Position numbers and translations under genes: made by a program
Sequence record: OZ035752.1
Length of the DNA: 41,072 nt
Strand: one strand, 5' to 3'
Origin: Kagunavirus LF7074P1
The notes under the pieces: model-generated
What the model was told of the DNA's origin: nothing
Database searches by the model: none
The model's input: the letters and a program-made list of their open reading frames with translations, nothing else
Shown here: piece after piece, positions 1 through 41,072 of the stretch
Layout of the letters: the number at the start of each line of letters is the position of its first letter
Position numbering within the stretch: the stretch's first letter is position 1

Positions 1-29
1 GTAACAACGAATATGGGCGAGGTAGAGGA

Positions 30-1280
30 ATGAGTATTCAGCTATCCGCCCCTCAGGCACTGTTCCTGAATTGTGACAATAAATACAAGGCCTACGTCGG
101 TGGCTTCGGCAGCGGCAAGACGTTTGTCGGCTGTCTTGACCTGCTTACATTTATGCTCAAGCACCCCGGTACGCGCCTCGGATACTTCGGCCCGACATAT
201 CCGGCTATCCGTGACATCTTCTACCCGACATTTGAGGAAGCCGCTAACCTGCTCGGCCTCGATGTGCTGGTTAAATCTGGCGACAAAGAAGTCGTGGTTA
301 CTCGCGGTAAGACGGTGCTCGGTACAGTTATCTGCCGTTCTATGGATAACCCAGGCTCGATAGTCGGCTTCAAAATCGCTGCTGCGGTCGTGGATGAGCT
401 TGATGTATTGAGCCGTGAGAAAGCTGAGCTGGCGTGGAACAAAATAGTCGCCCGTATGCGTCTGGTTATCCCCGGCGTAACTAACCACATCTCTGTCACC
501 ACGACACCGGAAGGGTTCAAGTTCGTCTACGCCAAGTTCAAAGAGAACCCGACGCCGAGTTACTCGATGGTGCAGGCTTCTACACACGAGAACGCGCGAT
601 TCCTGCCGCCTGACTACATTAGCTCACTGACCGAGACTTACCCCGCGCAACTGATTAACGCGTACCTGAACGGTGAGTTCGTTAACCTGACATCCGGCAG
701 CGTGTATTATGCGTATGACCGTCGCAAGCACCGCAGCAAAGAGACAATTCAACCTGGCGATACACTGTACATCGGGCAGGACTTCAACGTTACGAAGAAC
801 GCCAGCGCCGTGTATGTGCAACGTAAAGACGGCTGGCACGCGGTGGCAGAACTGAAAGGTCTGTTTGATACGCCGGACACCGTGCGTGTAATTACTGAGA
901 AGTGGAAGTCGCAGGGCCACCGCATAGTCGTTTACCCGGACGCCAGCGGCAAGAACCGCAAGACCAACTCGGCGTCAATCTCAGATATTGCGTTACTCCA
1001 GCAGGCCGGTTTCGATGTTCGCGCTAAATCCGCCAACCCTCCGGTTAAAGACCGTGTTTTAGCCGTGAATACTGCACTGGAAAAAGGTAAGCTGTGGGTT
1101 AATGACCACTTATGCCCCGAGATAGCGAAGACGCTGGAGCAGCAGGCATACGATGATAACGGAGAGCCAGCTAAAGACGGCATCATTGACCATATGGCGG
1201 ATGCTCTCGGCTATCCTGTAGTTTACGAGATGCCGGTGGCTAAACCAGTAATCAACATCCCGGTGACTTTCGCACTTTAA
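30..1280 (+). CDS. terL: terminase large subunit
   Basis: 416-aa ORF; Walker A P-loop GGFGSGKTF near N-terminus; RBS GAGGA before ATG; portal-sized ORF follows; TerS-like ORF at right end of window. Confidence 0.85.
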   Translation: MSIQLSAPQALFLNCDNKYKAYVGGFGSGKTFVGCLDLLTFMLKHPGTRLGYFGPTYPAIRDIFYPTFEEAANLLGLDVLVKSGDKEVVVTRGKTVLGTVICRSMDNPGSIVGFKIAAAVVDELDVLSREKAELAWNKIVARMRLVIPGVTNHISVTTTPEGFKFVYAKFKENPTPSYSMVQASTHENARFLPPDYISSLTETYPAQLINAYLNGEFVNLTSGSVYYAYDRRKHRSKETIQPGDTLYIGQDFNVTKNASAVYVQRKDGWHAVAELKGLFDTPDTVRVITEKWKSQGHRIVVYPDASGKNRKTNSASISDIALLQQAGFDVRAKSANPPVKDRVLAVNTALEKGKLWVNDHLCPEIAKTLEQQAYDDNGEPAKDGIIDHMADALGYPVVYEMPVAKPVINIPVTFAL

Positions 1281-1291
1281 GAGGACAACAA

Positions 1292-2785
1292 ATGGTTTCC
1301 GCAAACATTAACGCAGGGCAAGGGCAGAACGTTAAAACCCGCCACCGCCAGTACGAAGAGTATTTCCCTAAGTGGCAGAAGGTGCGACATGCGCTTTCTG
1401 GCGACCTGACATCGTATCTACGTGACGTCAGTAAGAACGAGCCGGACCCGGTTTACGGTCTCCAGCGTCAGGCTGAATACGAAGCGGGGGCAATTTGCTA
1501 CAACTTCACCAAGCGAACGCTTTCAGGCATGGTCGGCAGCGTAATGCGCAAAGACCCCGAGATGATTATTCCGTCTCAGATGGAATACCTGACCACTAAC
1601 TGTGACGGGTCGGGCGTTGGCCTGTGGCAGCACGCACAGGATACTCTGTATGAGATTGATGCTGTTGGTCGCGGTGGTTTGCTGGTTGACGCCCCCGCGG
1701 TAGAAGTAGCTACCATGGCAGAGCAAAACGAGGGTTTACTAAACCCAACAATCGCTTTCTACACCGCAGAGAATATCATAAACTGGCGTCTCCAGCGCGT
1801 CGGGTCTGTTAATCGTGTGGTTATGGTTGTATTGCGTGAGGAATACGAGTACACCGATGGCGCGAATGAGTTCCGCCCCAACTACGGCGAGCAATACCGA
1901 GTCCTTGATATTTTCGAAGGCCAGTATCGCCAGCGTCTGTACCGCTTTAACCAGAAAGGTGCACTGACGGAAGGTGGCTATATCGAAATATTCCCGAAAC
2001 TCGGTAATATTCCGGTCGGGGTGATTCCGTTCACGTTCATCGGCGCGGGAAATAACGACTCAACCCCTGACGATGCACCTTTGCTGCCGTTGGCTGAACT
2101 TAATATCGGGCACTACCGCAACAGCGCGGACAATGAGGAGTCCAGCTTCGTCGTAGGCCAGCCTACTCTGTTCATCGCCCCCGGTGAGAACATGAGCATG
2201 GGACAATGGAAAGAAGCCAACCCTCGCGGAGTGCGTATGGGGTCACGTTCTGGCCATAACATCGGTTACGGCGGCAATGCGTTTCTGGTCCAGGCCGGTG
2301 AGAACAACCTAGCCAAGCAGAACATGTTGGATAAAGAGAACCAGGCAATCCAGATTGGTGCACAGCTTATTACCCCGACGCAGCAAATCACCGCGGAATC
2401 GGCACGCCTGCAACGCGGCGCTGATACGTCCGTTATGGCAACAATCGCACGTAACGTAAGCATGGCGTATACCGATGCGTTGCGCTGGGTCGCGGGTATG
2501 CTTGGGCTTAGCGACAGCACTGAAATTGAGTTCAAACTGAACATGGAGTTCTTCCTGCAACCAATGACCGCTCAGGACCGCGCGCAGTGGATGGCGGATA
2601 TTAACGCGGGCCTGTTACCGGCTACCGCTTACTATGCTGCGTTGCGTAAGGCGGGGGTAACTGACTGGACAGACGAGGACATTAAGAACGCTATCGAGGA
2701 TGCGCCTCTGCCATTAGGTGCTGTTGCTCAGGTGGCTGGGGAGATTCCGCAGTCGGCGCAGCAAAAAGACCCCACCCAGCAGTAA
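1292..2785 (+). CDS. portal protein (putative)
   Basis: 497-aa ORF 11 nt downstream of terL with RBS AGAGGA; size and synteny typical of portal; no diagnostic motif verified. Confidence 0.65.
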   Translation: MVSANINAGQGQNVKTRHRQYEEYFPKWQKVRHALSGDLTSYLRDVSKNEPDPVYGLQRQAEYEAGAICYNFTKRTLSGMVGSVMRKDPEMIIPSQMEYLTTNCDGSGVGLWQHAQDTLYEIDAVGRGGLLVDAPAVEVATMAEQNEGLLNPTIAFYTAENIINWRLQRVGSVNRVVMVVLREEYEYTDGANEFRPNYGEQYRVLDIFEGQYRQRLYRFNQKGALTEGGYIEIFPKLGNIPVGVIPFTFIGAGNNDSTPDDAPLLPLAELNIGHYRNSADNEESSFVVGQPTLFIAPGENMSMGQWKEANPRGVRMGSRSGHNIGYGGNAFLVQAGENNLAKQNMLDKENQAIQIGAQLITPTQQITAESARLQRGADTSVMATIARNVSMAYTDALRWVAGMLGLSDSTEIEFKLNMEFFLQPMTAQDRAQWMADINAGLLPATAYYAALRKAGVTDWTDEDIKNAIEDAPLPLGAVAQVAGEIPQSAQQKDPTQQ

Positions 2786-2795
2786 GTTCACATAT

Positions 2796-2816
2796 AGCCC
2801 CGAAAGGGGCTTTCTT
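2796..2816 (+). terminator. terminator-like hairpin
   Basis: AGCCCC-GAAA-GGGGCT stem-loop followed by TTCTT; same stem-loop recurs at 4364-4381. Confidence 0.45.
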
Positions 2817-2821
2817 ATAGT

Positions 2822-3898
2822 ATGCTATTAACTTTAGCGCCACAGGGTTTATCTATGAGCTTACTTACATCACTAATCAGCCACCAGATATGGCTGCAAC
2901 GAACCGCATCCGGTGAGGTGAAAGACCTCGCGCCGTTCATTAAGGAGATGCGGGACGAAATCAAACGGCAGGTGCTGCTATTCGGCGACGGCGGTCGCAG
3001 CACTGCGCGACTGAATAAACTGTTACGTGACCTTGAAGAAGCACTGACAGGACTTACTGGTGACTGGCAAACAAAGCTGGCAGAAGACCTCAAGGAACTG
3101 GCGGTGTATGAAGCTGAGTGGAACGTAAAGACCCTGACCGCCAACGTAGATGCGGAATTTGTTACGCCCACCGCCGAACAGGTGTGGGCCGCTGCTGAGT
3201 TTCAGCCATTATCATTGAGTGGCAAGCCAGTTGATTTCACTAAACTGATGTCAGGTTGGGGTGAAACGGAAGTAGCACGTCTTGTAACCGGCGTTAAGAT
3301 GGGCTTTGTACAAGGTCAAACAACACGGCAGATTGTTAAGAATGTAGTAGGCGCCGGTGGGCTGGCTGACATCTCTGAGCGTAACGCCGCTACCGTCATC
3401 CGCACCGCGCTGTCTCACGTGTCCAACGAAGCCCGTAACGAGACGTACCGCCAGAACGACGACATCATCGAGAAGTACGAGTGGGTGTCAACGCTGGACA
3501 GCCGTACCAGTACGATTTGCAGAGCCAGAGACGGAATGACGTGGGAAATTGGTAAAGGGCCGATGCCCCCTGCCCATCCGAACTGCCGGTCGTGCACGGC
3601 TCCGGTAATCAGTTCCGAGTTCGACTTCCTCGATAAAGGCGCAAAACGCGCGGCTAAGGGCGCCGAAGGCGGTACTCAGGTAAGTGCGGACACCACCTAT
3701 TACGAGTTCCTGAAACAACAACCGGCATGGTTTCAGGACCAGGCGCTCGGCCCTGTTCGCGGTAAGATTTTCCGTAACAGCGGTATATCGCCGGAAGAGT
3801 TTCGCGTAATATCTGTAGATGGTTTCGGGAACCCGCTGACGCTTAAGCAGATGGCGGAACTCGATAAACGTGTTGCTGATTATCTGAAAGGGGAATAA
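2822..3898 (+). CDS. minor head / head morphogenesis protein (putative)
   Basis: 358-aa ORF directly after portal (position of Mu F / SPP1 gp7-type genes); in-frame alternative ATG at 2855; stop overlaps next start (TAATG). Confidence 0.5.
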   Translation: MLLTLAPQGLSMSLLTSLISHQIWLQRTASGEVKDLAPFIKEMRDEIKRQVLLFGDGGRSTARLNKLLRDLEEALTGLTGDWQTKLAEDLKELAVYEAEWNVKTLTANVDAEFVTPTAEQVWAAAEFQPLSLSGKPVDFTKLMSGWGETEVARLVTGVKMGFVQGQTTRQIVKNVVGAGGLADISERNAATVIRTALSHVSNEARNETYRQNDDIIEKYEWVSTLDSRTSTICRARDGMTWEIGKGPMPPAHPNCRSCTAPVISSEFDFLDKGAKRAAKGAEGGTQVSADTTYYEFLKQQPAWFQDQALGPVRGKIFRNSGISPEEFRVISVDGFGNPLTLKQMAELDKRVADYLKGE

Positions 3899-4359
3899 TG
3901 ATGGGCTTTTTCAAAGTAACTGACGTACCGTCTCGTCGCGTAGTCCAGTACGCCCGCGTGTCTGGCTCTGGCGAGAACGTGGTGTTTATTGAAGACGAAA
4001 GTGTACTCGGAACACCAGTGGACGATATGCCGTTTGCGGACAAGACCGGTATTGCGCTGCCAGCGGCAGGTATGCTTTATGAGATTCAGTACCTGGCGGA
4101 TGCTGGTGATGTGTATTTCTCCGTACAACCGCAGGACGCTGAACTGGCAGACGGCAGCGCAAATATCGCTGTCGAAGTTAAGGCGGGCAAAGCACCATAT
4201 GCGCTGACCTGGTACAAAGACGGGAAGGAAGTGGTAAACGCCCCGGAAGAGGCTCTGTCTCTGACGGTTAACGCAGTTGGTGAATACTTCGTTAAAGTCA
4301 CTGATGCCGATGGTATAGAGGCCGTAAGTAAAGCAGCGAAGGTTACTAAGCCAGAATAA
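3898..4359 (+). CDS. hypothetical virion-associated protein
   Basis: 153-aa ORF, RBS GGGGA, start overlaps upstream stop; C-terminal beta-rich segment (YALTWYKDGKEVV..GEYFVKVTDADG) resembles Ig-like domains; strong terminator follows. Confidence 0.5.
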   Translation: MMGFFKVTDVPSRRVVQYARVSGSGENVVFIEDESVLGTPVDDMPFADKTGIALPAAGMLYEIQYLADAGDVYFSVQPQDAELADGSANIAVEVKAGKAPYALTWYKDGKEVVNAPEEALSLTVNAVGEYFVKVTDADGIEAVSKAAKVTKPE

Positions 4360-4363
4360 ACTG

Positions 4364-4384
4364 AAGCCCCGAAAGGGGCTTTTT
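4364..4384 (+). terminator. intrinsic terminator
   Basis: AAGCCCC-GAAA-GGGGCTT stem-loop followed by TTTT. Confidence 0.7.
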
Positions 4385-4423
4385 AGTGCCTGTGATTATT
4401 CCAGTTATTCCACTCAATTGTAA

Positions 4424-4477
4424 ATGTTGGAATAAACTATTCGAATAGTTGACTTTTCACCAAAAATGTGCTAAGCT
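4424..4477 (+). promoter_or_regulatory. promoter-like element with upstream palindromic site
   Basis: half-sites GAATAA (4430-4435), CTATTC (4437-4442), GAATAG (4443-4448) including perfect palindrome AACTATTCGAATAGTT (4435-4450) abutting -35 TTGACT (4449-4454); 17-bp spacer; TGc-TAAGCT extended -10-like (4469-4477). Confidence 0.4.
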
Positions 4478-4657
4478 CCACCTGAGCTTGTGAAGTATGA
4501 ACAAGCGACCGCGGCGCGGGCAGGTAACGGAGCGGGACGTAAGTCCTGAGTGTAGTTACGCTGACGCGTTCGGAAGGGCCATACTCTATTGCTTGTGTAA
4601 AAAGTAACTGGTTTACTGAGATTACGCCGTTTCTATGTTTAAATGATAAGGACTAGC

Positions 4658-4683
4658 GCCCCGCTTTAAGGCGGGGCTTTACT
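4658..4683 (+). terminator. terminator-like hairpin upstream of Rz-like gene
   Basis: GCCCCGC-TTTAAG-GCGGGGC stem-loop followed by TTTACTT. Confidence 0.5.
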
Positions 4684-4701
4684 TATCGAGAAAGGGGAAA
4701 C

Positions 4702-5088
4702 ATGAATCTTAAAGCAACTGTCGTAGCGGGAGCATGTTTCATCATCCTGGCTTACGCACACGGCATCTACCAGTATCGCAGCGGCTGGAACGGAGGCCGG
4801 GCGAATCTCGTTTCGCAGCAACAGCAGAAAGCACAGGCTGAGTTAGCTAAGAAAACACAACGGCAGCGGCAGGATGAATCGAAGGCCGCCGCCGCTGATA
4901 ACGAAGGCAAGACGAAATCAGAGGTAATCACCCGTGAAGTCGTTAAGTACATTAAAACGCCTGGCCGCAGCGTGTGCACTTTTGACCCTGAGCGCGTGCA
5001 GCTCAAGTCCCGCGCCGTCGCAAACGCCAATTCCATCCCCGGATACGACGATGATGCAGCCGCCGTGCAAACTGGCACTGCCAAGTAA
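4702..5088 (+). CDS. Rz-like inner-membrane spanin (putative)
   Basis: 128 aa; RBS AAAGGGGAAA; single N-terminal TM segment (TVVAGACFIILAYAHGIY) then Q/A/K/E-rich region; overlapped by +1-frame lipoprotein ORF. Confidence 0.6.
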   Translation: MNLKATVVAGACFIILAYAHGIYQYRSGWNGGRANLVSQQQQKAQAELAKKTQRQRQDESKAAAADNEGKTKSEVITREVVKYIKTPGRSVCTFDPERVQLKSRAVANANSIPGYDDDAAAVQTGTAK

Positions 5089-5197
5089 CGACGCGGACGA
5101 GGATTTAGCTATTGACGTCCAGAACGCAGAATGTGTACGGCAACTGAGACTTAAAGTGTTCATGTTGCAGGATTACGTGAGGAATATTCTGGAATAG
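4934..5197 (+). CDS. Rz1-like outer-membrane lipoprotein spanin (putative)
   Basis: 87 aa; GTG start with RBS GAGGT 8 nt upstream; signal peptide with lipobox LSAC; Pro-rich mature region with second Cys; starts inside and extends past Rz-like ORF in another frame. Confidence 0.6.
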   Translation: MKSLSTLKRLAAACALLTLSACSSSPAPSQTPIPSPDTTMMQPPCKLALPSNDADEDLAIDVQNAECVRQLRLKVFMLQDYVRNILE

Positions 5198-5206
5198 TTG
5201 CCTTGT

Positions 5207-5253
5207 ATGTTGGAATAATTTATTCTTGACATGTAAATCCGGGTGGCCCGGAT
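5207..5253 (+). promoter_or_regulatory. promoter-like element / palindromes upstream of scaffold gene
   Basis: block ATGTTGGAATAAtTTATTC (palindrome GAATAA-t-TTATTC 5213-5225) homologous to 4424-4442, followed by TTGACA (5226-5231) and inverted repeat ATCCGGG-tgg-CCCGGAT (5237-5253). Confidence 0.35.
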
Positions 5254-5276
5254 TCCAACGTCCAGGGGACATACTG

Positions 5277-5903
5277 ATGAGCGAAGAAGTGAAAGACGAA
5301 ACTATCGAACAACAAGAGACTAAGACCACGTTTACCAAAGAAGAAGTTGACGCGCTGGTATCCGGTCTTAAAGCTAACAACGAGAAACTCTTGTCTGAAA
5401 AGAAAGCTGCCGCCGCTGCCGCGAAAGAAGCCGCAGATGCGAAGCTGAAAGCCGAACAGGAACGCGCAAAACAGAACGGCGAACTTGAGGCATTCGAGAA
5501 AACGTTGCGCAGTCAGTATGAGCCAGTACTCGCCGAGAAAGACGGTAAGATTAGCAAAATGGCTGAGCGTATCCTCGGCGCAGAACGTAAATCAGTTATC
5601 AGCCAGTTGTCTGGCATGTTGATTGATGCGAGCGCAGCGGATATTATCGCTATGATGGTCAAGACCGAATTTGACGGCGATGACGTTGTGACCAAGTTCA
5701 CAGGTGCAGATGGTAATGTCATCACCACCGACGCAGAGCAATTTAAAAAGTATCTGCGTGAGCACAAAGCATTTTCGCATCTGATTAAAGCAGATGCAGC
5801 AACCGGCGGCGGGGCTTCCGGTAACAAAAATTCTACTGGCGGGGCCGGTGGTGCGGACGTAATCCAGCAAAAACTTAACGCCAAATACGGCAAACGAGGA
5901 TAA
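5277..5903 (+). CDS. scaffolding protein (putative)
   Basis: 208 aa from ATG 5277 (RBS GGGGA); Ala/Lys/Glu-rich coiled-coil-like sequence; immediately upstream of capsid gene; ORF-track start 5226 is a TTG without RBS. Confidence 0.55.
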   Translation: MSEEVKDETIEQQETKTTFTKEEVDALVSGLKANNEKLLSEKKAAAAAAKEAADAKLKAEQERAKQNGELEAFEKTLRSQYEPVLAEKDGKISKMAERILGAERKSVISQLSGMLIDASAADIIAMMVKTEFDGDDVVTKFTGADGNVITTDAEQFKKYLREHKAFSHLIKADAATGGGASGNKNSTGGAGGADVIQQKLNAKYGKRG

Positions 5904-5909
5904 CAGAAT

Positions 5910-6878
5910 ATGTCTCTGTCAGATATGAAGGTTTATAACGACGATATCGTCGGTACCACTATCGAACTGCTTGGCCAGAAAACTGACCAGTTTAACGCAG
6001 CCTCCGGTGGCGCAATTGTACTGTCTACCGCTTCATGGCGCGGTGACTTCTCCCGTGAGTCTTTCTTTAACCAGATTGCCTCCGCTAAACGCCGCGTTGA
6101 CCGTTACGCCGATATCGCGTCTCAGGCAGCTACCGCGCTGACTCAGGGCGAGCATGTAGGCGTTAAAGTCGCTGGCGGCTTCGGACCGGTACTGTTCGAG
6201 CCTGCGCAAATGACCTGGCTGAACGAAGACCCGGCGAGCGCGATTCGTGCTATCTCCGAAGGGTTCTCTGACGCACTGTTAGCTGACCAGCTTAACACCG
6301 CTGTTGGTGCCGCCGTTGCCGCGGTATCAGGTCAGACTGCACTGGTTAACGATGTATCCGCGACCGCTGGCTTGACCCTGAACGTGCTGAACAACAGCCA
6401 CGCTAAATTCGGCGACCAGTCTCAGTTGTTGGTCACTGACATCATGACCGGCGCGGCCTACCACACTCTGGTGGACAAAGCGCTGACCAACGCAAACCAG
6501 TTGTTCGTTGCTGGCAACGTTATGGTTGTCGATGTTCTCGGCAAGCGTTACGTAATCTCTGACATTCCTGCGCTGTACGAGGCCGGTACTCCGAACAAGA
6601 CTAAGGTCCTGTCCGTAGTTGCAAACGGCATCATCGTTGATAATGCTTCTGACATTATCAGCAACATTGACACCAGCAACGGTAACACCCGCATCCAGAC
6701 CACCTGGCAGGCGGACTACAGCTTCGGCCTGAAACTGAAAGGCTACAGCTGGGACGTTACCAACGGCGGTAAATCTCCGCTGGACGCAGAACTGTTCACC
6801 GCGACTAACTGGGTCAAAGCTGTTGCCGAGAACAAGCACACCCTCGGTACTCTGGCAATCGCCGACGCGGACAAGTGA
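5910..6878 (+). CDS. major capsid protein (putative)
   Basis: 322-aa ORF after scaffold-like gene and followed by strong terminator; assignment by position only. Confidence 0.6.
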   Translation: MSLSDMKVYNDDIVGTTIELLGQKTDQFNAASGGAIVLSTASWRGDFSRESFFNQIASAKRRVDRYADIASQAATALTQGEHVGVKVAGGFGPVLFEPAQMTWLNEDPASAIRAISEGFSDALLADQLNTAVGAAVAAVSGQTALVNDVSATAGLTLNVLNNSHAKFGDQSQLLVTDIMTGAAYHTLVDKALTNANQLFVAGNVMVVDVLGKRYVISDIPALYEAGTPNKTKVLSVVANGIIVDNASDIISNIDTSNGNTRIQTTWQADYSFGLKLKGYSWDVTNGGKSPLDAELFTATNWVKAVAENKHTLGTLAIADADK

Positions 6879-6897
6879 TACCGTTAGTGGTAAAAAC

Positions 6898-6919
6898 AAA
6901 GGGGCTTCGGCCCCTTTTT
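6898..6919 (+). terminator. intrinsic terminator
   Basis: AAAGGGGC-TTCG-GCCCCTTT stem-loop followed by TTTTT, directly after capsid gene. Confidence 0.8.
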
Positions 6920-6935
6920 ACTAGGAGAAATTAAA

Positions 6936-7103
6936 GTGGAAATTAAATACGTACCAATGCCAATTACCATCGAGCAGAAGCGCGAGTATAACCGTCAGGG
7001 GTTCCGTGTGGTAGATGCTCGTTTCGCACCAGAAGGCACCGTGGTAGAATCGGCTAAAGAAGAGACACCACGCCGCCAGCGCCGGGCGAAATCAGAGGAA
7101 TAA
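6936..7103 (+). CDS. hypothetical small protein (55 aa)
   Basis: not in ORF track (<60 aa); GTG start with RBS AGGAG 9 nt upstream; fills gap between terminator and next gene. Confidence 0.35.
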   Translation: MEIKYVPMPITIEQKREYNRQGFRVVDARFAPEGTVVESAKEETPRRQRRAKSEE

Positions 7104-7106
7104 TTT

Positions 7107-7619
7107 ATGCCGCTAATCGTGGAAGATGGGTCGATAGTACCTGATGCCGACAGTTACATTAGTCTGACTGACGCCCGCGCGTTAGCGGCTAATTATGGTC
7201 TGGAGTTACCGGCAGACGATACTGCCGCAGAGGTGGCCTTACGTAACGGTGCTACTTATGTCGGGCTTGCAGAACCGCAGATGTGCGGTCGTCGGGTATC
7301 CGCTGAACAGTCTCTGGCGTATCCACGCACCGGTGTTACGTTGAATGGTTTCCCCGTAGCGAACAATGTCATTCCGAAGCAGGTGATTCTTGCGCAGGTA
7401 ATCGCCGCTGCTACATATGGCGCAGGTACTGAGGTGCGGGCTAACTCTGACGGACGTTCGGTACAGACCGAGCGCGTAGAGGGCGCAGTAACCGTCACCT
7501 ACTTCAATAACGGCAACAGTGGTTCTACAACCGCGATTACCGCCGCTGACGACGCCTTACGCCCGTTACTGTGTGGTGGTCTTAACAATGGCTTCTCGTT
7601 TAATGTGTACCGGGGTTAA
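7107..7619 (+). CDS. head-tail connector region protein (putative)
   Basis: 170-aa ORF, RBS AGGA; located between capsid and tail genes. Confidence 0.5.
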   Translation: MPLIVEDGSIVPDADSYISLTDARALAANYGLELPADDTAAEVALRNGATYVGLAEPQMCGRRVSAEQSLAYPRTGVTLNGFPVANNVIPKQVILAQVIAAATYGAGTEVRANSDGRSVQTERVEGAVTVTYFNNGNSGSTTAITAADDALRPLLCGGLNNGFSFNVYRG

Positions 7620-7621
7620 AA

Positions 7622-8236
7622 ATGGCGAAGACTAAATCAGAGATGTTCACCCTTATCGGTGCGAACCTCCCCGATAACACCACCGGACTTATTACCCCGG
7701 CAGCATTGCGCGAGGTAATGACGCAGATGGCGGACTCGCCTATTTACGCCACTCCTGGTGTTAAAGAGGTTGAAGTTCTCCGCGCCGCGTCGACAGTAAC
7801 ACAAGCGCCTGCCGCAGTAGCTACGGCATTGCAGGTATCGTTCGGCTCTGCCCAGGGAAGCGCATCTGACCCGGTAATGATTAATGCTGCGGGGCTGGTT
7901 ACGTTCAACACAGCGGGTAACTACGCCGTTCGCATCAAGTTACAGGCGGGCCGTACAGGGGCCAGCGGTACATCTATCCTGCTATCGCGCATCCTCGTCA
8001 ACGGTGCTCAGTACGGCTCACCCGCCGCCACGAAACTGGTAAGCGCCGACGTAACAATACCGATTGAGTCCCGCGTCGTTATTAACCCCACCGCAGGCCA
8101 GACGTTTGCCGTTCAGATTATGCGAGATAGCGCCGGAAGCAGCTACGGCGGCGTGTACCCACAAGCCGCTACCGTAACCGCATGGGGCACAGCACCGTCC
8201 GCGCTACTGGTTATTTCGAGACTGGAGGCAGCGTAA
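7622..8236 (+). CDS. hypothetical structural protein
   Basis: 204-aa ORF tightly packed in head-tail joining region. Confidence 0.5.
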   Translation: MAKTKSEMFTLIGANLPDNTTGLITPAALREVMTQMADSPIYATPGVKEVEVLRAASTVTQAPAAVATALQVSFGSAQGSASDPVMINAAGLVTFNTAGNYAVRIKLQAGRTGASGTSILLSRILVNGAQYGSPAATKLVSADVTIPIESRVVINPTAGQTFAVQIMRDSAGSSYGGVYPQAATVTAWGTAPSALLVISRLEAA

Positions 8237-8595
8237 TGAGCACCGCTTTCAGTAAACGTATGCAAGGCGTGGGTACGCGCCTGCTAACCAAATTCGGTAG
8301 CACGGTATCTCTGATTCGCGCTGGTTCAAAAGTATGGGATGAAGTTCTCGGTGAGTACGTCTGGTCTGCGGATGAAGTGTTGCCGTTGAAGGCCGTTCCG
8401 GTTCCGGTAAACGCGGGACTGGTAAACGGTACGACGATTCAGGCTGGCGACATGATTGTTAAAGCCGATTACAGCGTCGTTCCGAAGATGGAAGACAAGG
8501 TGCAATTCGGCGGCGAGCAATGGTCCATCGTAGCTATTGAGAAGAAGATGGTTAACGATGACGTCGTGGCGTACTTTATTCAGGTGAGAAAATGA
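8236..8595 (+). CDS. hypothetical structural protein
   Basis: 119 aa from ATG 8236 overlapping upstream stop (TAATG); ORF-track start 8182 lies inside previous gene. Confidence 0.5.
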   Translation: MSTAFSKRMQGVGTRLLTKFGSTVSLIRAGSKVWDEVLGEYVWSADEVLPLKAVPVPVNAGLVNGTTIQAGDMIVKADYSVVPKMEDKVQFGGEQWSIVAIEKKMVNDDVVAYFIQVRK

Positions 8596-8987
8596 GTTTC
8601 GCGCTCGATGTCTCTAAGTTCGTGGAAAAGGCGAAGAAGAACCCTGAGAAGGTGATGCGTCAGGTGTCTATCAAGCTGTTTTCCGCTATTATAAAGGCGA
8701 GTCCGGTAGACACGGGCCGCTTTCGTATGAACTGGATGGCATCTGGCGGTACTCCTGCTTCCGGGATTACGGACGCTACGGATAAATCAGGAAACACAGC
8801 AACCGGAAACGCTACGAGTTTCGTGCTGAAAGCCGCTGACTGGCATGAGTTCACGCTGACAAATAATCTGCCGTATGCGCAACGGCTGGAGTATGGTTGG
8901 TCGCAACAGGCGCCAGCCGGGGTTGTCAGGACTAATGTGTCTCGCTTCCAGCAACTCATTAACGAAGAAGCCAACAAGGTGAAATGA
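8592..8987 (+). CDS. tail-completion-type protein (HK97 gp10-like, putative)
   Basis: 131 aa; ATGA overlap with upstream gene; motif SPVDTGRFR recalled from HK97 gp10-family proteins (memory only). Confidence 0.45.
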   Translation: MSFALDVSKFVEKAKKNPEKVMRQVSIKLFSAIIKASPVDTGRFRMNWMASGGTPASGITDATDKSGNTATGNATSFVLKAADWHEFTLTNNLPYAQRLEYGWSQQAPAGVVRTNVSRFQQLINEEANKVK

Positions 8988-9400
8988 TGGGCTACTTTGA
9001 GGACTTAACAAAAGCGTTCGATGTTCCGCTGGTAGCCTTCGGAACCGCCAACGGCATCAAGGTCGCGCTTGAAAACATCTACGCGCCGACGTCAACCGAT
9101 ACGCCATATCTGGCAAGTTACATGTTACTGGCGGATACCGAGCAAGCAGATTTGTTCTTCACGGAACAACGCGCGGGTGTTTATCAGGTCGACATTAACT
9201 ACGCATCGGTGAAAGGTAGCGCGCCAATCAATAAAATGGCAGACTTACTTAACACGGCATTCAAAGCAGGTAAGTCATTTTCTCGTAACGACATCTGCGC
9301 CGAGGTTCAATCGGTTAGCCTGGGGCCGCTGATTGTAGAAAACGGATGGGCCAAACGACCATTGTCAATTAACTTTATTGCATTCACCAAGAGGCTGTGA
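8984..9400 (+). CDS. hypothetical structural protein (tail terminator position)
   Basis: 138-aa ORF, ATGA overlap, immediately upstream of major tail gene. Confidence 0.45.
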   Translation: MMGYFEDLTKAFDVPLVAFGTANGIKVALENIYAPTSTDTPYLASYMLLADTEQADLFFTEQRAGVYQVDINYASVKGSAPINKMADLLNTAFKAGKSFSRNDICAEVQSVSLGPLIVENGWAKRPLSINFIAFTKRL

Positions 9401-10569
9401 ATATGGCTACAACTCCTTTTAAGGGCGCGAATACTGCGCAATTCTATGTGGCAGAAACTACCCCTGGCGTAACACCGACTAACCCGGTCTGGTCGCCATT
9501 GCGTAACACAGGTGGCGTTCCTGCCATTACCCGCGACACGCTGACCTCCAACGAACTGGACGGCAGCCGTGAAACTACGTCAATCCGCACCGGTAACAAG
9601 CAGGTTAGCGGAGAATACGCTATTGAGCTTAGCTCGAAAAGCCAGGACGACTGGCTGGCGGGTGCTTTAGGCTCTACATGGCAATCCGGTAGTTCTCTGA
9701 CCGGGCTATCAATTACCGTCGCGCCTGCAGGCAAGACCTTTACCCGTGCCGAAGGTAGCTTTATTTCTGACGGCGTTGAAGTGGGCGACCTGATTGCGTT
9801 TACCGACTTAACCGGTGACAACGCAAAACCGTTTATCGTAACTGCAGTAGAGGCGCTGGTAGTGACCGGGGCGGGTATCCAGCATACCCTGACCACAGAG
9901 ACAGTAACTACCGCCGCTAAGACAGGGGATAAACTGGAAACGGGAAGCCAGTGCAAGACGTTCTCTATTCTCACCTGGTACAAAGGCCAGTGCGGCGGGA
10001 CTGACGCGTACACACTAACCAAAGGCGTGGAAGTTTCTGGTTTTACCATCGAACAGGCTGTTAACGCTATGGTAACTGGCAGCTTCCCGTTCATCGGTCG
10101 CAGTCAGGAGATTCTCACCACGCAGCCGTCTGGTTCTGATTTCTCCTCTGTTACGTTTGGTGACGAGCCATTCTCCTCGGTCGATGTTTCTGTGTTCGAC
10201 GGTTCTACGCCGTTGCGTTGCGACAGCCTGACCATCACCAACGACAACAGCGCGTCCGCACAGTTCGAACTCGGCAACACTAACGTAGCGTTTGTGGAGC
10301 GTAGCCGAGCAGCTAACACCTTCTCCATCTCCGGTAAGCTGTACGACATGGCGATGATTCAGAAGTTTATCAACGAGCAGCAGGTGGAGATTAACTCTAT
10401 TCTGGCTGGGGTAAACGGGGCTATGTCTTTCAGTTTGAAACGTGCAGAACTTACGGCGGTTACACCTGAGATTGGAGGACCTGAGTCAATCACTCAGTCT
10501 ATTGAAGGCCAGGCTACTGGCAACCAGTACCAGTCGTCTATTGTTATTCAGCGTATCACATACGCATAA
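9397..10569 (+). CDS. major tail protein (putative)
   Basis: 390 aa; RBS AAGAGG; last plus-strand gene before chaperone/tape-measure block; followed by strong terminator. Confidence 0.5.
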   Translation: MNMATTPFKGANTAQFYVAETTPGVTPTNPVWSPLRNTGGVPAITRDTLTSNELDGSRETTSIRTGNKQVSGEYAIELSSKSQDDWLAGALGSTWQSGSSLTGLSITVAPAGKTFTRAEGSFISDGVEVGDLIAFTDLTGDNAKPFIVTAVEALVVTGAGIQHTLTTETVTTAAKTGDKLETGSQCKTFSILTWYKGQCGGTDAYTLTKGVEVSGFTIEQAVNAMVTGSFPFIGRSQEILTTQPSGSDFSSVTFGDEPFSSVDVSVFDGSTPLRCDSLTITNDNSASAQFELGNTNVAFVERSRAANTFSISGKLYDMAMIQKFINEQQVEINSILAGVNGAMSFSLKRAELTAVTPEIGGPESITQSIEGQATGNQYQSSIVIQRITYA

Positions 10570-10573
10570 AACT

Positions 10574-10600
10574 AAGGCCCCGTTTGGGGCCTTTTTTTTT
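10574..10600. terminator. bidirectional intrinsic terminator
   Basis: AAGGCCCC-GTTT-GGGGCCTT stem-loop followed by T9; between convergent genes; exact reverse-complement copy at 23108-23127. Confidence 0.8.
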
Positions 10601-11153
10601 ACAAACCTAATCTTAAAGCAATGCCTATAGCGTTCGATTTAACGTAACCCGGTATGATGTAGGTGTCATAATCTTTTACACCATCAATATCGTACAGGTA
10701 ACCGCGGCTGTCCCCTTCAAACGTATGGCCGTCTCTGTGCAAGCGGACGATTCTCACATCATGCCCCGCGGCAACGATAGGGGCTACTTCGCTGGCGAAC
10801 CCGCCATCAGACACCACAAAAACTTCGTCGCCGTCGGGCAAGTTTCCGGCAAGATACTTACCGAAATAATCATCACCGAATACCGGTTTAATGAATTGCT
10901 CGGAAATGGCAATCATGAACTGACGCCGAGACAACCCGTTAAGGAAACCCTCTGGCTTTTCTTTCCGAGCCCGGTCGTCGTAGCCGTCGAGAAACTCGCG
11001 GTAAGCATCCTGGCCTAACGCAGCCATAGCAATATTGAACATCGGATTCTTGAAACTGGCGACACCCTTCGCAAAGCCCATTTCTACCAGCGCCCTAGCA
11101 AGTGTGTCTTTCCCGCAGCCCGCAGGACCATTAAGAATAATTACCTTAGCCAT
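10599..11153 (-). CDS. P-loop kinase (dNMP kinase-like)
   Basis: 184 aa; Walker A GPAGCGKDT at residues 8-16, resembling T4 dNMP kinase GxxxSGKDT; start overlaps upstream stop (TAATG). Confidence 0.65.
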   Translation of the reverse strand: MAKVIILNGPAGCGKDTLARALVEMGFAKGVASFKNPMFNIAMAALGQDAYREFLDGYDDRARKEKPEGFLNGLSRRQFMIAISEQFIKPVFGDDYFGKYLAGNLPDGDEVFVVSDGGFASEVAPIVAAGHDVRIVRLHRDGHTFEGDSRGYLYDIDGVKDYDTYIIPGYVKSNAIGIALRLGL

Positions 11154-11638
11154 TATTTATCACTCCCATGTGGTTTTAAGTGTGTAGAGTTCCCGTTACA
11201 GTCGTATTCAGTAACTGCGTGAGTGGTTATGCCGAGTTCGCGGAAATGCTTTATTACCGCTGGAGAGTCGTCGAATGCACACAAGATTCTCTCCGGCCCA
11301 ATAGCACGCAACACCTCTTCTTTAATTACGATGTCTTTTCTGTTGTCGTGTTTGCTGCGCATGATTAACTGATAAAATTCGACGCGGTGGCGCTGCAACC
11401 ACATTCTGGTTTCTTTTTCCGCGTCATCACTACGGCCTGTTAAGATAATAACGGCATAGCGACGATTAAGGGCGTTACACAGTTCGATGTTATCTTTAAT
11501 GGGTGCATCGTCTTTGCACGCCATGTTAAATGGTTTCCACGCCCAGGTTTCGCCGTAGTTATCTTTCGGCAGCAGGTGTAAACGATGAGCACCATCTGCC
11601 AATGTCCCGTCTAAATCGAAAATCACAATATCTTTCAT
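11153..11638 (-). CDS. HAD-superfamily phosphatase
   Basis: 161 aa; N-terminal motif I FDLDGTLAD (DxDxT); ATGA overlap with upstream gene. Confidence 0.65.
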   Translation of the reverse strand: MKDIVIFDLDGTLADGAHRLHLLPKDNYGETWAWKPFNMACKDDAPIKDNIELCNALNRRYAVIILTGRSDDAEKETRMWLQRHRVEFYQLIMRSKHDNRKDIVIKEEVLRAIGPERILCAFDDSPAVIKHFRELGITTHAVTEYDCNGNSTHLKPHGSDK

Positions 11639-12771
11639 CCAAGCATCTCCGGTGAAATAGTTAAACGTGCGACCTCGCCATATTCGGCGCTATAAGTAAT
11701 TACGTTTGCACTGCGGCCCGACATCCACCCACCGCGGGAGGCATATGCATCTTTAGCCGCGAGAGTGCGGTGTTGCTCAACAATCATGTTACGGCTTTCT
11801 ACAATCTTTTGGTGGTGCAGGTGACCCACGTGGGCGTAGCTGTAAACACTCTCTCCGAACGCTTTGCGGAACTTGGCGATCATAACCGGTTCGATAGCGT
11901 CGAATCGTGCTTTATGCCCATGATGGAAGAACAGCGTCGTTTTGCCGTGTTGCACCATCTTGTAAACATCCGGCGACGTATCGACGAACACACGCGGCTC
12001 ATTGTCGTACAGCGTACTAAACATCTCAGCTAACCAAATCATTCCGCTTTCGTCGTGGTTACCTTGCACGATAAGCAAGCGAACATTTTTATGTTTAACG
12101 AGAGCCATATCAATGACACGGCGGACCATACGAATCATGTAGCGTACAAGTTTCTGATAGCGGGTGTCAGCGTCAAGAACATGGCCACTTGCGGGTGTAA
12201 CGGCATCCAGACTATCGAAGTGCGCGAAGTCACCTAGCAGGTTAATAACTCCTGTTCCCGCATCTGGCGCTTTCTGAAACGCTGCGTCGAACCATCGAGA
12301 GAACAGGTCTTCTGCGATTTTCATATCCCAGTCGTCGCCGCTCTCGTCGGCCCATGCCAGCATACCGAGATGAAAATCAGATACAGTGTAAAGATTGAGT
12401 AGCTTGTCGTCACGTTTGGTGCGCACGGCTTTAACCGGCGCAACGGGGGTAATCTCTGACTTCATGCCCTCAATTACGGCTTTCATAGCCTCTAACTGTT
12501 TCTCTTTATCCGGCTCGGAAATCACCCACGTCATCACCTCTTCGCCATTAGCCTTTACGCAAGCGGATATTCTTTTAGCAGAGAACCCTTCCGCTATGCG
12601 TTTGGATATTACTGGGTCGTTCCCGTGACCTATGCCCTTCTTGGCTAATCGTGCTTTACGGATACGAATTACGCGGTCTGAGATGCCGTATTTACGGGCG
12701 ATGTCTATATTCCTCATCCCGGCGCTCAATTCTTCCTGTAACTGTTCGTCGGTTATTTTCTTCTGGGCCAT
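11635..12771 (-). CDS. HTH-fused calcineurin-like metallophosphoesterase (SbcD/Mre11-like motifs)
   Basis: 378 aa from ATG 12771 (RBS GAGGAAG); N-terminal HTH (NIDIARKYGISDRVIRIRKARL); motifs SDFHLG, LLGDFAHFD, QGNHDE, HHGH, GHLHH; ORF-track start 12876 would overlap the imm-like gene. Confidence 0.65.
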   Translation of the reverse strand: MAQKKITDEQLQEELSAGMRNIDIARKYGISDRVIRIRKARLAKKGIGHGNDPVISKRIAEGFSAKRISACVKANGEEVMTWVISEPDKEKQLEAMKAVIEGMKSEITPVAPVKAVRTKRDDKLLNLYTVSDFHLGMLAWADESGDDWDMKIAEDLFSRWFDAAFQKAPDAGTGVINLLGDFAHFDSLDAVTPASGHVLDADTRYQKLVRYMIRMVRRVIDMALVKHKNVRLLIVQGNHDESGMIWLAEMFSTLYDNEPRVFVDTSPDVYKMVQHGKTTLFFHHGHKARFDAIEPVMIAKFRKAFGESVYSYAHVGHLHHQKIVESRNMIVEQHRTLAAKDAYASRGGWMSGRSANVITYSAEYGEVARLTISPEMLG

Positions 12772-12809
12772 GCTTACTTCCTCGTGTTTAGGATTTGTCC
12801 TATAGTAGC

Positions 12810-13016
12810 CTACTTCTCTTTCACGTTCGAGTTGCAAGCCCAGATTAAAATAAAGACCCACGGCAGCAGAACCCAACCAAGAAACAGATTAGCCATGAAT
12901 ATCGCTAACTTCGCTTTATGGTTACGGAAGTACGCAACCAGGAAAGGCGCGAAATAAGCGAGCAGTGCAAACAGAATTAAGGAAACTGGTAAACTGGACA
13001 TTTTAAACCCCTTCAT
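12810..13016 (-). CDS. superinfection-immunity-like small membrane protein
   Basis: 68 aa; two hydrophobic helices; YFAPFLVAYFRNHKAKLAIFMANLFLGWVLLPWVFILIWA resembles Imm_superinfect-type proteins (memory only); first gene after promoter. Confidence 0.55.
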   Translation of the reverse strand: MKGFKMSSLPVSLILFALLAYFAPFLVAYFRNHKAKLAIFMANLFLGWVLLPWVFILIWACNSNVKEK

Positions 13017-13031
13017 TGTTGGTGTAAGTGA

Positions 13032-13060
13032 ATAGTACCCTATTATATTGGGGTGTGCAA
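13032..13060 (-). promoter_or_regulatory. sigma70-like promoter with palindromic operator
   Basis: minus-strand TTGCAC-17 bp-TACTAT; operator AATAG-N4-CTATT at 13031-13044; near-identical to plus-strand promoter at 35040-35068. Confidence 0.55.
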
Positions 13061-13168
13061 GTAATGTGATAGAATAAGTTTGCGCCTAGTGTCGCACACG
13101 AAAAGCGGGTGGTTCCCGTCTGGCGCATTTATCGTTAACCTGTAACCTCTTAACCAAAGGATTAAAGA

Positions 13169-13585
13169 ATGAAACTTTCTGATTTTTATTTCGAAGAGAA
13201 AGCACTGGTAGGCAAGAAGATGCCCATTCTGCTGCCAAACGGCGAAGACTCCGGTGAATGGCTTAACGTTGTAAGTCCCGATGCGGATGTCGCCGTTAAA
13301 GCGGGGCGTGCTTTCATTATTGCGTACCGTCGCGGGTTGGCGCGTTTCGAAGAACTGGAAAAAGCCGCCAAAGAATCCGGCGACTATACTGAATATAACC
13401 TGGCTATTAACGAACTGGCGGAAGACCTCAACCGGCAACTCGCGGCAGAAGTCGTAAACGGCTGGAGCTTTGATGAGCCTTTCTCTAAAGAAGCATTTAA
13501 CAAATTGCTGGACCAGTTCAAGGCATTAGGCACACAGGTAGCAGCGTTCCATAACGCTGAGCGCAAAGCATTACAGGAAAAGTAG
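13169..13585 (+). CDS. tail assembly chaperone (G-like)
   Basis: 138-aa acidic protein upstream of tape measure; RBS AAGGA; slippery run near its 3' end. Confidence 0.6.
   Translation: MKLSDFYFEEKALVGKKMPILLPNGEDSGEWLNVVSPDADVAVKAGRAFIIAYRRGLARFEELEKAAKESGDYTEYNLAINELAEDLNRQLAAEVVNGWSFDEPFSKEAFNKLLDQFKALGTQVAAFHNAERKALQEK
13575..13582 (+). other. putative -1 programmed frameshift site
   Basis: AGGAAAAG run (zero-frame GAA AAG) one codon before the G-like stop. Confidence 0.4.
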
Positions 13586-13950
13586 ACGCGCTGTACAGGT
13601 TCGCCACCTATGAGTTTGTGGATAAGCATAAAATCAGAGAGTTTGATTCTATAGCCGACGGACACGAACAGGCGCTTATCGCGATGGGTGTAATCGATAA
13701 GAAAAAACGTGCAGCGCGACGGGGTGGGCCAGAATGCCCGCCCCTTTTTATATCCACCTTCGAGACGTACTGCGACATTAAGTTTACGCGACACGTGCGC
13801 GAGGACGCTGTAGTATTGTTCGCAAGAGAATCCGTTACGTGGCAAGACCTGAAAGCCTATCTCGATGTTACGCAAAAACAGCTTAGCCTGTTCGAGATAG
13901 ACATTATCATGGGCTTAGAAGCAATCTTTGAAGGTAGAAATCATGGCTGA
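13576..13950 (+). CDS. tail assembly chaperone GT extension (via -1 frameshift)
   Basis: -1 frame open from the end of the G-like gene to 13950, ending inside the tape-measure start; typical G/GT layout; ORF track lists this frame from GTG 13618. Confidence 0.45.
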   Translation, partial: GKVDALYRFATYEFVDKHKIREFDSIADGHEQALIAMGVIDKKKRAARRGGPECPPLFISTFETYCDIKFTRHVREDAVVLFARESVTWQDLKAYLDVTQKQLSLFEIDIIMGLEAIFEGRNHG

Positions 13951-16216
13951 TACCGCTAGCTTGATCGTACGAGTATCATCGACCGGCGTCGATAAAACCA
14001 CATCACAACTGAACGGGCTTACCAAAGCCGCGGGGGCCGCCGCCGCTGCCGTTGTCAGTCTGGAAACTGCCAAACAGGTGTTCAGTGCGCTGGTGGACTC
14101 CCAGCGCAACTTCGATAAGCTGAACTCCGGCCTCATCACAATGACCGGGAGCGCCGAGAACGCTGCTAAGGCATTCAGCGTCCTGCAACAGTTCGCAAAA
14201 GAAACTCCGTATGGCCTCAATCAGGCGGTAGAGGGGTTTACCAAGCTCGTGGCGCTAGGTCTTAACCCCAGCAAAGAGGCGTTAATATCCTACGGCAACA
14301 CCGCGGCGGCTATGGGTAAAGACCTTAATCAGATGATTGAGGCGGTTGCCGACGCCAGTACCTTTGAGTTTGAGCGACTGAAAGAGTTCGGTATCAAGTC
14401 TTCCCAACAGGCGGATACCGTTTCGTTCACGTTCCGCGGCGTCACCACCACGGTTAAAAAGAACTCCGAAGAGATTCAGAAATACCTGCTAAACATCGGC
14501 AACACCGATTTCGCCGGGGCGATGGAGACGCGCTCTAAGACGTTAGACGGTCAGTTGTCGAGCCTGGCGGACTCCTTTGATGGCCTTGTACTTGCGGTAG
14601 CGCAATCCGGTTTCGGCGACGCCGTAGGTGAGCAAGCCGCGAAGGCAGAAGACGCTATTTCGGCACTCACCGACGCCATTGCGTCTAATGAGATAGCCGC
14701 CACGCTCCAGGATTGGGTGACACTGTTCAATGAATCATTCAAGTTTATTTCTGATGCCTTAAACGACCTGGCATACGATACCGAGGACAAATCCGCGGAT
14801 ATGTCAGACTCGCTGGGTACTATACCGGATGCTATCCGTGAATGGTTGCCTGACATCCAGCAGACGTTTCACGAGGTTATTGCGTGGTTCCAGCGCATTG
14901 ACGATTACGCCGTAGCGTTAGGTCAGACCCTCGCAGACGTGTTTGATCCGAGCAAAACGGCAGCACTCACATTTAAAAACCTGACCGCAGAAGCTGACGC
15001 CGCATACGCCGCCAGCATAAAACGCGCCGAGGCCGAATCACAGGCCATCACCAACAGGTCTAAGCAGCGTAAGAAAGAAATTGAGGAACAGCGCAAGCAG
15101 TACAACGAGCGTAAGAAGCAAGAAATAGACTTAGCCAGCCTTGTTAATAAAAAGGGCGGAACTGGTGGGGCAGGAAATGCCAACGACAAAGACGCGAAAG
15201 CCGCCGCTAAGAAAGCGGAGCAATTGCGCAAACAAGCCCAGGATTACCTCGACACTTTGGCCCGTCAGAACAACGACGAGTTAAAGGCTATCGACGCGCA
15301 GGAACAGCAGAAACTGGCTAAGGCAAAAGAGTTCTACAGCCAGGGCGCGTTGTCCCTGAAAGAATATGAACAAGCTAAAACAGCTATCGTCCTCGAAGCC
15401 GGGCAAAAACGACAAGATGAACTGGATAAACGCCAGAAAGAAGCCCAGGAAAAGCAACAGAAAGGTGACGACTTCATGGCTCAGATTATGGGTCAGAACG
15501 CTACTGAGCTTGAGCTTCTCGACATCCAGGAACAGCAGAAACTGGCGGTAGCGGATAAGTACCGCGAGCAGGGTTTTATTAGCGAGAAGCAGTATCAGGC
15601 CGCTCTTAACGCCATCAACGAGCAATACGCAACCAAACGTGCCGATGCAACGGCAACGGCCTTTGGTAACATGGCCTCAAACATCGGGTCTGCGTTGGGT
15701 GAGGCTTCTGGCGCGTACAAGGCATTCGCTATCGTACAGGCAACTATCGCCACGTACACCGCAGCTATTGAGGCGTACAAGTCAACGGCAGCTATCCCTG
15801 TAGTTGGCCCGTTCCTGGCCCCTGTAGCCGCTGCCGCTGCCGTTGGTGCAGGTATGGCGCAGGTTTCCGCTATCCGGTCCGCGCGTGAACAGGGCGGACA
15901 GTTATCCGCAGGGCAGGCTTCCACCATCGCAGAACGCGGTAAACCAGAAGTTATTATGCCGGCTGGCGCATCTCGTGTTCGCACAGCACAGCAGATGAAA
16001 GAAATTATGGGGCAAAACGGGTCTTCTTCCGGCCCGTCTAATGTTACTATCGTAAACAACACGAGTTCTCAAATCGGCAACGTATCCACTGAGCAAGATG
16101 ACGAAGGCCGTTTGCGAATCATCATCGAGGAGCAGGTGGCTGCCTCTTTGCAGAATAGCAACAGCAAGATTAGCAAGGCCCGCAAAGCCACAAGAAATGC
16201 GCCGGGGTTTAAATAA
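13943..16216 (+). CDS. tail tape measure protein
   Basis: 757 aa from ATG 13943 (RBS AAGG; track start 13928 is TTG); Ala/Gln/Glu/Lys-rich repetitive sequence; follows chaperones. Confidence 0.8.
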   Translation: MADTASLIVRVSSTGVDKTTSQLNGLTKAAGAAAAAVVSLETAKQVFSALVDSQRNFDKLNSGLITMTGSAENAAKAFSVLQQFAKETPYGLNQAVEGFTKLVALGLNPSKEALISYGNTAAAMGKDLNQMIEAVADASTFEFERLKEFGIKSSQQADTVSFTFRGVTTTVKKNSEEIQKYLLNIGNTDFAGAMETRSKTLDGQLSSLADSFDGLVLAVAQSGFGDAVGEQAAKAEDAISALTDAIASNEIAATLQDWVTLFNESFKFISDALNDLAYDTEDKSADMSDSLGTIPDAIREWLPDIQQTFHEVIAWFQRIDDYAVALGQTLADVFDPSKTAALTFKNLTAEADAAYAASIKRAEAESQAITNRSKQRKKEIEEQRKQYNERKKQEIDLASLVNKKGGTGGAGNANDKDAKAAAKKAEQLRKQAQDYLDTLARQNNDELKAIDAQEQQKLAKAKEFYSQGALSLKEYEQAKTAIVLEAGQKRQDELDKRQKEAQEKQQKGDDFMAQIMGQNATELELLDIQEQQKLAVADKYREQGFISEKQYQAALNAINEQYATKRADATATAFGNMASNIGSALGEASGAYKAFAIVQATIATYTAAIEAYKSTAAIPVVGPFLAPVAAAAAVGAGMAQVSAIRSAREQGGQLSAGQASTIAERGKPEVIMPAGASRVRTAQQMKEIMGQNGSSSGPSNVTIVNNTSSQIGNVSTEQDDEGRLRIIIEEQVAASLQNSNSKISKARKATRNAPGFK

Positions 16217-16716
16217 TGAGCGACTTATATTTCCCACGTAGCCTTAAGCCAATTGTATCGAAAGGCTACTCAATGACCAGACGTAACAACGTCTGGAGTG
16301 TAGATTTAGCCGGTGGCGGGGTGCGTCAGGGCCGTGACACGTATTACGACGTGTTCCCTGTTAGCGTAACCCTGATTACATCCGCAATGGGGCGACAGGC
16401 GTTTCTGTCGTTCCTCGAAAAAGTAGACGGCGGTGCGTCAAGTTTCTGGATGGCGCACGACTTCGGCATGGGCATCGAAGATTATCAGGTAACCATTACG
16501 TCCACTATCGCCGAGTCCACCGAAGACGGGATTAACTGGACAATCACCTTCACGGCAACCGCCGAGAAATCGCCGTTCCAGGACCTTGAGAACCAGTGCC
16601 TGATTAACAATCTGCCGGATTTGTACGGTTGCTATGGTGACGGGCTGGGGTGTTTCCTTAAAGCCTACGGAACTGCACAATCAACGTTTCCACGAATTTG
16701 GGACCCGATGCAATGA
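16216..16716 (+). CDS. minor tail protein (M-like position)
   Basis: 166-aa ORF starting at tape-measure stop (TAATG); position. Confidence 0.5.
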   Translation: MSDLYFPRSLKPIVSKGYSMTRRNNVWSVDLAGGGVRQGRDTYYDVFPVSVTLITSAMGRQAFLSFLEKVDGGASSFWMAHDFGMGIEDYQVTITSTIAESTEDGINWTITFTATAEKSPFQDLENQCLINNLPDLYGCYGDGLGCFLKAYGTAQSTFPRIWDPMQ

Positions 16717-17228
16717 GCCAGGAATCAGTAGAAGCATCCTATCGCCGTAAGCTGGCGTCTAACCCGGACGGCGAGATGGACTACATCACGTTGCAAATCA
16801 GCCACCCGTTGCTATCAAAGACGTACTATCTTGTGCGCGGGCTACAGGAACTTACGGCAACACTGGAGACAGGCGAAACTATCACGTTTGAGCCAACCCC
16901 GATGGAGGCGTCGGGGGCCGCTAACAATAGTGATATGGACCAGACGACGACGTTTACTCTACCGGATATTCTCAATCAACTGGACGATGAGATGGATAAA
17001 ATCCCGATGAGCAATACTGAGTTGCCGAAGTTCGTATTCCGCCGTTACGTCAGCACCGACCTGTCTTACCCGGCTGACGGCCCCGTCGTGTACGAGTTAC
17101 AGGCCATCAACCAGGAGAAAGGCGAGTTTTCTGCGGATGTTGGTACGCCTATGCTGAACCAACGAAGCACTGGTATACTGATGACACCTAAAGAGATACC
17201 GTTATTACGCGGCCTGTTGACCACATGA
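16698..17228 (+). CDS. minor tail protein (L-like position)
   Basis: 176-aa ORF overlapping neighbours; position. Confidence 0.5.
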   Translation: MGPDAMSQESVEASYRRKLASNPDGEMDYITLQISHPLLSKTYYLVRGLQELTATLETGETITFEPTPMEASGAANNSDMDQTTTFTLPDILNQLDDEMDKIPMSNTELPKFVFRRYVSTDLSYPADGPVVYELQAINQEKGEFSADVGTPMLNQRSTGILMTPKEIPLLRGLLTT

Positions 17229-17590
17229 ATATTAACGACTACACGGGCATACCTTACGACTTTCGCAAGCGCAATTGCTGGCATCACGTGCGCATTGTCC
17301 GCGCGGATGCCGGGCTAGATACTCCGGCGTTCGACGTTACAAGCCCGACGGCAATTAACGAAGCGTTTGACGAAGGCCACCGCAACACAAAAGGGCTTAC
17401 GAAAATTGATAAGCCTGAAAACTTCTGTGCGGTGCTTATGGGGTATCGCCGTGGGGGTCGTATCGTGTGGCACGCAGGAGTTTACTTCGACGGGATGGTC
17501 AGCCATTGCGAGCTTGCCTCACGTCAGGTACGGCTTGACAGGCTGGCGGACCTCAGAGACACGTACACGGAGATTGAATTTTGGCGATAA
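17225..17590 (+). CDS. tail protein with NlpC/P60-like Cys-His motif (K-like)
   Basis: 121 aa; Cys in RNCWHH and His in WHAGVY; ATGA overlap. Confidence 0.5.
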   Translation: MNINDYTGIPYDFRKRNCWHHVRIVRADAGLDTPAFDVTSPTAINEAFDEGHRNTKGLTKIDKPENFCAVLMGYRRGGRIVWHAGVYFDGMVSHCELASRQVRLDRLADLRDTYTEIEFWR

Positions 17591-20136
17591 TCCTGCACTA
17601 CACGCGAAACGCTGATGGAGCTTTCGACCGTACAAAACACGTCGGGATGCCGATGGAGTTTGTCGTTAACCGTATCCCTGACGGCGTGCCGGTGCGCGTC
17701 TACCTCGGCGAGATTGGTGATGATACCGACGTAACTGACGACTTCGACGCACTCAAAGACGAAGACGCTGTGTACCACATTATTGAGGGTGCGGGTAGCG
17801 GGGCGCTCGGTGCGGTTAGTAAGGTGTTTGGTTTTATCCTTAAGCCAATCGCCAAGTTGTTTGGCCTGAACACGGCCGCCAACGCCAACTACACGGCGAC
17901 TAACAACCAGACAACATCGCCTAATAACAGTCTCACAGACCGCTCAAACAAACCACGCCCTTACGAGCGCTCTTATGACATCTGCGGGACTGTGCAGACA
18001 ATCCCTAACGACCTGATGCAGACGTATAAAGCGTTCAACTCCACGGGTGCTTTGCTGGAGTATTCGTATTATGACGCGGGGCGCGGGCATCTGCATATTG
18101 AGGCTGATGGCGTAACGGAAGGCGACACCCTGATAAGCGACATCACAGGCTCCTCTGTAGCCGTGTATGCGCCGTATACTTCCCCGAACAACACCGCATC
18201 GCCCCAACTACAAATCGGCGACGTCATTGACCAGAAACTCTATGTGACATACTCCAACGACGACGTTGACGGTATTGTGCTGAAAGCGCCAAACGACATC
18301 GGAGCTAACCCAAGCGCCGACGGCACGGCTAAACGTATTTCAAACACCGGCTACATTTATGACCCGTCCGGCGACTCTGCTTTTTCTGAGTTTCTTAGCG
18401 TCGGTGATGTCGCGGTGTTGAGCAACTTTGACGTTGCTGATGTCACTAACCTGAACGGCTCGTTTGAGGTTTTATACGTTGACGACTTCGAAGTAAGATT
18501 AGCCGTAAACGGGGCGTCTAACTGGGCCGCGTTGACTAGCGGGCAGACGTACACGCTAACAGAGCGTTCAGATACGTTTATCGGCCCGAGCAACACCTAC
18601 GACGTATCCCTTACAGACTGGTATTACATGGTGCGTGGGGAAGTCGACCGTGTGCTCGCTAACGTAGCCGGGCAGAACGGCCTCTACAAATACGACGGCG
18701 GCTACAACCGCACCAGCGTAACCGTAGAACTCCAGTACCAGATGATTGATTCTCAGCGTAACCCGTTGAGCGATATCTACACGGTACAGGCCACAATTAC
18801 CGGTAACAATACCGACTACGTCGGCACGTCTATTTACGGGCAGTTACCGACAGCATCGCGCTTCCGCGCCCGTATGCGCCGTATAACGAATTTCGATAAG
18901 GATTACGACGGAACGGTAAGTGACGAAATAACATTCATCAACCTGTACGGGCAATCACTTGACACCACCCCCCACTACGGCAATAGGACAACGGTGCATT
19001 GCGCCCGTAAACAGACGCCGCGTGCGGCCAGTATAGACAACCCGGAACTGCGCATGATTGCAACCGAGATGTGTTACAAATATCTAGGTAACGGCGTATT
19101 TGATAGCGTAATGACACCGAACACCCGGGCCGTGCAGTCGCTAATCAGACTGGCTCGAGACCCTGCGGTGGGTAATCTGGAACTGACAACGGCAAATATG
19201 GATAAGTTACTCGCTGTGCAGGAAGAAATTGAGTCCTATTTTGGCAGCGAATTAGCCGGACAATTCTGCTACACGTTCGACGACTACGACACCACGATGC
19301 AGGACGTCGTTCAGACTATAGCGGAAGCCGTGTTCTGTACTGCGTACCGTAAAGGCGCGGATATTATGCTGCGATTCGACCGTCCGGTTGCGGGGCCTGA
19401 AATGGTGTTCACCCACCGCAGCAAAACTACCGGTACAGAGAAATGGACCCGCACGTTCAACGATTCGACAACCTACGATAGCCTGTCGTTCTCGTACATC
19501 GACCCGGATACTAATGTACAGGAAACGATTTATATCCCGGAAGAACTCGGGGCAAATACAGAGGAATACGAATCGAAGGGCGTACGTAACTATCAGCAGG
19601 CGTATTGGCTGGCGTGGCGTCGCTATCAGCGCAATGCGTTAAGTAAAGTTGTCGTAGAGTTTGAAGCTACCGAAGAAGGTGCGCTCGCTACTCCAGGCGG
19701 TGTAATCAGCGTAGTTAAAGGCTCGCGTATTGCGCCACAGGACGGCTATGTTATTGCCGTTAATGGGCTTACGCTGACACTGTCGCAGCCTGTTACGTTC
19801 ACCCCCGGCGATGACCACTCCATCATTCTTAAGAAGCGCGACGGCTCTGTGCAGAGTATCTCTGTTATCAAAGGAAGCCACGACCGCGAAGTGATTATGC
19901 TTTCTGCCCCAGAGGAAGCAATCTACACAGGGAATAGCGCACTAAAAACTGAGTTTTCATTCGGCAACGAAGCAAGGCATAATGCTCAGAAGATAGTTGT
20001 TTCTTCAATCGACCCTGGCGACGACCGCACGGTCAAGATTACTGGCTACAACTATGACGACGGATTCTACAAATACGACGGCGTCGCGCCATACGGCAGC
20101 GGTTTCTCCGACGGATTCAGCAATGGTTTTAATTAA
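17581..20136 (+). CDS. tail tip / central fibre protein (J-like, putative)
   Basis: 851-aa ORF (TTG at 17581, first ATG 17647) between K-like gene and tailspike. Confidence 0.55.
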   Translation: MAIILHYTRNADGAFDRTKHVGMPMEFVVNRIPDGVPVRVYLGEIGDDTDVTDDFDALKDEDAVYHIIEGAGSGALGAVSKVFGFILKPIAKLFGLNTAANANYTATNNQTTSPNNSLTDRSNKPRPYERSYDICGTVQTIPNDLMQTYKAFNSTGALLEYSYYDAGRGHLHIEADGVTEGDTLISDITGSSVAVYAPYTSPNNTASPQLQIGDVIDQKLYVTYSNDDVDGIVLKAPNDIGANPSADGTAKRISNTGYIYDPSGDSAFSEFLSVGDVAVLSNFDVADVTNLNGSFEVLYVDDFEVRLAVNGASNWAALTSGQTYTLTERSDTFIGPSNTYDVSLTDWYYMVRGEVDRVLANVAGQNGLYKYDGGYNRTSVTVELQYQMIDSQRNPLSDIYTVQATITGNNTDYVGTSIYGQLPTASRFRARMRRITNFDKDYDGTVSDEITFINLYGQSLDTTPHYGNRTTVHCARKQTPRAASIDNPELRMIATEMCYKYLGNGVFDSVMTPNTRAVQSLIRLARDPAVGNLELTTANMDKLLAVQEEIESYFGSELAGQFCYTFDDYDTTMQDVVQTIAEAVFCTAYRKGADIMLRFDRPVAGPEMVFTHRSKTTGTEKWTRTFNDSTTYDSLSFSYIDPDTNVQETIYIPEELGANTEEYESKGVRNYQQAYWLAWRRYQRNALSKVVVEFEATEEGALATPGGVISVVKGSRIAPQDGYVIAVNGLTLTLSQPVTFTPGDDHSIILKKRDGSVQSISVIKGSHDREVIMLSAPEEAIYTGNSALKTEFSFGNEARHNAQKIVVSSIDPGDDRTVKITGYNYDDGFYKYDGVAPYGSGFSDGFSNGFN

Positions 20137-20148
20137 AGAGGACTCTAT

Positions 20149-23103
20149 ATGTCAAGCGGATGCGGTGACGTTTTAAGCCTGGCGGATTTACAAACCGCCA
20201 AGAAACATCAGATTTTCGAGGCCGAGGTTATCACTGGCAAATCCGGCGGTGTCGCCGGTGGTGCCGATATTGATTACGCGACAAATCAGGTTACTGGACA
20301 GACACAGAAGACGTTACCTGCCGTGTTGCGTGATGCTGGTTTTAAACTGGCAGATTTTGATTTCACGTCAGGCGGTACACTATCCGCTAACGACCGAAAC
20401 ACCGCAGTTTTGTGGCCGTCGTCCTCTGGCGGTGACGGGGATTGGTACTATTGGTTGGGTGCTCTACCAAAAATTATCCCAGCGTCATCTTCTCCGCAGT
20501 CCACCGGTGGCGTGGCAGATGGGGCGTGGCAGCCTGTCGGGTCGGTCATACTGCGGCAGCAAATATCAGATGTAAACGGTGCAATTCTGTACCCAGATTT
20601 ACATGTGGCGCGATGGAAGGACGAATACGACCCGCGCGCATGGGGCGCCGTGGGCGACGGCGTAACTGATGATACTCAATCTATTTTTAATGTATTAGCA
20701 GCTTCCCCCAACAATTGGATTATAGACGGCAGGGGTTTGACTTATAAAGTTTCCCAATTACCTGACATTAGTAAATTTAATAATGCTGCATTCGTTTACG
20801 AGCGCGTAGCCGGGCAACCGCTTACTTATGTAGCTGATGGCTTCTTTAACGGCTCACTAACTAAGGTGACGGATACCCCGTTCTACAACGCATGGACGCA
20901 GGATAAAACTTTCGTCTACGACCATGTTATTTACGCCCCGTTTATGGCGGGCGAACGACATGGTGTTAAAAACTTACATGTAGCTTGGGTTCGCTCTGGA
21001 GACGACGGGCAGACTTGGTCAATGCCTGAGTGGTTGACTCCAATCCATGCTGACTATAATGCTAGTGTTTCTACGGACAGAGTTAACTACCACTGCATGA
21101 GCATGGGTACGTGCGGCAACCGATTATATGCAGTTATAGAAACTCGCTACTTATCTAATATGCGGATGAAGAAGGCAGAACTTTGGTCACGCCCAATGCC
21201 GTATTTTAGACACCCAACCGGCGGAATAACTATTAGTTCTGGCTCCACTACTGCTACCATTGTCATAGAAAATCATGGCCTAAAAGCAGGAGATGCGGTT
21301 AACTTCTCTAATACATCGGCAACTGGCGTATCGGGTAATATGACGGTTTCGTCTATAATTAACCGAAATACGTTCACTGTTACGCTCTCAAGCCCGGCGA
21401 GTTCCACCATAAACAATGCGGGTGTTACCTGGAACTTCGCAACGCGATTCTGGGACAGCCCGTGGGAAATTACCGAATTGCCTGAGGTAGCATACTCCAC
21501 TAATGCTGATTTGTGTGTCACGGAGACACATAGTTTTGCGGTTATAGATGATGTTAACTACACTATCGCTGTCGGCTATCACAACGGCGATGTGTCCCCT
21601 AGGCGTCTCGGTGTCTTGTATTTTAGTAACGTGTATGACAATCCTGGCGTATTCGTTCGTCGCACTGTCGCTCAGGCATACGCTGATAACGCTTCTGAGC
21701 CGTGCGTGAAAAGTTATGGTGGTGTGTTATACCTTACCACACGCGGCACATTACCTACTTCCCCTGGCTCTACACTGGCGATGAGCGCCGATTCTGGGCA
21801 AAACTGGAGCTACTTGCGATTTCCGAACAATGTACATCACTCCAATCTTCCGTTCGCTAAAGTAGGTGACTATCTCTACATCTTTGGTACAGAACGTGCC
21901 TTTGGTGAGTGGGAAGGTGGCGAGCAGGACAGCCGCTATGAAGGTTCGTATCCGAGGACCTTTATGTGCAAAGTTAATGTGTCGTCCTGGCCTTCATCTT
22001 TAGATGATGTTCAGTGGTTTAATATTACCGACCAAATATACCAGGGTCATATCGTTAACTCTGCTGTCGGCGTCGGCTCGGTCTGTGTTAAAGATGGCTG
22101 GTTGTACTATATCTTTGGTGGGGAAGACTTCTTCTCTCCCTGGAGCATAGGGGATAACAGTGCGAAGTTATGGTACAAACATGATGGGCATCCGGCTGAC
22201 TTATATAGCTACCGGATAAAGATTGAAGACCACCCGTACGTATCACGTGATTTCAAATACGGAGCAACTCCTAACCGTACAATACCTGTCGCCATGGGGG
22301 TAGATGGTGTACGCCATGTAGAAGCACCTTTAACGTTTGACAATGATGTAAGCGTGTACTCCCTGCATGTAACGGGGCTGGAATACGATGGTACACAACA
22401 GTCTGCCGTGCGCGCACGGTTTGATGGTGATTACGGGCTGATTTCAAAAACAGTCCCCACTAAAACCCCATCGGGTCAAAGACTGATAGTTAGCGGTGGT
22501 GATGGTGCATCCAGTTCCGATGGTGCGTTGCTGCAACTGTACGGGGCAAACCATGCAACGCCTAACAGGGCTATTATGTATGCGTCAGGAGGCTTCTACT
22601 CATACAACAATTTTCTTCCTTACTTAGACTCGCAAGTGTCTTTAGGTTCGGCAGGTAATAGGTGGACTACGGTGTACGCGGCCACCGGTACGATAAACAC
22701 GTCTGATGGTACACTTAAGACGGACAAAGAGGAAATTGAGGGACAACTCCTTACCGCATGGGAGGATATACATGTAATATCTTTTAAGTGGCTTGAAAGC
22801 CTAGCAATCAAGGGTGACACTGCAAGGATACACTTCGGTGTGATAGCCCAAGATGTGCGAGACATCTTGGTCAACCATGGGCTTATGGAGAAAGATTCTA
22901 CCGATTGTAAATATGCTTTCTTGTGCTACGACTCAATTGAAGCTGCGTATGATATTGATGAAGATGGCCAGACTGTACAAGTATCCCCTCCCGGCGGCAG
23001 ATGGGGGGTTAGGGCGGACCAGATGTTCTTCATAGAGATTGCCTATCAGCGTAAGAAGATGCGCGAGTTCGAGAAGAGGCTGGCAGCACTAGAAGATAAA
23101 TAA
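20149..23103 (+). CDS. tailspike with sialidase-like Asp-boxes and C-terminal intramolecular chaperone-like domain
   Basis: 984 aa; RBS AGAGGA; Asp-boxes SGDDGQTW (20995-21018) and SADSGQNW (21784-21807); GAVGDGVTDD motif; C-terminal TSDGTLK segment (about 22699-22719) as in autoproteolytic S74-type chaperone domains. Confidence 0.75.
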   Translation: MSSGCGDVLSLADLQTAKKHQIFEAEVITGKSGGVAGGADIDYATNQVTGQTQKTLPAVLRDAGFKLADFDFTSGGTLSANDRNTAVLWPSSSGGDGDWYYWLGALPKIIPASSSPQSTGGVADGAWQPVGSVILRQQISDVNGAILYPDLHVARWKDEYDPRAWGAVGDGVTDDTQSIFNVLAASPNNWIIDGRGLTYKVSQLPDISKFNNAAFVYERVAGQPLTYVADGFFNGSLTKVTDTPFYNAWTQDKTFVYDHVIYAPFMAGERHGVKNLHVAWVRSGDDGQTWSMPEWLTPIHADYNASVSTDRVNYHCMSMGTCGNRLYAVIETRYLSNMRMKKAELWSRPMPYFRHPTGGITISSGSTTATIVIENHGLKAGDAVNFSNTSATGVSGNMTVSSIINRNTFTVTLSSPASSTINNAGVTWNFATRFWDSPWEITELPEVAYSTNADLCVTETHSFAVIDDVNYTIAVGYHNGDVSPRRLGVLYFSNVYDNPGVFVRRTVAQAYADNASEPCVKSYGGVLYLTTRGTLPTSPGSTLAMSADSGQNWSYLRFPNNVHHSNLPFAKVGDYLYIFGTERAFGEWEGGEQDSRYEGSYPRTFMCKVNVSSWPSSLDDVQWFNITDQIYQGHIVNSAVGVGSVCVKDGWLYYIFGGEDFFSPWSIGDNSAKLWYKHDGHPADLYSYRIKIEDHPYVSRDFKYGATPNRTIPVAMGVDGVRHVEAPLTFDNDVSVYSLHVTGLEYDGTQQSAVRARFDGDYGLISKTVPTKTPSGQRLIVSGGDGASSSDGALLQLYGANHATPNRAIMYASGGFYSYNNFLPYLDSQVSLGSAGNRWTTVYAATGTINTSDGTLKTDKEEIEGQLLTAWEDIHVISFKWLESLAIKGDTARIHFGVIAQDVRDILVNHGLMEKDSTDCKYAFLCYDSIEAAYDIDEDGQTVQVSPPGGRWGVRADQMFFIEIAYQRKKMREFEKRLAALEDK

Positions 23104-23107
23104 AACT

Positions 23108-23130
23108 AAGGCCCCAAACGGGGCCTTTTC
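23108..23130. terminator. bidirectional intrinsic terminator
   Basis: AAGGCCCC-AAAC-GGGGCCTT followed by TTTTC; between convergent tailspike and replication genes. Confidence 0.75.
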
Positions 23131-23131
23131 T

Positions 23132-23269
23132 CTACTCTTCTGATAGCTTCTCCAGTACAAACGCCAGTTGTGCATTAGCGGCATCCCTCTGTTGTCGTAG
23201 TCGTAGAACCTCCTCTTCAAGTTCCTTGATACGTTTTTGCAATGCCGGAATCGAGGCTATGATGTTCAT
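23132..23269 (-). CDS. hypothetical small coiled-coil protein (45 aa)
   Basis: not in ORF track; ATGA start/stop overlap with upstream TOPRIM gene; ends at terminator. Confidence 0.35.
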   Translation of the reverse strand: MNIIASIPALQKRIKELEEEVLRLRQQRDAANAQLAFVLEKLSEE

Positions 23270-23781
23270 TTAACAAATTTCCTCGCAAGGTAGGTTATCT
23301 CTTCTTCACAAAGCTCATCAAGGTCGTTTGACACAAATCCTCTGGAGAATGTTCTGCTAAATTTTAAACCAGCTTTATCATTATCTCCGGCGCACACCCA
23401 ATCATACGGCAAAAGTGACATTTGCTGCCGTAGGTCTGCAGGTATACCCGACCCCAGTGCGCTTACTGCATGGAATCCGCAATTCATCAAGGCGACAGCT
23501 TTGAATATGCTTTCTGTAACAAATACTACACCGTCGCTTGGTAAATATTCCAACCCCCATAAGCAAGGTCTTGTTGTTCGGGTAAAATACCGCGCATCCT
23601 TTGGGTTCTTGCAGTTCTTTTCAGCATGTGGCTTGTAATGCTGGTACCCGCGTAGCCTACCGTCAAAACCCCACAAGTAGAATGTGGCAACGCCATGGGC
23701 TAAGACTACACGGAGACGGTCGGCGTCAAACCCACGCGCCAGCAGATGCGCCTTAAGTAGTAACTCCTCGCAATCCATCAT
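23266..23781 (-). CDS. TOPRIM-domain protein
   Basis: 171 aa; TESIFKA (Glu) and GDNDKAG (DxD) motifs; ATGA overlap with helicase gene. Confidence 0.55.
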   Translation of the reverse strand: MMDCEELLLKAHLLARGFDADRLRVVLAHGVATFYLWGFDGRLRGYQHYKPHAEKNCKNPKDARYFTRTTRPCLWGLEYLPSDGVVFVTESIFKAVALMNCGFHAVSALGSGIPADLRQQMSLLPYDWVCAGDNDKAGLKFSRTFSRGFVSNDLDELCEEEITYLARKFVK

Positions 23782-25208
23782 TTCTTACCTCGTCTCTTCA
23801 TATAATTAAGTAGTTCATCCTGTACAGACCTTTTCTCGTCTGTGCGCGCGGCGACAACTTCATCAAGAGTATCTCGGGCTATTATTTGATAAATGAATAC
23901 AGACCGTTTGTACCCAGACTGCATCTGCCTTACCGGACCTATGCGCTCGATAACCTGCAGATAATGTTCCAGGTTCCACCCCTGACTCATAAAGGCCATG
24001 TGATGTCCGCCGTGTTGTAGCGACAGCCCGTGGCCCGCGGAGGCCGGGTGTATCAGGAGCATAGGTATCTCCCCACGGTTCCACGCGTCCATCTGCTTAT
24101 TACCCTTAGCACCTTTGGCAAACGCCTGTGCCTGCGGGAATCGCTTAAGGATGCGCTCCAGTTCGTGCTTGAACTGATAGGCTACCAGTAATGGCGCACC
24201 CTGCAACTCCTCAACAATGGACTCAAGCGCATCCAGTTTCGTGTCGTGCACCTTCTCCCAGTCTTTCGTTGCTTCGCCATCAGGCCCCGACACATACACG
24301 GCACCAGATGCAATTTGCAGGCACTTAGACGTCTTCGCCGCAGCGTTAGCCGCTTCAACTTCTCCGCTCTCCAGCTCCGCGAATAGCTTCTCCTCCATAT
24401 CGAGGTACGCCTGCCGCGCTTTCTTCGGCAGGTCGATTTCAACCGGTACGATAACAGGCGCTTCACACCCAAACCACTCTGCGGCGTCAATCGTGAGACT
24501 AATGTCTTTCATCTTCTGGTGGATTTCATTATCCGCACCAGGACGCGCATGATACTCCCGCGCCATCGCCGACTTACCTTTTTGCACAGAGTTGAACCAG
24601 CGGTCGGTGAACGCAGTGTACGATGAACCGAGGCGCTCGCCAGCGTCGATAAACCAGTTCTGGCCCCACAGGTCTTTGAGGCCGTTAGGCGACGGTGTGC
24701 CCGTCAGATTGATGAAACGCTTAACTTTACCGAACGCCACTTTGCTGAGCGCCTTTGCCCGCTTGCTACCACCAGAACGGCTACGGAATGACTTCAGTTT
24801 CGTACTCTCATCCGCAACGATAACCGTAAAAGGCCAGTCGTCTTTGCCGTAGTAGTCAATCAGCCACTCGATAACTTCGTAGTTGGTACACACCACGTTA
24901 GCATCTGACTCCAGCGCCGCGATGCGGCGCTTCTCTGAACCTGTTGCATCTACGACACTCAGACATGGGAAGTCCCAACGTGCCTGTTCTGCAGGCCACG
25001 TACCGGAAGCAACACGTAAAGGAGCCAGAATTAACACGCGGTCGTCATCATTAAGTTGGCCGTTGCGGAACAGTCGGTTGAGTACCCACAACGTTGCGGA
25101 ACTTTTGCCCGCGCCCATCGAAGCCCAAATATTACAGCGAGGATGCCGCAGCATGAATGAAGTCATGAGCTTTTGGTACTCTCGACGGATAAATTTAGAC
25201 ATAATCAA
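23778..25208 (-). CDS. SF2 helicase (SNF2-like)
   Basis: 476 aa; motif I ASMGAGKSS; motif II VADEST. Confidence 0.75.
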   Translation of the reverse strand: MIMSKFIRREYQKLMTSFMLRHPRCNIWASMGAGKSSATLWVLNRLFRNGQLNDDDRVLILAPLRVASGTWPAEQARWDFPCLSVVDATGSEKRRIAALESDANVVCTNYEVIEWLIDYYGKDDWPFTVIVADESTKLKSFRSRSGGSKRAKALSKVAFGKVKRFINLTGTPSPNGLKDLWGQNWFIDAGERLGSSYTAFTDRWFNSVQKGKSAMAREYHARPGADNEIHQKMKDISLTIDAAEWFGCEAPVIVPVEIDLPKKARQAYLDMEEKLFAELESGEVEAANAAAKTSKCLQIASGAVYVSGPDGEATKDWEKVHDTKLDALESIVEELQGAPLLVAYQFKHELERILKRFPQAQAFAKGAKGNKQMDAWNRGEIPMLLIHPASAGHGLSLQHGGHHMAFMSQGWNLEHYLQVIERIGPVRQMQSGYKRSVFIYQIIARDTLDEVVAARTDEKRSVQDELLNYMKRRGKK

Positions 25209-25399
25209 CCCTTAATGTAGAGTACCAGCTCTTTACGCCCGAACGCCGTAACGTTACCCGTTACATCTTCGATAACCAGTTTACCGTTTGACTCGACGTA
25301 CACCGTATCAACGGCAACAGGGTGGCGGGTCTTAACGTTGAAAATCATATCGCCAGGTACGATGTCACGTGCTGGTTTGCGGTCATATTCGTGTTTCAT
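25205..25399 (-). CDS. hypothetical protein (64 aa)
   Basis: RBS AAGGA; ATGA overlap with helicase gene. Confidence 0.5.
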   Translation of the reverse strand: MKHEYDRKPARDIVPGDMIFNVKTRHPVAVDTVYVESNGKLVIEDVTGNVTAFGRKELVLYIKG

Positions 25400-25429
25400 T
25401 TCTCAATTCCTTATATTGTTGGTGTGTGA

Positions 25430-25717
25430 TTAACTATAATAGCCCGCTATTAGGTCGTCAACCTGTTTAAACGAACCAACGACAAAAACATTTGCACCAC
25501 GTTTACGCATCCGCTCGTGCTCTCGTAACTGGTGCGGGTCCGGCTTCGTGTTTTCGTCTTTCTTAACCTCGACGAACCAGATGATGCCACCAGGGAGAAT
25601 TACCAGCAGGTCGGGGGCGCCCGCTCTATTTTCGTACGACAATTTGCGTACGAGGCCTCCCAGGGCCTCGAATCGCTCTTTTGCGTATTTCTGCACGCGC
25701 CCCTCAGGCGTACTCAT
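25430..25717 (-). CDS. VRR-NUC domain nuclease (putative)
   Basis: 95 aa; PD-(D/E)xK-type residues in APDLLVI..FVEVKK. Confidence 0.6.
   Translation of the reverse strand: MSTPEGRVQKYAKERFEALGGLVRKLSYENRAGAPDLLVILPGGIIWFVEVKKDENTKPDPHQLREHERMRKRGANVFVVGSFKQVDDLIAGYYS
25433..25461 (-). promoter_or_regulatory. sigma70-like promoter with palindromic operator
   Basis: minus-strand TTGACG-17 bp-TATAGT; operator AATAG-N4-CTATT at 25438-25451; overlaps 3' end of VRR-NUC gene. Confidence 0.5.
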
Positions 25718-25798
25718 CTATACACCCCTCCCGTTTCGTATGCGCGATACCGCAGCGAGGGCAGATTCGACAGTCTTCTTCATATAACCAGTAAATTT

Positions 25799-25930
25799 TC
25801 ATTCCAGCACCCACAGATAAATTGCGATGAATATACCCAATACGGCAACCATCATGCCGTACTGACCCTCATGACAGTAAACACCGGCGGCGAATCCAGC
25901 CAGTACCGCGATAATCAGTTTACTTAGCAT
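25799..25930 (-). CDS. hypothetical small hydrophobic protein (43 aa)
   Basis: not in ORF track; start overlaps last codons of polymerase gene; two hydrophobic stretches. Confidence 0.3.
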   Translation of the reverse strand: MLSKLIIAVLAGFAAGVYCHEGQYGMMVAVLGIFIAIYLWVLE

Positions 25931-28169
25931 ATCGCTTCATCTCCGCACCTTCAGCTACAAGAGGGAACCCCTCCGCCCATTCCGGTAATTCGCACATCAA
26001 TCGTTCCAGTTCTGCTACATTATATTCCGGTGAATCTGGTGTCTCGCAGATAATCTCATCGTGTACGTGAAGTACAATCGGGTAGCCGTTTGCTTCTACG
26101 TTCAGCAGGGCATTAGCCAGCAAATCGCGGCACAGCGCCTGAGTGCAGTTTTCCACCAGTTTGCCTGAGTACGTGTACTGGAATCCCCACTGACGAGTTA
26201 ACTGGTTCTCCCCCTGATACTTGATGCGCACGTTAGTAGAAACTTTCCCGTCTTCGTCCGTCTCTTTCGATACGCTCAATCCGACGCCAGGGTAAGACAT
26301 TACGCGGCCTGACGGCAACGTCATACGCAACCACCAACCAGCGACTTTGTTGCCGTTGTTGTCTGTCTCCACGTTACGCGAAAACTTAACGCCGCGCGGC
26401 CCCGCGGTGAACTCTTTACCGGGATTGCGGATAGCCGCCATAGCTGCGTCTTCAATATCTCGCCAGAAAGCTACTGTTTCAGGATGAGACTCGCGCCACA
26501 TACGCTTGATAGCGTCGCAGGTACGCCACACTTTCTTGTCCAGAATATATGATGGTCGGTCATCTTTTTCACCGGGACGTGGTGGTCTCTTGGCTTCCTG
26601 AATACGCGCCCACTCATAACCCCGCGCGGTAGCGGCCCATATATGGCCTGGGAAAGTACCGTCCATTGTTTTAGCCATATCAACAAGGTTTAAGCCGAGG
26701 TTTTTAGCAAACTGAACGAAAGCACCGACACCACCTGCATAGCCGAGGCCCAATTCACATGCTTTACCAATCTGGCGCAGGTCACTACGGCTTTCGAGAA
26801 TGTAATCAGGGTCCATGCCAAACATCTTACCTGCAGTTACGCAGTAAATATCCAATCCCGCACGGAAGGTATCTAGCGCGGTTTCTTCTCCTGCCAGCCA
26901 TGCCAACCCGCGTCCTTCGACGTTAGAGTAATCGGCGACTACAAACTTATGTCCGGCTTCCGGTATGATGCAACTACGCACCGTCGACGCCGTTAGCTTG
27001 GCTACATCAAAACGGCGATGCGCACGACCTTTAAACAACAGGTCGATTCCGTAGGACAATGGGTGTGTTACTCTCCACCAGTCCTTCTCTGACATCCAGT
27101 CATAACGTACTTTCTTCTTTTTATTCTTCGGGTCGTCGTGATAGTACCCGCGCGCCAGGTTCTGCGGCTGGAAGCCTTTACCCGCAAACCGTAATGTACG
27201 CTTTGCCCCACCGTACTGGATGCAACCGCGGCGTCGGTCGTCCGACGAGCGACCTAACAGCAGCGGGTTATATTTCGTTGACGCGGTAGACGCGGCCCCG
27301 AGTCGCATCTCGATAATCGCGCTGGCGTCGTCCGGTAAATCGTCGTCAGCAAGCAGGTCGTTAAGCGTTGACTTCTGTGCGTTGTGAATACGGTGTGCCG
27401 GTGCGAGTTCACGCAGAATCGGAAGGAAGTCCTTTCCGGTAAGCGAGCCGCCGTATTTACGTTGGGCTTCTTCCTGTAACTGTGCTTTGTGCTTCTCCAC
27501 GGCTTCAATCGCGGCTTCCGCCAGTGCCACGTCAACCTTAAACCCGCGGTCATTTATTAACTGATCCAGTTCCAGTACCCGGTCCTCGAATTCAGAGTTA
27601 CCCCAACGCGGCAGCTTATAGAAGACTTCACGCATCGCAGTGATGTCGCTCACAGCGTACTTGATGAACAGAGCCCACTCGTCAGGGTGAGTTTCTGCGG
27701 TGTAGCGGCGGATTTTGTAGTTCTTTGGCGTCGGTTTAGAGAAACGCTTAATCAGCGCCTTGCCGCGTTTATCTTTCGCGTTGTCCGCGGATACACCCAG
27801 CACTTCGCACAACGCATCAAGTGAACCAGGCAGCGCGTGACGAAACGCCCAAATCATCGTATCAATGGTGTTGCTTACCGGAATATCAAAGCCCCAGCAG
27901 TGTTTCATGATGAGCCTGTCGAACATTGAGCCGTTATGCCACACCATCTTGATGCGACTGTTTGGCTTCACCAGACGGCGTAACGCGCGGTGCAAATCCC
28001 CCGGCATGTCGCTGCCGTCTGTGCAATCCCATACCCGCACAGGCTCGTCGTCAAAAGCATATGTACAAATAAGGACTTCGGTAGTTGGATGCTCAGCGTA
28101 AGCGTAGGAACCAACTTTCTTCAAATCGGCTTCGGAGAATGTTTCAAAGTCTAAGAACAGGTAACTCAT
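25920..28169 (-). CDS. family A DNA polymerase with 3'-5' exonuclease domain
   Basis: 749 aa; Exo I LDFETFS; motif A VADYSNVEGR; motif B RQIGKACELGLGYAGG; motif C VHDEII. Confidence 0.9.
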   Translation of the reverse strand: MSYLFLDFETFSEADLKKVGSYAYAEHPTTEVLICTYAFDDEPVRVWDCTDGSDMPGDLHRALRRLVKPNSRIKMVWHNGSMFDRLIMKHCWGFDIPVSNTIDTMIWAFRHALPGSLDALCEVLGVSADNAKDKRGKALIKRFSKPTPKNYKIRRYTAETHPDEWALFIKYAVSDITAMREVFYKLPRWGNSEFEDRVLELDQLINDRGFKVDVALAEAAIEAVEKHKAQLQEEAQRKYGGSLTGKDFLPILRELAPAHRIHNAQKSTLNDLLADDDLPDDASAIIEMRLGAASTASTKYNPLLLGRSSDDRRRGCIQYGGAKRTLRFAGKGFQPQNLARGYYHDDPKNKKKKVRYDWMSEKDWWRVTHPLSYGIDLLFKGRAHRRFDVAKLTASTVRSCIIPEAGHKFVVADYSNVEGRGLAWLAGEETALDTFRAGLDIYCVTAGKMFGMDPDYILESRSDLRQIGKACELGLGYAGGVGAFVQFAKNLGLNLVDMAKTMDGTFPGHIWAATARGYEWARIQEAKRPPRPGEKDDRPSYILDKKVWRTCDAIKRMWRESHPETVAFWRDIEDAAMAAIRNPGKEFTAGPRGVKFSRNVETDNNGNKVAGWWLRMTLPSGRVMSYPGVGLSVSKETDEDGKVSTNVRIKYQGENQLTRQWGFQYTYSGKLVENCTQALCRDLLANALLNVEANGYPIVLHVHDEIICETPDSPEYNVAELERLMCELPEWAEGFPLVAEGAEMKRYAK

Positions 28170-28189
28170 TATTTTCGACCCTTAGTAAA

Positions 28190-28208
28190 AAGGCCCAATG
28201 AAGGGCCT
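28190..28208 (-). terminator. terminator-like hairpin
   Basis: AAGGCCC-n6-GGGCCTT; on minus strand followed by TTTTT; between SSB-like and polymerase genes. Confidence 0.5.
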
Positions 28209-28228
28209 TAGTTAAATTGATTCAGATA

Positions 28229-28855
28229 TTATCGGCGACGACGTTCGCGGCGCGGTGCTTCATCCTCTTCATCGTCTTCAAGGTCATCGACGCTTGCGGC
28301 TACTTTAGAACCGCCAAACGCTTTACCTTCACCAACGTATTTAATAGCCAGCAGGTTAACGCCGAGGACTTTGTATTTCTGGCTGAACCAGATTTCAACG
28401 CTTACGTTAGCGACGCAGCCGCTGTAAACCTGTTCACCTTCAATCTGTTCGCCGTCTACGTTGAAGTCCTGCTCTACCTGAGTCTCACCTTTTTTAGAGG
28501 TTACAATCAGCGGCTGCTTCTGTGCCTTCGCTTTGAAGTAGAAGCCTTCTGGGAAGTCTTCAAACGGGTTATCACGCTCAGCAATGTCTTTAATCGCGCA
28601 TTTATCCATGTGCTTACCTTCGCCGTAGTTGGACTTCATCCATTTCTCGGCAGCAGCTGCGCCTAACGCTTCTTCAACTACAGCGTAAACAGTGTCGTAG
28701 AGTGCATCGATTTGAGCGTGGTCAGACGGCAGGATGATAGTCGCGCTGTACTGGCCTTTAGTGATTGAGCCATCATCGTTTTCACGGTCTTTTTCGCGTT
28801 CGAATACGTTAACCCATGCAGTGTTTACTTTACGCAGATTTAATTTCAGTCCCAC
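28229..28855 (-). CDS. ssDNA-binding protein (gp2.5/DUF2815-like, putative)
   Basis: 208 aa, GTG start; acidic C-terminal stretch DDLEDDEEDE; between Cas4-like exonuclease and polymerase. Confidence 0.5.
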   Translation of the reverse strand: MGLKLNLRKVNTAWVNVFEREKDRENDDGSITKGQYSATIILPSDHAQIDALYDTVYAVVEEALGAAAAEKWMKSNYGEGKHMDKCAIKDIAERDNPFEDFPEGFYFKAKAQKQPLIVTSKKGETQVEQDFNVDGEQIEGEQVYSGCVANVSVEIWFSQKYKVLGVNLLAIKYVGEGKAFGGSKVAASVDDLEDDEEDEAPRRERRRR

Positions 28856-28920
28856 AGTTCAGCCCTCATTAAGTTTAGATTTTCAGTTTACTCCGGGAAG
28901 CTGCCCGGCCAGTGATTAGA

Positions 28921-28949
28921 ACTATAATAGCTAACTATTCAGGTGTCAA
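28921..28949 (-). promoter_or_regulatory. sigma70-like promoter with palindromic operator
   Basis: minus-strand TTGACA-17 bp-TATAGT; operator AATAG-N4-CTATT at 28926-28939. Confidence 0.55.
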
Positions 28950-28953
28950 CACT

Positions 28954-30225
28954 TTATTCTAAATCGTCTTCACTTACCTGATTCCACTCAGGCCGTTTAT
29001 CATCTGCCGTTGCGACACATGGTGTGCCGTGGTTACGAGTTACGTGTTTCTCCAGCGCAGCCCATAGCTCTGAGCCCTTATGCTGCTTCTCAGCCTCGGT
29101 CGGGGACATTAGGACTTCTTTATGGAGCATTTCGACACCAAGCTCAAATCGAGACAGGGTGTCCATAAGCGCCTGCTTATCTTTCCACGCGCGATTTCCT
29201 GGGCGGCCCTCAACCAGCTTGTACCCCGGCACTTTCTTACCGGAATGCAATGCGGCGGTCATCGCTTTCTCAACCTTGTCGATGTGCTGGCGTAACAGCG
29301 GCAACTTCTCATACTCAACTACGAGTTGCTCCGTCGTCAGTTCCAGCGCAAAGTCGTCTTCCAGTTCTTCCGCCAGTACAGAATTAACCGTCTTTGTACG
29401 TGCGGCACACTGTTCAGAGAACCGGCACCACTGGCAACCATCGACCGACGGTTTAAAGTCCGACGCTTTCAGGTTCTTCTTTCCACGGAAATAAGCATCA
29501 AGCGCTAACAGTGCCCGTTTCTGTGCGAACTTAGCGAACAGTTCCAGACCTTCGACAGAGATGTCCCACTCTGACGCACCCCCTGCGTACGGCTGGAAGA
29601 TGACCAGGCGCACTACTGTGATGTTATAACGTCTCTTGAGTCGGCGATAAACACCGAGAGCGTAAAGCATAAGCTGTTTGTTTTCTTTCGCTTCGACACG
29701 ATGTCGTCCTGTTTTCAGGTCGCCAATAATGAGCATGTGCTCGTCGGTGTTCGCCAGTTCCTGAACGGCAACAATGTCGGCGGTTCCGAATGTCTCAACG
29801 CCTTCGTAGCCTGGATGCAATACCTCAGTAAGATTGACACGCATCTCGAGTTTGGCGTAAGTCGCCACGTCTATAATCGCCTTGCAGTAGTCGGTATACT
29901 TGCGCACCTGCTCAATCATGTCAGCCGTGATTAGTACAGCGCCTTTCATCGGACTAATTAGCGCCTTAATCTGGCCTTTACCCTCGTCCAGCACGTAAGC
30001 ACCGACTTCACGCTCTAACGGCAGCGCAGTGCCTTTGATGTACTGGTTAAGGTGCATCTCAGCTATGGTGTGGCACGCAGTACCTGTAACGGCGGCTTTA
30101 CCAGACGTGTTGGGAATATCTTTTTCACAGGCCAGTGACGCGGCGCAGCTTAGCCACTTTTTAGCGCCTGATGGTGACAGTAAGGCGTGCACATCATTAT
30201 TGCCGCCACGTTCTTTTAGAATCAT
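28954..30225 (-). CDS. PD-(D/E)xK exonuclease with C-terminal Cys cluster (DUF2800/Cas4-like)
   Basis: 423 aa; IGDLKTG; C-terminal CQWCRFSEQC. Confidence 0.65.
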   Translation of the reverse strand: MILKERGGNNDVHALLSPSGAKKWLSCAASLACEKDIPNTSGKAAVTGTACHTIAEMHLNQYIKGTALPLEREVGAYVLDEGKGQIKALISPMKGAVLITADMIEQVRKYTDYCKAIIDVATYAKLEMRVNLTEVLHPGYEGVETFGTADIVAVQELANTDEHMLIIGDLKTGRHRVEAKENKQLMLYALGVYRRLKRRYNITVVRLVIFQPYAGGASEWDISVEGLELFAKFAQKRALLALDAYFRGKKNLKASDFKPSVDGCQWCRFSEQCAARTKTVNSVLAEELEDDFALELTTEQLVVEYEKLPLLRQHIDKVEKAMTAALHSGKKVPGYKLVEGRPGNRAWKDKQALMDTLSRFELGVEMLHKEVLMSPTEAEKQHKGSELWAALEKHVTRNHGTPCVATADDKRPEWNQVSEDDLE

Positions 30226-30584
30226 CCTAAACTCTCCAAATACAAGTTTAATGCCTGTAGCTGTTCTTCTGTGGGGATGAAAGAATCATCGCGGTGTAAG
30301 TCGCTTAACTGTTGCAACATTCCTGCGAACTGACGTCTTGCGTCAACAGCGACCATGTGATGCTTTTCACTTTTGTATATTAATGTTTTCGGGTAATCCT
30401 CAAGCCTGCCAGACGATTTATTCACGCGGAGCGCGCGAGCTTCGTGCGCAATGTGGATGTACTTTTTGCCGTTTTGTAGCACAGTAGCTACACCGCTGTT
30501 CTTTCTGCGGTCACCGACGGTGTAAACTTTGTCGCCGCTGCGCAAATTAAGCCACCATTTATCAGTCATACCCTGTTCTCCCAC
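30222..30584 (-). CDS. hypothetical protein (120 aa)
   Basis: ORF with start/stop overlaps in early operon. Confidence 0.5.
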   Translation of the reverse strand: MGEQGMTDKWWLNLRSGDKVYTVGDRRKNSGVATVLQNGKKYIHIAHEARALRVNKSSGRLEDYPKTLIYKSEKHHMVAVDARRQFAGMLQQLSDLHRDDSFIPTEEQLQALNLYLESLG

Positions 30585-30838
30585 TGATCAATTAAATGTC
30601 GTGTCTTATGGTCGCAGTGCATAGCCCAGCTGTACATCGGCTCAAAGACATAAAAGTCAGGCTTGGCGAATGTCGTGCGCTTAATCTGCGACACGTGACG
30701 GCCTATATCTTTAGACAGCGGTACTTTGCCTAAGTACGCCATCTCTTCCATCTGGTGTGCACCGGACGGCGCACGCAATAACCATAGCGCCTCTGTGGTA
30801 TCCCGCCGGTCAACGGCGCGGTATAGTTGGTAAATCAT
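30566..30838 (-). CDS. hypothetical protein (90 aa)
   Basis: RBS GAGGG; overlaps downstream ORF. Confidence 0.5.
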   Translation of the reverse strand: MIYQLYRAVDRRDTTEALWLLRAPSGAHQMEEMAYLGKVPLSKDIGRHVSQIKRTTFAKPDFYVFEPMYSWAMHCDHKTRHLIDQWENRV

Positions 30839-30858
30839 AATCCCGACCCTCAGTTAAA

Positions 30859-30874
30859 GCGGCCCGAAGGCCGC
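30859..30874 (-). other. intergenic stem-loop
   Basis: GCGGCC-CGAA-GGCCGC between first and second genes of leftward operon; weak U-tract on minus strand. Confidence 0.4.
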
Positions 30875-30881
30875 GGGATAG

Positions 30882-31391
30882 TTATTCTTCTTCGAAATAC
30901 TTGTTCTTGATTGCTGTCAGGCGCTCCAGATACTCAGCCAGGTCTTCGTCTTTAATCGCTGCAATCTTCATCTTCTTACCGGTAAACTCTTCCAGCAGTT
31001 CGTCAGAATCGTCGCACGCGGCATCGCTTGGGCCTTCGTTAATCGCATCGTCGATAGCCTGAATCTGGTCGCGCAGAGACTGGTAATCGACTTCTTCTTT
31101 CTCTTCTTCCGGCTCTGGCGTTGGCTCCTCTACTTTAGCTTTACGCGGCTTGCGTTTCGGCTTCTCTTCTTCCGCAGGTTTAGTGTCAACGAGGTCCTCG
31201 CCTTCGACCGGGATTTCTTTCCCGACGCCAGTGCCTGGGTCGACTTCAAGCACCTCTCCGGTAACCGATACATCTACAAGCATTTCACCTACACACTCAG
31301 TTGACGGCATCGGTCGTTTCGCGCTGTTCGCAGCAATCAGTTCATGCGCAACTACGAAACGTTCCAGTAATACTAAGAATTTCTCTAACAT
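30882..31391 (-). CDS. acidic early protein (hypothetical)
   Basis: 169 aa; Glu/Asp-rich C-terminal half; first gene after promoter 31423-31451; leader contains AAACGAGAGGAG. Confidence 0.6.
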   Translation of the reverse strand: MLEKFLVLLERFVVAHELIAANSAKRPMPSTECVGEMLVDVSVTGEVLEVDPGTGVGKEIPVEGEDLVDTKPAEEEKPKRKPRKAKVEEPTPEPEEEKEEVDYQSLRDQIQAIDDAINEGPSDAACDDSDELLEEFTGKKMKIAAIKDEDLAEYLERLTAIKNKYFEEE

Positions 31392-31422
31392 TATTTATTC
31401 TCCTCTCGTTTGGTATGGGCTA

Positions 31423-31451
31423 ACTATAATAGCGAACTATTCACTTGTCAA
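31423..31451 (-). promoter_or_regulatory. sigma70-like promoter with palindromic operator
   Basis: minus-strand TTGACA-17 bp-TATAGT; operator AATAG-N4-CTATT at 31428-31441. Confidence 0.55.
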
Positions 31452-31470
31452 TGGGCTTTTCTAAAATAAT

Positions 31471-31484
31471 TAATATGGTACTAT
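31471..31484 (+). promoter_or_regulatory. extended -10 promoter-like element
   Basis: TGgTACTAT with operator-like AATAT-N4-CTATT; about 30 nt upstream of HTH gene. Confidence 0.35.
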
Positions 31485-31515
31485 TCACATATCAACTGAC
31501 TAAGGAGTAATTGAC

Positions 31516-31731
31516 ATGCAACCATCTGAACTAGGCATCCGTGTAGAGCAACGCCGTAAAGAACTCGGTATCTCCCAGCGCCATCTGGCTGTCCTGGCCG
31601 GTGTTTCCCAAGGCGCGATTAACCAGCTGGCACTTGGAGTAACTCAGGACGTCCGCCCGGCGACGCTGTTTAAACTGGCGGAAGTGCTGGAAGTAGACGC
31701 CAAGTGGCTGGCGTTCGGTGAAGGGGCTTAA
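31516..31731 (+). CDS. XRE-family HTH transcriptional regulator (Cro/CI-like)
   Basis: 71 aa; RBS AAGGAG 8 nt upstream; HTH ELGISQRHLAVLAGVSQGAINQ. Confidence 0.75.
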   Translation: MQPSELGIRVEQRRKELGISQRHLAVLAGVSQGAINQLALGVTQDVRPATLFKLAEVLEVDAKWLAFGEGA

Positions 31732-31745
31732 CGCCCCTTTCTTTT
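31721..31745 (+). terminator. intrinsic terminator
   Basis: AAGGGGC-TTAAC-GCCCCTT followed by TCTTTTT; overlaps stop codon of HTH gene. Confidence 0.6.
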
Positions 31746-31748
31746 TAC

Positions 31749-33956
31749 CTATTCCAAATCCTCTTCTGTCACCACCAGCATTTCATTCGGTTCGTATATT
31801 GTCTTCGGTCTTAGTCTATCCCCTATTCTTTCAGGTATACGATACGTTCTCGGTACTACTTCGCCATTAGCATCACAGCCTAGCATTAGTTCACCATCTT
31901 TCAGCATTTTATCAAGATGGGTGTTAGTCACAGAAAAGTCACCGGAACGGGCCACTATCTGCTGCTGAGTAAAACCGCGACCTGTGTCATCTGACTGTTG
32001 CAGGTCTTCCAGTGCCGAAAGTATCGACTCCTTCCTTACTTCATCCCTGCCGCGTTTAACTTCTTCCTTTACTTTTTGTTTACCTTCGTTAGTTAACCCT
32101 TCTTCCCGCTCTTTCTCCTCGTCAGTTTTGAACGGCTCGAAGCCCCACGGCATCAGAACAAGCGCCTTGTGTGGTTCCGGCAGGTCGAGGTTTACGATTG
32201 TGCCGTATTCCTCTGTGCTGCCCAAGAACTCAACAGCACGGTACTCTTTCGGCGGTGGTGCTTCACGGAACTGTACAGACTCAAGTACCATGCCAACCGT
32301 TTTCTGTTGAGGCCCGTGCTTAAATTTCGAGTGGTATACGTTTATCTGACGGTCGGTTGCACGTTCTATTGTCAGTTCCACATCGACACCCGCATACAGC
32401 GCCCCGCTGCCACGGGCTTTCTTTCCGCCCTTCGGTGTATGGTGGACGACGCCCACCGCGGCTTTAGTTGCGTCACGTACTTCTTTAAGGATGGCGATAA
32501 CTTTACCCATGCCGATTGCCGTTGATGAACTGTTCTCGTCGAACTTATCAATCGTCATGGCCAGTGTCTGGTTAAGGGTGTCGAACGCAACCATCCCAAT
32601 TGGCTCGTCACCCGCAGTTTCTCGCATTAGCTTAATCAGGCTTTTCAGTTTGCCAACTTCGCCCATATCGATGACATGTACATAATCTTTACCTTCCTCG
32701 CCGTATTTAGCCGCGAGTGCATCAATACGGGTGCGTGTGGCAGCACCGCCCTCACCGTCAATATAGAAATGGTGGCAACGCTGTGTATCAGCGCCTGCAA
32801 ACCGGTACCCGGCGGCGCTCAGGTACATCATACCCAGCGTATAGAATGATTTATATGTGCCGGATTCCCCGACGATGTCCCAGATGCAATCCGACGGCAT
32901 GTACCCTTCAACGACGAAATCAGCCTTTACCGGTTCAGGTAACTCGTCATCGTCTTCAAGGTCTTCCAGTGTACAAGTTACAGGCTCCTCGTTCTCTGTG
33001 CGGTGCAGTTCTTCAATCTCTTCATCCGGTAAATCAGGCAGAGCCGCACGAATGCTGTTAATACTGATAGGTTGCTTGTCTACGTTAAGCTCGTCCGGAA
33101 GGCCGCACATACGCAGGGCCAAATGTTGTCGGCGGTTAAGCTCAGTGCAAGCACCGTTGTTTGTGTGCTGGCACACGAAGCGCACTTCTTTACCGTCGAG
33201 CATGATGCTGGTGGAGCCTTTGCCGGTGTGCAGGTGTTCGTTAGGGCAAGGCACTTCGTACCCGCGACCGGAAGATAAAGCGTCAAGGCCAAGCTCCGCT
33301 TCGCAGAAATGCGCTATATCCGCGTTAAGCCCATGCTCATCGGCAGCAAGGGTCTTAGCTTCACGCTTACGCAACCCCATTTCTTCGGCTTTCTTGATGT
33401 ACCGCTCGGCACGGATAACACGCCCTTCTGTAACCGTTATCTTCGACTCTTTATGCGGCAGGTAGATAAGGCGGTTGCCATCTTCTGTGCAGTGGTCGCG
33501 CAATGCTTCGTCTATTTCTAACTCAGCACAAATAGCACGTTGCACCATCCACGCGTCGTTAGAGTTAAACGGCGTGCGGGCCGGTACAAGAACGCGGAAA
33601 GCGTAGTCACCGTTTTTACACGCGTGCTGGTGCGACGCCGTTGTGTGCAGAATATTGAAGAACGGCGCGTTCTTGAATTTGCGGGTGAGGTCGCGGTACT
33701 GGGTACGGTTTAGATGGTCGAAATCGAACTTAACCACACTGTCTTCCAGAATCGCGTTCTTACGGCGACCGCCAACCGGCGCAATAGCTTTCTGCTTAAT
33801 CTTGGCCGCGTCGTACTCTTCCTTAGTCCATGACGGGTCTACGGACAGACGCTTCGATGTATCGCAGACATACTCTACAAACTGCTCCAGTGGCATTTCA
33901 CGGGCTACCGGGTTTTTATCGAAAGTGTTACGCAGCGTTGCAAAAACAATATTCAT
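31749..33956 (-). CDS. primase-polymerase / helicase (AEP-like N-terminus, Cys cluster, P-loop ATPase)
   Basis: 735 aa; VVKFDFDH (hhhDxD-like); CPNEH..C..H..C cluster; Walker A GESGTYKS. Confidence 0.65.
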   Translation of the reverse strand: MNIVFATLRNTFDKNPVAREMPLEQFVEYVCDTSKRLSVDPSWTKEEYDAAKIKQKAIAPVGGRRKNAILEDSVVKFDFDHLNRTQYRDLTRKFKNAPFFNILHTTASHQHACKNGDYAFRVLVPARTPFNSNDAWMVQRAICAELEIDEALRDHCTEDGNRLIYLPHKESKITVTEGRVIRAERYIKKAEEMGLRKREAKTLAADEHGLNADIAHFCEAELGLDALSSGRGYEVPCPNEHLHTGKGSTSIMLDGKEVRFVCQHTNNGACTELNRRQHLALRMCGLPDELNVDKQPISINSIRAALPDLPDEEIEELHRTENEEPVTCTLEDLEDDDELPEPVKADFVVEGYMPSDCIWDIVGESGTYKSFYTLGMMYLSAAGYRFAGADTQRCHHFYIDGEGGAATRTRIDALAAKYGEEGKDYVHVIDMGEVGKLKSLIKLMRETAGDEPIGMVAFDTLNQTLAMTIDKFDENSSSTAIGMGKVIAILKEVRDATKAAVGVVHHTPKGGKKARGSGALYAGVDVELTIERATDRQINVYHSKFKHGPQQKTVGMVLESVQFREAPPPKEYRAVEFLGSTEEYGTIVNLDLPEPHKALVLMPWGFEPFKTDEEKEREEGLTNEGKQKVKEEVKRGRDEVRKESILSALEDLQQSDDTGRGFTQQQIVARSGDFSVTNTHLDKMLKDGELMLGCDANGEVVPRTYRIPERIGDRLRPKTIYEPNEMLVVTEEDLE

Positions 33957-34081
33957 TTCTTTTTCTCCGCGCGTTCTAAGGCTTCCTGCATACGACGCAT
34001 TGCGCGGTTCATCTTTACCGGTGCGAAGAAATCAGCGCCGTGTTTCTGGCGGCGCAACTGTGGAACTATTAACTTCGTCAT
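33953..34081 (-). CDS. hypothetical small basic protein (42 aa)
   Basis: not in ORF track; RBS AAGGA; stop overlaps primase start (ATGA). Confidence 0.35.
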   Translation of the reverse strand: MTKLIVPQLRRQKHGADFFAPVKMNRAMRRMQEALERAEKKK

Positions 34082-34150
34082 TGTATAATCCTTGTGCTTA
34101 CTTTGATGATTTGTGCTTCGGCCCCGACGTTCTAGCGTTGGGGTTTCTTT

Positions 34151-34441
34151 TTACCGTTTAGCCAACTCTTCCAGCAAATTTTTATACTCTTCAAAATATT
34201 CCTCGACCAAATCATCGCCGAAATAGAAGTCGATATACTCGAGATTATCTCTTACGTTAAGCGACGCAGACATGGTGCTTAGTTGGCGTAAGCTAATTAG
34301 CTTCATTTCTGTTTCTACACAGAAAGGCCGGTAGGTATCGAGGTGGCAAGAGATGTTGAAGCATAAAGCGAACTCTCCCGCCACGGAGTGAACCATATAC
34401 ACTTCGTTTTCTGCTTTATTGTGGAAAATTACACCTTTCAT
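34151..34441 (-). CDS. hypothetical protein (96 aa)
   Basis: ORF with ATGA overlap to upstream HTH gene. Confidence 0.5.
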   Translation of the reverse strand: MKGVIFHNKAENEVYMVHSVAGEFALCFNISCHLDTYRPFCVETEMKLISLRQLSTMSASLNVRDNLEYIDFYFGDDLVEEYFEEYKNLLEELAKR

Positions 34442-34620
34442 TTCACATTCTCCTTAATCCATTCTTCAACTTTATTACGGTCAAATGTACCTGGTAAACG
34501 GCGACCCATAACCTTAATACAACAATCAGGGAATTTACCACTGCGCAACCAGTTATTAATTGTCTGACGTGTTACCCCAATACGCTCGGCTACTTCATTC
34601 TGGGTCATGTAATGTTGCAT
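34438..34620 (-). CDS. small HTH DNA-binding protein (Cro/excisionase-like)
   Basis: 60 aa from ATG 34620 (RBS AGGAG 8 nt upstream); HTH VAERIGVTRQTINNWL; ORF-track start 34734 lacks RBS and would overlap promoters. Confidence 0.55.
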   Translation of the reverse strand: MQHYMTQNEVAERIGVTRQTINNWLRSGKFPDCCIKVMGRRLPGTFDRNKVEEWIKENVK

Positions 34621-34651
34621 TTTTATATCTCCTGTTTGTTTGGTGAAGCTG

Positions 34652-34680
34652 AGTATAGGATAGCGGGAATGTAAAAGCAA
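34652..34680 (-). promoter_or_regulatory. sigma70-like promoter (leftward early operon)
   Basis: minus-strand TTGCTT-17 bp-TATACT, about 30 nt upstream of HTH gene. Confidence 0.45.
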
Positions 34681-34717
34681 CCAATCCCTGCAATATTTAA
34701 TCTTTACAAAAAAGTTA

Positions 34718-34747
34718 TTGAAAGTTCTTGACACATGTTTGTATAAT
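34718..34747 (+). promoter_or_regulatory. sigma70-like promoter (rightward)
   Basis: TTGAAA-18 bp-TATAAT; divergent from 34652-34680. Confidence 0.55.
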
Positions 34748-34774
34748 GGTTTTGGGACTTGTATATATTACGGA

Positions 34775-34806
34775 GTTGACGAACCCTCCCTGAGGGATTC
34801 GTCAAC
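34775..34806 (+). other. long hairpin / inverted repeat in leader
   Basis: GTTGACGAA-CCCTC-cct-GAGGG-a-TTCGTCAAC, 14 bp stem with one bulge, about 20 nt after predicted start site. Confidence 0.6.
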
Positions 34807-34946
34807 CCCTCCCAGACAGCTGAGATGCTTGTTTTAGGGTTTAAGGATAAGTGTATCTAAATCTCATTTAAAGAAGTAACCCACTGAAATATCTACTGTT
34901 TCTTAATGTGCCGTAGATTCGCAACCGTAAAAATGTAACGATTATT

Positions 34947-34972
34947 GGGCAGGCTTAAGGCCTGCCCTTTAG
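34947..34972 (+). terminator. terminator-like hairpin
   Basis: GGGCAGGC-TTAAG-GCCTGCCC followed by TTTAGTT. Confidence 0.5.
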
Positions 34973-35039
34973 TTACCAAGTAATAAGAATAAAGGCACAA
35001 CCTTCCCCGAAGAATCACAACGGCAACGTAACTAATCTC

Positions 35040-35068
35040 TTGCACACCCCAACATAATAGGATACTAT
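35040..35068 (+). promoter_or_regulatory. sigma70-like promoter with palindromic operator
   Basis: TTGCAC-17 bp-TACTAT; operator AATAG-N4-CTATT at 35056-35069; leader AAACGAGACAGAGGAG. Confidence 0.55.
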
Positions 35069-35102
35069 TCACTTATCGAAACGAGACAGAGGAGTGAGGG
35101 TT

Positions 35103-35285
35103 ATGTTTAAGAATGGTCAGTTGGTGAAAACAAAGCGCAGCCGGCAACACGTAATAGTTACCAAAGACGAGGATGAATATGGTGTTGTCGCCGTATTTAG
35201 CCTTATACGGAGGAAACATGGTTATGTTCGTCACGATAATTTAGAACTCATCGGCAACAATTTTAAATTCAAAGGGGCGAAGTGA
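35103..35285 (+). CDS. hypothetical early protein (60 aa)
   Basis: ATG 35103 with RBS GGAG 8 nt upstream (track start 35094 is GTG). Confidence 0.5.
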   Translation: MFKNGQLVKTKRSRQHVIVTKDEDEYGVVAVFSLIRRKHGYVRHDNLELIGNNFKFKGAK

Positions 35286-35476
35286 TGGGAGAATTAATTT
35301 ACGACGTATACGTCGACGGGGTCATAACAGAGACGACAAGTAATAAAGATTACGCAATAAAGCGGTATGTGTATTATGCCGCAGTGGTAGGAAGGATGGT
35401 AGAAGTGCGGGAGCAAACGGCATCGAATCATGATGCTCGTGCCGACGACTCTGAGGGAGGTTGCCGTGTTAAGTAA
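35285..35476 (+). CDS. hypothetical early protein (63 aa)
   Basis: ATG overlapping upstream stop (TGATG); RBS GGGG. Confidence 0.5.
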   Translation: MGELIYDVYVDGVITETTSNKDYAIKRYVYYAAVVGRMVEVREQTASNHDARADDSEGGCRVK

Positions 35477-35609
35477 ATACCGCATAGTTAGCGAGGAGTG
35501 GGTTACGTTGACGCGTTGTGAAAGCGTAAAGCAGGCTCGCTACTACATCGAGCATGGTTGCACCCGACGCGAGAAATCTAAAGTTATCGGAGTTATTAGC
35601 TATGAATAG
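35466..35609 (+). CDS. hypothetical small protein (47 aa)
   Basis: not in ORF track; GTG start with RBS GGGAGG. Confidence 0.35.
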   Translation: MLSKYRIVSEEWVTLTRCESVKQARYYIEHGCTRREKSKVIGVISYE

Positions 35610-35766
35610 CCGCACGTTTATTTTGAGAGAAGCATTTGAACGGTGGGCTGTGGTCGAGGGTCTGCCGGTTAACAAGGGTTCGAAGAAAGAGTACCTGAAC
35701 GTTAAGACGCGTCTCGCGTGGCGGGCGTGGAAAGCTGGTGTGTTGTCTGTTGCGAATCCGAGGTGA
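35602..35766 (+). CDS. hypothetical protein (54 aa)
   Basis: ATG 35602 overlapping upstream stop; track frame starts at 35554. Confidence 0.4.
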   Translation: MNSRTFILREAFERWAVVEGLPVNKGSKKEYLNVKTRLAWRAWKAGVLSVANPR

Positions 35767-35769
35767 GAT

Positions 35770-35970
35770 ATGAGCGAGTGGATTAAGTGTAGTGAGATGC
35801 TGCCAGGTAATGGGTATACGGATAAAGAGTTCCTGGTGTATGAAACGTTAAATAACGCAGTTCAGCACGATTATTACATAGTTCCTGATGACGGGAGAAA
35901 GCCTTTCTGGAATCACTACGATAAGTACGTGACGCACTGGATGCCGTTACCCGAGCCGCCAGAAGTGTGA
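35770..35970 (+). CDS. hypothetical protein with C-terminal THWMPLPEPP motif (DUF551-like)
   Basis: 66 aa; RBS GGTGAG; C-terminal W-x-P-L-P-x-P-P recalled from DUF551 phage proteins. Confidence 0.5.
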   Translation: MSEWIKCSEMLPGNGYTDKEFLVYETLNNAVQHDYYIVPDDGRKPFWNHYDKYVTHWMPLPEPPEV

Positions 35971-36104
35971 TGTTCAATAGTTTGGGATCTTACTGAGTGA
36001 CTTACGCTGCTACACAGCAGCGTACAACTTTAACTTAGTGTCGTCAAAAGGCGACACTTTCATCAAACGCAACAATCGAAGCGACTATTGCAGGAGATGC
36101 AACA

Positions 36105-36278
36105 ATGATTACTAAAGAACAGGCTGAACGACTAATCACGTTAATCGACACGATGATTGACGTAAAAACCGATTTAGCAACGGCAACAGAGGAATCCGCT
36201 ACCTGGTCGCTTGAAGAAAGAGAAGCAGAAGCGGAAAGGGAGTTACTGGCGTTCATCGACTCTATAACACACCAATAA
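36105..36278 (+). CDS. hypothetical small protein (57 aa)
   Basis: not in ORF track; RBS GGAG 10 nt upstream; preferred over antisense ORF 36044-36256. Confidence 0.4.
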   Translation: MITKEQAERLITLIDTMIDVKTDLATATEESATWSLEEREAEAERELLAFIDSITHQ

Positions 36279-36285
36279 AATTTAC

Positions 36286-36314
36286 TTGCACACTAAGATA
36301 GAATAGGCTACTAT
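36286..36314 (+). promoter_or_regulatory. sigma70-like promoter with palindromic operator
   Basis: TTGCAC-17 bp-TACTAT; operator GAATAG-N4-CTATTC at 36301-36316; leader AAACGAGAGGGGAG. Confidence 0.55.
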
Positions 36315-36345
36315 TCATTTACACAAACGAGAGGGGAGACAGAAT

Positions 36346-36474
36346 ATGAAAGATTATAGCGAAGTAACTTTAGGCGAGTTGCAGGACGAGTACGAAGATA
36401 TGCTCTACCCGTTCATCTGCGACGGGGACTACAACGGCGTCTATAACGGGGTGAGCGAAGAATATGAACACTAA
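36346..36474 (+). CDS. hypothetical small protein (42 aa)
   Basis: not in ORF track; RBS GGGGAG; overlaps next start. Confidence 0.4.
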   Translation: MKDYSEVTLGELQDEYEDMLYPFICDGDYNGVYNGVSEEYEH

Positions 36475-36922
36475 AAACGAAATATTCGAGTACCTGATCG
36501 ACCAACTACGGCAGCAGGTAAATAACAGCCGGAGCGAAGACCTGGCGCATGAGGTGCAGTCACTTAAGAATCAGTTACGTGATGCGTCGGCGCAGATTAA
36601 GGAGTTGCGTCTGGCGCTGGTCAAAGCTACGGGTGACGTGGAGGCGTACAAACTTATCCGCAAACAGGAGCAATCCGGTTGCCGTAAGGAAGACGTTCAG
36701 GAATGCGACCACAATTGGATTATCGCTCCCGGATTGTTTATTGCCGAAGGTCACAAGGATAACGTGCCAGGTAGTCGGTTTTGCCGTGAATGTGGTGCGC
36801 GTGAGTGGGACGACAAGGAATATAAACCTAAAAACGATACGCAGAAATGCAAACACGAGTGGAGTAGGTACATTGTACACCCTCACAGAAAGATATGTTT
36901 AGTATGCGGGGTGGAGGAATGA
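36464..36922 (+). CDS. hypothetical protein with C-terminal Cys/His-rich region
   Basis: 152 aa; N-terminal coiled-coil-like; C-terminal C..C...H..C..C pattern. Confidence 0.55.
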   Translation: MNTKNEIFEYLIDQLRQQVNNSRSEDLAHEVQSLKNQLRDASAQIKELRLALVKATGDVEAYKLIRKQEQSGCRKEDVQECDHNWIIAPGLFIAEGHKDNVPGSRFCRECGAREWDDKEYKPKNDTQKCKHEWSRYIVHPHRKICLVCGVEE

Positions 36923-37122
36923 CCAGCATCTTATTTATCTGGGTGCTGTCCACGGGTCAGATGCAACTAGCGGCATCAGAAACGTTTTACTCGATGGAGG
37001 CGTGCCAGTCCGCGGCACGCGCCGCAGAGAACGCACACTTCCTGTTTCAGGGCGACAAGCCCAACGATTCAGAGGTGCGCGCTATCTGCTCACCTAAGCG
37101 ACTTGGTAAACAGGAGAAGTGA
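36919..37122 (+). CDS. hypothetical protein with N-terminal hydrophobic segment (67 aa)
   Basis: ATG 36919 with RBS GGAGG; ILFIWVLSTG hydrophobic N-terminus. Confidence 0.5.
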   Translation: MTSILFIWVLSTGQMQLAASETFYSMEACQSAARAAENAHFLFQGDKPNDSEVRAICSPKRLGKQEK

Positions 37123-37124
37123 TT

Positions 37125-37328
37125 GTGGCGCAGAGATATTTATTACAAGGCGGTTTAATTGGACCGCACGATGCAGGTGATTGGGTTGGCTATGAAGATT
37201 ACGCAAAACTTGAGGCCGCCGTTATCGCATTACTTGCGGACATAAACCGACGCTACCCTGGAGAAGGGTTTAAGTGCCCGTTAATACTTAAACTCGCGGA
37301 GATTGTGGAACATGAGCCTGGCAACTGA
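37125..37328 (+). CDS. hypothetical protein
   Basis: GTG 37125 with RBS AGGAG 8 nt upstream (track start GTG 37119 too close to RBS). Confidence 0.45.
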   Translation: MAQRYLLQGGLIGPHDAGDWVGYEDYAKLEAAVIALLADINRRYPGEGFKCPLILKLAEIVEHEPGN

Positions 37329-37605
37329 CATCCTTAAACGCAGCGGCCTTGCGCCGCTGTCGCCGAGAGCTAAAACACAGATATACAAGCGCCGCCGTAA
37401 TGCACTGTACCCCGAGATTCAGGCCAGGCGCAAAGCGGTCCGCGCCTGTGGATTCCAGAACGGGAAGGCCGTGAATCTCGGTGAGTTTAAAACGCAGGAA
37501 CGTGCAGCTATCGCTAATCGGCTATTTAATTACTGGAAATCGCTGGGGTACGTGGATATTCCGACGAAACCACAGAGACGACAATACATCTGGCGGCATA
37601 AATAA
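37312..37605 (+). CDS. hypothetical basic protein
   Basis: ATG 37312 (track start 37303 is TTG). Confidence 0.5.
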   Translation: MSLATDILKRSGLAPLSPRAKTQIYKRRRNALYPEIQARRKAVRACGFQNGKAVNLGEFKTQERAAIANRLFNYWKSLGYVDIPTKPQRRQYIWRHK

Positions 37606-37635
37606 ACCGTTATTAAGATAATTCCTACCCGTGGT

Positions 37636-37675
37636 ATCCTCCAGTTACTGCATACTTAATACGCACCTGGAGGAT
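37636..37675 (+). promoter_or_regulatory. SD-sequestering inverted repeat upstream of holin gene
   Basis: ATCCTCCAG (37636-37644) complementary to CTGGAGGAT (37667-37675), which contains the GGAGGA RBS of the TTG start at 37681. Confidence 0.45.
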
Positions 37676-37680
37676 TCATC

Positions 37681-37989
37681 TTGGATAAATTTACTGAAAC
37701 AGTGACAGGCTGGCTTCTCGCCGCCGCGCTCGCCGGAGGGGTCATCGGACTACGACAACATAAGTCCGTTATTTCTGGCCCTATCGACGGATTCTGCTTT
37801 ATTGCTACTGGTTTCGCCTGCGCTGTATTTGGCGCACCTCTCGCGGCTCAATGGTTCGGTATCACGGGCGACCGTGAAATCGCTGGCCTTGGCTTCATCA
37901 TCGCTATTCTCTGGATGCCTATCTATTCCCGTCTCTCCAGTATCGTCGCTGGAGAATACATCGCACGTCGAGGAGGCACAGATGAATGA
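37681..37989 (+). CDS. holin (putative)
   Basis: 102 aa, TTG start; multiple hydrophobic segments; upstream of endolysin. Confidence 0.55.
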   Translation: MDKFTETVTGWLLAAALAGGVIGLRQHKSVISGPIDGFCFIATGFACAVFGAPLAAQWFGITGDREIAGLGFIIAILWMPIYSRLSSIVAGEYIARRGGTDE

Positions 37990-38254
37990 GTTATTCTGGT
38001 TCGGCGGTATGCTGGCAATCGGCGGCACATCGCTGTTTAATGTATACCATCCGAGCGTGGATGACGGGCTATTTGGTCGGGTGCTCTATATCCTGACTGC
38101 TATCGTCTGCGCTGCCGGATGTATCCACCTGTTACAGGGCAGCATGTCGCCGACGCTGCCTGAGACATTAATCACATTAGTTGCGCTGCGTCAGATTCGT
38201 CAGGCGTGGCTGTCATACGGAGGACATAAGCGTGTCTCGAAACATTTCAGATAA
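37982..38254 (+). CDS. small membrane protein (second holin/antiholin-like)
   Basis: 90 aa from ATG 37982 (RBS GGAGG); hydrophobic segments; overlaps holin end and endolysin start. Confidence 0.45.
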   Translation: MNELFWFGGMLAIGGTSLFNVYHPSVDDGLFGRVLYILTAIVCAAGCIHLLQGSMSPTLPETLITLVALRQIRQAWLSYGGHKRVSKHFR

Positions 38255-38720
38255 TGGATTGCATTTTACCGCCGCGTTTGAGGGGTTCCGCGGAACTGCG
38301 TATCGTGCTACGCCATCGGAAAAATACTTAACTATAGGCTACGGTCATTACGGGCCGGACGTGGCCCCAGGCAAGACCATCACGCCAGGGCAAGGCCTCC
38401 TGTTACTGAACCGTGATATGGCTAAGGCCGTAGCTGCGGTTGACGCAGCGGCGCACCATTCGCTAACACAGGCGCAGTTTGATGCAGTGTGCGACCTGGT
38501 CTATAACGCGGGGGCCGGCGTTATTTCGGCTACTACCGGTACAGGTAAGGCACTGCGCTCCGGTGATATCGCGACGTTACGGGCTAAACTGGCGCTGTTC
38601 ATCAACCAGAACGGCAAACCGTTACTGGGCCTTCGCCGCCGTACCGCCGGTCGCCTGGCGCTGTTTGACGGTAAACCGTGGCAAGAGGCGGAGGCTATCG
38701 GGCGCGCGGTGAAAGGTTGA
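38232..38720 (+). CDS. endolysin (lysozyme-like)
   Basis: 162 aa from GTG 38232 (RBS GGAGG 8 nt upstream); FTAAFEGFRG..YLTIGYGH resembles T4-lysozyme catalytic region. Confidence 0.7.
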   Translation: MSRNISDNGLHFTAAFEGFRGTAYRATPSEKYLTIGYGHYGPDVAPGKTITPGQGLLLLNRDMAKAVAAVDAAAHHSLTQAQFDAVCDLVYNAGAGVISATTGTGKALRSGDIATLRAKLALFINQNGKPLLGLRRRTAGRLALFDGKPWQEAEAIGRAVKG

Positions 38721-38786
38721 CACCCAAGACTAATCCGATGATACTTAAATCACCTCCTGTTCCATCCCTCTGCTCTCCAGTTTTAT

Positions 38787-38818
38787 CCCGGCCCTGACCC
38801 AGCCGGGATTTTTTTTAT
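38787..38818 (+). terminator. intrinsic terminator
   Basis: CCCGGC-n9-GCCGGG stem followed by ATTTTTTTTAT. Confidence 0.85.
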
Positions 38819-38838
38819 CTATTTTCTGCAATGACTAG

Positions 38839-38867
38839 TTGACTATTATCCTAGACCCTACTATATT
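38839..38867 (+). promoter_or_regulatory. sigma70-like promoter
   Basis: TTGACT-17 bp-TATATT; leader CGACAACGAGAACGGAG similar to other early leaders. Confidence 0.55.
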
Positions 38868-38900
38868 TACTTCATCGACAACGAGAACGGAGTAGAGAAG

Positions 38901-39050
38901 ATGAAAATCACAGATACCGAAGCATTCGAAGACGCGCAACTGATGGCGCGCATTGCCGTTAGTCACCGGGGTGGGAGCATTCCCGCGGACTCGTTCTGGT
39001 TCGCTGCGATGCAGACACTGAAAGCAGCTTATGCAGGAGAGAAGAAATGA
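38901..39050 (+). CDS. hypothetical small protein (49 aa)
   Basis: not in ORF track; RBS GGAG; ATGA overlap with next gene. Confidence 0.4.
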   Translation: MKITDTEAFEDAQLMARIAVSHRGGSIPADSFWFAAMQTLKAAYAGEKK

Positions 39051-39241
39051 AAAATATAGTCCCAGAAGTCGGTAAAGGTTGCTTCGTTGTTTCTTATTTC
39101 GATGGGGACGAGTACGTTGATTGCGGCCAGTTTCATCAATCTGGTGATGCTGGTGCTTACGCCGCGAAGTTAGTAGGTACTACGCCACTGGAAGACATTC
39201 GTATTGTATTCAATATGGAACTTGCAGGAGATAAGAAATGA
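39047..39241 (+). CDS. hypothetical protein (64 aa)
   Basis: ORF with ATGA overlaps on both sides. Confidence 0.5.
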   Translation: MKNIVPEVGKGCFVVSYFDGDEYVDCGQFHQSGDAGAYAAKLVGTTPLEDIRIVFNMELAGDKK

Positions 39242-39396
39242 GCGAACACGGTGAAGTAAGCCAACCATTACGAGTAGGCCGTAAAGTCAGTCACACCCCG
39301 TTCCCGACACGCGAGGAACTGATGAAACGTAATAGTTTCCCGGGGCCGGACAAGAACAAGTATCTCAATCGCATGTGGGGAGAGCGTAAAGAATGA
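39238..39396 (+). CDS. hypothetical small protein (52 aa)
   Basis: not in ORF track; start/stop overlap coupling. Confidence 0.4.
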   Translation: MSEHGEVSQPLRVGRKVSHTPFPTREELMKRNSFPGPDKNKYLNRMWGERKE

Positions 39397-39566
39397 CTAA
39401 CAACGAATACGAGAAACTTAGCGTCGAATCTGCGACCGGTGAATCAGAAATAGCATGGATTGACGCCCACATTGAGCACTACTTACGGCAAGTAGACGCC
39501 CTTATGGAACGCCGCCGCGAGCTGATTAACCGCTTCAACCTGAACAAAGGTGACACCAATGCCTAA
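39393..39566 (+). CDS. hypothetical small protein (57 aa)
   Basis: not in ORF track; ATGA overlap. Confidence 0.4.
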   Translation: MTNNEYEKLSVESATGESEIAWIDAHIEHYLRQVDALMERRRELINRFNLNKGDTNA

Positions 39567-39762
39567 AATCACAATCGCATCACTCGAGCGCCGTATTCTG
39601 GTGCTTGAGTCAGAGAAACAGACGTTAGGCGGACAACTGTCAATTAACGGTGAGTTTCAGCTGGAGGCGTTTAAGTTGTTGCTCGGGAAATTGAAGGAAG
39701 AAGAGCAGAAGCTACTACTCTCCCCTGAGTTCGATTACGGTGTTGATGATGAAAGCGCCTGA
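39559..39762 (+). CDS. hypothetical protein
   Basis: ATG 39559 with RBS GGTGA (track start 39550 is GTG). Confidence 0.45.
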   Translation: MPKITIASLERRILVLESEKQTLGGQLSINGEFQLEAFKLLLGKLKEEEQKLLLSPEFDYGVDDESA

Positions 39763-39931
39763 ACCCGTAGTTATCGATGGCGTCCTGTGGAAACCATACT
39801 CGGTTAACCACATCGACGCCGACGGGAAGAAGTTCAGCTTCTACATTTTTGCAATTAGCCGTGAGCACGCCGCTTGTGTGGTTGATGATATACGAGAAAC
39901 AGCGTGGCTTGGCGATGAGATAGTGGGGTGA
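39746..39931 (+). CDS. hypothetical protein
   Basis: ORF overlapping upstream stop; start uncertain (GTG 39740 / ATG 39746). Confidence 0.4.
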   Translation: MMKAPEPVVIDGVLWKPYSVNHIDADGKKFSFYIFAISREHAACVVDDIRETAWLGDEIVG

Positions 39932-39933
39932 GT

Positions 39934-40104
39934 ATGTTCAGTGACATTAACACGGCAATCGAAGAAGCAATCTGGCGCCGCTACAACGGCGAGCAACAAC
40001 GGCACTTTTGCCTGGTGCAACGCGGTGACATGGTTGCCGTAGTGCAGGACCGCGATAACAAATATCCGAATGCGATGTGGACAACGAGGAATTTTGTAGG
40101 ATGA
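39934..40104 (+). CDS. hypothetical small protein (56 aa)
   Basis: not in ORF track; stop overlaps next ATG. Confidence 0.4.
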   Translation: MFSDINTAIEEAIWRRYNGEQQRHFCLVQRGDMVAVVQDRDNKYPNAMWTTRNFVG

Positions 40105-40337
40105 TTACCAGCATTCCGAACCTGATTAAAGAATACGGCACGATGGCGGAGACATGCCGACAAACCGGCATCAACGAAATGACGATTGCGAAGTACAGCA
40201 AAGACGTTGATTGTGAGCGGCATGTAATTTATAACAACCGTCTGATGACGCACGTTAAGACAAGCCCGGTGTTATTCACGCGCCGGGGTATCACTAAAAC
40301 AGAGCAACGAATCGCTAAAGAGGAGAGCGGGGAATGA
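40101..40337 (+). CDS. hypothetical protein with HTH-like segment
   Basis: 78 aa from ATG 40101 (track 40077); TMAETCRQTGINEMTIAKY resembles a helix-turn-helix. Confidence 0.45.
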   Translation: MITSIPNLIKEYGTMAETCRQTGINEMTIAKYSKDVDCERHVIYNNRLMTHVKTSPVLFTRRGITKTEQRIAKEESGE

Positions 40338-40435
40338 GACTGCTAACCATTCCGAATGCCTGGGCTATTGCCGTAGCTAACGACCATTACGGCGGCGATG
40401 GTAAAAGAGCACCACGACATGGCCTATACAACTGA
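40334..40435 (+). CDS. hypothetical small protein (33 aa)
   Basis: ATGA overlap with upstream gene; ends just before terminator hairpin. Confidence 0.25.
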   Translation: MRLLTIPNAWAIAVANDHYGGDGKRAPRHGLYN

Positions 40436-40438
40436 TAC

Positions 40439-40460
40439 AAGCCCTCTACGGAGGGCTTTT
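40439..40460 (+). terminator. intrinsic terminator
   Basis: AAGCCCTC-TACG-GAGGGCTT followed by TTCTGT. Confidence 0.6.
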
Positions 40461-40461
40461 C

Positions 40462-40491
40462 TGTACATCCCGCCCAATCCCCTTATATAAT
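40462..40491 (+). promoter_or_regulatory. promoter-like element upstream of terS
   Basis: TGTACA-18 bp-TATAAT (perfect -10 at 40486-40491). Confidence 0.4.
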
Positions 40492-40497
40492 CCCTTT

Positions 40498-40539
40498 AGA
40501 CGCGTAGGGCGCGTCTGATGCGCTCTGATGGTCAGACGC
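40498..40539 (+). repeat. overlapping inverted/direct repeats upstream of terS
   Basis: AGACGCG-TAGGG-CGCGTCT (40498-40516) shares arm with GCGTCTGA-n13-TCAGACGC (40511-40539); tandem GTCTGATG/CTCTGATG. Confidence 0.5.
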
Positions 40540-40556
40540 ATACGAAAGGGGATTCT

Positions 40557-41072
40557 ATGAAGCTGAAACTCAAGCAGCCATCGCCAGAGGTGGTGCAAGC
40601 TGCACATGAAGAAGCTGTTAGCGCAAACCGTCGACGTAAACGACCGCGCGGTAAACAGAGCCTTTATCAATCGTCCCGTAATTCCGCCGCGTTGTGGGAC
40701 CCGGACTATTGCGACGAATTGATTCGTTTCTTCGACCGCACGTCATGGGAGTCTATGCCGACCGGTGCACACGGAGACTACAAAGCTGTCATTGCGGACA
40801 AGCCACCGTCACTGGCCCGCTTTGCATTGCACATCGGCGTCACTATCCCGATTATTAAGTTGTGGCTGCGTGAGATTCCAGCTTTTGCAGAAGCATATGA
40901 AACAGCACAGGCGCTGGAAGAGGCATACTTCACTGAGACGGGGGCCGCGGGTATCTCCGCTACGTTTGCTGCCGCGAAGCTGGGCCTCGGTAAAGAGAAA
41001 CCAGTTGAATCTACAGAAGAAACAGCACCGACTGAGATTATTTTCAGTGTTGCAGAGCCTGTAGGTAAAATC
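40557..41072 (+). CDS. terS: terminase small subunit (partial, continues beyond window end)
   Basis: open frame of 172 codons from ATG 40557 (RBS AAAGGGGA) with no stop before window end; WDPDYCDELIRFF...PIIKLWLREIPAFAEAYETAQ resembles Terminase_2-type small subunits; would precede terL on a circular map. Confidence 0.65.
   Translation, partial: MKLKLKQPSPEVVQAAHEEAVSANRRRKRPRGKQSLYQSSRNSAALWDPDYCDELIRFFDRTSWESMPTGAHGDYKAVIADKPPSLARFALHIGVTIPIIKLWLREIPAFAEAYETAQALEEAYFTETGAAGISATFAAAKLGLGKEKPVESTEETAPTEIIFSVAEPVGKI

What the first reader, a model, noticed from the sequence alone, without database searches (positions are those of the whole stretch)
31445..31745. XRE-type HTH regulator transcribed against the flow of the leftward early operon, with its own promoter and terminator
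The 71-aa HTH gene (31516-31731) is on the plus strand between two minus-strand operons. It has a strong RBS (AAGGAG), an extended -10-like element with a degenerate operator copy, and a terminator overlapping its stop codon. Its promoter region is back-to-back with the operator-bearing promoter of the acidic early gene, the architecture of a repressor/Cro-type switch, although no integrase is present in the window.
Basis: partly seen in the sequence, partly recalled or inferred. Interest (0 to 1): 0.4.

Follow-up and report, generated by a model that had tools for sequence, protein, structure and literature searches.

The report
Cro-like repressor gene of a lytic phage
This is a real, conserved 71-residue relative of the phage 434 Cro repressor in a strictly lytic E. 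coli phage (Kagunavirus). It most likely switches down about ten of the phage's own promoters through a shared 14-bp palindrome: an ordinary kind of regulator, already annotated in relatives, used genome-wide rather than as a lysis/lysogeny switch.

Summary
The window is the whole genome of Kagunavirus LF7074P1, a lytic siphophage. ORF 31516-31731(+) is a Pfam HTH_3 protein. Its best solved relative is phage 434 Cro (also 71 aa, E 5.5e-7). It is under strong purifying selection (dN/dS 0.04-0.12) and matches 561 phage records. RBS, TGn-extended -10, terminator hairpin with the stop codon in its loop, and the back-to-back leftward promoter (TTGACA-17-TATAGT) with AATAG-N4-CTATT in its spacer are all present and conserved.

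The protein is Cro-like, but this is not a local CI/Cro switch: there is no CI partner, no tripartite operator and no integrase. The palindrome occurs 11 times (0.93 expected). It lies inside about ten sigma-70 promoters, in three different registers, which points to a separate repressor site. Related lineages carry lineage-specific versions (AATAC-N4-GTATT, ATTAG-type, TTAGC-N2-GCTAA). The XRE protein is the only recognisable HTH shared by all lineages that carry it.

Best explanation: a 434-Cro-type dimeric repressor that governs most phage transcription units. Binding itself is inferred, not shown. The gene is already annotated as a repressor or regulator in relatives. A published paper reported the motif as "phage RNA polymerase promoters". 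Verdict: new member of a known kind, modest interest.

The parts
31516..31731 (+). XRE/Cro-type HTH gene, 71 aa (the stop codon TAA at 31729-31731 is included).
   Evidence: ORF. Pfam HTH_3, E 2e-11. Phage 434 Cro is the best solved relative: E 5.5e-7, query residues 6-68 aligned to Cro residues 4-64. dN/dS is 0.04-0.12. 561 phage records hold a match covering at least 80% of the protein.
31502..31507 (+). Ribosome-binding site AAGGAG, 8 nt upstream of the ATG.
   Evidence: Read directly from the sequence. It is conserved in nearly all Kagunavirus and Jerseyvirus variants.
31476..31484 (+). Probable promoter of the HTH gene: a TGn-extended -10 (TGgTACTAT). The -35 is poor in this genus.
   Evidence: Sequence. 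TGnTACTATTCACATATC is conserved in 35 Kagunavirus variants. Jerseyvirus has TTGCGT-17-TACTAT at the same place. The simple promoter scan does not call this site.
31472..31485 (.). Degenerate operator copy AATATGGTACTATT (one mismatch), overlapping the -10 of the HTH gene's own promoter.
   Evidence: Found. The equivalent position in other lineages also holds only a degenerate site. The exception is lineage G6, where a perfect TTAG-N4-CTAA lies over the -35.
31428..31441 (.). Operator O_L: the exact palindrome AATAG-CGAA-CTATT, in the spacer of the leftward promoter.
   Evidence: Found. The half-sites are invariant in 35 Kagunavirus variants, while the central 4 bp vary (CGAA, CTAA, TGAA, CAAA, CGAG).
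31423..31451 (-). Leftward promoter P_L: TTGACA, 17-nt spacer, TATAGT. It drives the acidic gene and the replication and recombination genes downstream of it.
   Evidence: Matches 11 of 12 consensus positions. A homologous promoter sits at the same place in every related lineage examined.
31720..31746 (+). Intrinsic terminator of the HTH gene: an 8-bp stem, a loop that contains the stop codon, and a T-run. There is no T-run on the other strand.
   Evidence: Found. dG -14.9 kcal/mol, z -2.6. It is conserved, with a different stem sequence in Jerseyvirus.
30882..31391 (-). Acidic 169-aa protein (PHROG 3127, unknown function). It is the first gene of the leftward operon and lies divergent to the HTH gene in all lineages.
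31749..33956 (-). Replicative helicase-primase gene, convergent with the HTH gene.
   Evidence: ORF. Pfam AAA_25. Annotated as helicase-primase in relatives.
13031..13044 (.). Exact operator over the -10 of a leftward promoter (TTGCAC-17-TACTAT). Polynucleotide kinase and dNMP kinase genes lie downstream; in Bas70 a DNA repair exonuclease gene is also annotated downstream of the corresponding promoter.
25438..25451 (.). Exact operator in the spacer of a leftward promoter (TTGACG-17-TATAGT). A 476-aa ORF (DNA helicase in the Bas70 and Jersey annotations) and a primase-like gene lie downstream.
28926..28939 (.). Exact operator in the spacer of a leftward promoter (TTGACA-17-TATAGT). By position, the genes downstream correspond to the ssDNA-binding protein and DNA polymerase genes of Bas70 and Jersey.
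35056..35069 (.). Exact operator over the -10 of a rightward promoter (TTGCAC-17-TACTAT) for small genes of unknown function.
36302..36315 (.). Exact operator over the -10 of a second rightward promoter (TTGCAC-17-TACTAT). Small genes lie downstream; by position relative to Bas70, the lysis genes follow them.
38834..38847 (.). One-mismatch operator ACTAG-TTGA-CTATT that contains the -35 of a rightward promoter (TTGACT-17-TATATT). The promoter leads towards the terminase and structural genes.
   Evidence: The Jersey homologue is AATAGTTGACTAGT.
4444..4457 (.). One-mismatch operator AATAG-TTGA-CTTTT that contains the -35 of a candidate rightward promoter. By position relative to Bas70, it lies ahead of the spanin and capsid genes.
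   Evidence: Site and context. The promoter is my reading of that context (TTGACT, 17 nt, TAAGCT); the scan does not list it.
2816..2829 (.). One-mismatch site TATAGTATGCTATT, just after the terminator that follows the 1292-2785 ORF (portal gene by position relative to Bas70). No leftward gene lies here, so it is possibly a relic.
   Evidence: Jersey has a leftward gene and an annotated promoter at the corresponding place.

Best explanation
**The gene.** It encodes a 434-Cro-type XRE helix-turn-helix protein. It is made as a monocistronic transcript from its own weak, extended -10 promoter and is ended by an intrinsic terminator.

**How it most likely works (inferred).**
- The protein binds as a dimer to the 14-bp palindrome AATAG-N4-CTATT.
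- Copies of that palindrome lie inside the core of about ten sigma-70 promoters of the phage: over the -35, in the spacer, or over the -10.
- Binding would therefore exclude host RNA polymerase and turn those promoters down as the protein accumulates.

**Which promoters carry which sites.**
- The six exact sites sit on the four leftward promoters of the replication, recombination and nucleotide-metabolism genes and on the two rightward promoters of small genes of unknown function.
- One-mismatch sites sit on the gene's own promoter and on the two promoters that lead into the structural genes.
- These weaker sites would be repressed less or later. This graded-affinity idea is speculation.

**What is shown and what is not.**
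- Shown: the anatomy of the gene, its family, its conservation, and the enrichment, placement and lineage-specific evolution of the palindrome.
- Inferred: that this protein is what binds the palindrome, and that the effect is repression.
For: **Family.**
- Pfam HTH_3.
- The best match among solved structures is 434 Cro: same length, E 5.5e-7, nearly end to end. The 434 repressor follows.
- The single-sequence AlphaFold model (pLDDT 75.8) matches HipB, 434 Cro, P22 c2, SinR and restriction-modification controller proteins with TM scores of 0.63-0.70.

**Site geometry.**
- 434 operators are 14 bp long. The outer 5+5 bp are contacted and the inner 4 bp are not (PMC1636474).
- This palindrome has the same 5-4-5 layout.
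- In 35 Kagunavirus variants the half-sites never change, while the central 4 bp do.
- The first glutamine of the recognition helix (residue 32 here, aligned to Gln28 of 434 Cro) is invariant in all lineages examined, and the first base of the half-site is A in every AATAG-, AATAC- and ATTAG-type lineage.

**Enrichment and placement.**
- 11 sites against 0.93 expected.
- Nine or ten of them lie inside sigma-70-like promoters.
- They occupy three different registers relative to the -35 and -10 hexamers. That marks the palindrome as an element separate from the promoter consensus, and all three positions would block RNA polymerase.

**Lineage specificity.**
- Jerseyvirus uses AATAG (7 sites against 1.3 expected).
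- Pantoea phage AH01 uses AATAC-N4-GTATT: both halves have changed together, with 5 exact copies and 11 sites of the family against 2.07 expected.
- Cornellvirus uses ATTAG/ATTAC half-sites and has no AATAG site at all.
- A metagenomic lineage uses TTAGC-N2-GCTAA in its promoters, with a perfect TTAG-N4-CTAA over the -35 of the HTH gene's own promoter.
- Jersey and VSiP both infect Salmonella enterica yet differ in half-site, so the binder is encoded by the phage, not the host.

**Exclusion of the other HTH candidates.**
- The Xis-like HTH_17 protein exists only in Kagunavirus and Jerseyvirus.
- AH01 has neither that protein nor a NinH-like protein, yet it has the operators.
- The XRE gene and the divergent operator-bearing promoter are present in every lineage.

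**Selection.** dN/dS is 0.04-0.12.
Against: - There is no binding or expression experiment for this protein in any relative that I could find.
- The contact-position residues of the recognition helix differ between Kagunavirus (Q-G-A..N-Q) and Jerseyvirus (Q-S-L..T-H) although both use AATAG. Protein-to-site covariation is therefore suggestive, not clean.
- The changes in the operator also track overall genome divergence.
- The site on the gene's own promoter is only degenerate, and its right half is also the -10 hexamer.
- Other small DNA-binding proteins exist: NinH-like at 40077-40337, and an AP2-like protein within 37303-37605 that has relatives in several lineages, including AH01.
- The one transcriptome paper on a Kagunavirus (PMC12645636) classes the homologue (gene _004) as "middle" and gives no evidence of shut-off.
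- If nearly all promoters are repressed, how the late genes stay on remains unexplained.
Confidence: 0.65

Rival explanations
1. The palindrome is bound by a different factor: the NinH-like protein, the AP2-like protein, the Xis-like HTH, or a host protein. The XRE protein would then regulate something narrower, such as only the divergent P_L promoter, its own promoter, or host genes.
For: - Other DNA-binding candidates exist.
- The AP2-like protein has relatives in several lineages, including AH01.
- Recognition-helix residues do not covary cleanly with the half-site.
Against: - The Xis-like protein is absent from lineages G3-G6, and the NinH-like protein is absent from AH01, yet the operators persist there.
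- AP2 domains and Fis-like NinH proteins are not known to read 5-4-5 palindromes (general knowledge).
- A host factor is unlikely because two Salmonella phages use different half-sites.
- The site geometry is exactly that of the closest solved relative, 434 Cro/repressor.
Confidence: 0.15
2. The protein acts mainly as an immunity or dormancy repressor (a CI-like role). By silencing nearly all phage promoters it would allow a carrier or pseudolysogenic state, or block superinfecting genomes, rather than timing the lytic programme.
For: - Operators sit on almost every transcription unit.
- The more distant homologues include N-terminal domains of CI-type repressors from temperate phages that carry long C-terminal extensions.
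- GenBank records often call the gene "repressor".
Against: - The protein has no C-terminal oligomerisation or peptidase domain.
- No integrase or partition system is annotated in the close relative Bas70.
- These phages are described as strictly lytic (PMC9825357, PMC12919940).
- The gene's own promoter looks weak, and no activating operator is positioned beside it.
Confidence: 0.1
3. The motif is a promoter for a phage-specific RNA polymerase or sigma factor, as PHIRE-based annotation implied for phage fBC-Eco01. In that case the HTH gene is unrelated to it.
For: PMC9825357 reports seven "phage-encoded RNA polymerase" promoters with the consensus tgAATAGTa-ccTATTat-T.
Against: - No RNA polymerase gene is annotated in Kagunavirus genomes.
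- The motif is a palindrome.
- It sits at three different registers within good sigma-70 -35/-10 pairs.
- Its central 4 bp are free to vary.
Confidence: 0.03
4. The protein is an antitoxin (HipB/HigA-like), a restriction-modification controller protein, or an anti-defence decoy, rather than a regulator of phage promoters.
For: Structural and profile matches include HipB, HigA and controller proteins.
Against: - No toxin or restriction-modification gene lies next to it, and the gene is monocistronic.
- These matches reflect the shared XRE fold.
- All NCBIfam hits are far below their cutoffs.
Confidence: 0.03

Closest known systems
Phage 434 Cro (and the DNA-binding domain of 434 repressor)
   Same: - Same length (71 aa) and about 38-41% identity over nearly the whole protein, with the same XRE fold.
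- The first glutamine of the recognition helix is conserved. The residue aligned to Gln33 of 434 repressor is also Gln here.
- The candidate operator has the same 14-bp, 5-4-5 layout, with conserved outer bases and a free centre.
- AATAG and the 434 half-site ACAAG share positions 1, 4 and 5 (the 434 sequence is from my own knowledge).
   Different: - There is no CI partner, no OR1-OR3 array and no lysogeny module.
- Single operators are spread over about ten promoters of a lytic phage.
- The divergent gene is an acidic protein of unknown function.
- The residue aligned to 434 Gln29 is Gly.
Lambdoid Cro proteins as early-transcription shut-off factors (lambda, P22, 434)
   Same: A small repressor, made during lytic growth, that turns down early promoters by occluding them.
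   Different: Lambdoid Cro proteins act at two operator regions (OL and OR). Here the sites cover most transcription units, including those that lead into the late genes.
XRE-family regulators in other lytic phages (for example the phiCbK XRE factor, PMC10688885)
   Same: An XRE transcription factor encoded by a non-temperate phage (title and abstract seen).
   Different: There is no sequence or operator relationship. I did not read that paper beyond its abstract.
Restriction-modification controller (C) proteins
   Same: XRE proteins of similar size that bind palindromic boxes overlapping promoters. They appear among the structural matches.
   Different: There is no adjacent restriction-modification system and no two-box activator/repressor arrangement.

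Membership tests
XRE / Cro-C1-type HTH (Pfam HTH_3) | A profile match above the curated threshold. | tested here: met
   HTH_3 scores 44.2 bits against a cutoff of 23. HTH_19 and HTH_31 are also above their cutoffs.
XRE / Cro-C1-type HTH (Pfam HTH_3) | A compact all-helical fold with helix-turn-helix at helices 2 and 3. | tested here: met
   The model has helices at residues 5-17, 21-28, 32-39 and 48-68 (pLDDT 75.8; single sequence, so only moderate quality). All top Foldseek matches are XRE-family proteins with TM scores of 0.63-0.70.
434 Cro-like repressors | Full-length sequence homology to 434 Cro or 434 repressor. | tested here: met
   E 5.5e-7 to 434 Cro (query residues 6-68 aligned to Cro residues 4-64) and E 1.3e-5 to 434 repressor.
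434 Cro-like repressors | A cognate 14-bp two-fold symmetric operator with conserved outer 4-5 bp and a variable centre. | tested here: met
   A candidate site with this layout is enriched. Its half-sites are invariant and its centre varies across 35 variants. The layout of 434 operators is taken from PMC1636474. That this protein is the one that binds the site is inferred.
434 Cro-like repressors | Sequence-specific binding by a dimer, and repression. | not testable with these tools
   Needs gel-shift or footprinting assays and reporter assays.
Lambdoid CI/Cro bistable immunity switch | A divergently transcribed CI-type repressor gene (HTH plus a C-terminal S24 or oligomerisation domain). | tested here: not met
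   The divergent gene encodes an acidic 169-aa protein with no Pfam match. It belongs to PHROG 3127, of unknown function.
Lambdoid CI/Cro bistable immunity switch | Three adjacent operators shared by two opposing promoters. | tested here: not met
   There is one exact site (31428-31441) and one degenerate site (31472-31485), 44 bp apart centre to centre.
Lambdoid CI/Cro bistable immunity switch | An integrase or other lysogeny module in the genome. | tested here: not met
   The window is the whole genome. The curated annotation of the close relative Bas70 lists no integrase. An excisionase-like HTH_17 protein is present.
Type II antitoxin (HipB/HigA) | A co-transcribed toxin gene. | tested here: not met
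   The gene is monocistronic, lying between its own promoter and terminator. The NCBIfam antitoxin models score far below their cutoffs.
Restriction-modification controller protein | Adjacent restriction-modification genes under its control. | tested here: not met
   The neighbours are the helicase-primase gene and the acidic protein gene.

The most novel reading that the evidence does not exclude
A whole group of strictly lytic siphophages (Guernseyvirinae) may run most of its transcription programme with one Cro-sized repressor. Operators of graded quality would be embedded in nearly every sigma-70 promoter: perfect sites on the replication-gene and small-gene promoters, imperfect sites on its own promoter and on the promoters leading to the late genes. 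Timing would then come from operator affinity rather than from sigma factors or antiterminators. Operator and protein would have co-diversified into several specificities (AATAG, AATAC, ATTAG, TTAGC). A stronger version is that this global repressor allows a silent carrier state without any integrase.
Probability: 0.2. Interest if true: 0.55.

Novelty: new member of a known kind. Interest (0 to 1): 0.3.

Why it matters
**For this phage group.** Kagunavirus and Jerseyvirus phages are widely proposed for therapy and biocontrol. Their small genomes have been described as attractive for synthetic biology (PMC11990801).

**Reinterpreting a published motif.** If one small repressor and a 14-bp operator control most promoters, the repeated motif reported as "phage RNA polymerase promoters" (PMC9825357) needs a different reading.

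**Practical uses.**
- It would give a simple handle for engineering or silencing these phages: supplying the protein in trans should block infection.
- It would explain why genome screens flag a "repressor" in phages that are otherwise strictly lytic.
- The lineage-specific operator variants offer a natural set of protein and site pairs for studying how HTH specificity changes.

**Limits.** This is still an ordinary class of regulator. The gene is already annotated as a transcriptional regulator or repressor in many records.

Tried and rejected
**Other explanations tested.**
- **Xis-like HTH_17 protein (34441-34620, minus strand) as the binder.** Rejected as the general binder. It is found only in Kagunavirus and Jerseyvirus, while operator-type palindromes persist in lineages without it.
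- **NinH-like protein (40077-40337) as the binder.** Weakened. Pantoea phage AH01 has no homologue but has 11 sites.
- **Host factor.** Rejected, because Jersey and VSiP share a host species but use different half-sites.
- **The palindrome as a by-product of the promoter consensus.** Rejected, because it occupies three registers relative to the -35 and -10 hexamers and its centre varies freely.

**Checks that gave limited or no return.**
- **Clean covariation between recognition-helix residues and half-site bases.** Only partly seen. The leading Gln and the leading A are constant, while the other positions do not map one to one.
- **Rfam scan of the whole window.** No match.
- **Single-sequence structure model.** Only moderate confidence (pLDDT 75.8), and the Foldseek E-values are weak because the domain is small.
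- **Klebsiella phage 37P2.** The search for an equivalent palindrome found no enrichment of the AWTAS family (1 site against 1.1 expected), and I did not resolve what that lineage uses instead.
- **Transcriptome paper supplement.** It gave gene coordinates only, not expression values.
- **Large protein-database searches.** I did not run them, because the phage collections had already answered the question of distribution.
Full report
**Identity of the window.** A 1.2-kb query across the finding (window 30800-32000) is 100% identical to Kagunavirus LF7074P1 (OZ035758.1), a 41,071-bp record against a 41,072-base window. It matches 445 phage records, almost all of them Escherichia Kagunavirus and Salmonella Jerseyvirus. 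The window is therefore the complete genome of a small siphophage of the subfamily Guernseyvirinae. Papers on this group describe it as strictly lytic (PMC9825357; PMC12919940).

**Check of the observation.**
- **ORF and RBS.** The ORF at 31516-31731 (+) encodes 71 aa and is preceded by AAGGAG at 31502-31507.
- **Flanks.** Both neighbouring genes are on the minus strand. One is an acidic 169-aa gene (pI 4.38). The other is the 735-aa helicase-primase gene, whose stop codon lies 17 nt from the stop of the HTH gene.
- **Terminator.** A hairpin at 31720-31740 followed by a T-run was found by the scan. It folds at -14.9 kcal/mol with z -2.6. The TAA stop codon lies in its loop.
- **Terminator conservation.** The hairpin is kept in Kagunavirus. 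In Jerseyvirus it is kept with a different stem sequence and a TGA stop in the loop. That is good evidence that it is functional.
- **One direction only.** The opposite strand has no T-run after the hairpin. I infer that it terminates rightward transcription only, so leftward transcripts from the helicase-primase operon may run antisense through the HTH gene.
- **Own promoter.** The best candidate is TGgTACTAT (31476-31484), a TGn-extended -10 with a poor -35. The simple scan does not call it. It is nearly invariant in 35 Kagunavirus variants. Jerseyvirus has TTGCGT-17-TACTAT at the same place. Its -10 and initial transcribed sequence resemble the other TACTAT promoters of the phage.
- **Leftward promoter.** TTGACA-17-TATAGT (31451-31423) matches 11 of 12 consensus positions. 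The exact palindrome AATAGCGAACTATT fills its spacer.
- **Chance.** Pattern scans alone find no more promoter-like or terminator-like sites here than in shuffled sequence. Conservation carries the argument.

**What the protein is.**
- It matches Pfam HTH_3 at 44.2 bits against a cutoff of 23.
- Its best match among all solved structures is phage 434 Cro, which is also 71 residues long (E 5.5e-7, aligned nearly end to end). The 434 repressor DNA-binding domain follows.
- A single-sequence AlphaFold model (pLDDT 75.8) has four helices. It matches HipB, 434 Cro, P22 c2, SinR and restriction-modification controller proteins.
- NCBIfam gives only sub-threshold hits, the best being the N-terminus of DicA.
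- The gene is under strong purifying selection within Kagunavirus, with dN/dS of 0.04-0.12.
- tblastn finds it in 565 phage records, 561 of them covering at least 80% of the protein. In many of these it is annotated as "transcriptional repressor", "transcriptional regulator", "XRE family" or "DicA".
- A paper on Jerseyvirus phages lists it as a core regulatory gene (PMC8425127).
- I found no functional study of it.

**The palindrome is the more informative feature.** AATAG-N4-CTATT occurs 6 times exactly and 5 times with one mismatch, against 0.93 expected. In context, nine or ten of these sites lie inside sigma-70-like promoters, in three arrangements:
1. TTGACA-N4-AATAG-N4-CTATT-ATAGT. The site fills the spacer. 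These are the leftward promoters at 25438, 28926 and 31428.
2. TTGCAC-N10-AATAGGnTACTATT. The right half-site overlaps the -10. These are the promoters at 13031, 35056 and 36302, plus the degenerate copy on the HTH gene's own promoter.
3. AATAG-TTGA-CTATT. The -35 lies inside the site. These are the promoters at 38834 and 4444, each with one mismatch.

The same palindrome therefore sits at three registers relative to the polymerase-binding hexamers. It is thus an element in its own right, and all three positions would block RNA polymerase.

Across 35 Kagunavirus loci the half-sites are at least 90% conserved, and invariant at the leftward promoter. The central bases vary, and so does the distance to the -35.

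This 5-4-5 layout, with contacted outer bases and a free centre, is exactly that of the 14-bp operators of 434 (PMC1636474).

**Comparative evidence on who binds it.** I fetched whole genomes of Jersey, VSiP (Cornellvirus), phiEap-2, Bas70, 37P2, AH01 and TS33. I also fetched 64 viral-contig loci that encode relatives of the protein.

*Conserved arrangement.* In every lineage the HTH gene lies divergent to a homologue of the acidic gene, with a homologous leftward promoter between them.

*The palindrome family A[AT]TA[GC]-N4-[GC]TA[AT]T is enriched in five protein lineages, but its details differ:*
- Kagunavirus and Jerseyvirus use AATAG.
- AH01 and a metagenomic relative use AATAC-N4-GTATT. 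Both halves have changed together. AH01 has five exact copies and 11 sites of the family against 2.07 expected.
- phiEap-2 mixes AATAG and AATAC.
- Cornellvirus uses ATTAG/ATTAC and has no AATAG-type site (0 against 1.4 expected).
- A sixth lineage has TTAGC-N2-GCTAA in the same promoter position. It also has a perfect TTAG-N4-CTAA over the -35 of the HTH gene's own promoter.

*Inferences from this.*
- Jersey and VSiP both infect Salmonella enterica but differ in half-site, so the binder is encoded by the phage.
- Of the recognisable DNA-binding proteins, the excisionase-like HTH_17 protein exists only in Kagunavirus and Jerseyvirus.
- AH01 lacks both that protein and the NinH-like protein.
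- The XRE protein is the only recognisable HTH common to all operator-bearing lineages.
- An AP2-like small protein (within 37303-37605) also has relatives in several lineages and cannot be formally excluded, but a 14-bp two-fold symmetric site is not what that fold is known to read.

*Weak point.* Contact-position residues of the recognition helix differ between Kagunavirus and Jerseyvirus although the half-site is the same. Only the leading glutamine is constant, as is the leading A among the AATAG-, AATAC- and ATTAG-type lineages.

**Most likely mechanism.**
- *Shown:* a conserved, selected, monocistronic 434-Cro-like gene, and a phage-specific 14-bp palindrome embedded in the core of most sigma-70 promoters.
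- *Inferred:* the protein binds these sites as a dimer and represses.
- *Speculative:* the exact sites lie on the promoters of the replication, recombination and nucleotide-metabolism genes and of the small rightward genes of unknown function. The one-mismatch sites lie on the gene's own promoter and on the promoters leading to the structural genes. Repression could therefore be graded and help to time the programme.
- *Transcriptome data:* the only Kagunavirus transcriptome paper places the homologue (gene _004, 3386-3601 +) among "middle" genes and the Xis-like gene (_008) among four "early" genes (PMC12645636). This neither supports nor contradicts shut-off.

**Why this is not a CI/Cro switch.**
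- There is no CI-type partner.
- There is no triple operator.
- No integrase is annotated in the close relative Bas70.
- The position "between two minus-strand operons" is specific to this lineage. In Cornellvirus, phiEap-2, AH01, TS33 and two metagenomic lineages the helicase-primase gene (only about 30% identical) follows the HTH gene on the same strand.

**Relation to the literature.** The fBC-Eco01 paper reported the motif, with the consensus tgAATAGTa-ccTATTat-T, as seven promoters for a "phage-encoded RNA polymerase" predicted by PHIRE (PMC9825357). No RNA polymerase gene is annotated in the curated Kagunavirus genome Bas70. The palindromic form, the free centre and the variable register fit an operator much better.

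**Verdict.** The finding is real and correctly read as a Cro-type regulator with its own promoter and terminator. It is a new member of a very well-known kind, and relatives already annotate it as such. The modest added value is that its probable operator forms a genome-wide regulon and has diversified between lineages. Interest 0.3.

Noticed in passing
window 34718-34967 (+): A near-consensus promoter (TTGAAA-18-TATAAT, 11 of 12) is followed by about 220 nt with no plausible ORF. This stretch holds a long hairpin (about 34776-34806) and ends in an intrinsic terminator (34947-34967). It folds well (z -4.86), so it is a candidate small RNA or leader. It has no Rfam match. Only the last ~97 nt, including the terminator, are conserved widely among relatives. 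The promoter carries no AATAG-N4-CTATT site.
   Followed up: partly
window 4430-4442 and 5213-5225; L003 (phiEap-2) 11501-12682: A second palindrome family, (G)GAATA-N3-TATTC(C), clusters around the region that corresponds to the spanin and scaffold genes of relatives. phiEap-2 has four exact copies and the window has two. It may be the site of another regulator, perhaps of late genes.
   Followed up: no
window 31749-34734 (-) compared with L002 34828-37128, L003 37594-39897, L070 42850-45141: In Kagunavirus and Jerseyvirus the helicase-primase gene lies on the opposite strand to the HTH gene and travels with an excisionase-like HTH_17 gene. In the other lineages a helicase-primase gene only ~30% identical follows the HTH gene on the same strand, and no Xis-like gene is present. 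This looks like a module replacement or inversion.
   Followed up: partly
L004 (Bas70) 32694-32921 (-): Some Kagunaviruses carry an extra 75-aa cysteine-rich ORF between the leftward promoter and the acidic gene. The divergent promoter region is unchanged.
   Followed up: partly
window 2816-2829: An operator-like site with one mismatch lies just after the terminator that follows the 1292-2785 ORF (portal gene by position relative to Bas70). No leftward gene follows it. In phage Jersey a leftward amidase gene with an annotated promoter sits at the corresponding place, so this may be a relic.
   Followed up: no
window 31452-31475; the same position in L001, L002, L003, L048, L056 and L070: An A/T-rich block lies between the two divergent promoters, just upstream of the -35 of the leftward promoter. 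In the other lineages it reads GCACTTTAnnAAAATAnTTTT. It resembles an UP element.
   Followed up: no
window 37303-37605 (+): This ORF contains an AP2-like DNA-binding segment. It is homologous to AH01 gene 5 (annotated "DNA binding protein") and is conserved in several lineages. By position relative to Bas70 it lies just upstream of the holin genes.
   Followed up: partly
L043 (Jerseyvirus contig), 3' end of the XRE gene: One Jerseyvirus variant has lost the stop codon in the terminator loop, which extends the protein from 72 to 80 aa through the hairpin.
   Followed up: no
L069 (Klebsiella phage 37P2): This Guernseyvirinae phage has an XRE homologue with a different recognition helix (SQSALSF) and shows no enrichment of the AWTAS-N4-STAWT family. 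Other palindromes recur instead, for example CTCGCAAAATTTTGCGAG twice, and there is an ATACTATAGTAT palindrome in the XRE gene's own promoter region.
   Followed up: partly

What the first reader, a model, noticed from the sequence alone, without database searches (positions are those of the whole stretch)
34718..34972. Second promoter-hairpin-terminator unit in the divergent early control region (candidate ncRNA, attenuator or origin)
The 470-bp region between divergent operons has a near-consensus plus-strand promoter (TTGAAA-18-TATAAT, 34718-34747), then a long hairpin about 20 nt downstream (34775-34806, 9 + 5 bp arms), then an 8-bp GC stem with weak T-tail (34947-34972), all before the next promoter (35040-35068) and first ORF (35103). 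No ORF longer than 11 codons with a start lies between. The 9-bp arms GTTGACGAA / TTCGTCAAC could equally be a DNA-level protein-binding site or part of a replication origin.
Basis: seen in the sequence. Interest (0 to 1): 0.5.

Follow-up and report, generated by a model that had tools for sequence, protein, structure and literature searches.

The report
Conserved early non-coding RNA unit
Between the two divergent early operons of this E. coli phage (a Kagunavirus) lies a strong host-type promoter that appears to make a roughly 220-base structured RNA with no protein-coding role, ending at a terminator hairpin; about 100 bases at its 3' end are almost identical in hundreds of E. coli and Salmonella phages and have gone unannotated.

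Summary
TTGAAA-18-TATAAT (34718-34747) is one of only three 11/12 sigma-70 matches in the 41-kb genome. The hairpin 34775-34806 folds far better than shuffles (z = -6.4). The stem 34947-34967 plus TTTAGTT is terminator-like.

The window is Kagunavirus LF7074P1 (Guernseyvirinae). The promoter and hairpin half occurs only in about 20 close relatives. The block 34899-35001, which holds the terminator, is 92-100% identical in Kagunavirus and Salmonella Jerseyvirus genomes that average 74% identity. It is the second most conserved 100 nt of the genome.

It is non-coding: relatives carry frameshifting indels, and no ORF is conserved. Other alleles of this intergenic region keep the same layout with unrelated sequence: a rightward promoter, a long 5' hairpin with compensatory changes and G.U pairs, and a GC-rich 3' hairpin.

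Presence of the block does not track the primase-helicase or HTH allele, which weakens the origin and operator readings. There is no match in Rfam, E. coli genomes or plasmids.

Best reading: an early terminated leader or small RNA of unknown target. It is a new family of a known kind and no transcript data were available. Interest is moderate.

The parts
34652..34680 (-). Leftward promoter P_L for the HTH/primase-helicase operon (TTGCTT-17-TATACT), back to back with P_R
   Evidence: Read by eye (8/12). The homologous TTGATT-17-TATACT in K1ind1 and Salmonella phage K53 was flagged by the scan. AGTATA is conserved in the alleles aligned (A and B) and is also present in allele C.
34718..34747 (+). 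Rightward early promoter P_R (TTGAAA-18-TATAAT)
   Evidence: 11/12 match. One of 3 such sites in the window, against 0.4 expected. Annotated as a predicted host promoter in relative fBC-Eco01.
34754..34974 (+). Predicted non-coding transcript, about 220 nt (start and end inferred, not measured)
   Evidence: Start inferred at about 7 nt after the -10 hexamer, end at the T tract. The fold has z = -4.86. No conserved ORF. No Rfam family.
34775..34806 (+). 5' stem-loop (9+5 bp), specific to allele A
   Evidence: z = -6.4. Positional analogues in other alleles keep the fold with different sequence; their base stem is 100% paired with 2 of 5 pairs compensatory.
34884..34916 (+). Block X (AAATATCTA...TGCCGTAG), shared by otherwise unrelated alleles
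   Evidence: Alignment of alleles A-D. TGCCGTA lies at the same distance and in the same orientation in all five representatives.
34899..35001 (.). Near-invariant core
   Evidence: 92-100% identical in 25 loci from E. coli and Salmonella phages. Second most conserved 100-nt window against Salmonella phage f18SE, 96% against a 74% genome mean. 385 phage records match the query 34884-35040; most include the core, but some match only block Y.
34947..34974 (+). Terminator stem-loop (34947-34967) and weak T tract (34968-34974)
   Evidence: Flagged in the window and in relatives. 98% of cells paired, 2 of 9 pairs with compensatory changes, 5/500 shuffles as good. dG -18.3 kcal/mol.
34975..35001 (.). 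Conserved A+T-rich stretch beyond the terminator (CCAAGTAATAAGAATAAAGGCACAA)
   Evidence: Only 34977, 34979-80, 34986 and 34999-35000 vary among 31 sequences. A 3' end at the T tract does not explain this conservation.
35002..35016 (.). Variable linker prone to indels
   Evidence: Substitutions plus 9- and 10-nt deletions in relatives.
35017..35033 (.). Block Y (ACAACGGCAACGTAACT), conserved in all alleles, including those that lack the core
   Evidence: GTAACTAA (35028-35035) is an 8-nt perfect inverted repeat of TTAGTTAC (34969-34976).
35040..35068 (+). Promoter of the rightward genes (TTGCAC-17-TACTAT), carrying the palindrome AATAG-n4-CTATT (35056-35069)
   Evidence: One of about 7 copies of a repeated motif in the window. 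The same consensus was reported for fBC-Eco01 (PMC9825357).
35103..35285 (+). First ORF of the rightward operon (60 aa, function unknown)
   Evidence: phrog_12538, unknown function.

Best explanation
Positions 34718-34974 are an early, host-RNA-polymerase-driven, non-coding transcription unit. It is the 'type A' allele of a unit present across Guernseyvirinae phages.

Proposed steps:
1. Sigma-70 RNA polymerase starts at P_R at about 34754-34757, right after infection.
2. The 5' stem-loop (34775-34806) forms and protects the 5' end.
3. Transcription runs through a mostly unpaired, nearly invariant segment (34899-34946).
4. It stops, at least partly, at the stem-loop and T tract 34947-34974. This releases an RNA of about 220 nt.

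The unit therefore works as a terminated leader. It insulates the rightward small-gene operon, which has its own palindrome-bearing promoter at 35040-35068, from the strong early promoter. It also yields a small RNA whose invariant 3' domain acts on a factor shared by E. coli and Salmonella infections, either by base pairing or by binding a protein.

Shown here: the anatomy, the conservation, the absence of coding, and the structural covariation. Inferred: that the RNA is made, where it ends, and any action in trans.
For: - Promoter quality: 11/12, among the top 3 in the genome.
- The HTH gene on the other side of the same control region is an early gene in RNA-seq of a relative carrying this allele (PMC12645636).
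- Non-coding: frameshifting 1-nt indels inside the core in 8 or more relatives, 9-10-nt indels, no 3-nt periodicity of substitutions, and the minus-strand ORF is broken or absent in Salmonella phages.
- Same architecture with unrelated sequence in four alleles, each folding better than shuffles: z = -4.9, -3.6, -2.6 and -3.6.
- 5' hairpin in the type B alleles: the base stem is 100% paired, with 2 of 5 pairs compensatory (1/500 shuffles). The middle stem occurs in at least 5 different sequences that all give the same fold. Its G.U pairs would be C.A mismatches on the other strand.
- Terminator: compensatory A-U to G-C and C-G to U-A changes.
- Extreme conservation of 34899-35001 across genera.
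- Presence of the core is independent of the primase-helicase and HTH alleles, as expected for an autonomous module.
Against: - No transcript data were available to me.
- The T tract is weak (UUUAGUU). Alleles C and D have the hairpin with a poorer T tract or none, so termination may be partial or not the shared function.
- Conservation continues about 35 nt beyond the terminator and into block Y. An RNA ending at the T tract does not explain that.
- No target was found. The phage genome holds no complementarity longer than chance, pairing with the HTH translation start is not significant, and E. coli genomes give no BLAST-detectable match.
- Invariant columns say nothing about structure in the core itself.
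Confidence: 0.55

Rival explanations
1. Regulated attenuator. The unit is only a cis-acting leader. The hairpin at 34947-34967 is a checkpoint that a phage or host factor overrides (processive antitermination, as with lambda Q at tR'), so that P_R transcripts reach the rightward genes at a set time. The short RNA is a by-product.
For: The unit lies directly upstream of, and in the same orientation as, the rightward operon. The weak T tract suggests leaky termination. All alleles keep a strong hairpin at the same place, followed by the universally conserved block Y.
Against: The downstream genes have their own promoter 70 nt later. No alternative anti-terminator pairing is conserved between alleles (inspection). 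No antiterminator family was found among the 17 neighbouring proteins scanned, though all are small proteins of unknown function. About 100 nt of near-invariance is more than a terminator needs.
Confidence: 0.2
2. Replication origin. The conserved block (hairpin plus A+T-rich stretch, flanked by the inverted TGCCGT/ACGGCA and TTAGTTAC/GTAACTAA repeats) is where replication starts. Transcription from P_R either activates it or supplies the primer, as at the T7 primary origin or in ColE1.
For: It lies next to the primase-helicase operon. The cumulative GC skew has its minimum at 34-35 kb. Conservation covers DNA beyond the predicted RNA end. The hairpin is flanked by inverted repeats. A promoter reads into it.
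Against: The GC-skew switch coincides with the switch in gene orientation, so it is not independent evidence. There are no iterons. The core does not co-vary with the initiator:
- SCS44 has the same primase N-terminal type and a 98% identical HTH but lacks the core.
- K1ind3 is 86% identical to K1ind1 in the primase-helicase but lacks the core.
- Salmonella phage f18SE is only 51-64% identical in that protein, yet keeps the core at 95-96%.
The apparent excess of TGCCGTAG in the genome reflects a general excess of ACGGCA-containing words and is absent from f18SE. G.U pairs in the 5' hairpin point to RNA, not DNA.
Confidence: 0.12
3. DNA-level control region or recombination linker. The invariant stretches are binding sites for phage or host proteins that regulate the neighbouring promoters. 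Alternatively, they are conserved junctions kept uniform by frequent recombination between mosaic modules, with no function as RNA.
For: The region is clearly mosaic, with breakpoints at the edges of blocks X and Y. GTAAC/GTTAC occurs 4 times in 511 nt, against about 1 expected (my count). Conservation extends past the terminator.
Against: Phages sharing a 98% identical HTH protein differ in having the core. Compensatory changes in both hairpins show selection on pairing, not only on sequence. Several GTAAC copies are pairing partners within the long 5' hairpin of type B alleles.
Confidence: 0.1
4. A missed small protein gene. For example, the 59-aa minus-strand ORF 34893..35072, which some annotations call as a CDS, would explain the conservation.
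For: The ORF exists. It is annotated in Bas71. It extends to 106-116 aa in some K1ind1-like phages.
Against: It is truncated, fragmented or absent in most Salmonella phages that keep the DNA at 92-97% identity. Relatives carry 1-nt indels inside it, and 9- and 10-nt indels as well. Substitutions show no codon periodicity (6/9/5 across the three positions). Its start codon lies inside the -10 region of the next promoter and has no good ribosome-binding site.
Confidence: 0.03

Closest known systems
Lambda PR'-6S RNA-tR' unit (short, constitutively made, terminated leader ahead of the late operon; from my own knowledge)
   Same: A strong host-type promoter, a non-coding transcript of about 200 nt, an intrinsic terminator, and then an operon in the same orientation.
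   Different: No Q-like antiterminator or qut site was identified. The downstream genes have their own promoter. The conserved part here is the 3' domain of the RNA, not the promoter-proximal region.
Phage-encoded trans-acting small RNAs, such as lambda PreS/LPR1, which regulates dnaN (bioRxiv 10.1101/2024.10.31.621285); also small RNAs found by dRNA-seq or ONT-cappable-seq in virulent Pseudomonas phages (papers listed)
   Same: An own promoter, a 5' hairpin, a conserved unpaired stretch next to a terminator hairpin, and no coding capacity.
   Different: No target and no Hfq or ProQ dependence is known. The U tail is short. There is no sequence or Rfam relationship. The conserved block is unusually long (about 100 nt) and extends past the terminator.
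Transcription-activated or transcript-primed origins (T7 primary origin; ColE1 RNA II; from my own knowledge)
   Same: A promoter reading into a hairpin and an A+T-rich stretch beside replication genes; the GC-skew minimum falls here.
   Different: The block does not co-vary with the initiator. The A+T-rich stretch is only about 18 nt. There are no iterons. No experimental origin mapping exists for this phage group (nothing found).
HK022 put RNAs (promoter-proximal stem-loops that make RNA polymerase resistant to terminators; from my own knowledge)
   Same: Structured RNA elements just downstream of an early promoter and upstream of a terminator.
   Different: There is no sequence or Rfam similarity. 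The promoter-proximal hairpin here is hypervariable in sequence, whereas put function depends on specific structure and sequence. Not tested further.

Membership tests
Intrinsic (Rho-independent) terminator | G+C-rich stem-loop | tested here: met
   9 pairs, 7 G-C, dG -18.3 kcal/mol. Compensatory changes at 2 of 9 pairs.
Intrinsic (Rho-independent) terminator | Run of U directly after the stem | tested here: inconclusive
   UUUAGUU meets the scan's rule of 5 T in 8 but is interrupted. Canonical terminators in the same genome end in an uninterrupted TTTT or TTTTT, e.g. 10566-10595. Alleles C and D have a poorer tract or none.
Hfq-type trans-acting small RNA | Own promoter and own terminator, non-coding | tested here: met
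Hfq-type trans-acting small RNA | Conserved seed complementary to target mRNAs | tested here: inconclusive
   The conserved stretch exists. No complementarity above chance in the phage genome (longest 10 nt, shuffles give 10-11), none significant with the HTH translation start, and no BLAST-level match in E. coli. Short seeds against host mRNAs could not be tested.
Hfq-type trans-acting small RNA | Binding to Hfq or ProQ; 3' oligo-U tail | not testable with these tools
   Needs RIL-seq, CLIP or co-immunoprecipitation.
Any Rfam family | Score at or above the family's gathering threshold | tested here: not met
   No hit in the window. Best sub-threshold match is Hrs12 at 22.6 bits against a threshold of 70, resting on the terminator only. 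No hit at E <= 1 in four other alleles.
Lambda-type Q-gated terminated leader | Short terminated transcript between a constitutive promoter and an operon | tested here: met
   Anatomy.
Lambda-type Q-gated terminated leader | Antiterminator protein encoded by the phage | tested here: not met
   No antiterminator family among 17 neighbouring proteins in Pfam or PHROGs. Only the neighbourhood was scanned, not the whole proteome.
Replication origin | Iterons or initiator-binding repeats | tested here: not met
   The only direct repeats in 34600-35110 are six two-copy pairs of 8-22 nt; there are no arrays.
Replication origin | Co-variation of origin sequence with the initiator protein | tested here: not met
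   together.
Replication origin | Strand-composition switch at the site | tested here: inconclusive
   The cumulative GC-skew minimum is at 34-35 kb, but it coincides with the switch in gene orientation.
Protein-coding gene | Reading frame kept intact across relatives | tested here: not met

The most novel reading that the evidence does not exclude
The nearly invariant 100-nt 3' domain is the working part of a previously unrecognised early phage riboregulator. It would act on a component shared by E. coli and Salmonella, for example by sequestering an RNA chaperone or nuclease, regulating a host mRNA, or neutralising a defence system. That would explain why it is held almost unchanged across two phage genera while everything around it is reshuffled.
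Probability: 0.2. Interest if true: 0.7.

Novelty: new member of a known kind. Interest (0 to 1): 0.45.

Why it matters
Kagunavirus and Jerseyvirus phages are among those most often isolated for E. coli and Salmonella therapy and food biocontrol. Some, such as CM001, serve as engineering chassis.

The second most conserved 100 nt of their genome is unannotated in most of the listed records among the 385 public genomes that match the region. It sits in the early control region, directly behind one of the three best host-type promoters.

If the RNA is made, it is a compact, testable candidate for an early phage riboregulator. It also has natural 'allelic replacements' (types C and D) available for comparison. 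If the element instead acts as DNA, it marks the control or replication centre of the group. Either way, genome engineers should avoid disrupting it, and annotators should stop calling the spurious ORFs that lie over it.

Tried and rejected
1. Known RNA family. None found in the window or in four other alleles. No tRNA or tmRNA.

2. Host-derived sequence or long antisense to the host. No E. coli match, even at E <= 10. No meaningful plasmid match. Absent from GTDB genomes, apart from one contig of 18,987 bp, probably from a phage, in a Taishania assembly.

3. Antisense to the phage's own genes. The longest complementarity is 10 nt, as in shuffles. A first attempt with RNAduplex over the whole genome timed out.

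4. Pairing with the HTH translation start. Not significant in any allele. The 14/16 complementarity of 34889-34904 to the HTH ribosome-binding region (repeat D2) exists only in allele A.

5. TGCCGTAG as a primase or orientation signal. It occurs 9 times against 1.5 expected, and always as CTACGGCA on the sense strand of genes. However, it belongs to a general excess of ACGGCA-containing words. A fifth-order Markov model expects 6.6 copies, and the motif is not enriched in f18SE. Rejected.

6. RfaH ops, boxA/nut and CRISPR-repeat mimicry. Considered from memory because of TGCCGTAG and TTTCTTAA. The similarities are partial (6/8 and 7/13) and are not kept in allele D. Not pursued.

7. Genome end (cos or pac). 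One deposited genome (horsemountain) starts inside the core. Published analyses of this phage group report either no defined termini (Kagunavirus fBC-Eco01) or permuted, headful-type packaging in Salmonella phages, so that start is arbitrary.

8. A partner gene found by comparing K1ind1 (core present) with K1ind3 (core absent). The difference lies inside a replaced segment of about 1.7 kb that also holds the HTH gene and small ORFs. No specific candidate emerged, and I did not extend the comparison.

9. Literature. I found no description of a non-coding RNA or an origin for this group. The fBC-Eco01 record and paper list a software-predicted promoter and terminator here without interpreting them.

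Full report
**Identity and setting.** The window is Kagunavirus LF7074P1 (OZ035758.1, 100% identity), a virulent siphovirus of the subfamily Guernseyvirinae. The finding lies in the roughly 480-bp gap between two divergent operons. The leftward operon encodes an HTH_17/excisionase-type protein (34438..34620), two small ORFs and a 735-aa primase-helicase with an AAA_25 domain (31749..33956). The rightward operon is a run of small ORFs of unknown function starting at 35103.

- The promoter TTGAAA-18-TATAAT at 34718-34747 scores 11/12. Only three sites in the 41-kb window score that high, against 0.4 expected.
- The hairpin 34775-34806 (9+5 bp) folds with z = -6.4.
- GGGCAGGCTTAAGGCCTGCCC (34947-34967) followed by TTTAGTT passes the terminator scan at -18.3 kcal/mol.
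- The predicted transcript 34754-34975 folds with z = -4.86.
- By eye there is also a leftward promoter, TTGCTT-17-TATACT (34652-34680, minus strand), back to back with P_R. Its counterpart in relatives was flagged by the scan.
Mechanical ORFs of 33, 39 and 59 aa overlap the unit, and two of them are annotated as CDS in a BASEL phage.

**What comparison shows.** A BLAST search against 50,697 phage records finds 392 matching records, but the match is split.
- The left part (34600-34883, holding P_R and the hairpin) occurs only in about 20 close Kagunavirus relatives.
- The right part, from 34884 on, occurs in E. coli Kagunavirus and Salmonella Jerseyvirus alike, and almost always has no annotation under it.
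- In 25 loci the block 34899-35001 is 92-100% identical.
- Against the complete genome of Salmonella phage f18SE, the two genomes align over 62% of their length at 74% identity. This block is 96% identical. That makes it the second most conserved 100-nt window of the genome, within the top 0.5%.
- Outside this phage group it is absent from 5,426 E. coli genomes, from plasmids and from one genome per GTDB species. The single exception is a contig of 18,987 bp, probably from a phage.

**It is not a gene for a protein.** Within the block, relatives carry a 1-nt deletion in the A run at 34929 (8 of 31 sequences), a 1-nt insertion in the stem, a 1-nt deletion in the T run, and 9-10-nt indels just downstream. 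The 20 variable positions fall 6/9/5 across the three codon positions. The 59-aa minus-strand ORF is truncated, fragmented or missing in the Salmonella phages that keep the DNA.

**The unit is an architecture with several alleles.** Aligning the intergenic regions defines at least four alleles.
- A (this window).
- B (K1ind1-like and all Salmonella phages sampled): TTGACA-17-TAAGGT or TAAGTT.
- C (SCS44, RP180): TTGACT-17-TAAGCT, a (CTCA)n run, and the hairpin GGTGCCTTCGGCACC.
- D (K1ind3): TTGACA-16-TAAAAT, 11/12, and the hairpin GGGTGGGCTAACGCCCACCC.

Every allele has the same layout: a rightward sigma-70-like promoter at the same place, 220-290 nt that fold better than shuffles (z = -4.9, -3.6, -2.6, -3.6), a short shared block X ending in TGCCGTA at a constant distance, a strong G+C-rich hairpin, and block Y (ACAACGGCAACGTAACT) in front of the next promoter. 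Alleles A and B share the invariant core. Alleles C and D have other sequence in its place.

**Evidence for structure.** In allele B the promoter-proximal element is a long irregular hairpin.
- Its base stem (GURAR/YUYAC) is paired in 100% of cells, with compensatory changes at 2 of 5 pairs (1/500 shuffles as good).
- Its middle stem occurs in at least five unrelated sequences, including CCGCC/GGCGG, UGUUUAACCC/GGGUUAAACA, CGCUUAA/UUAAGCG and CUUAGCG/CGUUAAG. All give the same fold.
- The lower extension also differs between E. coli and Salmonella versions while staying paired.
- The Salmonella versions contain G.U pairs that would be C.A mismatches on the opposite strand. Together with promoter orientation and the side on which the T tract lies, this points to a plus-strand RNA.
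Within allele A only its loop varies.
- The terminator stem shows A-U to G-C and C-G to U-A double changes, one G.U and one A.C intermediate. 98% of cells are paired and 5/500 shuffles do as well.
- The rest of the core is too invariant to say anything about structure.

**Weighing the mechanisms.** The anatomy is that of an early terminated leader or small RNA. Two facts do not fit a simple small RNA. Conservation continues for about 35 nt past the T tract and resumes in block Y. The T tract is weak, and poorer or missing in alleles C and D.

I therefore tested the DNA-level alternatives.
- The cumulative GC skew has its minimum exactly here, but gene orientation switches here too.
- There are no iterons.
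- The primase-helicase is itself mosaic. Its N-terminal domain comes in two types (A = C; B = D, similar to the Salmonella type). Its helicase half is 91% identical between A and B, 78% between A and D, and 32% between C and B or D.
- Presence of the core follows neither half, and it does not follow the HTH protein, which is 98% identical between A and C.

This independence argues against an origin or operator set recognised specifically by these proteins. It does not exclude an origin that needs no sequence-specific initiator.

No target for a trans-acting RNA emerged. No antiterminator was recognised nearby.

**Verdict.** The best-supported reading is an early, non-coding, structured transcript that ends at a leaky intrinsic terminator. 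It acts as a leader that separates the strong early promoter from the rightward genes, and its invariant 3' domain probably has a further function that I could not identify (confidence 0.55). Rival readings are a regulated attenuator (0.2), an origin (0.12), a DNA control site or recombination linker (0.1) and a small protein gene (0.03).

I found no published description. One relative's record lists a software-predicted promoter and terminator here, without comment. The only RNA-seq study of a relative analysed annotated genes only. The element is a new family of a known kind. Its interest is moderate and rests mainly on the exceptional conservation and on how easily it can be tested.

Noticed in passing
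window 13025-13061 (-), 25432-25475, 28920-28963, 31422-31465, 31470-31493, 35040-35077, 36302-36317: A repeated promoter motif carries the palindrome AATAG-n4-CTATT. At 28921-28949 and 31423-31451 it sits in the spacer of perfect TTGACA-17-TATAGT promoters on the minus strand. At 35040 and 13061 it overlaps TTGCAC-17-TACTAT. The fBC-Eco01 paper ascribes the same consensus to a phage RNA polymerase, but I saw no RNA-polymerase gene in the partial gene lists and annotations I looked at (the whole proteome was not scanned). It looks more like an operator for a phage regulator inside host-type promoters.
   Followed up: partly
window 31749-33956 (-) compared with L149, L150, L151, L148: The primase-helicase is a mosaic of two exchangeable halves, with a breakpoint near residue 340. 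The N-terminal (primase-like, FDFDH motif) type of this phage is shared with SCS44. The helicase half is 91% identical to K1ind1, whose N-terminal half is almost unrelated.
   Followed up: partly
window 34704-34805 (-) and 34893-35072 (-): Two small minus-strand ORFs over the non-coding unit are annotated as hypothetical proteins in BASEL phage Bas71 (Bas71_0054 and Bas71_0055). Relatives break the 59-aa ORF, and the other occurs only in allele A, so both are probably spurious calls.
   Followed up: yes
L142 about 1120-1147 (SCS44) and L144 about 1131-1145 (RP180): Allele C holds a (CTCA)n microsatellite just before its 3' hairpin, with about 6-7 units in SCS44 and about 3 in RP180. CTCACTC is complementary to the GAGTGAG of the ribosome-binding region of the first rightward ORF (window 35092-35098).
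   Followed up: no
window 34625-34640 and 34889-34904; 34782-34791 and 35093-35102: In allele A only, block X of the RNA is 14/16 complementary to the Shine-Dalgarno region of the HTH mRNA. The 5' arm of the first hairpin is 9/10 complementary to the ribosome-binding site of the ORF at 35103. Neither pairing is conserved in other alleles, and the duplex test was not significant.
   Followed up: partly
whole window: Words containing ACGGCA are strongly over-represented: CAACGGCA occurs 16 times against 2.6 expected, ACGGCAAC 17 against 3.2, and CTACGGCA 9 against 1.9. The gene-borne copies of CTACGGCA are all on the sense strand, in all three frames. Salmonella phage f18SE does not show this for CTACGGCA. 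The cause is unknown and may be compositional.
   Followed up: partly
L137 918-1918 (Salmonella phage Ent3), L002, L005: Salmonella Jerseyviruses have up to 1 kb with no annotated gene to the right of the HTH gene. After the core and block Y comes further conserved sequence with another strong hairpin (GCACTTGCCTTACGGCAAGCGC). This may mean more than one non-coding unit.
   Followed up: no
window 34120-34145: A stem-loop between the small ORFs of the leftward operon was flagged as terminator-like on the plus strand. In fBC-Eco01 the equivalent site is annotated as a terminator on both strands. It may attenuate transcription before the primase-helicase gene.
   Followed up: no
whole window: The cumulative GC skew peaks near 23 kb and bottoms at 34-35 kb. 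These are exactly the convergent and divergent points of gene orientation.
   Followed up: partly
L173 (Taishania pollutisoli CZZ-1 scaffold22, 18,987 bp): This is the only GTDB genome contig with the full core (95% identity). It is probably a Guernseyvirinae phage contig carried in a Bacteroidota assembly.
   Followed up: no

What the first reader, a model, noticed from the sequence alone, without database searches (positions are those of the whole stretch)
37636..37683. Holin translation start embedded in an SD-sequestering hairpin
The holin ORF starts with TTG at 37681, preceded by GGAGGA within CTGGAGGAT (37667-37675). That sequence is perfectly complementary to ATCCTCCAG at 37636-37644, 22 nt upstream, so the ribosome-binding site can be occluded in a 9-bp stem. 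With the weak TTG start, this suggests translational throttling of the holin, a plausible lysis-timing device.
Basis: seen in the sequence. Interest (0 to 1): 0.4.

Follow-up and report, generated by a model that had tools for sequence, protein, structure and literature searches.

The report
Hairpin hiding holin ribosome site
A conserved RNA hairpin in front of this phage's first lysis gene hides its ribosome-binding site, probably only on transcripts that read in from upstream, because a likely promoter sits inside the hairpin; this is the same trick phage T4 uses for its lysozyme gene.

Summary
The window is a Kagunavirus. As a bare repeat it is not beyond chance (7 in the window vs 4.7±2.2 in shuffles). 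Comparison makes it real: five clades carrying this holin family all keep an SD-containing hairpin with different arm sequences (88.7% of cells paired vs 30-52% when slid; 9 of 12 pairs changed on both sides; 12 G·U cells that fit only + strand RNA). The holin RBS is the 2nd most occluded of 83 genes. The 5' arm overlaps an extended -10 motif (TGgTATCCT, 37632-40) whose TG, T1, A2 and T6 are invariant in all clades while the other positions vary. Its predicted start (~37647) lies past the 5' arm, and the RBS opening cost then drops from ~13 to ~4 kcal/mol. In three sister clades the stem is followed by a U-rich tail; the Dhillonvirus one is called terminator-like. Best reading: the hairpin silences read-through transcripts, like T4 gene e. 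The promoter is inferred, not shown. A new member of a known kind.

The parts
36301..36320 (+). Nearest upstream copy of the repeated 20-mer GAATAGGCTACTATTCATTT (TTGCAC-N17-TACTAT), a putative promoter of the rightward block that reads towards the holin
   Evidence: motif copies in the window. The same motif is listed as a PHIRE 'promoter' in PMC7203180 and PMC9825357. No terminator-like site between here and the leader. Promoter function not shown.
37303..37605 (+). Upstream ORF (100 aa, phrog_9632, unknown function). Its stop at 37603-05 is 31 nt before the 5' arm, too far for a terminating ribosome to melt the stem
   Evidence: In many relatives an HslV-like protease gene lies between this ORF and the leader.
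37632..37640 (+). Candidate extended -10 promoter element TGgTATCCT (TG 37632-33, hexamer TATCCT 37635-40), overlapping the 5' arm
   Evidence: TG, T1, A2 and T6 are invariant in all five clades, while n and hexamer positions 3-5 vary: TATCCT, TATAGT, TATAAT, TAATAT. The n position is the most polymorphic column of the core leader. TGNTATNNT occurs only 11 times on both strands of the window. No transcription start data.
37636..37644 (+). 5' arm of the hairpin, ATCCTCCAG (anti-SD-like)
37645..37666 (+). 22-nt loop. The predicted transcription start of the embedded promoter is A37647, 7 nt after the hexamer
   Evidence: start offset 8-11 nt into the hairpin in every clade. (loop pi about 0.02 within Kagunavirus). 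(loop unrelated in clade L122).
37667..37675 (+). 3' arm CTGGAGGAT containing the Shine-Dalgarno GGAGGA (37669-37674)
37676..37680 (+). Spacer TCATC between stem and start codon. It is U-rich (TTATT, TTTATT, TTTTT) in the sister clades, where the hairpin looks terminator-like
37681..37989 (+). First lysis gene: 102-aa holin-family protein with TTG start
   Evidence: Three hydrophobic stretches by eye. The CPT annotation of phage Snoke gives 3 TMDs.
37982..38254 (+). Second holin-family gene (90 aa), ATG overlapping the stop of the first gene, with its own strong SD GAGGAGG
38232..38720 (+). Endolysin (Phage_lysozyme PF00959), GTG start

Best explanation
This is a conserved + strand RNA hairpin whose 3' arm is the holin Shine-Dalgarno sequence. 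On any transcript that enters from upstream the full hairpin forms and blocks ribosome binding. In three sister clades the stem is followed by a U-rich tail, so there it probably also terminates those transcripts. The DNA of the 5' arm doubles as an extended -10 promoter (TGgTATCCT). RNA polymerase starting there begins at about 37647, just past the 5' arm, so the dedicated lysis mRNA cannot form the hairpin and has an open SD. Its output is then set by a weak promoter and a TTG start. The net effect is to insulate holin synthesis from read-through transcription, as in T4 gene e. Shown here: the hairpin, its conservation and covariation, its strand, the exceptional RBS occlusion, and the conserved promoter-like motif with its geometry. 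Inferred: that the motif is a working promoter, where its transcripts start, that upstream transcription reads in, and any effect on lysis timing.
For: Hairpin is MFE and centroid. RBS opening energy ranks 2 of 83 genes. All 30 distinct leaders from five clades fold into an SD-containing hairpin, -14.7 to -25.1 kcal/mol. Arms differ between clades yet stay paired: ATCCTCCAG/CTGGAGGAT, ATCCTCTGG/CTGGAGGAT, ATCCCCCGTG/CACGGGGGAT, AGTCCCAGTGAG/CTTACTGGGACT. The count gives 88.7% of cells paired vs 30-52% slid, 9 of 12 pairs changed on both sides, covariation score 0.56 vs <=0.14 (two-clade version). 12 G.U cells fit only the + strand RNA. The extended -10 pattern is invariant at the positions that matter and free elsewhere. 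In L126 a G->A change breaks a stem pair while making a perfect TGaTATAAT. The +7 start falls 8-11 nt into the hairpin in every clade. Opening energy falls from 13-24 to 1.3-8.7 kcal/mol in 7 of 8 representatives. The Dhillonvirus hairpin is terminator-like and ends 5-6 nt before the ATG, so those phages need some bypass to express holin. The T4 precedent is described in PMC3014915.
Against: There are no transcription start or expression data for any of these phages. TATCCT is a poor -10 hexamer (4 of 6) and the -35 region is weak, so the simple sigma-70 scan reports nothing here. Two Kagunavirus genome papers predicted no promoter at this spot. Motif conservation is confounded with the stem, because the hexamer overlaps the 5' arm. 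The alignments used for pair counts were anchored on the stem, and the clades give few independent events. In clade L122 the predicted difference in RBS opening is small (7.0 vs 5.5 kcal/mol). The strong conservation of the loop within Kagunavirus is not explained. Nothing shows that the promoter is temporally regulated.
Confidence: 0.5

Rival explanations
1. Constant translational throttle. All holin mRNA carries the hairpin, which together with the TTG start keeps holin synthesis slow and so sets lysis time. There is no internal promoter.
For: The hairpin is real, conserved and costly to open. TTG is conserved. Neither the scan nor two genome papers predict a promoter in the leader. Holin translation rate is known to set lysis time in lambda (bioRxiv 10.1101/2025.05.14.654169).
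Against: An 11-15 kcal/mol opening cost is, from published work on RBS hairpins (my own knowledge), expected to cut translation by orders of magnitude, which is extreme for a needed gene. The conserved TGnTAnnnT pattern and the free n position are left unexplained. In Dhillonvirus the homologous hairpin is terminator-like, so a bypass is needed there anyway.
Confidence: 0.25
2. Mainly a transcription terminator or attenuator separating the upstream block from the lysis cassette. Holin is expressed by leak-through or antitermination, and the SD overlap is secondary.
For: In Dhillonvirus the tool calls a 12-bp stem, 6-nt loop and T5-7 tail terminator-like. Clades L122 and L124 have tails TTATT and TTTATT. 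Outgroup holins also have terminators upstream.
Against: In the window the loop is 22 nt and the tail is TCATC, and the scan does not call it. ARNold-based lists for two Kagunaviruses do not include it. Yet the stem and its overlap with the SD are strictly kept. In outgroups the terminators do not include the SD.
Confidence: 0.15
3. A DNA-level inverted repeat (operator for a phage regulator), a sigma-70-dependent pause signal, or a chance repeat with no function.
For: The raw repeat frequency equals chance. The leader lies at a mosaic junction where a protease gene is present or absent, which could keep it conserved. -10-like elements in transcribed DNA can cause sigma-dependent pausing (abstract of PMC5389655, listed).
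Against: Arm sequences differ between clades while pairing is kept, so there is no conserved recognition sequence. The G.U wobbles would be mismatches in a symmetric DNA site. The leader is 8 times less diverse than codon position 3 of the adjacent gene.
Confidence: 0.07

Closest known systems
Phage T4 gene e (lysozyme), and likewise soc, 49 and I-TevI: an RBS-sequestering helix on long early transcripts, bypassed by late promoters placed just upstream of the RBS (PMC3014915, citing McPheeters et al. 1986)
   Same: A lysis gene lies downstream of other transcription. The SD sits in a helix that needs an upstream strand. A promoter-like element is placed so that its transcripts lack that strand. 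Relatives keep similar leader structures.
   Different: Here the gene is a holin, not the endolysin. The candidate promoter is a host sigma-70 extended -10 type, not a T4 late promoter (TATAAATA with gp55), so no temporal switch is evident. The promoter overlaps the 5' arm itself. In sister clades the helix also looks like an intrinsic terminator. Nothing here has been tested experimentally.
Lambda S gene upstream stem-loop, which controls ribosome access to the SD serving Met1 (bioRxiv 10.1101/2025.05.14.654169)
   Same: A stem-loop overlaps an SD at the 5' end of a holin gene, so RNA structure affects holin translation and hence lysis timing.
   Different: Lambda's structure divides initiation between two in-frame starts (antiholin vs holin). 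This gene has a single start and no dual-start motif. The stem here is much more stable and lies in a different family of phages and holins.
Intrinsic (Rho-independent) terminators before late or lysis genes, such as lambda tR' upstream of S (my own knowledge)
   Same: A G+C-rich hairpin lies just upstream of the lysis cassette. Sister-clade versions have a U-tract.
   Different: The window's version has a 22-nt loop and an interrupted tail. The hairpin includes the SD and ends 5 nt before the start codon. No antiterminator is known for these phages.

Membership tests
T4 gene e-type: RBS-sequestering helix bypassed by an internal promoter | SD and/or start codon lies in a stable helix on transcripts that come from upstream | tested here: met
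   opening 11-14 kcal/mol; rank 2 of 83.
T4 gene e-type: RBS-sequestering helix bypassed by an internal promoter | The helix is kept in relatives | tested here: met
   five clades, 88.7% paired, 9 of 12 pairs with changes on both sides.
T4 gene e-type: RBS-sequestering helix bypassed by an internal promoter | A promoter is placed so that its transcripts lack the 5' strand of the helix | tested here: inconclusive
   Conserved TGnTAnnnT overlaps the 5' arm, and the +7 start falls 8-11 nt into the hairpin. The RBS opens to about 4 kcal/mol. There is no start-site mapping, and the sigma-70 scan is silent.
T4 gene e-type: RBS-sequestering helix bypassed by an internal promoter | Upstream transcription really reads into the gene | tested here: inconclusive
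   Packed same-strand ORFs, a putative promoter motif at 36301-20 and no terminator-like site in between. No RNA data.
T4 gene e-type: RBS-sequestering helix bypassed by an internal promoter | Long transcripts are translated much less than short ones | not testable with these tools
   Needs reporter fusions or toeprinting.
Lambda S-type dual-start holin with upstream stem-loop | Two in-frame start codons near the N-terminus giving antiholin and holin | tested here: not met
   The translation MDKFTETV... has no second Met, Val or Leu start with an SD. The only internal Met is residue 79.
Lambda S-type dual-start holin with upstream stem-loop | Stem-loop overlapping the SD | tested here: met
Intrinsic terminator | G+C-rich stem with a short loop (3-8 nt) | tested here: not met
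   In the window: 9-bp stem but a 22-nt loop. Met in Dhillonvirus: 12 bp, loop 6.
Intrinsic terminator | U-tract directly after the stem | tested here: not met
   In the window: TCATCTT, not called. Met in Dhillonvirus. Clades L122 and L124 have the U-rich tails TTATT and TTTATT.
Sigma-70 extended -10 promoter | TG at -15/-14 and a -10 hexamer with T1, A2 and T6 | tested here: met
   TGGTATCCT at 37632-40. The pattern is kept in five clades. Consensus TGnTATAAT as given in PMC3152329.
Sigma-70 extended -10 promoter | Transcription starts about 7 nt downstream, in vivo or in vitro | not testable with these tools
   No start-site data found.
Known structured RNA families (riboswitches, thermometers, leaders) | Match to an Rfam covariance model | tested here: not met
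   No match at E <= 1 in 37300-38100.

The most novel reading that the evidence does not exclude
A compact three-in-one module of about 45 nt is conserved across several siphovirus genera (Kagunavirus, some Jerseyvirus, Dhillonvirus and two metagenomic clades). One hairpin serves as terminator and RBS mask for incoming transcripts, and its 5' arm is the -10 element of the lysis promoter, so the promoter's own transcripts escape both blocks. That would be a general insulator design for toxic lysis genes. It would also explain how virulent phages with no known late-gene switch keep holin expression independent of upstream transcription.
Probability: 0.35. Interest if true: 0.6.

Novelty: new member of a known kind. 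Interest (0 to 1): 0.45.

Why it matters
Lysis timing is a key fitness trait of phages, and Kagunaviruses are being collected for therapy against E. coli K1 and urinary-tract strains. If confirmed, this element shows how a small virulent phage protects itself from premature holin synthesis using 45 nt of sequence, with no dedicated regulator. It would also extend the T4 gene e principle to an unrelated phage group and to holins. It gives annotators a reason to trust the TTG start, and gives phage engineers a warning: moving or re-promoting this cassette with or without the 5' arm should change holin output greatly.

Tried and rejected
1. An upstream -10-like GATAAT (37617-22) as the promoter. 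It is not kept in other clades (GATGAT, GATACC, GATTTA, none), and in many relatives it is simply the protease gene's stop codon.
2. Similarity of the leader's TATTAAGATAAT to the repeated 20-mer 'PHIRE promoter'. The leader scores below 14 of 20.
3. Translational coupling that unmasks the SD. The upstream stop lies 31 nt before the 5' arm (15 nt in protease-bearing relatives), which is too far.
4. Rfam: nothing.
5. A plain MAFFT alignment of leaders put the arms out of register, so I used stem-anchored pseudo-alignments with an artificial GAAA linker. This leans towards the structure; the slid controls partly answer that.
6. A genome-contig scan for prophage relatives found none.
7. Very distant holin homologues (L120/L121 and L137-L158, MAEP... 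N-termini) have a free SD and separate upstream terminators, so the arrangement is clade-specific.
8. RNA thermometer. A perfect G+C-rich 9-14 bp stem without internal loops does not look like one. Not tested further.
9. Literature searches found no description of this element in Kagunavirus, Guernseyvirinae or Dhillonvirus papers.

Full report
**What the window is.** Region 37300-38800 is 99.7% identical to Kagunavirus LF7074P1 and 80-95% identical to more than 100 K1G-like E. coli siphoviruses. The finding lies in the 75-nt gap between a 100-aa ORF of unknown function (37303-37605) and a three-gene lysis cassette. The cassette is a 102-aa holin-family protein (37681-37989, phrog_2359), a 90-aa holin-family protein (37982-38254, phrog_2508) and an endolysin (38232-38720, PF00959). 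In the annotated relative Bas70 the cassette sits inside a long rightward block of small ORFs that runs on into the terminase and structural genes.

**Checking the observation.** Every coordinate is right. ATCCTCCAG is at 37636-44 and CTGGAGGAT at 37667-75. They are exact complements, 22 nt apart. GGAGGA is at 37669-74 and TTG at 37681. An in-frame TAA at 37657-59 leaves this TTG as the first possible start. TTG was at this position in all 44 relatives first collected. The distant Dhillonvirus homologue has ATG at the same codon. The hairpin is the MFE and centroid fold of the local RNA (-17.3 kcal/mol, z = -2.5).

On its own the repeat is not remarkable. The window holds 7 such perfect repeats, against 4.7 +/- 2.2 in shuffles. 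I estimate roughly a 6% chance that one would cover some gene's SD.

**Within-genome control.** I took all 83 annotated starts of Bas70, which has the same two arms, loop and spacer as the window. For each I computed the free energy needed to unpair -15..+3 in a -60..+30 RNA. The holin needs 15.4 kcal/mol, against a genome mean of 6.6 (sd 3.1), and ranks 2nd of 83.

**Comparative evidence for the hairpin.**
- Within Kagunavirus the leader is nearly invariant. Nucleotide diversity is 0.041 over -67..-1, equal to codon position 2 of the holin gene and 8 times below codon position 3 (0.338).
- The few arm substitutions all keep or extend the pairing. A->G (L040, PK1, TU03) and C->T (Ivi) in the 5' arm give G.U wobbles. 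T->G (L026, Ivi) and GCACC->GTAAC (the Jerseyvirus members LSPA1, PK1, TU03) lengthen the stem to 11-14 bp.
- I then collected more distant carriers of this holin family. These are Dhillonvirus (HK578, SO-1 and others, 45-50% identical), a divergent Dhillon-like contig (L118), and metagenomic clades L122/L123 (66%) and L124 (52%).
- All 30 distinct leaders fold into a hairpin whose 3' arm holds the SD, but the arms differ. They read ATCCTCCAG/CTGGAGGAT, ATCCTCTGG/CTGGAGGAT, ATCCCCCGTG/CACGGGGGAT and AGTCCCAGTGAG/CTTACTGGGACT.
- On a stem-anchored alignment of 14 distinct arm sets, 88.7% of cells pair, against 30-52% when the partner is slid. 9 of 12 pairs change on both sides. The covariation score is 0.56, against <=0.14 for the slid versions (a two-clade version is).
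- 12 cells are G.U, which pair only in + strand RNA. This argues against a DNA operator and against a minus-strand RNA.
- Caveats: the alignment was anchored on the stem, and five clades give few independent events.
- Very distant homologues (L120/121, L137-158) have a free SD, so the arrangement is specific to this group.

**What the hairpin does not explain.** The block CGTG-N-TAT (37630-37637) is invariant across genera except at N, and N is the most polymorphic column of the core leader. Read as DNA it is an extended -10 promoter element: TGgTATCCT here, TGaTATAGT in Dhillonvirus, TGaTATAAT in L126 and TGtTAATAT in L124. The invariant positions (TG, T1, A2, T6) are the ones that matter most for sigma-70 recognition, and the variable ones (n, positions 3-5) matter least. 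That statement is established knowledge; the consensus is as given in PMC3152329.

In L126 a G->A change breaks a stem pair while creating the perfect consensus. TGNTATNNT occurs only 11 times on both strands of the window. The hexamer overlaps the 5' arm, and a start 7 nt downstream falls 8-11 nt into the hairpin in every clade. In the window that is A37647, two bases past the 5' arm.

Folding shows the consequence. The RBS opening energy is 11-14 kcal/mol for RNAs that contain the 5' arm and 4.1 kcal/mol for RNAs starting at 37645-49. The same drop, from 13-24 to 1.3-8.7 kcal/mol, occurs in 7 of 8 representatives. The wobble-rich L122 is the weak case, at 7.0 vs 5.5 kcal/mol.

**Terminator aspect.** In Dhillonvirus the hairpin (12 bp, 6-nt loop, T5-7) is called terminator-like and ends 5-6 nt before the ATG. 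L122 and L124 have the U-rich tails TTATT and TTTATT. The window's version has a 22-nt loop and the tail TCATC. It is not called by the scan or in published ARNold lists for two Kagunaviruses. So termination seems to be a frequent second function that is weak or lost here, whereas SD masking is kept everywhere.

**Mechanism proposed.** Transcripts entering from upstream form the full hairpin and are not translated for holin. The nearest putative promoter motif is at 36301-20, with no terminator-like site in between. In sister clades such transcripts are probably also terminated. The embedded promoter makes the real lysis mRNA, which lacks the 5' arm. This is the logic documented for T4 gene e, soc, 49 and I-TevI (PMC3014915).

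It differs from T4 in four ways. The gene is a holin. The promoter type is host sigma-70 extended -10 with no evident temporal switch. The -10 element physically overlaps the 5' arm. The hairpin has a terminator role in relatives.

It also differs from the lambda S upstream stem-loop. There is no dual start here.

**Weak points.**
- There are no start-site or expression data.
- TATCCT is a poor hexamer and the -35 is weak.
- Motif conservation is confounded with the stem.
- The strong conservation of the 22-nt loop inside Kagunavirus is unexplained. That loop is unrelated in L122 and only 6 nt in Dhillonvirus.
- Two genome papers on Kagunaviruses list no promoter or terminator at this position, and I found no paper describing the element.

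**Verdict.**
- Observation: confirmed.
- Best model: hairpin as insulator with an embedded promoter (0.5).
- Rivals: constant throttle 0.25, mainly terminator 0.15, DNA site, pause signal or chance 0.07.
- Novelty: a new member of a known kind. Interest is moderate.

Noticed in passing
window 37606-37625; L042:643-1080; L046:281-718: Many Kagunaviruses carry an HslV-like protease gene (about 440 bp) inserted between the 100-aa ORF and the holin leader. Its stop codon TAA lies inside the conserved GATAAT that is non-coding in this window. The leader is therefore a mosaic junction.
   Followed up: partly
window + strand 2815, 28925, 31427, 31471, 35055, 36301; - strand 13045: A repeated 20-mer, TAATAGnnnACTATTCAnnT, contains an AATAG/CTATT inverted repeat. 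In the three copies inspected (35055, 36301, 13045) TTGCAC lies 17 nt upstream of TACTAT. It looks like a family of operator-overlapped promoters and matches the PHIRE 'phage promoters' of PMC7203180 and PMC9825357.
   Followed up: partly
window 37645-37666: The hairpin loop is as conserved as the arms within Kagunavirus (pi about 0.02). It is unrelated in clade L122 and only 6 nt long in Dhillonvirus. No explanation found.
   Followed up: partly
window 37611-37617 and 37655-37661: TATTAAG upstream is complementary to CTTAATA in the loop, a possible pseudoknot on read-through RNA. Variants give A-U/G-U and G-C, but L026 and Ivi give C.A, so the evidence is mixed.
   Followed up: no
window 37691-37705: A small hairpin, UUACUG-AAA-CAGUGA, lies inside the holin coding region, within a 4-codon insertion (TETV) relative to the Dhillonvirus holin. 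A synonymous change in Ivi breaks one pair.
   Followed up: no
L065:1 (Bas70 terminase small subunit start): The annotated GTG start of the terminase small subunit sits in an even stronger hairpin (AGACGCG-TAGG-GCGCGTCT), rank 1 of 83 for RBS occlusion. It may be a mis-called start or a terminator.
   Followed up: no
window 37669-37683 vs L048:620-640: Clades with a strong SD (GGAGGA, GGGGGA) use TTG, while Dhillonvirus pairs a weak SD (GGGA) with ATG. This looks like compensation that keeps initiation modest.
   Followed up: no
window 37970-37989: The ATG of the second holin gene (37982) overlaps the end of the first gene (ATGAATGA) and has its own strong SD GAGGAGG. The two holin-family proteins are therefore likely made at very different rates.
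   Followed up: no
L065:5487-5982: In the relative Bas70 the Rz-like spanin genes lie about 35 kb away from the holin-endolysin cassette, so the lysis genes are split between two genome regions.
   Followed up: no
L124:801-825: The gene caller's GTG start for the L124 holin lies inside the hairpin loop with no SD. A TTG 21 nt downstream, with GGGGGA 7 nt upstream, fits the family far better.
   Followed up: partly

What the first reader, a model, noticed from the sequence alone, without database searches (positions are those of the whole stretch)
40462..40556. Mutually exclusive hairpins and tandem repeats immediately upstream of terS: candidate packaging or regulatory site
Downstream of a terminator (40439-40460) and a perfect TATAAT, the leader of the terS-like ORF contains AGACGCG-TAGGG-CGCGTCT (40498-40516), whose right arm is also the left arm of GCGTCTGA-n13-TCAGACGC (40511-40539), plus tandem GTCTGATG/CTCTGATG. 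Repeats of this kind near terS are typical of TerS recognition (pac or cos-proximal) sites, or could form an RNA switch controlling terminase expression.
Basis: seen in the sequence. Interest (0 to 1): 0.4.

Follow-up and report, generated by a model that had tools for sequence, protein, structure and literature searches.

The report
Conserved structured leader RNA before terS
The repeats upstream of the small-terminase gene are real, but they are best read as a promoter followed by two conserved RNA stem-loops at the start of the phage's late messenger RNA, shared by several groups of E. coli and Salmonella phages and in no RNA catalogue searched, not as a DNA packaging site or a two-state hairpin switch.

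Summary
The window is a complete Kagunavirus genome. terS starts at 40557 and wraps over the window end.

The two "mutually exclusive" hairpins are not a switch. The alternative helix (40511-18/40532-39) has an ensemble probability of about 2e-4 and loses a pair in Jerseyvirus.

What is conserved is this order of parts:
- an intrinsic terminator;
- an invariant TATAAT/TACAAT;
- 6-8 nt;
- hairpin 1 (40498-40516);
- hairpin 2 (40518-40541, invariant apex GAUGGUC);
- the SD and the AUG.

The layout recurs in Kaguna-, Jersey- and Cornellvirus, other Guernseyvirinae and Dhillonvirus. On a hand-registered alignment, 98.6% of cells pair and 13 of 19 pairs show compensatory changes. There are 38 G·U cells against 3 A·C, which points to RNA from the + strand.

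A third helix pairs the -10/discriminator segment with the SD. It could form only in read-through transcripts, as at T4 gene e.

There is no Rfam match. The function of the two hairpins is inferred, not shown: 5' stabiliser, factor site, or a put-like element. A pac role is unsupported but not excluded.

The parts
40439..40460 (+). Intrinsic-terminator-like hairpin ending the upstream (lysis/nin-like) transcription unit
   Evidence: 8-bp perfect inverted repeat plus T-run. Present in every related lineage with compensatory stem changes.
40462..40467 (+). Weak -35-like hexamer TGTACA, 18 nt upstream of the -10
   Evidence: Promoter scan, 10 of 12 matches. TTTTCTGTACA is invariant between Kaguna- and Jerseyvirus while the spacer diverges. 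Other lineages have TTGCCT-17-TATAAT or TGT-TATAAT.
40476..40484 (+). AATCCCCTT, upstream copy of the anti-SD segment (5' arm of outer helix P0 in read-through RNA)
   Evidence: Perfect 9-nt complement of 40546-54 (I2). Used by the MFE fold of the 145-nt RNA.
40486..40491 (+). -10 hexamer TATAAT of the predicted sigma-70 promoter of the terS-led operon
   Evidence: TATAAT or TACAAT is invariant in all 45 distinct leaders of 8 lineages, always 6-8 nt before hairpin 1.
40489..40497 (+). AATCCCTTT, second anti-SD copy. It overlaps the -10 and discriminator and lies just upstream of the predicted start site
   Evidence: I1 and D2. Swap test of cognate against non-cognate 5' arm and SD pairs, p about 1e-4 to 5e-4.
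40498..40516 (+). Hairpin 1 (AGACGCGU-AGG-GCGCGUCU). Its first base is the predicted transcription start
   Evidence: pair probabilities 0.81-0.96. 6 of 8 pairs show compensatory changes.
40518..40541 (+). Hairpin 2 (AUGCG-C-UCUGA-UGG-UCAGA-CGCAU): outer stem, bulged C, inner stem, UGG triloop
   Evidence: 7 of 11 pairs show compensatory changes and 99-100% of cells pair.
40527..40533 (+). Invariant apex GATGGTC of hairpin 2 (one variant, GATGATC, in L008)
   Evidence: In the whole window the heptamer occurs at chance frequency (7 found, 4 expected).
40546..40554 (+). Shine-Dalgarno segment AAGGGGATT, 3' arm of outer helix P0
   Evidence: Predicted mean unpaired probability of the SD is 0.63 in RNA starting at 40498 and 0.04 in RNA starting 60 nt upstream of the -10.
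40557..41072 (+). terS, 5' part. The ORF continues at window 1-33 and its stop overlaps the terL ATG at 30
   Evidence: PHROG 3064 'terminase', E = 6.5e-70. 98% identical relatives cover residues 1-181.

Best explanation
The region is the promoter and 5' leader of the terS-headed late operon, and the conserved repeats act as RNA.

1. After an intrinsic terminator, a sigma-70-type promoter (-10 at 40486-91) is predicted to start transcription at A40498. That base is the first base of hairpin 1.
2. The resulting mRNA begins with two independently folding stem-loops: hairpin 1 (40498-40516) and hairpin 2 (40518-40541, apex GAUGGUC). A free Shine-Dalgarno sequence and the AUG at 40557 follow.
3. 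A third helix (P0) pairs the DNA-encoded -10/discriminator segment (40489-97, or its copy at 40476-84) with the SD (40546-54). Its 5' arm lies upstream of the predicted start. P0 can therefore form only in RNA that reads through the upstream terminator, and there it hides the terS ribosome-binding site. This is the logic known from T4 genes e, soc, 49 and I-TevI.
4. In promoter-initiated mRNA the two stem-loops sit at the very 5' end. They most likely shield the long late mRNA from 5'-end-dependent decay. Through the invariant apex they may also dock a factor.

Shown: the structures, their conservation and covariation, their strand, and the promoter-like layout.
Inferred: the start site, the gating by P0, and what the two hairpins do.

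My sub-estimates: conserved RNA element 0.8; promoter 0.7; P0 gating 0.5; 5' stabiliser 0.35; factor or RNA-polymerase docking 0.3.
For: Identity and spread
- The window is a whole Kagunavirus genome.
- The same layout is found in Kaguna-, Jersey- and Cornellvirus, phiEap-2, PSDA-2, Otaku, Dhillonvirus, and the L075 and L215 lineages, at TerS identities down to about 25%.
- There is one copy per genome.

Structure
- Covariance-model alignment A3: 89% of cells paired, 8 of 18 pairs with double changes, 0 of 500 shuffles reach the observed value on 4 of 5 measures.
- Hand-registered alignment A5: 98.6% paired, 13 of 19 pairs with double changes, 0 of 500 shuffles on all 5 measures. Slid controls pair at 17-54%.
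- Variation falls in loops and bulges or keeps pairing. There are 38 G·U cells against 3 A·C cells.

Selection
- Within Kagunavirus the leader is 96.7% identical. terS is 84.7% identical, and 72.6% at third codon positions.

Promoter
- TATAAT/TACAAT is invariant and sits 6-8 nt before hairpin 1 in all lineages. Lineage-specific -35 or extended -10 elements are visible.

Outer helix P0
- The MFE fold is a three-way junction in every lineage.
- Cognate 5' arm and SD pairs bind better than swapped pairs, p about 1e-4 to 5e-4.
- The L193 and L280 discriminators differ, yet both stay complementary to the same GAGGUUC.
- The SD is predicted less accessible in read-through RNA in 10 of 11 cases, and in the window the values are 0.63 against 0.04.

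Precedent
- The T4 design is described in PMC3014915.
Against: - No transcription start site has been measured. The one Kagunavirus transcriptome paper gives no 5' ends.
- The -35 is weak in Kagunavirus.
- P0 is the weakest part. Kagunavirus variants carry uncompensated mismatches in both 5'-arm copies. The predicted SD masking is small in Jersey, Otaku, L075 and Dhillon, and is reversed in L215. C-rich discriminators and G-rich SDs are complementary by composition.
- A strong terminator just upstream limits read-through, so the need for gating is unproven.
- A plain stabiliser would not need an invariant 7-nt apex, so something specific remains unexplained.
- Alignment A5 was registered by hand to the structure and leans towards it.
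Confidence: 0.55

Rival explanations
1. The two stem-loops are a miniature put-like element. The nascent RNA would bind the transcribing E. coli RNA polymerase and make it resistant to pausing and termination across the long late operon, without a phage protein.
For: - The layout matches HK022 putL: two stem-loops directly after a sigma-70 promoter at the head of a long operon (PMC9378689).
- Hairpin 1 shares AGACG and the 9-mer GGCGCGUCU with putL. The putL duplex A3GACG7/C15GUCU19 is essential and occupies the same position relative to the start.
- By my own estimate, not a tool result, the chance of such a 9-mer match is roughly 0.02.
- The late region has internal terminator-like hairpins on the + strand at 2796-2811 and 4658-4677.
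- The invariant apex suggests a conserved partner common to all hosts.
Against: - The element is 44 nt, against about 72 nt for put.
- The put signatures are absent: the triplex strand, the bulged U28, the A9-G35 platform, and the GAACGG and GUCGGG words seen in both putL and putR.
- putR has UACCG/CGGUA in place of AGACG/CGUCU, so the shared words do not define the family.
- Model R1 finds nothing in the HK022 immunity region with filters off.
Confidence: 0.15
2. The hairpins are a translational or stability operator bound by a specific RNA-binding protein, for example TerS repressing its own synthesis or another phage or host protein that recognises the NGG triloops.
For: - The apex GAUGGUC is invariant on covarying stems, and hairpin 1 always carries an NGG triloop followed by G.
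- The motif occurs only with this TerS family. It is absent from 74 loci whose TerL is 50-64% identical and whose small subunit is unrelated.
Against: - The hairpins do not overlap the SD or AUG.
- No candidate protein was identified.
- Remote TerS relatives (L076-L087) lack the motif, so the link to TerS may be plain shared ancestry.
- CsrA-type GGA motifs are not conserved.
Confidence: 0.15
3. One reading: the repeats are the pac (or cos-proximal) site, where TerS recognises the DNA to start headful packaging.
For: - pac sites of several headful phages lie in or next to terS (own knowledge: P22, Sf6, SPP1, P1).
- Relatives package by a headful mechanism.
- The motif travels with this TerS family.
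- TGATGGTCA is a near-palindrome.
Against: - The stems change sequence while keeping complementarity, and the pattern is strand-specific (38 G·U against 3 A·C cells).
- The bulges are asymmetric.
- There is a single copy of the invariant heptamer locally, and it occurs at chance frequency genome-wide.
- TerS recognition-helix residues differ between lineages while the heptamer does not.
- PhageTerm found no termini in Kagunavirus fBC-Eco01.
- The restriction pattern of Jerseyvirus K47 showed no pac fragment.
- The PhageTerm-reordered Dhillonvirus EE09 record has the leader about 26 kb from its start.
Confidence: 0.1
4. One reading: an RNA switch in which the right arm of hairpin 1 alternates between pairing with its own left arm and with 40532-39.
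For: The 8-bp alternative helix exists in this genome (I4).
Against: - The best structure containing the alternative helix is 6 kcal/mol worse, and its pair probability is about 2e-4.
- Jerseyvirus keeps hairpin 2 by a C-G to A-U double change that breaks the alternative helix.
- Dhillonvirus, Otaku, L075 and L215 have no such alternative helix.
Confidence: 0.03
5. The palindromes are DNA operators for a dimeric regulator of the late promoter, or GATGGT acts as a -10-like element that causes sigma-dependent promoter-proximal pausing.
For: - The palindromes lie at +1 to +44 of a promoter.
- GATGGT keeps the A at position 2 and the T at position 6 of a -10 hexamer, and it is invariant.
Against: - The G·U against A·C asymmetry and the bulges argue against a DNA palindrome.
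- GATGGT matches only 3 of 6 positions of TATAAT and lies at +30 to +35, later than usual for sigma-dependent pauses.
- No regulator candidate is conserved next to the site. The upstream genes differ between Guernseyvirinae and Dhillonvirus.
Confidence: 0.05

Closest known systems
T4 gene e / soc / 49 / I-TevI translation-initiation hairpins with an internal late promoter (PMC3014915); also IS10 'fold-back inhibition' (own knowledge)
   Same: An upstream segment pairs with the SD. The promoter lies in the DNA that encodes the 5' strand of that helix. Long upstream transcripts are therefore masked, and promoter-initiated transcripts are open.
   Different: - The promoter here is sigma-70-type (TATAAT), not T4-late (TATAAATA).
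- The helix closes a three-way junction that holds two further conserved stem-loops.
- An intrinsic terminator sits immediately upstream.
- The gene is terS.
- Neither the gating nor the start site has been measured.
HK022 put RNAs (putL, putR): cis-acting antiterminator RNAs that bind the beta' zinc-binding domain
   Same: Both are two stem-loops directly downstream of a sigma-70 promoter at the head of a long phage operon. Hairpin 1 shares AGACG...GGCGCGUCU with the essential 5' duplex of putL. Both second hairpins end in a 5-bp stem with a G-rich triloop.
   Different: This element is 44 nt, against about 72 nt. It has no triplex, no bulged U28, no A9-G35 platform and no GAACGG or GUCGGG words. 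It lies in a late operon of virulent siphoviruses, not in early operons of lambdoid phages. It shows no covariance-model similarity to put.
5'-terminal stabiliser stem-loops of E. coli mRNAs (ompA type; own knowledge)
   Same: The hairpin is predicted to begin at or within a base or two of the 5' end. This spacing is conserved in all lineages (6-8 nt after the -10).
   Different: There are two hairpins, with sequence-invariant apex nucleotides that a plain stabiliser would not need. The effect on half-life is untested.
pac sites of headful phages (P22, Sf6, SPP1, P1; own knowledge)
   Same: The location is next to terS, in a phage whose relatives package by a headful mechanism.
   Different: The conservation pattern is that of an RNA secondary structure on one strand. 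There is no array of repeated protein-binding boxes, and no terminus has been mapped here.

Membership tests
pac / TerS recognition site | The first packaging cut or a series of virion DNA ends maps to the site | not testable with these tools
   No reads were available. The literature on relatives gives no terminus here: fBC-Eco01 has none, K47 has no pac fragment, and the EE09 terminus was called elsewhere.
pac / TerS recognition site | Double-stranded DNA sequence boxes, usually repeated, conserved as sequence and co-varying with the TerS DNA-binding domain | tested here: not met
   There is a single invariant heptamer. The stems covary as base pairs with 38 G·U against 3 A·C cells. The heptamer is at chance frequency in the genome.
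HK022 put antiterminator RNA | Transcribed just downstream of a promoter at the head of an operon that contains terminators | tested here: met
   The predicted start is at the first base of hairpin 1. Terminator-like hairpins lie at 2796 and 4658 on the + strand. The start site itself is predicted, not measured.
HK022 put antiterminator RNA | RNA of about 70 nt with a 5' duplex plus triplex, bulged U28, A9-G35 platform and a long stem II (PMC9378689) | tested here: not met
   This element is 44 nt with two simple hairpins. Only the AGACG/CGUCU duplex and a 9-mer are shared with putL.
HK022 put antiterminator RNA | Sequence and structure similarity detectable by a covariance model | tested here: not met
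   Model R1, run with filters off on the HK022 immunity region, gives no hit at putL or putR. The best E-value elsewhere is 2.9.
HK022 put antiterminator RNA | Terminator read-through that depends on the beta' zinc-binding domain | not testable with these tools
   This needs transcription assays.
RBS-occluding hairpin with an internal promoter (T4 gene e type) | A helix that pairs the SD or AUG with an upstream segment | tested here: met
   I1 and I2. Three-way-junction MFE in all lineages. Swap test p about 1e-4. The strength of masking varies between lineages.
RBS-occluding hairpin with an internal promoter (T4 gene e type) | The transcription start lies inside or after the 5' strand of the helix | tested here: inconclusive
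   The -10 is embedded in the 5' arm, and the predicted +1 (40498) is the base after it. No 5' ends have been measured.
RBS-occluding hairpin with an internal promoter (T4 gene e type) | Upstream transcripts actually extend into the gene and are poorly translated | not testable with these tools
   The terminator at 40439-60 would limit read-through. This needs RNA-seq and reporter fusions.
Two-state RNA switch (riboswitch-like) | Two mutually exclusive helices, both conserved and energetically competitive | tested here: not met
   The alternative helix has probability about 2e-4 and a 6 kcal/mol penalty. It is broken in Jerseyvirus and absent in other lineages.
Any Rfam family | A match at or near the gathering score | tested here: not met
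   No match to the leader at E up to 10 in the window, or at E up to 1 in seven related loci.
5'-terminal stabiliser stem-loop | A hairpin within a few nucleotides of the mRNA 5' end | tested here: inconclusive
   Hairpin 1 starts 6-8 nt after the -10 in all 8 lineages. This depends on the predicted start site.

The most novel reading that the evidence does not exclude
The two stem-loops are a compact, protein-independent, put-like RNA that rides on E. coli or Salmonella RNA polymerase and drives read-through of the late operon in virulent siphoviruses (Guernseyvirinae and Dhillonvirus). This would extend a mechanism so far known only from a handful of lambdoid early operons. It would also define a minimal polymerase-binding RNA: the AGACG/CGUCU 5' duplex plus a GAUGGUC-capped hairpin.
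Probability: 0.13. Interest if true: 0.8.

Novelty: new variant of a known kind. Interest (0 to 1): 0.55.

Why it matters
Hundreds of sequenced therapeutic and model coliphages and salmonella phages carry this leader. It is more conserved than the terminase gene it precedes, yet it matches no Rfam family and none of the annotated related records examined here marks it.

It marks the likely start of late transcription in phage groups whose gene regulation is essentially unstudied. One of these, Kagunavirus, is being used as a chassis for phage engineering.

If the outer helix gates translation, it shows the T4 gene-e logic reused with a host-type promoter. If the hairpins bind polymerase or a protein, they give a small, easily tested new RNA module.

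Practically, it also corrects annotation. terS starts at 40557, not at the in-frame ATG or GTG inside hairpin 2 that some GenBank records use as the gene start or the genome start.

Tried and rejected
Searches that led nowhere
- The alignment-based locus search with five TerS sequences failed because no stretch was conserved enough.
- The Otaku TerS scan found nothing.
- The TerL-profile scan returned 80 loci, five of them near-identical relatives of the window. Of the other 75, 74 with TerL 50-64% identical had neither the motif nor this TerS family. The one exception was another Kagunavirus.
Sixteen distinct chance matches fit none of the lineage signatures, and the covariance model did not match them. 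It did add the L215 lineage and the L193/L280 variants.
- A search for relatives of ChibiTotoro returned only a KLB22-like phage with a short, unstructured leader.
- Rfam gave nothing.
- A full-text search for the motif strings gave only unrelated papers.
- The Kagunavirus transcriptome paper has no 5' ends and no terminase data.

Ideas considered and dropped
1. A leader peptide or N-terminal extension from the ATG/GTG at 40518. It is in frame in Kaguna, Jersey, Cornell and phiEap-2, but not in Dhillon, L075 or Otaku.
2. A uORF from the apex AUG. Its stop overlaps the terS AUG in Kaguna and Cornell, but it ends early or runs out of frame elsewhere.
3. A boxA-like CGCUCUGA. It occurs in Kagunavirus only.
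4. CsrA-type GGA sites. They are not conserved.
5. Pairing of the apex with terS codons 8-10. It occurs in Kagunavirus only.
6. Record start positions as evidence of physical ends. Jersey records start at the in-frame ATG, and other records are opened at terS by convention.

Full report
**What the window is**

The last 773 bases are 99.6% identical to the end of Kagunavirus LF7074P1, a record of 41,071 bp, and 87-93% identical to K1G, K1H and many other Kagunavirus genomes. The window is therefore a whole, circularly closed genome.

The terS-like ORF starts at ATG 40557, runs off the window end, and finishes at bases 31-33. Its stop overlaps the terL ATG at 30. The joined protein matches PHROG 3064 'terminase' at E = 6.5e-70, and the next ORF is a T4-type large terminase.

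**Check of the observation**

- the terminator-like hairpin at 40439-58 plus a T-run;
- a perfect TATAAT at 40486-91, with TGTACA 18 nt upstream;
- the palindrome at 40498-40516;
- the overlapping inverted repeat at 40511-18/40532-39;
- TCTGATG twice, 10 nt apart.

AATCCCCTT (40476-84) and AATCCCTTT (40489-97) are both complementary to AAGGGGATT (40546-54).

Folded alone, RNA from 40498 forms two adjacent hairpins at -22.8 kcal/mol. That is only modestly better than shuffles (z = -1.75). The 145-nt stretch folds into a three-way junction with z = -4.56.

**The two reader hairpins are not alternatives**

Forcing the 40511-18/40532-39 helix costs 6 kcal/mol, and its pairs have a probability of about 2e-4. 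The pairs of hairpins 1 and 2 have probabilities of 0.72-0.96.

In Jerseyvirus the inner stem of hairpin 2 changes from UCUGA/UCAGA to UAUGA/UCAUA. This compensatory change keeps hairpin 2 and breaks the alternative helix. The more distant lineages have no such alternative helix. The tandem TCTGATG copies exist because the 3' arm of hairpin 1 and the 5' arm of hairpin 2 happen to share sequence in Kagunavirus.

**Comparative evidence**

Protein-anchored searches and GenBank records gave leaders from these groups:
- Kagunavirus, Jerseyvirus and Cornellvirus (FSL SP-031, PSDA-2);
- phiEap-2-like phages and Serratia phage Otaku;
- Dhillonvirus;
- two unnamed lineages, L075/L193/L280 and L215.

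TerS identity between these groups is only about 25-30%. All have the same order of parts:
1. a terminator;
2. an invariant TATAAT or TACAAT;
3. 6-8 mostly C-rich bases;
4. hairpin 1, 7-9 bp, starting AGA or AAG, with an NGG triloop followed by G;
5. 0-4 bases;
6. hairpin 2, with an outer stem of 3-5 bp, a bulge, an inner stem of 5-6 bp, and the apex GA-UGG-UC;
7. 10-25 bases containing the SD;
8. the terS AUG.

A covariance model built from ten representatives finds exactly one copy in the window and one in each relative.

| Alignment | Cells paired | Pairs with changes on both sides | Shuffles reaching the observed value |
|---|---|---|---|
| Model-made A3 | 89% | 8 of 18 | 0 of 500 on 4 of 5 measures |
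| Hand-registered A5, 21 distinct rows, gaps written as N | 98.6% | 13 of 19 | 0 of 500 on all 5 measures |

On A5, sliding the 3' partners drops pairing to 17-54%. A5 was fitted to the structure and leans towards it. A3 mis-registers Dhillonvirus and Otaku and leans against it. The truth lies between the two, and both are clear.

The inner stem of hairpin 2 shows three or four different Watson-Crick pairs at each of three positions under an unchanging apex.

**RNA or DNA, and which strand**

At paired positions there are 38 G·U cells and only 3 A·C cells. Within-lineage polymorphisms are A-U to G·U, G-C to G·U, or fall in loops and bulges. On the opposite strand, or in a protein-bound DNA palindrome, each G·U would be a mismatch, and A·C should be as common as G·T. 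The selected structure is therefore single-stranded and on the + strand, that is, in the terS transcript.

The leader is also under stronger constraint than the gene. Within Kagunavirus it is 96.7% identical, against 84.7% for terS and 72.6% at third codon positions.

**Promoter**

The -10 hexamer is the only upstream sequence that is invariant across all lineages. Its distance to hairpin 1 is fixed at 6-8 nt. Different lineages supply different auxiliary elements, read directly from the sequences:
- TGTACA at 18 nt;
- TTGCCT or TTGCCA at 17 nt;
- TGT-TATAAT, an extended -10.

I infer a sigma-70 promoter whose +1 is the A that opens hairpin 1 (40498). This is a prediction. No 5' end data exist.

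**The outer helix P0**

In every lineage the MFE of the sequence from the -10 to the AUG is a three-way junction. Its closing helix pairs the -10/discriminator segment with the SD.

| Lineage | 5' arm / 3' arm (SD side) |
|---|---|
| Kagunavirus | AAUCCCUUU / AAGGGGAUU |
| Jerseyvirus | CAAUCCUU / GAGGAUUG |
| PSDA-2 | AAUCUCCU / AGGAGAUU |
| phiEap-2 | UAAUC-A-CCUG / CAGG-A-GAUUA |
| L075 | GAACCU / AGGUUC |
| L280 | AACCUC / GAGGUU |
| Dhillonvirus | UAUAA-U-CCC / GGG-C-UUAUA |

In a swap test, cognate pairs bind better than non-cognate pairs (mean -8.0 against -5.4 kcal/mol, p about 1e-4). The result holds when the shared part of the -10 is left out (p about 5e-4).

The 5' arm lies upstream of the predicted start, so P0 can form only in RNA that reads through the upstream terminator. 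The predicted mean unpaired probability of the SD is 0.63 in promoter-initiated RNA and 0.04 in read-through RNA in this genome. The direction is the same in 10 of 11 representatives, but the difference is small in several and reversed in L215.

This is the design documented for T4 genes e, soc, 49 and I-TevI. There a late promoter lies in the DNA for the 5' strand of an RBS-sequestering helix (PMC3014915). I rate P0 gating at about 0.5.

**What the two hairpins do**

This is inferred. Their position at the extreme 5' end fits a 5'-terminal stabiliser (own knowledge of ompA-type leaders). The invariant apex calls for a specific partner.

The closest known system is HK022 put: two stem-loops just after PL that bind the beta' zinc-binding domain. 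I located putL and putR in the HK022 record.

- putL begins AUAGACGAACGGCGCGUCU. It shares AGACG and the 9-mer GGCGCGUCU with hairpin 1, at the same place relative to the start. The A3-G7/C15-U19 duplex is essential for put activity.
- putR has UACCG/CGGUA instead.
- The words shared by putL and putR, and the triplex, U28 and A9-G35 features, are all absent here.
- The covariance model finds nothing in HK022.

So the element is not a member of the put family as defined. It might work in a similar way, and I give that about 0.13-0.15.

**Packaging**

Relatives package by a headful mechanism:
- PhageTerm finds no fixed termini, or only a 'pac' class without a published position.
- The restriction pattern of Jerseyvirus K47 looks circular, with no pac fragment.
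- A Dhillonvirus record reordered at its PhageTerm-called end has the leader about 26 kb away.

Several Jersey records begin 39 nt before the terS ATG. That point is an in-frame ATG inside hairpin 2, so those starts are an annotation convention, not an end. The motif co-occurs with this TerS family, but remote TerS relatives lack it. None of this proves that the site has no DNA role. However, the reason for its conservation is an RNA structure, so I give the pac reading about 0.1.

**Novelty and verdict**

No Rfam family matches, and I found no description in the searchable literature.

- The SD-gating helix is a new instance of a known design.
- The pair of covarying stem-loops with an invariant apex is, as far as I could find, an undescribed conserved RNA motif. 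It is shared by Guernseyvirinae and Dhillonvirus.

Noticed in passing
window 40518-40520; L052 1042: An ATG (GTG in most Kagunavirus genomes) inside hairpin 2 is in frame with terS, 13 codons upstream. Some GenBank records use it as the terS start, and several Jerseyvirus records begin exactly there. It is out of frame in Dhillonvirus, L075 and Otaku, so the real start is 40557.
   Followed up: yes
L291 about 8330-8250 (- strand), HK022 putL, compared with window 40498-40516: putL RNA (AUAGACGAACGGCGCGUCU...) shares AGACG and the 9-mer GGCGCGUCU with hairpin 1, at the same distance from the start site. putR does not share them, so this could be chance (roughly p = 0.02 by my own estimate) or a real link.
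   Followed up: partly
L170 about 560-668 (Serratia phage ChibiTotoro): A distant TerS relative has a different leader with the same logic. Two hairpins capped CUC-UGG-GGG and CUC-AGG-GGG are enclosed by the helix CCGUGG/CCACGG, whose 3' arm runs into the SD. There is no GAUGGUC apex.
   Followed up: partly
L076 and L077, upstream of terS: Remote, AT-rich relatives have TATAAT followed directly by a terminator-like hairpin (GCGGATCGAAAGAGCCGC plus a T-run) before terS. This is a promoter-terminator arrangement, unlike the one studied here.
   Followed up: no
window 10574-10593 and 23108-23127: The same 20-nt palindromic terminator-like sequence, AAGGCCCCGTTTGGGGCCTT, occurs at two boundaries where + strand and - strand gene blocks meet.
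   Followed up: no
window 31423-31451, 28921-28949, 25433-25461 (- strand): Three near-consensus promoters with the same hexamers (TTGACA or TTGACG, 17 nt, TATAGT) precede the - strand replication-gene block. They are probably the early promoters.
   Followed up: no
window 40528-40559: A short ORF from the apex AUG (MVRRIRKGIL) ends in a UGA that overlaps the terS AUG (AUGA). Cornellvirus has the same overlap, but the ORF stops early or is out of frame in the other lineages.
   Followed up: yes
window 40077-40337: The gene just upstream of the terminator encodes an 86-aa NinH-like protein (Pfam PF06322, E = 1e-5, below the curated cutoff; PHROG 268, E = 3e-31). The upstream neighbour differs in Dhillonvirus (a phosphoesterase), so the leader travels with terS and not with this gene.
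   Followed up: partly
L061, L062, L063, L066 (Dhillonvirus records): Four independent records begin exactly at the T of TATAAT, 76-77 nt before terS. I did not check whether this reflects a shared convention or a measured end.
   Followed up: no
window 2796-2811 and 4658-4677 (+ strand): Terminator-like GC-rich hairpins lie inside the late gene block, after the portal gene and before the ORF at 4702. They matter if the leader confers read-through.
   Followed up: no
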